Positions 1 to 14,793 of a stretch of 14,793 nucleotides of DNA are shown in pieces. This DNA comes from a candidate division WOR-3 bacterium. GTDB lineage: Bacteria > Hydrothermota > Hydrothermia > JBDRYB01. The notes under the pieces are model-generated. The model was not told the DNA's origin. It worked only from the letters and a program-made list of their open reading frames with translations, and made no database searches. Position 1 is the stretch's first letter; every line of letters starts with the position of its first letter. Both the position numbers and the translations under genes were made by a program. The stretch spans positions 1 through 14,793 of the forward strand of contig JBMFOM010000045.1 of NCBI GenBank assembly GCA_049969615.1. Reading direction: 5' to 3'.

Positions 1-69
1 TATGAATTTAACTCAGATAATAAGAGGATGTATTCAGGCAAAGACGGAACCATTATTTTGGATGAATGA
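1..69 (+). CDS. Possible 3' end of an upstream AT-rich gene (YEFNSDNKRMYSGKDGTIILDE*), product unknown
   Basis: Frame 1 is open from the window edge to TGA at 67-69. Too short to assign a product. Confidence 0.3.
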   Translation, partial: YEFNSDNKRMYSGKDGTIILDE

Positions 70-77
70 GAGATTGA

Positions 78-406
78 ATAAGAAAAAACGGAAGCGAAAT
101 AAATAAAGAGTATCTTGCTTTGTGTATAAATTCCCTTATTGGAAAAATGCAGACAGAAAGGGATGGTGGAGGTTCTGTTATCCTTCATTGGAAACCAGAG
201 CAAGTAAAAAGATTAAAGATCCCTATTCTTCCGCTCTCAACTCAGCAAAAAATCGCCTCTCTTGTCCAACAATCTCACGAAGCAAGAAAAAAGGCTAAGG
301 AATTATTAGAGTTAGCAAAAAAGCAGTAGAGACTGCTATTGAGAAAAATGAAAAAGAAGCGTTGGCTTATATTTCAAAGACGCCTTATGGGGAATTTAAT
401 GAATGA
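78..406 (+). pseudogene. C-terminal remnant of a restriction endonuclease specificity (S) subunit, 5'-truncated and frameshifted
   Basis: EINKEYLALCINSLIGKMQTERDGGGSVILHWKPEQVKRLKIPILPLSTQQKIASLV...ARKKAKELLELAK fits the HsdS TRD end plus coiled coil. There is an in-frame TGA at 75-77. One extra A in the A6 run at 317-322 would continue ...AKKAVETAIEKNEKEALAYI... to TGA 404-406. AT-rich relative to the window. Confidence 0.75.
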
Positions 407-578
407 CAGAAAATAAGAAAAATTGAGCCTGTCTCACAATACGATTTTTTGACGCCTATCAACTCTGAGAATGAGGCCAGGAGCGGATCTTCTCTGATAC
501 AGCTTCTCAATAACCCTATTCTGGGACAGGCTTGATATAAGCTACATGTTCCTGAGCGACAGCCTGGCGCGATTGACT

Positions 579-608
579 TTGAAATTTCCTGGCTCTGGGG
601 TTTAAGCT
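579..608 (+). promoter_or_regulatory. Putative sigma70 promoter TTGAAA-N18-TAAGCT for the FG-GAP gene
   Basis: -35 at 579-584 and -10 at 603-608; ATG lies 6 nt downstream with no SD. Confidence 0.45.
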
Positions 609-614
609 TTGCTC

Positions 615-2192
615 ATGCTGAACATGCTTATCCTCTTGTCTGTGATACCGTATCCCAGCAATCCGAACTGGGAATCAGTCTCAGGCTATGTTTCCACGGG
701 TGGCGGGCTTGCTGACCTGAACGGGGACGGCATAACCGATTTCGCGGTGGCCGAGGGCAACGACATGCAGGCCGCGCCAAATCATGTTTATTATGGCAAC
801 GGCACGAGCTTCTCGGTCAATCCCTCCTGGTCATCAACGGACTCAAGGTATTCGGGCCACCTCGCCATAGGGGATGTCAACGGTGACGGCCACCCTGACC
901 TGGCTGTCTCGGATTACATAAGATCCGGCTGGGGAAAGACGGTCTCTGTCCTCTACATGAACACGGGCACGGGCCTCGGAACCACGGCTTCCTGGACATC
1001 TGACTCCTGCCACTCCTTCTCGTGCGGGTTCGGGGATGTCAACGGCGACGGCAGACCGGAGCTCGCCCTCGCCTGCGGGGAGGCATACAACGGGTTCTAT
1101 GAGAAAGCGATCATATACCGAAACACGGGCACTGGCTACTCCTCTCCACCCTGGTGGCAATCCACGGTGGCCTACACGGCCTATGATGTGACATTCGGGG
1201 ATGTGAACAGGGACGGCTGGCTTGACATGGTTCTAGCTGGGAATTATATGCCGGTCTGCCTCTTCCTGAACAAGCGCGGATACTATGCTACGAGCCCGGA
1301 CTGGGAATCCCCTGAGGATTACGAGGTCATCCAGTGCGCGCTCGGGGACATCAACGGCGATGGCTGGCTTGACCTGGCCATAGCTGAGAACGGGCAACTC
1401 GCGGGGCGTAGCAGGGTCTGGGTGTTCATGAATCAGTCCGGGAGCTTTGAGAGCACGCCTTCCTGGAACTCCCAGGATTCCAGGAGCTACTATTCAACCG
1501 TTGCTTTCGGTGACCCCGATGCTGATGGCGACCTTGACCTTGCGGCAGGCGGGTGGTGGGAGCCGGCCGTCATATTTGAGAACGCGGGCGGCACCCTGCA
1601 GAGGCCTCCAGCGTGGAGCTGGTATAGGAACGGCCTGGTCTGCGAGAAGATAAGCTTTGGCGGGGTTGACGCTGGCGGCCTGGTGACCCTCACGGACACA
1701 TTCACCCTCTCCGGCAGGGGAAATGTCGTTCAACTGCCGAGGATGCCCTTCCACGAGATTGTCTACCTAAAGATAAACGGCGCGGATGTCCCGGTATCAG
1801 CGCTATATGCCGCGCCAGAGGAGGGGTTTGTCTGTTTTGACACAAGCTACACGACCTCCGGTTCCAACACCATAATCGTGACCTACACCTACTCGGTCTC
1901 CCAGGACCTGACGATAACCAACTGGGAGGATGGCATGGGCAACTACCTCTTTCTGAACAATAACGCCGCGACAGCCGATCTCCCAGCGCCAAAACCGGGC
2001 ATAAGGATATTCCCCAACCCGTTCGTGTCCGAGGCTATGGTCTCATGGACAGGGGGCGAGGCCGAGCTCTATGACGCGTCCGGAAGGCTCCTGGGCACGG
2101 TAAAGGACGGACGGTTTGGCGCCGAGCTCCTGCCAGGGGTCTATTTCATCGGCTCAGGCCCGCAGAGGGTTAAGGCGGTGAAGGGGAGGTGA
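615..2192 (+). CDS. Secreted FG-GAP/VCBS-repeat beta-propeller protein with T9SS type A-like C-terminal sorting domain
   Basis: Hydrophobic N-terminus. Six DxN/DxDGxxD/E repeats (DLNGDGITD, DVNGDGHPD, DVNGDGRPE, DVNRDGWLD, DINGDGWLD, DPDADGDLD) plus a split seventh. C-terminus IFPNPF...LYDASGR...LLPGVYFI...KAVK. ATG 615 is preferred over TTG 609. Confidence 0.9.
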   Translation: MLNMLILLSVIPYPSNPNWESVSGYVSTGGGLADLNGDGITDFAVAEGNDMQAAPNHVYYGNGTSFSVNPSWSSTDSRYSGHLAIGDVNGDGHPDLAVSDYIRSGWGKTVSVLYMNTGTGLGTTASWTSDSCHSFSCGFGDVNGDGRPELALACGEAYNGFYEKAIIYRNTGTGYSSPPWWQSTVAYTAYDVTFGDVNRDGWLDMVLAGNYMPVCLFLNKRGYYATSPDWESPEDYEVIQCALGDINGDGWLDLAIAENGQLAGRSRVWVFMNQSGSFESTPSWNSQDSRSYYSTVAFGDPDADGDLDLAAGGWWEPAVIFENAGGTLQRPPAWSWYRNGLVCEKISFGGVDAGGLVTLTDTFTLSGRGNVVQLPRMPFHEIVYLKINGADVPVSALYAAPEEGFVCFDTSYTTSGSNTIIVTYTYSVSQDLTITNWEDGMGNYLFLNNNAATADLPAPKPGIRIFPNPFVSEAMVSWTGGEAELYDASGRLLGTVKDGRFGAELLPGVYFIGSGPQRVKAVKGR

Positions 2193-2410
2193 GGTGGTTG
2201 GATTACAATTGGCCCGGGACTGACCCTTGACTCTAAACTATGGCTATGAACTATGGCCGGAACCGGAAGCTGGTGCTTCGCGACCCCCTCTACGGACTCA
2301 ATTGGCCGGAATTTGAACCTGACTCAGTAAACAGGGGCGCACGATGACTTATGCCGAGATACGCAAAGCCGCGAAAAAACTGAGTTGGCAACTCAGCGAT
2401 AATGATATAG

Positions 2411-2442
2411 TTTGATCCTGCGCAGGAAGTGGGTTATAATTT
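2411..2442 (+). promoter_or_regulatory. Promoter cassette copy 1 (tRNA-Lys promoter), TTGATC-N17-TATAAT with palindrome TCCTGCGCAGGA
   Basis: -35 at 2412-2417, -10 at 2435-2440, tRNA starts at 2449. Perfect 12-bp palindrome at 2416-2427. Confidence 0.75.
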
Positions 2443-2448
2443 CAGTCT

Positions 2449-2522
2449 GCCCCGCTAGCTCAATTTGGCAGAGCAGCGGATTCTTAATCCGCGGGTTCCA
2501 GGTTCAAGTCCTGGGCGGGGTA
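2449..2522 (+). tRNA. tRNA-Lys(CTT)
   Basis: Cloverleaf: acceptor GCCCCGC/GCGGGGT, D stem GCTC/GAGC, anticodon arm GCGGA-TTCTTAA-TCCGC, T arm CCAGG-TTCAAGT-CCTGG, discriminator A. CCA is not encoded. Confidence 0.96.
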
Positions 2523-2568
2523 TATTTGATATGCGCGAGATACTCTCTGAGCTCCGCTAATATCAGAC

Positions 2569-2704
2569 ATGAGACCTCTGACAAAGCATTGATAACTACT
2601 GGTCTGAGCCAGGGGCACTTTGTCCAACGAGAACAAGGCCATAAGAAGGGTCCCCTGAAAAATCCTGCCGAGAGAGCATTTCCTTATGGTTCTTTTCCAG
2701 CTAT
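2569..2704 (-). repeat. Intergenic repeat family, copy A
   Basis: The reverse complement of 2704-2629 matches 14717-14791 at 64/76 columns, and 2603-2569 matches 12904-12939 at 32/36 (hand alignments). Confidence 0.9.
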
Positions 2705-2810
2705 GATGAGGCTTTCGGATATGGACGAATGACAAACTCGGATTTTTTGGGGGGGTTGGCCTATGTATCACTGGAGAGGCAGAAGAGGCGTTGATGTTCT
2801 GTGGCAGGAC

Positions 2811-3911
2811 CTACTCCAGCTCCATTTCTCTCCTGGCCTCGTCAATCTCCATTACGCCAAGGGTTACAAGGGTCTCAACCTTTCTCAGCGTGAATTCCCA
2901 ATCCCTCGGGACCGGATCCTCAAACCGCAGGACGAGCGAATCTCCATACAGGTATGTTATCTCCGAATTCAATATATCCTCAAGGAATCTTAGGCGTGGC
3001 CTTATCACCTCGTTTAGGAAGGTGAGGTCGTTGGCCTCCGCGTTCGCCCTGTTGACATCCTGGACGAGGCCCAGCTTTGATCCGGGAACGCCGAATATGG
3101 CCAGAATGTTCTCCCTGGTAAGTCTGATGGATTCCGCGAACTCCCTGTCCACTGGCGGCACCTCAAGGAGCCTGACCTCGGTTCCCGGAGGGAGGATCGC
3201 GGGCCTGCCCGCGTTCGCCATTCCCCTGTGAAGGCGCTGGAACTCAGCCCTTATCCTGTCAATGTCATCCGGATTTGCCTCCTCGGAGATCACCATTGCC
3301 GCGGGCGGCACACCGCCGTTCTCAAGCCTGTTGTTCCTGTATTCTCCGGCCAGCCGCCAGAACTCGGTTTCCCCGAATGCGGCGCGCAGTGTTGAGGCGC
3401 CGTAATAGAATGGATCCTGTGGGTTAGGGCGCTTGAAGTGGATCACCTCATCATCCGAGAACGCCATTGGTTCCGGGAGCCAAGGAGGCATATAAAGGTA
3501 GCCCTCTATTACCCTGGGCCACTGGCCAGGGACAACTCTAACCCACTGGGGCGGCAAGGGCCAGAGCTCATTGCCAACCCTGACCCAATAGGCGTTGCCC
3601 GTCAGTTCCATCCACCCCTGGGTCAGATAAAGGAATGAGTATTGGGTTATGTATGGGTTGGGTTCCCCGATGAGCTCAAGGAGAGGATGGCTGGAAACCT
3701 CTTTCTCGGAATTGCCCTCTCTCAGAAAGAGCCTGATCCTCGCGCCCGCGACACGGGACGCGATTATGTTCACGCAAGCGAAGATGAATCCATCATAACC
3801 CTCAAGGAGCTCGGACGGGTTGTCCCTGTCCCTCTGACTGAGCCGGAACGAGAATACCTTCAACCATCCCATACCTTTCTTTTGTCTCTTTTTTCCGAAA
3901 ATGTTGAGCAT
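2811..3911 (-). CDS. Phage portal protein, HK97 family (orphan)
   Basis: Motifs IFACVNIIASRVA, HPLLELIGEPNPY, LTGNAYW, LWPLPPQWV, DEVIHFK, NGGVP, NAGRPAIL, IFGVPGSKLG, NRANAE, GVMEIDEAR. Start placed at ATG 3911 because GGAGG lies 4 nt upstream; the ORF track start at 3926 overlaps the -10 box. Confidence 0.93.
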   Translation of the reverse strand: MLNIFGKKRQKKGMGWLKVFSFRLSQRDRDNPSELLEGYDGFIFACVNIIASRVAGARIRLFLREGNSEKEVSSHPLLELIGEPNPYITQYSFLYLTQGWMELTGNAYWVRVGNELWPLPPQWVRVVPGQWPRVIEGYLYMPPWLPEPMAFSDDEVIHFKRPNPQDPFYYGASTLRAAFGETEFWRLAGEYRNNRLENGGVPPAAMVISEEANPDDIDRIRAEFQRLHRGMANAGRPAILPPGTEVRLLEVPPVDREFAESIRLTRENILAIFGVPGSKLGLVQDVNRANAEANDLTFLNEVIRPRLRFLEDILNSEITYLYGDSLVLRFEDPVPRDWEFTLRKVETLVTLGVMEIDEARREMELE

Positions 3912-3924
3912 GATTCCTCCGCCC

Positions 3925-3953
3925 ATAATAGTGTTTTTCCCTTAATAATTCAA
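3925..3953 (-). promoter_or_regulatory. Putative sigma70 promoter of the portal gene, TTGAAT-N17-TATTAT
   Basis: Minus strand reads TTGAAT (3953-3948), 17 nt, TATTAT (3930-3925), then gggcGGAGGaatcATG. Confidence 0.65.
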
Positions 3954-3996
3954 GGCTTACAGCCTGCCCCAAAATCTGGGATGAAATGTGTCAGGT

Positions 3997-4028
3997 CAAC
4001 AAAAGGCCCCGGTGGGGATCCGGGGCCT
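3997..4028 (-). terminator. Intrinsic terminator after the FG-GAP pseudogene, upstream of the portal promoter
   Basis: 9-bp stem AGGCCCCGG/CCGGGGCCT (4004-4012 / 4020-4028) with a 7-nt loop, followed on the minus strand by TTTGTTG. Confidence 0.75.
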
Positions 4029-4054
4029 CAGGAGGTATTACCATGATGGTAGGG

Positions 4055-5520
4055 TTATCTTACCGTTATGCTCTTTTGGTTTATTACGCTCTTGCCTGCG
4101 GTCGCGCTCACAACATAGGTGCCGGGACTGAGTGGGACGAACCTCTCACCGCTAAGCTGCCCAGAGACAAGTTTTCTGCCGCTTATGTCGTGAAGCGAAA
4201 ACTCCACTGATCCTGGGAAGCTATATGATAGGAGGAGGCCGCCCTTTCTGGGGATAACCTTGAATGTCGTGGGCTTTGGGTCATCCGGCGCGCCGAGCAT
4301 GCATTGCGCGTCCGGAATCAGGTTTTCATATATAACGAAGGTGGAATTGCCGCTGTTATAGCCGGGGTAGTCTATGGCGGATATGTCCGGGCAACCATCC
4401 AGATCATAGTCACCTATCCAAAGCCCATAAGAGCCGTTGGTCTGGAGGACCTGTTTGACAAAGCTTCCGCCGATATTCTCAAAGGCCGCCAGCTCGCCGT
4501 GGGTGCCAAGGTGATCCTCGTCAGCGCCACCACCGGACGCGACTATGTCCATGTCTCCGTCCAGGTCAAGGTCCGCGGCCTTGATGTCCGAACCCCAGGC
4601 TATTGAACCGACATATACGGGCATAAAGTTGTTGTAGCCGTCGTTCCTGAACATCCAGATTGAGTTGTCGTCCCCGAGGTTCATGAAGTTGGTCGCTATG
4701 AGGATGTCGCTGTCACCATCGCCGTCCATATCACCCGCCCAGACGCCGTGTGGGTCAGGCCTTGACTGTATGAAGTGAGGAACATAGTTCCCCGGAACCC
4801 CAGTATACTCAAACCACCAGACTCCAGCCGTGTATCCGAGCCAAGCGTGGGTTACTCCGGCCAGGTCTATGTCCCCGTCGCCATCAAGGTCAGCGGGCCA
4901 GACTGACTCCGCGCTCACATTGGGATATATGTTGTAGTTGGTAAAACTTCCCGCTCCGTTGTTCAGGGATACATAGAACCCATAACTCTCGCATGTCCAC
5001 GCCACATCCTGGTCTCCGTCTCGGTCAAGGTCAGCGCAATGAACATGGTTCGGGAAACCCCAGTTCTGCATTATGAGGATGACTGGTTGAAGATTCCGCC
5101 GTCGTTGCGAATCCAGAATACATAGACGCCATACCACGGATCAGCACCAACTATGTCCAGGTCGCCATCACCATCTATATCCGCCAGGTCAGAACCATAC
5201 ATTCCAGAGATGGGGAGGCTAGTGTTGGTGAAGCTCCACCCTCCCTGATTCCAGTAGACCATAGGCGTGTTCAGCGCGAACGGGGAAACAGCATCAGGCC
5301 AGGCTAAGCCTCCGATGTCCCTCGCGTTGTTCCGGACCTGGTAGAAGTGAAACCAGGACACTGTCTCCGTGTGTATATCGTGCCTCGCGAAGGAGAACGC
5401 CCTTGAGTGTGTTGTGGCTCCACCATCCATCATCTCGGTTTCGGCCGGCCTGTAGTCTGGGTGTTCACCCACCACAGTCAGTGGATAACTCCCCAGGAGG
5501 ATCATCGTGCAAATTAACAT
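4055..5520 (-). pseudogene. Secreted FG-GAP repeat protein with T9SS-like C-terminal domain, split by a 1-nt frameshift near 5085
   Basis: ORF 5520-5071 has SD GGAGGTG, a signal-like N-terminus and DIDGDGDLD. ORF 5137-4055 has five further DxDxDGxxD repeats and C-terminal LHDISGRKL...LSPGTYVV...KSITVR. They join as ...NDGGIFN-x-VILIMQNWG... if one base is added. Confidence 0.85.
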
Positions 5521-5544
5521 CCCACACCTCCATCGGTTTCGGGT

Positions 5545-5577
5545 GAATTATAAGCCACTTCCTCGCGAAGGATCAAA
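5545..5577 (-). promoter_or_regulatory. Promoter cassette copy 2, TTGATC-N18-TATAAT, driving the FG-GAP pseudogene
   Basis: Minus strand TTTGATCCTTCGCGAGGAAGTGGCTTATAATTC; -35 at 5576-5571, -10 at 5552-5547. Confidence 0.75.
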
Positions 5578-5602
5578 TACTGAAATCCGGTCTCCACCAC
5601 AC

Positions 5603-5634
5603 ATGATCCTGCTCAGAAAAGTAGGTTATAATTT
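5603..5634 (+). promoter_or_regulatory. Promoter cassette copy 3, ATGATC-N18-TATAAT, driving the ABC ATPase operon
   Basis: ATGATCCTGCTCAGAAAAGTAGGTTATAATTT; -10 at 5627-5632; GTG start 6 nt later. Confidence 0.7.
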
Positions 5635-5638
5635 GCCC

Positions 5639-6385
5639 GTGATAGAAGTTTCAGATCTCTGGAAATCCTTCGGCAAAGCCCCTGTTCTGAAGGGTGTGAG
5701 CCTCAAAATCAGCGATGGCGAAACCGTAACCATCCTCGGCAAGAGCGGCTCCGGCAAGACGGTTTTGCTGAAGAACATCGTTGGCCTGATGCGTCCGGAC
5801 AGGGGCAGTGTTGTGATTGATGGGGTGAATGTATCCAAGGCCAGGCTCAAAGCCCTATACGCTCTGAGAAGAAATATGGGTTTCGTGTTCCAGTGGTCGG
5901 CTCTTTTTGATTCCATGACCGTGTATGAGAACCTAGCGCTTCCCCTTGTTGAGAGGAGGGTAAGTGCGAAGGAGATTGCCGAAAGGGTCGCGGAGACGCT
6001 TGAGATGGTTGAGATGGGCGGGACGCAGAAACTCTATCCGGCGGAGCTCTCCGGCGGCATGAGGAAGAGGGTGGGGGTCGCCAGGGCCATAGTGGCGAGG
6101 CCGAGGTATCTCTTTTATGACGAGCCAACCACGGGCCTTGACCCCATCACCGCTGACACCATCTGTAACCTCATCTCTGATCTGGACAGAAAGCTCGGCG
6201 TCACATCTGTCGTGGTGACCCACGACATGCACCTCGCCACGAAGGTGTCGGACAGAATAGTCCTTTTATCCGATGGGGTTATATCCTGGGAGGGTAGGCC
6301 AGATGAGGCCATATCCTCAAAATACAGCGCGATCGCGGATTTTCTTGAGGCGACATCCCTTCAGGCCCAGGAGCACAAAGCATGA
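5639..6385 (+). CDS. ABC transporter ATP-binding protein, MlaF/Mkl/TGD3-like
   Basis: Walker A GKSGSGKT, FQWSALFDSMTVYEN, signature LSGGMRKRV, Walker B/D-loop FYDEPTTGLDP, H-loop VTHD. Likely start is GTG 5639 (MIEVSDLWKSFG), not 5507. Confidence 0.9.
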   Translation: MIEVSDLWKSFGKAPVLKGVSLKISDGETVTILGKSGSGKTVLLKNIVGLMRPDRGSVVIDGVNVSKARLKALYALRRNMGFVFQWSALFDSMTVYENLALPLVERRVSAKEIAERVAETLEMVEMGGTQKLYPAELSGGMRKRVGVARAIVARPRYLFYDEPTTGLDPITADTICNLISDLDRKLGVTSVVVTHDMHLATKVSDRIVLLSDGVISWEGRPDEAISSKYSAIADFLEATSLQAQEHKA

Positions 6386-7587
6386 ATAACCCAGAAAGAG
6401 ATTTCTCGCCTGAAGCCCTGACCCAGGTTAAGGATATACCGGAATTCTCCGGCGGCTATGAGGACATAACGGATTGCGAGGCATTCGCTGTTGACGATCC
6501 GGAGATAGCCGATCCGGACGACGCTATATCCATTCAGGACTATGGAAAGTTCTATAGACTCGGCGTTCACATATCCTTGGTCTCCTGGTTCATTGGCAGT
6601 GGAACCCCTCTGGACAAGGAGGCAATGGAAAGGGCAATCTCGGTCTATATCCCCGGAAAGAACATCTACATGTTCCCGGAGGAGCTCATAAGGGAGAAGC
6701 TCTCCCTTTCTGACCGGAGAATCAGTCCTGTCCTCTCGCTTTTCGCGGACATTGATGATGACGGAACCCTCATCAGGGTTGAGATAAAGCTGGCCCAGAT
6801 CAGGCTCACGGCCAGGTTCTCATATCAGGAACTTGCCGCCCTCCTGAAAACAGAGCCGCGAATACGCCAGCTATATTTCCTCTCGCTTGTCCTGTCTGAG
6901 CGCCGGGCCATGGCTGGCGGCAACTTGATACCCATACCGTATTTGAAGGTTTGCGATTCTGGCGGAGAAATGCTCTTTGAGAAGGTTAATCCGGAGTCAC
7001 CCGAACAGTTGATGATCACCGAACCCATGATCCTCTACAACCATCTCCTCTCAAAATTTCTCGTCAATAACAACGCGCCCGGGGCATTCCGCCACCAGCC
7101 CGAACCCCACGGCAGGCCTCCTTCCCCACACAATCCCCTTTATCCCGTCAAGGCCCTCTACGCGCTGAAAAAATCCCACCTGTCACCGGATCCAAAACCC
7201 CACAAGGGCCTTGGTTTTTCATCATACCTACAGGCCACATCCCCCCTCAGAAGGTTCACAGACCTCATCAATCAGCGGCAGGTTCGCGCCATACTTGAGG
7301 GCAATAGTCCCCCTTATGAAAGGGAGGAACTGGCAGGCCTCCTGCCAGATCTTGAGGACAGAGAGGCCGAATCCAAGAGAACCCAACGCGATGCTCTTCT
7401 GGCTATTCTAATGGCTTATCTGGAGGGCAAGACCCTTTCTGGCGTGGTCTCCACCAGGAGCAAGGGCGGCCGTGTTTTTCTGCCGGATTATCTCACCCAG
7501 GTTCCCATGGGCGAGGAAGCCGAAGGCATAAAAGAGGGCCTGCGTTTGATGGTAAAGATAAAGGATGGCAAGGCTTACCGTGCATGA
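6382..7587 (+). CDS. RNB-domain (RNase II/R family) exoribonuclease-like protein lacking N-terminal cold-shock domains
   Basis: FAVDDPEIADPDDAIS (DxxxxxDxDD), SVYIP, HKGLG..YLQATSPLRRFTDLINQRQ. ATGA overlap with the upstream gene. Confidence 0.88.
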   Translation: MNNPERDFSPEALTQVKDIPEFSGGYEDITDCEAFAVDDPEIADPDDAISIQDYGKFYRLGVHISLVSWFIGSGTPLDKEAMERAISVYIPGKNIYMFPEELIREKLSLSDRRISPVLSLFADIDDDGTLIRVEIKLAQIRLTARFSYQELAALLKTEPRIRQLYFLSLVLSERRAMAGGNLIPIPYLKVCDSGGEMLFEKVNPESPEQLMITEPMILYNHLLSKFLVNNNAPGAFRHQPEPHGRPPSPHNPLYPVKALYALKKSHLSPDPKPHKGLGFSSYLQATSPLRRFTDLINQRQVRAILEGNSPPYEREELAGLLPDLEDREAESKRTQRDALLAILMAYLEGKTLSGVVSTRSKGGRVFLPDYLTQVPMGEEAEGIKEGLRLMVKIKDGKAYRA

Positions 7588-7618
7588 TCTTACCCTGGTC
7601 TGATCGGAGTCAGGAACC

Positions 7619-8491
7619 ATGGGATACCTGAGACTGGCGAGGCCTGGTCAATGGGTGAAGAACCTCTTCGTCCTGGCTGGGCCGCTTTTTGGCATGAAGC
7701 TCCTTTCCCCATGGGACATACTGCTTTCGGCCGGAGGTCTTGTTGCTTTCTGCGTCCTCTCGTCCGGAGTCTATTCCCTGAATGATTGGGCGGACAGGCA
7801 CACGGATGCCCTTCACCCTGTCAAGAGTCGCAGGCCCATACCCTCAGGCGCGGTCTCGGCCACTGGCGCGCTGGTGTTCGGCCTCGTCCTCGTGCTCATT
7901 GGCCTGGCCGGTTCCTTCGCCCTGTCTTTCCAGTTTGGCCTGGTTGCTCTCGGTTATCTTGGCCTCAACATACTCTATTCGGTTGCTCTCAGGAAGATGG
8001 TGATTCTTGATGTCCTTTCAGTTGCCATGGGGTTTCTCCTCCGGGCGATCGCGGGCGCTGTCCTGGTCAACGTTTCGTTTTCTCACTGGCTCCTCTTGGC
8101 GACCCTTTTCCTCGCCCTCCTTATAGCCCTTGCAAAGCGAAGGCAGGAGATCGCGCTCATGGGCAATGGCGCCCGTGAACACAGGGAGACCCTCGGAAGG
8201 TATTCCAACAGCCTCCTGGACCAGCTGATAACCGCCTCGGCTGGGCTTTCCATCCTCACCTATGCCCTTTACACGGTTTCGGCCGAGACGGTTGCCCGGC
8301 TCGGAAACGATTGGGCAGTCTGGACGACGCCCATAGTAGTTTACGCGGTCTTCAGGTTCGTCTATTTGGTTGAAAAGAGGAACGAGTCCCCTGATAGGGT
8401 TATCCTCCGCGATCCCGGAATAATCGTTTCCGTCCTGGTCTGGGCTGGTGCGATGTTCGCTATAATTTACTGGAGATTCGTGGCAAGATAA
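7619..8491 (+). CDS. UbiA-family decaprenyl-phosphate phosphoribosyltransferase-like membrane protein
   Basis: RPGQWVKNLFV, YSLNDWADRHTDALHPVKSRRPIPSG, LRAIAG, AKRRQE; multiple TM helices; AGGA upstream. Confidence 0.88.
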   Translation: MGYLRLARPGQWVKNLFVLAGPLFGMKLLSPWDILLSAGGLVAFCVLSSGVYSLNDWADRHTDALHPVKSRRPIPSGAVSATGALVFGLVLVLIGLAGSFALSFQFGLVALGYLGLNILYSVALRKMVILDVLSVAMGFLLRAIAGAVLVNVSFSHWLLLATLFLALLIALAKRRQEIALMGNGAREHRETLGRYSNSLLDQLITASAGLSILTYALYTVSAETVARLGNDWAVWTTPIVVYAVFRFVYLVEKRNESPDRVILRDPGIIVSVLVWAGAMFAIIYWRFVAR

Positions 8492-8700
8492 TAGGCCGAG
8501 ATAGGGAAACCGGCCCTGCGCTGTTTCAAAACTCCAGCTCGCCGGAGGCAACCCTTTCTCCAAATGGTCTTGGAATGCCTGTGGCCGTTGCCATAACTCA
8601 AGAGGTTCAATTGTTGCTCTGAAACACCAAACTATCGCTCCAACTTGAATAGGGCCAAGGGAGCATAGCCGGGTGAGTGCACCGGACATCATGACTGGTT

Positions 8701-8706
8701 TATAAT
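8701..8706 (+). promoter_or_regulatory. -10 box for tRNA-Lys(TTT)
   Basis: TATAAT 8 nt before the tRNA 5' end, the same distance as for tRNA-Lys(CTT). Confidence 0.6.
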
Positions 8707-8714
8707 ATCAAGCT

Positions 8715-8787
8715 GGGCCGTTAGCTCAGGTGGTAGAGCACCGGATTTTTAATCCGGGTGCCGAAGGTTCAACTCCTTCACGGCCCA
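8715..8787 (+). tRNA. tRNA-Lys(TTT)
   Basis: Acceptor GGGCCGT/ACGGCCC, D stem GCTC/GAGC, anticodon arm CCGGA-TTTTTAA-TCCGG, T arm GAAGG-TTCAACT-CCTTC, discriminator A. CCA is not encoded. Confidence 0.96.
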
Positions 8788-8861
8788 CTTGAGTTTACGC
8801 TGGTTTCCAAAGACAGACCCCCTATTGGAATCTCGCGGTGCGACCGGATTATACTATCATC

Positions 8862-10073
8862 GTGAGATACCAGAGGCCACGCGGAACCAGGGATATTCTC
8901 CCCCCGGAATACGAGGAGAGGCAGGCAATATATAATAAGGCCGGAGAAATCCTCCGGGCCTACGGCTACAGGTTCGTTGAACTGCCGGTCTTTGAGAGGC
9001 TTGAGTTGTTCGTCCGTTCAATCGGTGAGGCAACTGACATAGTTGAGAAGGAGATGTTCAGCTTCACCAGGGGCGATGAGACCTACGCGCTCAGGCCAGA
9101 AGGGACAGCGGGCGCTGTCAGGGCATTCCTTGAGGAAAAAATGGCTCCCCCGGTCAAATTGGCATACTGGGGGCCGTTTTTCAGGGCAGAAAGGCCCCAG
9201 AAGGGAAGGCTCAGGCAGTTCACCCAGCTCGGCGCGGAGTGCTTTGGCGTCGCGTCGCCGCTTCTTGATGCCGAACAGATAGAGCTCGCGCTTGAGCTGT
9301 TCGGGGCCTGGGGCATAGGGGATGTTGAGGTTTTATTGAACTCCATAGGCTGCCCAGATGACAGGGCGAGGTATCGCGTGGATCTGGTGAATTACCTGGA
9401 GGGCATAAAATCCGAGCTTTGCGAGGATTGCAAGAACAGACTGGAACGGAACCCCATGAGGGCGCTGGACTGCAAAATAGACAGCCCCAGGCTGGAGGAC
9501 GCGCCCCGAATGACCGATTACCTTTGCGATGAATGCGGAAGGCATTACGCTTATCTCAAGGAGATGCTCAGCCAGCGCGAGATACCCTTCCGAGAGGAGC
9601 CGAGGCTTTGGCGGGGTCTGGATTATTACACCAGGACCGTCTTTGAATTCAGGGCAAAGGGCCTCGGCGCGCAGGACTCGGTCGGAGGCGGGGGTCGTTA
9701 TGACCTTTTGGTTGAGCAGATGGGCGGGCCGAGGACTCCCGCTTCTGGATGGGCGATAGGCGTGGAGAGGGTCCAGCTGGCGAGGGGCGAGAGGACCGCG
9801 GACACAGCGGGCCCGGACTATTTCCTAGTCTCCATAGGGCCAAGGGCCAGAGACGAGTCCATCAGGCTCTTGCGTTCCCTGAGGTCAAGGGGCCTTTGGG
9901 TTGAAATGGACTATGAGGACAACAAGCCGGGCAAGCAGTTCAAGATAGCGGACCGACTCGGAGCAAAGAGGGCAATCATTATCGGTGACGAGGAGCTGGC
10001 AAAGGGGGTCATCAAACTGAGGGATATGGACACGGGAGAGGAGGGGTTTCTGAGGGAAGAGGACCTCCCCTGA
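8862..10073 (+). CDS. hisS: Histidine--tRNA ligase
   Basis: PRGTRD, TDIVEKEM, LRPEGTA, FRAERPQKGRLRQFTQ, RGLDYYTRTVFE, GGGGRYD, IGVER, and a C-terminal anticodon-binding domain. Likely start is GTG 8862, downstream of TATACT at 8850-8855. Confidence 0.97.
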   Translation: MRYQRPRGTRDILPPEYEERQAIYNKAGEILRAYGYRFVELPVFERLELFVRSIGEATDIVEKEMFSFTRGDETYALRPEGTAGAVRAFLEEKMAPPVKLAYWGPFFRAERPQKGRLRQFTQLGAECFGVASPLLDAEQIELALELFGAWGIGDVEVLLNSIGCPDDRARYRVDLVNYLEGIKSELCEDCKNRLERNPMRALDCKIDSPRLEDAPRMTDYLCDECGRHYAYLKEMLSQREIPFREEPRLWRGLDYYTRTVFEFRAKGLGAQDSVGGGGRYDLLVEQMGGPRTPASGWAIGVERVQLARGERTADTAGPDYFLVSIGPRARDESIRLLRSLRSRGLWVEMDYEDNKPGKQFKIADRLGAKRAIIIGDEELAKGVIKLRDMDTGEEGFLREEDLP

Positions 10074-10150
10074 TGTGCTTGTTTTTGATCCTCATCCTGG
10101 GTGCCCGCGGAGTGGAGATAATCTCCTGAACCGCGCTATAATCTTTGTCT

Positions 10151-12301
10151 GTGAAATTCGCGTCCGTAGCCATACCCGAGGCAGGGGCTGTCCTGACCTA
10201 CGTGGTGCCCTCTGATATGGGCGTTGAGAAGGGCGATGTGGTTCTAGTTCAGGTAAGGGATAAGCTATTCACTGGACTGGTAATGGGTGAGGCAGAACCT
10301 TTTCCGGGGGCGAGGCCCATCTACGGGAAGACCGGCCTCTCGGTACCGGAATCCCTTGTGGGCCTCGCTGAGTGGATCGGGGAATATTATCTATCCTCGG
10401 TTTCAGAGGCCGTGAGGCTCATCCTGCCGCCCGGCATGCCAAAAAAGGAGCGGGTTGAGCTCAGGATGAGAAGGGATCCCCCGTCCGTGAGCGTCAGGGG
10501 CAAGGTCCAGAAGGAGATATTCGCCTATCTCTGGGAAAGGAGGGGAACATGGTTGAGCCGAGATGGAATCATCAGGAGGTTCGGGGAACCGGGCAAGAGG
10601 TTCCTTGAGAGGCTGATTGAGCTCGGCGCTTGTCAGGTCAGGTCAAAACTACCATCGGCAAAAGGAAAGGAGGTAGAGGATTTCGTCAGGGAAGGGGGTG
10701 AGCCGTTCTTTCCGAAAAAACCGACGCCGCAACAGGCAAGGATTCTCAGTAATCTCAAGGGGGCCATGAAAAAAGGAGGGTTCACGGTCGCGCTCCTTCA
10801 CGGGGAGACCGGCTCCGGAAAGACCGCTGTCTATGCTTGGCTGGCAATGGAGGCGCTCGGAGAGGGCAAGGGCGCGATAATCCTGGTGCCGGAGATAAGC
10901 CTTACCCCCCAGCTGGCCGCTGTTTTCAAGAAGGCTCTGGGCCAAGATATAGCCGTTTATCACAGTGCTTTCAGCCCCGCGGAGAGGATGTGGGTGTGGA
11001 CTCGGGTCGCGACCGGAGAAACGAGAATTGTCTTGGGACCGAGATCTGCCCTGTTTCTTCCGATGAAGGACCTCGGCCTCGTGGTTGTTGATGAAGAGCA
11101 CGATGACTCGTATAAGTCCCAGAGGCCACCTTATTATCACGCGAGGGATGTCGCGGCAGTGAGGGCAAGGGATGAGAACGCCCTCCTTGTTCTTGGATCC
11201 GCCACCCCATCCGCTGAGTCTTATCACAATGCCAGGAATGGAAAATACCTGTATCTCAGGATGCCGGAAAGGGTTCCCGCATACATTGATCCGGTTGTCA
11301 GGGTGGTTGATCTCAAGGACGCAGAGGTCTCCGGCCCGTTCTCGTTGGCCCTTCTGGATGCCATAAGGGAAACGGTAGGCTCCGGTCATCAGGCCATCCT
11401 GTTCCTCAACCGCAGGGGCTACGCGCCATACCTGCAGTGCCTGAGGTGCGGGGTTGTTCTGAACTGCCCCAACTGCTCCATTTCATACACATTTCACAAG
11501 GATACGGGCCTGATTGTCTGTCACCTATGCGGGAGAACCTCCAGGGTTCCGGGGGCCTGCCCATCCTGCGGAAGCCCCTCCCTGATCGCGATGCGCTACG
11601 GGGTCCAACGCGTCCAGGAGAACCTAAACGCGCTCCTGCCGGGCGTAAAGGTCCTTAGGCTTGACAGGGATGTCTCAAGAAGAAAAGGCGGTCCGGAAAG
11701 GGTTTTTAGGGAATTCGCGTCGGGCGAGGCAAGGATCTTGGTGGGAACCCAACTCGTGACAAAAGGCCTTGATTTTCCGAATGTAAAGCTGGTTGGGGTT
11801 TTGCTCGCGGACATGGGGCTTTTCAGGCCAGATTTCAGGGCCGCGGAAAAAACATTTCAACTGCTCGTTCAAGTCACCGGCAGGCTGAGGACCGGCGGGG
11901 TCGTGATTATACAGGCCATCAACCCCGGGGAGCGCGCGATAGCCTTTGTCAGAAATAGAGATTACGAAGGTTTTATGTCCCAGGAGCTCGCGGAGCGCAT
12001 GAAATACGGGTATCCGCCTTTCTCAAAGCTCGTCCTGGTTGAGGCGAGGGGAAAGAATCTTCATAGGGTAATGGAGTTCCTGGAGGATCTGGGTAAGCAA
12101 ACCGGGAGCAGGCTTGGCAACAAAGGCCTGGTCCTTGGGCCTTCGCCCTCGCCATATGAGCGCGTAGCAGGGCTTTTTAGGGCGAGGTTTCTGGTCAAAA
12201 CCAGGAGGGGCCTGACGCCGGAGCTGGGCTTTCTGGCCGAATATAAGGCTCCCACTGGGATTGATCTCATGGTGGATGTTGACCCGGTGGATATGATGTG
12301 A
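10151..12301 (+). CDS. priA: Primosomal protein N' (replication restart helicase)
   Basis: GETGSGKT, LVPEISLTPQ, DEEHD, GSATPS, LNRRGYA, four CxxC pairs, KGLDFP, PDFRAAE, terminal DVDP. Start is GTG 10151 or TTG 10145; TATAAT at 10137-10142. Confidence 0.97.
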   Translation: MKFASVAIPEAGAVLTYVVPSDMGVEKGDVVLVQVRDKLFTGLVMGEAEPFPGARPIYGKTGLSVPESLVGLAEWIGEYYLSSVSEAVRLILPPGMPKKERVELRMRRDPPSVSVRGKVQKEIFAYLWERRGTWLSRDGIIRRFGEPGKRFLERLIELGACQVRSKLPSAKGKEVEDFVREGGEPFFPKKPTPQQARILSNLKGAMKKGGFTVALLHGETGSGKTAVYAWLAMEALGEGKGAIILVPEISLTPQLAAVFKKALGQDIAVYHSAFSPAERMWVWTRVATGETRIVLGPRSALFLPMKDLGLVVVDEEHDDSYKSQRPPYYHARDVAAVRARDENALLVLGSATPSAESYHNARNGKYLYLRMPERVPAYIDPVVRVVDLKDAEVSGPFSLALLDAIRETVGSGHQAILFLNRRGYAPYLQCLRCGVVLNCPNCSISYTFHKDTGLIVCHLCGRTSRVPGACPSCGSPSLIAMRYGVQRVQENLNALLPGVKVLRLDRDVSRRKGGPERVFREFASGEARILVGTQLVTKGLDFPNVKLVGVLLADMGLFRPDFRAAEKTFQLLVQVTGRLRTGGVVIIQAINPGERAIAFVRNRDYEGFMSQELAERMKYGYPPFSKLVLVEARGKNLHRVMEFLEDLGKQTGSRLGNKGLVLGPSPSPYERVAGLFRARFLVKTRRGLTPELGFLAEYKAPTGIDLMVDVDPVDMM

Positions 12302-12379
12302 TCTCGTTGAAGCATAGTGCGAGCGGTTAGTTGGGTTTGTCCGGGTCAGAACGTTCAAAACCGGTAACCGATCCACGGC

Positions 12380-12409
12380 TTGCCCGAAAACGACTCATAG
12401 GCCTATAAT
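12380..12409 (+). promoter_or_regulatory. Putative promoter TTGCCC-N18-TATAAT
   Basis: -35 at 12380-12385, -10 at 12404-12409, ATG at 12416. Confidence 0.6.
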
Positions 12410-12415
12410 TAAACC

Positions 12416-12808
12416 ATGACCGAAACAGAAACTGTGCCGCCTCAGGTTGACGACAAGGAGTGGAGCGGATTTGTGAGGGAAATGAGGCTCGCGAGGCCGT
12501 GGATCATTGCCATGGCAGTGATAGACATAATCCTTGGCGTCATGTATCTTCCCCTTGGCGCGGGGTATATCGTCATCGGCGCGATGCTCCTGGTTGCCGA
12601 GTCCAGGTTGAAAAGGTTCCTGGAAGGCAAGGCGAATTCCCTCGCGGCTTTCGCGGAACAGATGAAACTATATTTCCTGCTCTCAGTAATGCTCACACTC
12701 GCCATGGTGGTCTTCTACTTCCTCCTCATCTTTATATACGTGGGCCTCGTGATCCTTTTCGTTGTCATTTTCATTCTTCTGAGCGCGTCCGGAAAGATAC
12801 CGGCCTGA
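12416..12808 (+). CDS. Small membrane protein, DUF5362-like
   Basis: 130 aa with a hydrophobic hairpin, an amphipathic linker ending MKLYF and a long hydrophobic C-terminus. Family assignment is by recalled pattern only. Confidence 0.65.
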   Translation: MTETETVPPQVDDKEWSGFVREMRLARPWIIAMAVIDIILGVMYLPLGAGYIVIGAMLLVAESRLKRFLEGKANSLAAFAEQMKLYFLLSVMLTLAMVVFYFLLIFIYVGLVILFVVIFILLSASGKIPA

Positions 12809-12822
12809 CAGAATCCCACCCG

Positions 12823-12939
12823 AAAGCTCAGAGAATCAACGAGGAAATGCCCTCGTTGCGGGATTTTTCAGAAGGCCCCTCTTAGAACCCTGTTCTCCCC
12901 CAAACCAGTAAGTTATCACTGCTTTATTAGAGGTCTCAT
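12823..12939 (+). repeat. Intergenic repeat family, copy B
   Basis: 12841-12899 matches 14736-14793 at 51/59 columns; 12904-12939 matches copy A at 32/36. Confidence 0.9.
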
Positions 12940-12997
12940 AGGCAATAACTGTATCCTCGGCCTGGCTCAGAATGGGCTAAAAGTTTCGGCCTTCACC

Positions 12998-13027
12998 TTG
13001 CTTTGTCTCCTGGCCTTACCCTATAAT
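12998..13027 (+). promoter_or_regulatory. Putative promoter TTGCTT-N18-TATAAT for the slipin gene
   Basis: -35 at 12998-13003, -10 at 13022-13027, SD GGAGG at 13041-13045, ATG at 13055. Confidence 0.6.
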
Positions 13028-13054
13028 TTCCTTCGCGAACGGAGGTCTTTCCTC

Positions 13055-13807
13055 ATGAGTGAAGGAATGATTCTTTACATAGCTCTCGGTGTGTTCGTTT
13101 TCATCCTGCTCCTCTGGATGATCAGAATACTGCCGGAGTATCAGCGCGCCGTTGTCTTCAGGCTCGGTCGTGTACTCAAGAAAGAAAAAGGGCCGGGGCT
13201 TTTTATCCTCCTGCCCATAGTTGATAAGATGGTAAAGGTATCTCTGCGGACTGTGACCATGGATGTTCCGTCCCAGGATGTGATAACCAGGGACAATGTC
13301 TCGGTCAAGGTCAACGCTGTCGTCTATTTCAGGGTGGTTGATCCGCTGAAAGCCATCCTTGAGGTTGAGGACTACTACTACGCTACGAGCCAGCTCGCGC
13401 AGACGACCCTGAGAAGCATCCTGGGCGAGGTTGAGCTGGACGATCTCTTGGCGGAGAGGGAAAAGCTCAATCATAGGCTTCAGGAGATCCTTGACAAACA
13501 GACGGATCCGTGGGGCGTGAAGGTCTCAATGGTAGAGATAAAGCATGTTGACCTTCCCCAGGAGATGCAGAGAGCAATGGCCCGGCAGGCCGAAGCGGAG
13601 CGAGAGCGCCGGGCAAAGGTCATCGCCGCGCTCGGCGAGGAGCAGGCCGCAGGCAAGCTCAAGGAGGCCGCTGATGTGCTCGCACAGAACCCCATAACCG
13701 TGCAATTGAGGTTCCTACAAACACTGGTTGAAATATCCTCGGAAAAGGCAACCACGATTGTCCTGCCATTGCCACTGGACCTGATAAGGCCCCTGCTTGG
13801 AAAGTAG
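13055..13807 (+). CDS. SPFH/band-7 stomatin-like (slipin) protein
   Basis: N-terminal TM helix, [69 protein letters not shown]. Confidence 0.95.
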
Positions 13808-13841
13808 TGCCTTGGTCTCACTCCTCCAGGCATAATTACCC

Positions 13842-14654
13842 GTGGCTTACCTGAGGCTGGCGAGGCCCCTGAACGCGATAATAGCGGGCCTTGTGGTTTT
13901 GACCGGCGCATGGCTCTCAGGTTGGACCTCATGGCTCCTCGCGATCCTCGCGACCATGTCTGGCGCACTCCTGATAGCCTGGGCCAATGTGGACAACGAC
14001 ATCTTTGACGCTTGGACGGACCGGACAGCGCACCCGGAGAGGCCTGTTGCAAAAGGTGAGATAGACCCCAAGAAGGCTTGGATCTTCTCCTGGTTCCTTC
14101 TCATACCCGCTATGGCCCTCGCGGCCTTTCTCCCACCCATTTGCATACTGGTTTTTCTCACGGCAATGGTCCTTACCGCGCTGTATAACCGGGTCCTCAA
14201 GAGATTTCCGCTCATCTCCAATATGGCTGTCTCCATAGCCGCGGCCCTGGGTTTTCTGTTTGGCGGTTTCCTCGGCAGGGATATAGTCGGGCCCATGTGG
14301 GCATTCCTACTGGCCTTCTTGTATCACATGGCCAGAGAAGCCGTGAAATCCCTGGAGGACATGGACGCGGACAGGTCATCCGGAAGAAACACGGTTCCGG
14401 TTGCCTGGGGAGAGAAGGCTGGGCTGATCCTCGCCAGCATATTCGCGTGTCTGATAATCGCCGCGACACCCCTGCCCTTTATCATGGGCCACCTGGGCTT
14501 TGGCTATCTCGTGGCTGTTATTGCGCTCGTGGACGCGACATGGATCTGTCTTATCGTGTATCTGTGGCTTAGGAGAAACTACCGGGTGGTCTCCACGATC
14601 GCCAAAGCCGACATGCTCGCCGCACTCCTTGCCCTGTTCTTGGGGAGGATATAG
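13842..14654 (+). CDS. UbiA-family prenyltransferase, DGGGP-synthase-like
   Basis: LARPLN, NDIFDAWTD...PERPV, LKRFPLISN, REAVKSLEDMDAD...TVP; multiple TM helices. Confidence 0.8.
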   Translation: MAYLRLARPLNAIIAGLVVLTGAWLSGWTSWLLAILATMSGALLIAWANVDNDIFDAWTDRTAHPERPVAKGEIDPKKAWIFSWFLLIPAMALAAFLPPICILVFLTAMVLTALYNRVLKRFPLISNMAVSIAAALGFLFGGFLGRDIVGPMWAFLLAFLYHMAREAVKSLEDMDADRSSGRNTVPVAWGEKAGLILASIFACLIIAATPLPFIMGHLGFGYLVAVIALVDATWICLIVYLWLRRNYRVVSTIAKADMLAALLALFLGRI

Positions 14655-14716
14655 TTCTTTAGTCCAGATAACGCACAAGGTCAAAGTGCAATTCGGGTGC
14701 GCGATTCTGAATCCAT

Positions 14717-14793
14717 ATAGCTGGAAGAGAACCATGAGTAAATGCCCTCTTAGCTGGATTTTTCAGGGGTCCCTCTTAGAACCTTGTTCTCCC
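14717..14793 (+). repeat. Intergenic repeat family, copy C (runs off the window end)
   Basis: ATAGCTGGAAGAGAACCATGAGTAAATGCCCTCTTAGCTGGATTTTTCAGGGGTCCCTCTTAGAACCTTGTTCTCCC aligns to copies A and B. Confidence 0.9.

What the first reader, a model, noticed from the sequence alone, without database searches (positions are those of the whole stretch)
2811..4028. Stand-alone, intact, independently promoted HK97 portal gene with no other phage genes
Seen: an uninterrupted 366-codon portal ORF with its own TTGAAT-N17-TATTAT promoter and GGAGG RBS, separated from the upstream gene by a terminator. It is flanked only by a tRNA, a repeat and a host FG-GAP gene. No terminase, protease, capsid, integrase or att duplication appears in the window. 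By eye its composition resembles the host genes, unlike the AT-rich remnant at the window start. Established: HK97 portals normally sit mid-operon between the large terminase and the prohead protease. Inference: this may be a domesticated gene, such as a dominant-negative decoy poisoning phage head assembly, one part of a dispersed GTA-like particle, or a repurposed ring channel.
Basis: partly seen in the sequence, partly recalled or inferred. Interest (0 to 1): 0.8.

Follow-up and report, generated by a model that had tools for sequence, protein, structure and literature searches.

The report
Orphan portal of a scattered domesticated phage
The lone phage portal gene is real and intact, and it appears to be one piece of a domesticated phage particle kit whose genes are scattered around the chromosome, kept by selection and tied together by a shared short DNA signal.

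Summary
Window 2811-3911 (-) is an intact 366-codon HK97-family portal gene (PF04860, E 6e-60, full length) and no other phage gene lies on this 14.8-kb contig.

It is not alone in the genome. A large terminase sits by itself on contig C69. A protease-capsid-adaptor-neck-tail tube operon sits on C21. A further operon with weak tail and holin hints sits on C124/C173.

All three species of the genus keep the portal (86-87% aa), the terminase (75-80%) and the head/neck cluster, all without stops. In one relative the three loci lie 40-50 kb apart on a single 145-kb contig, so the scatter is real.

Portal dN/dS is about 0.07, as low as or lower than most host control genes. Its codon usage is host-like.

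A 7-nt motif, CACTATT, lies just upstream of the portal in 10 of 10 orthologues. It also lies upstream of the terminase, the protease operon and two further units, while the surrounding intergenic DNA is not conserved.

Best reading: the portal is a separately placed but co-regulated part of a GTA-like domesticated siphophage particle.

Still open: expression, particle production, a tape measure, a small terminase, and an odd Thr at the terminase Walker B position.

The parts
2811..3911 (-). HK97-family portal gene, 366 codons including the stop at 2811-2813; intact and apparently a single-gene unit
   Evidence: PF04860 E 6.2e-60, profile 3-319/321; phrog_2662 5.9e-64. Orthologues at 86-87% aa without stops in 2 of 2 other species of the genus. 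dN/dS 0.067-0.077.
3927..3933 (-). CACTATT motif, a candidate -10-like promoter element shared with the unlinked terminase, protease-capsid, orf116 and orf228 units
   Evidence: Present at the same place in 10 of 10 portal upstream regions, where the flanking intergenic sequence differs. Exact hit C45:3916-3933. Only 113 copies on both strands of the 2.06-Mb genome.
3916..3920 (-). GGAGG ribosome-binding site, 4 nt before ATG 3911 and 6 nt after the motif
   Evidence: Read from the sequence. GGAGG is kept in 9 of 10 orthologous upstream regions; L044 has AAGGAG.
3925..3953 (-).
   Evidence: Matches 9 of 12 positions; 2 sites found against 1.6 expected in shuffles. TTGAAT is not conserved in the orthologues.
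4003..4029 (-). Terminator-like hairpin of the upstream FG-GAP/T9SS-tail gene, followed by a U-tract at 4002-3995; it insulates the portal unit
   Evidence: 10-bp stem, dG -20.8 kcal/mol, z -3.77; 1 of 200 shuffles folds as well.
2448..2523 (+). tRNA-Lys(CTT), a neighbour only, convergent with the portal; not part of the system
   Evidence: ARAGORN. In G001 and G002 the same tRNA lies on contigs other than the portal's.

Best explanation
The gene encodes the portal (head-vertex DNA channel) of a domesticated siphophage-derived particle whose genes are no longer in one block.

In this genus the kit is split into at least five transcription units:
- portal alone (this window);
- large terminase alone (C69:7847-9157);
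- a protease, major capsid, head-tail adaptor, two neck-sized ORFs, tail tube and a 134-aa ORF operon (C21:7439-11368);
- an operon with weak tail-tip and holin hints (C124:3151 to the contig end, continuing on C173);
- a small regulatory operon (C21:81-821) that faces a CI/LexA-type HTH+S24 repressor gene (C21:925-1590).

Shown: presence, intactness, purifying selection, scattered placement, and the shared motif.

Inferred: each unit carries a CACTAT(T) element about 7 nt before the GGAGG or, for the terminase, before the start codon. I read this as a special -10-like promoter served by a dedicated factor, so the scattered genes would be switched on together. The portal would then nucleate the procapsid, dock the terminase for DNA filling, and receive the adaptor, neck and tail. 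Because the loci span about 99 kb in a relative, the particle could not carry its own genes. It would therefore behave as a gene-transfer-agent-like viriform, not as a phage.
For: Family and intactness.

One copy each in the own genome (98% complete): portal, HK97 capsid E 1.6e-44, S78 protease E 7e-6, Terminase_6N+6C terminase, adaptor phrog_442 1.3e-16.

Tail tube: the AF2 model has pLDDT 72. Top PDB matches are siphophage tail tube proteins at E 6e-6 to 1e-4, probability 1.0, but TM only 0.30-0.37.

Conservation: portal in 3 of 3 species, terminase in 3 of 3, and the neck/tube cluster in 3 of 3. The capsid is seen in 2 of 3; in G001 the contig breaks before it.

Placement: in G002 the portal (40.9 kb), head cluster (93.5-97.4 kb) and terminase (138.8 kb) share the 144,884-bp contig C3, with host genes between them.

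Orphan status: the portal is orphan in 10 of 10 contexts, 3 genomes plus 7 metagenome contigs at 76-87% identity.

Selection: dN/dS is 0.067-0.077 for the portal, 0.10-0.11 for the terminase, 0.094 for the capsid and 0.088 for the protease. Host controls give 0.05-0.29 with similar dS.

Codon usage is host-like.

Isolated clade: 6 protein clusters at 69% identity or more, then nothing above 40%. Orthologues occur only in this genus among 64 class and 272 phylum genomes.

Motif: found upstream of the portal in 10 of 10, the terminase in 3 of 3, the protease in 3 of 3, orf116 in 3 of 3, and orf228 in 4 of 4 sequences seen. Of 9 gene-start windows with the motif among 1843, 4 are these units.

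No integrase lies at any of the loci; the 2 tyrosine recombinases are on other contigs.
Against: - No expression data: no RNA run holds the stretch.
- No particle or DNA-transfer data.
- No tape measure was found (PF10145: 0 hits) and no small terminase was identified.
- The tail-tip/lysis operon rests on weak leads: ESM-feature scores 0.91 and 0.85, holin E 4.7e-5, Laminin_G_3 below cut-off.
- The terminase has Thr where the Walker B Asp should be, in 3 of 3 species. This could mean that it no longer pumps DNA.
- The motif's function is untested. It is not enriched at gene starts overall: 9 windows against a mean of 13 for permuted 7-mers. The exact motif+GGAGG pattern is no more frequent than its reversed control.
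- The candidate factor orf116 has only a sub-threshold Sigma70_r2 hit (E 0.0026) and no fold match.
- All evidence comes from one narrow clade, and dS is near saturation (1.1-2.0).
Confidence: 0.7

Rival explanations
1. The particle kit is domesticated and co-regulated, but it is not a DNA-transferring GTA. It could make particles used for something else, such as lysis-linked release, killing of competitors, or heads that borrow a helper phage's tail. It could also fill heads poorly or not at all.
For: Walker B Asp is replaced by Thr in the terminase of 3 of 3 species, while the prophage-remnant terminase of G030, P74-26 and T4 gp17 all keep Asp. No tape measure and no small terminase were found. 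The tail-tip assignments are weak.
Against: Walker A, the arginine finger, the catalytic Glu and the three nuclease acidic positions are kept, and terminase dN/dS is 0.10. This fits an enzyme that still works. A tail tube gene and neck genes are kept under selection.
Confidence: 0.15
2. The portal has been exapted for a job of its own, such as a decoy that poisons head assembly of incoming HK97-type phages or a ring channel. Its link to the other loci would be historical only.
For: It is a single-gene unit with its own upstream element and an insulating terminator. It has moved to different host contexts in different species. It is the best conserved of the phage-derived genes.
Against: The same upstream motif sits before the cognate terminase, protease-capsid operon and two further units in every species examined. 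All partners that a working portal needs are co-retained under purifying selection. No defence-type neighbour is conserved next to the portal.
Confidence: 0.1
3. These are decaying pieces of an old prophage, not yet purged, or an artefact of assembly or binning.
For: The genome is a 203-contig MAG. Phage remnants do occur in the class, for example G030:C111, which is cut by an IS110 transposase.
Against: There are no stops in any copy. dN/dS is 0.07-0.17 at dS above 1. Conserved regulatory motifs are embedded in unconserved spacers. All three loci lie on one 145-kb contig in G002. Codon usage is host-like.
Confidence: 0.03

Closest known systems
RcGTA of Rhodobacter capsulatus (Rhodogtaviriformidae)
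   Same: Siphophage-derived head and tail genes fixed in the chromosome, spread over several loci, inherited with the host and under purifying selection (PMC5721377 and PMC9662315, passages read). By sequence, the RcGTA portal Rcc01684 is the closest solved structure to this portal (6te8/6tba, E 1e-16). Its capsid is the second-best solved match (E 1e-7).
   Different: RcGTA keeps its 17 head-tail genes, among them the terminase, portal, protease and capsid genes, in one locus; only accessory genes are elsewhere (PMC5721377). Here the terminase and portal are each single-gene loci. The host is not an alphaproteobacterium: its phylum was not named by any tool and it has T9SS-type sorting domains. 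Similarity to RcGTA is remote. No CtrA or GafA link was examined.
RcGTA-like clusters of Rickettsiales and Holosporaceae endosymbionts
   Same: Several GTA clusters per genome and singlet terminase genes are reported there, with stronger purifying selection on head genes than on tail genes (PMC9254644, passages read). The same gradient is seen here: portal 0.07, capsid 0.09, tube 0.15, orf125 0.33.
   Different: Those are homologues of RcGTA within Alphaproteobacteria, and their portal is described together with the capsid complex. Here the element is of separate descent and the portal itself is a singlet.
GafY regulon of the Caulobacter crescentus GTA
   Same: One dedicated activator binds the promoters of its own operon, of the main cluster and of about 18 accessory genes elsewhere in the genome, below a repressor (PMC11150451, passages read). 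Here one motif precedes five scattered units, including the candidate regulator's own operon, which faces a repressor gene.
   Different: GafY works with IHF and RpoD at sigma-70 promoters. Here the shared element is a -10-like CACTAT(T) at a fixed short distance from the RBS or start codon, with no conserved -35. The factor is unidentified.
Temperate HK97/SPP1-type siphophage prophage
   Same: The gene families match, and the C21 cluster follows the same order: protease, capsid, adaptor, neck, tube. A CI-like HTH+S24 repressor faces a small operon.
   Different: No integrase, replication or att features lie at the loci. The genes are not contiguous, so the element cannot excise or package itself.
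Capsid-forming phage-inducible chromosomal islands (cf-PICI; recalled, not read here)
   Same: They carry head and packaging genes without a full tail set.
   Different: As recalled, cf-PICIs are contiguous, integrase-bearing, mobilisable islands. Here the genes are scattered and fixed.

Membership tests
HK97-family phage portal (Pfam PF04860) | Sequence matches the family profile above the curated cut-off over its full length | tested here: met
   203.5 bits against a cut-off of 39.1; profile 3-319 of 321. PHROG portal families score 5.9e-64 and 6e-59.
HK97-family phage portal (Pfam PF04860) | Forms a dodecameric ring at one capsid vertex | not tested
   No oligomer model was run. The closest solved relative is the RcGTA portal.
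Gene transfer agent / viriform (attributes listed in PMC9662315) | Genome fully endogenised in the host genome, often across multiple loci | tested here: met
   At least 5 units lie on 4-5 contigs in G000. Three of them are 41-51 kb apart on one contig in G002. No integrase lies at the loci.
Gene transfer agent / viriform (attributes listed in PMC9662315) | Mostly vertical inheritance and co-diversification with the host | tested here: inconclusive
   For: 3 of 3 species hold the set; dS is similar to host genes; codon usage is host-like; no close phage relative was found. Against a firm call: only 3 genomes, no formal tree test, and portal pairwise distances are star-like.
Gene transfer agent / viriform (attributes listed in PMC9662315) | Own genome cannot be fully packaged because of limited head size | tested here: inconclusive
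   The loci span about 99 kb on G002:C3. By recalled figures this is far more than an HK97-type head holds, but head size and packaged length are unknown here.
Gene transfer agent / viriform (attributes listed in PMC9662315) | Caudovirion-like particles are made, package mostly random host DNA and deliver it to other cells | not testable with these tools
   Needs culture or enrichment, electron microscopy and sequencing of protected DNA. No RNA run holds the locus.
RcGTA-type GTA (Rhodogtaviriformidae) | Head-tail genes, among them the terminase, portal, protease and capsid genes, in one co-transcribed locus (PMC5721377) | tested here: not met
   The terminase, the portal and the protease-capsid cluster are three separate loci.
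Intact or inducible prophage | Contiguous block with integrase, att sites, replication, packaging, head, tail and lysis modules | tested here: not met
   The window holds only the portal. The repeat scan of window 1-6000 showed no duplicate of the tRNA-Lys(CTT) 3' end flanking the portal. The integrases are on other contigs.

The most novel reading that the evidence does not exclude
This is an independently evolved gene-transfer-agent-like viriform in an uncultured, non-proteobacterial lineage with T9SS-type surface proteins. Its structural genes have been broken down as far as single-gene units, with the portal alone and the terminase alone. They are held together only by a private promoter code: a -10-like CACTAT(T) with no -35. 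That code would be read by a small, possibly sigma-region-2-like factor sitting under a CI/LexA-type self-cleaving repressor, so that DNA damage would switch on the whole scattered kit. The terminase would carry a lineage-specific Walker B Thr.
Probability: 0.35. Interest if true: 0.85.

Novelty: new variant of a known kind. Interest (0 to 1): 0.7.

Why it matters
[quoted passage not shown] The classification paper I read evaluates three groups whose genetic basis is established (PMC9662315). Searches for new ones usually look for a contiguous head-tail cluster.

This case shows a phage-derived kit that such searches would miss. Its hallmark genes are singlets in ordinary host neighbourhoods, recognisable only by co-conservation and a shared upstream motif. 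If it makes particles, it adds an independent domestication in a little-known lineage. It also gives a clean natural system for asking how scattered virion genes are co-ordinated.

The Walker B Thr terminase is a ready-made test of how much of the packaging motor a domesticated particle needs.

For annotation, it warns that an 'orphan portal' need not be debris.

Tried and rejected
- Terminase families PF03354 and PF20441 in the own genome: 0 hits. The terminase turned out to be of the Terminase_6 type.
- Tape measure PF10145: 0 hits.
- LexA_DNA_bind PF01726: only borderline hits, 23.5 bits. Whether the C21 HTH+S24 protein is the host's SOS repressor or the element's own is open.
- Genome-contig scans: one search found no relative. 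One search found 2 unrelated or weak loci (32% identity; a 33-residue match). The organism's name was not obtained.
- Viral contigs: the closest portals are only 33% identical.
- PHROG and Pfam scans of the ORFs of 125, 114 and 134 aa on C21, and of orf228, orf124 and the 393/1014-aa protein: nothing significant.
- ESM Atlas on the 228-aa protein: 0.79, below the level of a lead.
- orf116: profile against solved structures, nothing. Foldseek PDB gave no match at E <= 0.001. VIA-align wide gave only generic helical bundles, Z up to 11, within the range stated for chance helical matches.
- RNA evidence: no RNA holder is listed for window 2400-4300.
- The 222-aa wHTH gene on C1, which carries the motif in the terminase-like leaderless layout, was tested as a core member. 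It was not found in G002 and has a paralogue, so it was set aside.
- No complex-prediction job was sent. Portal-adaptor is a textbook pair, and a pass would not separate the rival explanations.
- Literature: searches listed no paper on a stand-alone conserved portal or on a GTA-like element of this layout outside Alphaproteobacteria. Supplements were closed, so the gene tables of PMC5721377 and PMC9254644 were not seen.
Full report
**1. The observation.**
The window is the whole 14,793-bp contig C45 of a 2.06-Mb, 203-contig genome rated 98% complete. On the minus strand an open frame runs 3926..2811. The biologically likely start is ATG 3911, 4 nt after GGAGG. It gives 366 codons, is shared by the orthologues and matches the 366-aa length of the database relatives.

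The product is a full-length HK97-family portal: PF04860 at E 6.2e-60 over profile 3-319 of 321, and PHROG portal families at 1e-59 to 1e-64.

The terminator-like hairpin after the upstream FG-GAP gene is real: dG -20.8 kcal/mol, z -3.8.

The neighbours are tRNA-Lys(CTT) and two FG-GAP genes. Fifteen ORFs of the window scanned against Pfam and nine against PHROGs gave no second phage structural gene.

**2. The portal is not alone in the genome.**
Family searches of the own genome found:
- one HK97 capsid (C21, E 1.6e-44) and one S78 prohead protease next to it;
- one large terminase of the Terminase_6N+6C type on C69;
- no PF03354 or PF20441 terminase.

On C21 the minus-strand run is: protease 10826-11368, capsid 9804-10829, head-tail adaptor 9241-9807 (phrog_442, 1.3e-16), then ORFs of 125, 114, 237 (264 from the first start codon) and 134 aa.

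The 237-aa protein, modelled on 10 lineage-specific homologues (pLDDT 72), finds siphophage tail tube proteins first in both PDB and BFVD. Examples are 8xkn_B, YSD1 6xgr, 9jgh and Chi 8vhx, at E 6e-6 to 1e-4 and probability 1.0. TM-scores are low (0.30-0.37), as expected for a two-domain protein whose domain orientation may be off.

Host genes bound this cluster: a pyrimidine-nucleoside phosphorylase on one side and a polysaccharide-synthesis gene on the other.

The terminase stands alone between a TonB-C gene and an LTXXQ/Metal_resist gene. The two tyrosine recombinases of the genome lie on other contigs.

**3. Relatives.**
Among 41 genomes sampled from the class, 64 of the class and 272 of the phylum, only the three species of this genus carry an orthologue (86-87% aa). 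All other portal hits are at 30% identity or less.

The terminase is kept in 3 of 3 species at 75-80%.

The head/neck/tube cluster is syntenic in G002 at 62-80% aa for seven genes. In G001 the capsid query found nothing. However, orf134, the tube, orf114, orf125 and part of the adaptor lie on a 4.6-kb contig that ends there, and the start of the protease lies at the end of another contig. The gap is therefore a break in the assembly.

In G002 all three loci lie on one 144,884-bp contig: portal at 40.9 kb, head cluster at 93.5-97.4 kb, terminase at 138.8 kb. Ordinary genes such as mfd, trmFO-like gidA, a histidine kinase and chorismate synthase lie nearby or between them. This excludes a binning artefact.

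Seven metagenome contigs carry portals at 76-87% identity, each among host-like genes. In the 5.8-billion-protein collection the clade is 6 clusters at 69% identity or more, followed by a gap down to 40% or less. The closest viral-contig portals are 33% identical.

**4. Selection.**
Nei-Gojobori estimates:

| Gene | dN/dS |
|---|---|
| portal (dS 1.06-1.18) | 0.067-0.077 |
| terminase | 0.10-0.11 |
| protease | 0.088 |
| capsid | 0.094 |
| adaptor | 0.12 |
| tube | 0.15 |
| orf134 | 0.17 |
| orf125 | 0.33 |
| seven host control genes (ten comparisons, similar dS) | 0.05-0.29 |

dS is close to saturation, so the ratios are rough, but none is near 1. Host ORFs on the same contigs are mostly 62-95% identical between species, which places the portal near the top of that range. 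Its codon usage is closer to the genome mean than that of 83% of 911 host ORFs.

**5. The portal moves, but its unit stays.**
The portal's neighbours differ between species:
- tRNA-Lys and FG-GAP genes here;
- a WD40/PD40 gene and a DUF5122 propeller gene (then mfd) in G002;
- a GT4 glycosyltransferase and NFACT in G001;
- in several contigs, a block matching G000 contig C113 on one side, or a block matching C16 on the other (both in L041).

The 264 nt between the portal stop and the tRNA have no match in G001 or G002. The sequence upstream of position 3933 is also unrelated between contexts. What is conserved is bounded by CACTATT on one side and by the stop codon on the other.

**6. A shared upstream element.**
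CACTATT ends 15-16 nt before the ATG in 10 of 10 portal sequences and is followed after 6-9 nt (6 nt in most) by GGAGG (AAGGAG in L044). The same heptamer stands in these places:
- 6 nt before the GTG of the terminase, with no RBS, in 3 of 3 species;
- before the protease operon in 3 of 3 species;
- before a 116-aa gene (orf116, C21:821) in 3 of 3 species;
- before a 226-aa gene (orf228, C124:3151) in G000, G001 and two metagenome contigs.

The genome holds only 113 copies on both strands. Of 1843 gene-start windows, 9 contain it, and 4 of those 9 are these units. orf228 was lost to my overlap filter.

Against over-reading: the heptamer is not enriched at gene starts overall (9 windows against a mean of 13 for permuted heptamers). 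The exact motif+GGAGG pattern is no commoner than its reversed control (5, 4 and 6 hits against 3, 9 and 10). The signal lies in its placement at orthologous genes in diverged genomes, not in its abundance.

CACTAT keeps the A at position 2 and the T at position 6 of a -10 hexamer. A start about 7 nt downstream would put GGAGG at the 5' end of the portal mRNA and make the terminase mRNA essentially leaderless. This reading is inference.

**7. Possible control.**
orf116 is 80-82% identical in the three species. It heads a three-gene operon that faces a 221-aa HTH_3 + Peptidase_S24 protein (phrog_4 repressor, 1e-45; S24 5e-22), an arrangement kept in G002.

orf116 has a sub-threshold Sigma70_r2 hit (E 0.0026). 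Its sequence reads to me like an ECF region 2, but neither sequence nor fold searches confirm this. I therefore offer 'a dedicated factor under an SOS-type repressor' as a hypothesis only.

The known parallel is the Caulobacter GTA. There GafY binds its own promoter, the main cluster and about 18 accessory promoters below the repressor RogA (PMC11150451, passages read).

**8. A possible fifth unit.**
In two metagenome contigs the portal is divergent from an operon of proteins of 228, 127, 80, 282 and 1014 aa, followed on the same strand by ORFs of 176 and 310 aa. Its first gene is the orf228 orthologue with the motif.

The hints are weak:
- the 80-aa protein hits a holin PHROG (4.7e-5);
- the 282-aa protein hits Laminin_G_3 below cut-off;
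- the 1014-aa protein is nearest, by language-model features, to clusters named 'phage tail protein' (0.91) and Sipho_Gp37 (0.85).

In G000 the orthologues sit at the end of C124 and on C173.

No tape measure and no small terminase were identified.

**9. An oddity.**
In 3 of 3 species the terminase reads I-T-[VI]-T-E-A where P74-26 has V-I-L-D-E-A, T4 gp17 has I-Y-I-D-E-C and the G030 remnant has V-V-I-D-E-A. The Walker B Asp is therefore Thr.

Walker A, the arginine finger, the catalytic Glu, the GTP coupling motif and the three acidic residues of the nuclease (aligned to G20c, 5m1f) are kept. The meaning is open.

**10. Comparison with what is known.**
The attributes that define GTAs are listed in PMC9662315 (passage read). 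The genomic ones are met or leaning that way:
- endogenised across several loci: met;
- vertical inheritance: leaning that way;
- too dispersed to be packaged: leaning that way.

The experimental attributes (particles, random host DNA, delivery) cannot be tested here.

RcGTA has 24 genes in five loci but keeps its 17 head-tail genes, among them the terminase, portal, protease and capsid genes, in one locus (PMC5721377, passages read). Rickettsiales and Holosporaceae have several clusters and singlet terminases (PMC9254644, passages read). Scatter as such is therefore known.

New here are the separate descent, the host lineage, the portal as a singlet, and the -10-like motif as the common thread. 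Four literature searches listed nothing on such a case. Supplements were closed.

**11. Verdict.**
The portal is best seen as a working part of a scattered, co-regulated, domesticated phage particle kit: GTA-like by genomic criteria, unproven by function.

Noticed in passing
G000:C69:7847-9157 (and G002, G001 orthologues): The terminase Walker B Asp is replaced by Thr (ITVTEA/ITITEA) in all 3 species of the clade. Walker A, the Arg finger, the catalytic Glu and the nuclease acidic residues are kept. The G030 remnant terminase keeps Asp.
   Followed up: partly
window 1-500: The AT-rich contig start (GC 0.364 against 0.54 elsewhere) has a short ORF at 120-329 giving a weak hit to the type I restriction-modification specificity domain (PF01420, E 0.0024). 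It is probably a remnant at a contig break.
   Followed up: no
window 2206-2227 and 2299-2320: Two partial direct repeats lie between the FG-GAP gene and tRNA-Lys. On the minus strand they resemble a tRNA T-arm/3' end (GGTTCAAAT-like). The second pairs with the T-arm of tRNA-Lys (repeats D7, D9, I10). They may be scars of integrative elements at a tRNA.
   Followed up: no
window 2427-2442, 5619-5634, 5546-5563: The box AAGTGGGTTATAATTT recurs upstream of tRNA-Lys(CTT) and twice in the divergent spacer before the ABC-ATPase gene. It looks like the host's ordinary TATAAT-type promoter and differs from CACTATT.
   Followed up: no
window 4055-5137 and 5071-5520 (-): Two overlapping ORFs both carry FG-GAP repeats. 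This is likely one T9SS-tailed FG-GAP gene split by a frameshift or sequencing error. An orthologue lies 5 kb from the portal in metagenome contig L041.
   Followed up: no
G000:C69:7289-7801; L027:10112-10537; L028:3256-3699: An LTXXQ/Metal_resist (Spy/CpxP-like) gene follows the terminase on the same strand in 3 of 3 species, although the other neighbours differ. It could be co-transcribed.
   Followed up: no
L026 (G030:C111:1296-8632): A relative from another family holds a phage remnant: P22-type antirepressor, small terminase-like gene, terminase (34% id), portal (29% id) and a gp10-like fragment. It is cut off by an IS110-family transposase and followed by host genes. It shows the usual terminase-portal adjacency.
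   Followed up: partly
G000:C21:2708-3376: A SocA/Panacea antitoxin-domain gene, present in G000 but with no counterpart in the G002 syntenic stretch, is preceded by CACTATT-N6-GGAGG. It lies between the repressor gene and the head cluster.
   Followed up: no
G000:C1:77313-77981 (-) and C99:61-651: A 222-aa winged-helix (MarR_2-like) protein between gltX and mraZ carries CACTATT 6 nt before its GTG, like the terminase. It has a 53% paralogue on C99 and homologues in G001 but was not found in G002.
   Followed up: partly
G000:C8:24029-24376 (-); G002:C11:49840: Two further genes of unknown family carry the motif+GGAGG: a 115-aa protein in G000 and a 424-aa protein in G002. Whether they belong to the regulon is unknown.
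   Followed up: no
window 10145-12808 versus G001:C199: In G001 the terminase locus lies directly next to priA and the 130-aa gene that sit 6 kb from the portal in this window. NFACT neighbours the portal in G001 and the terminase in G002. The two singlets may have been close together in the ancestor.
   Followed up: no
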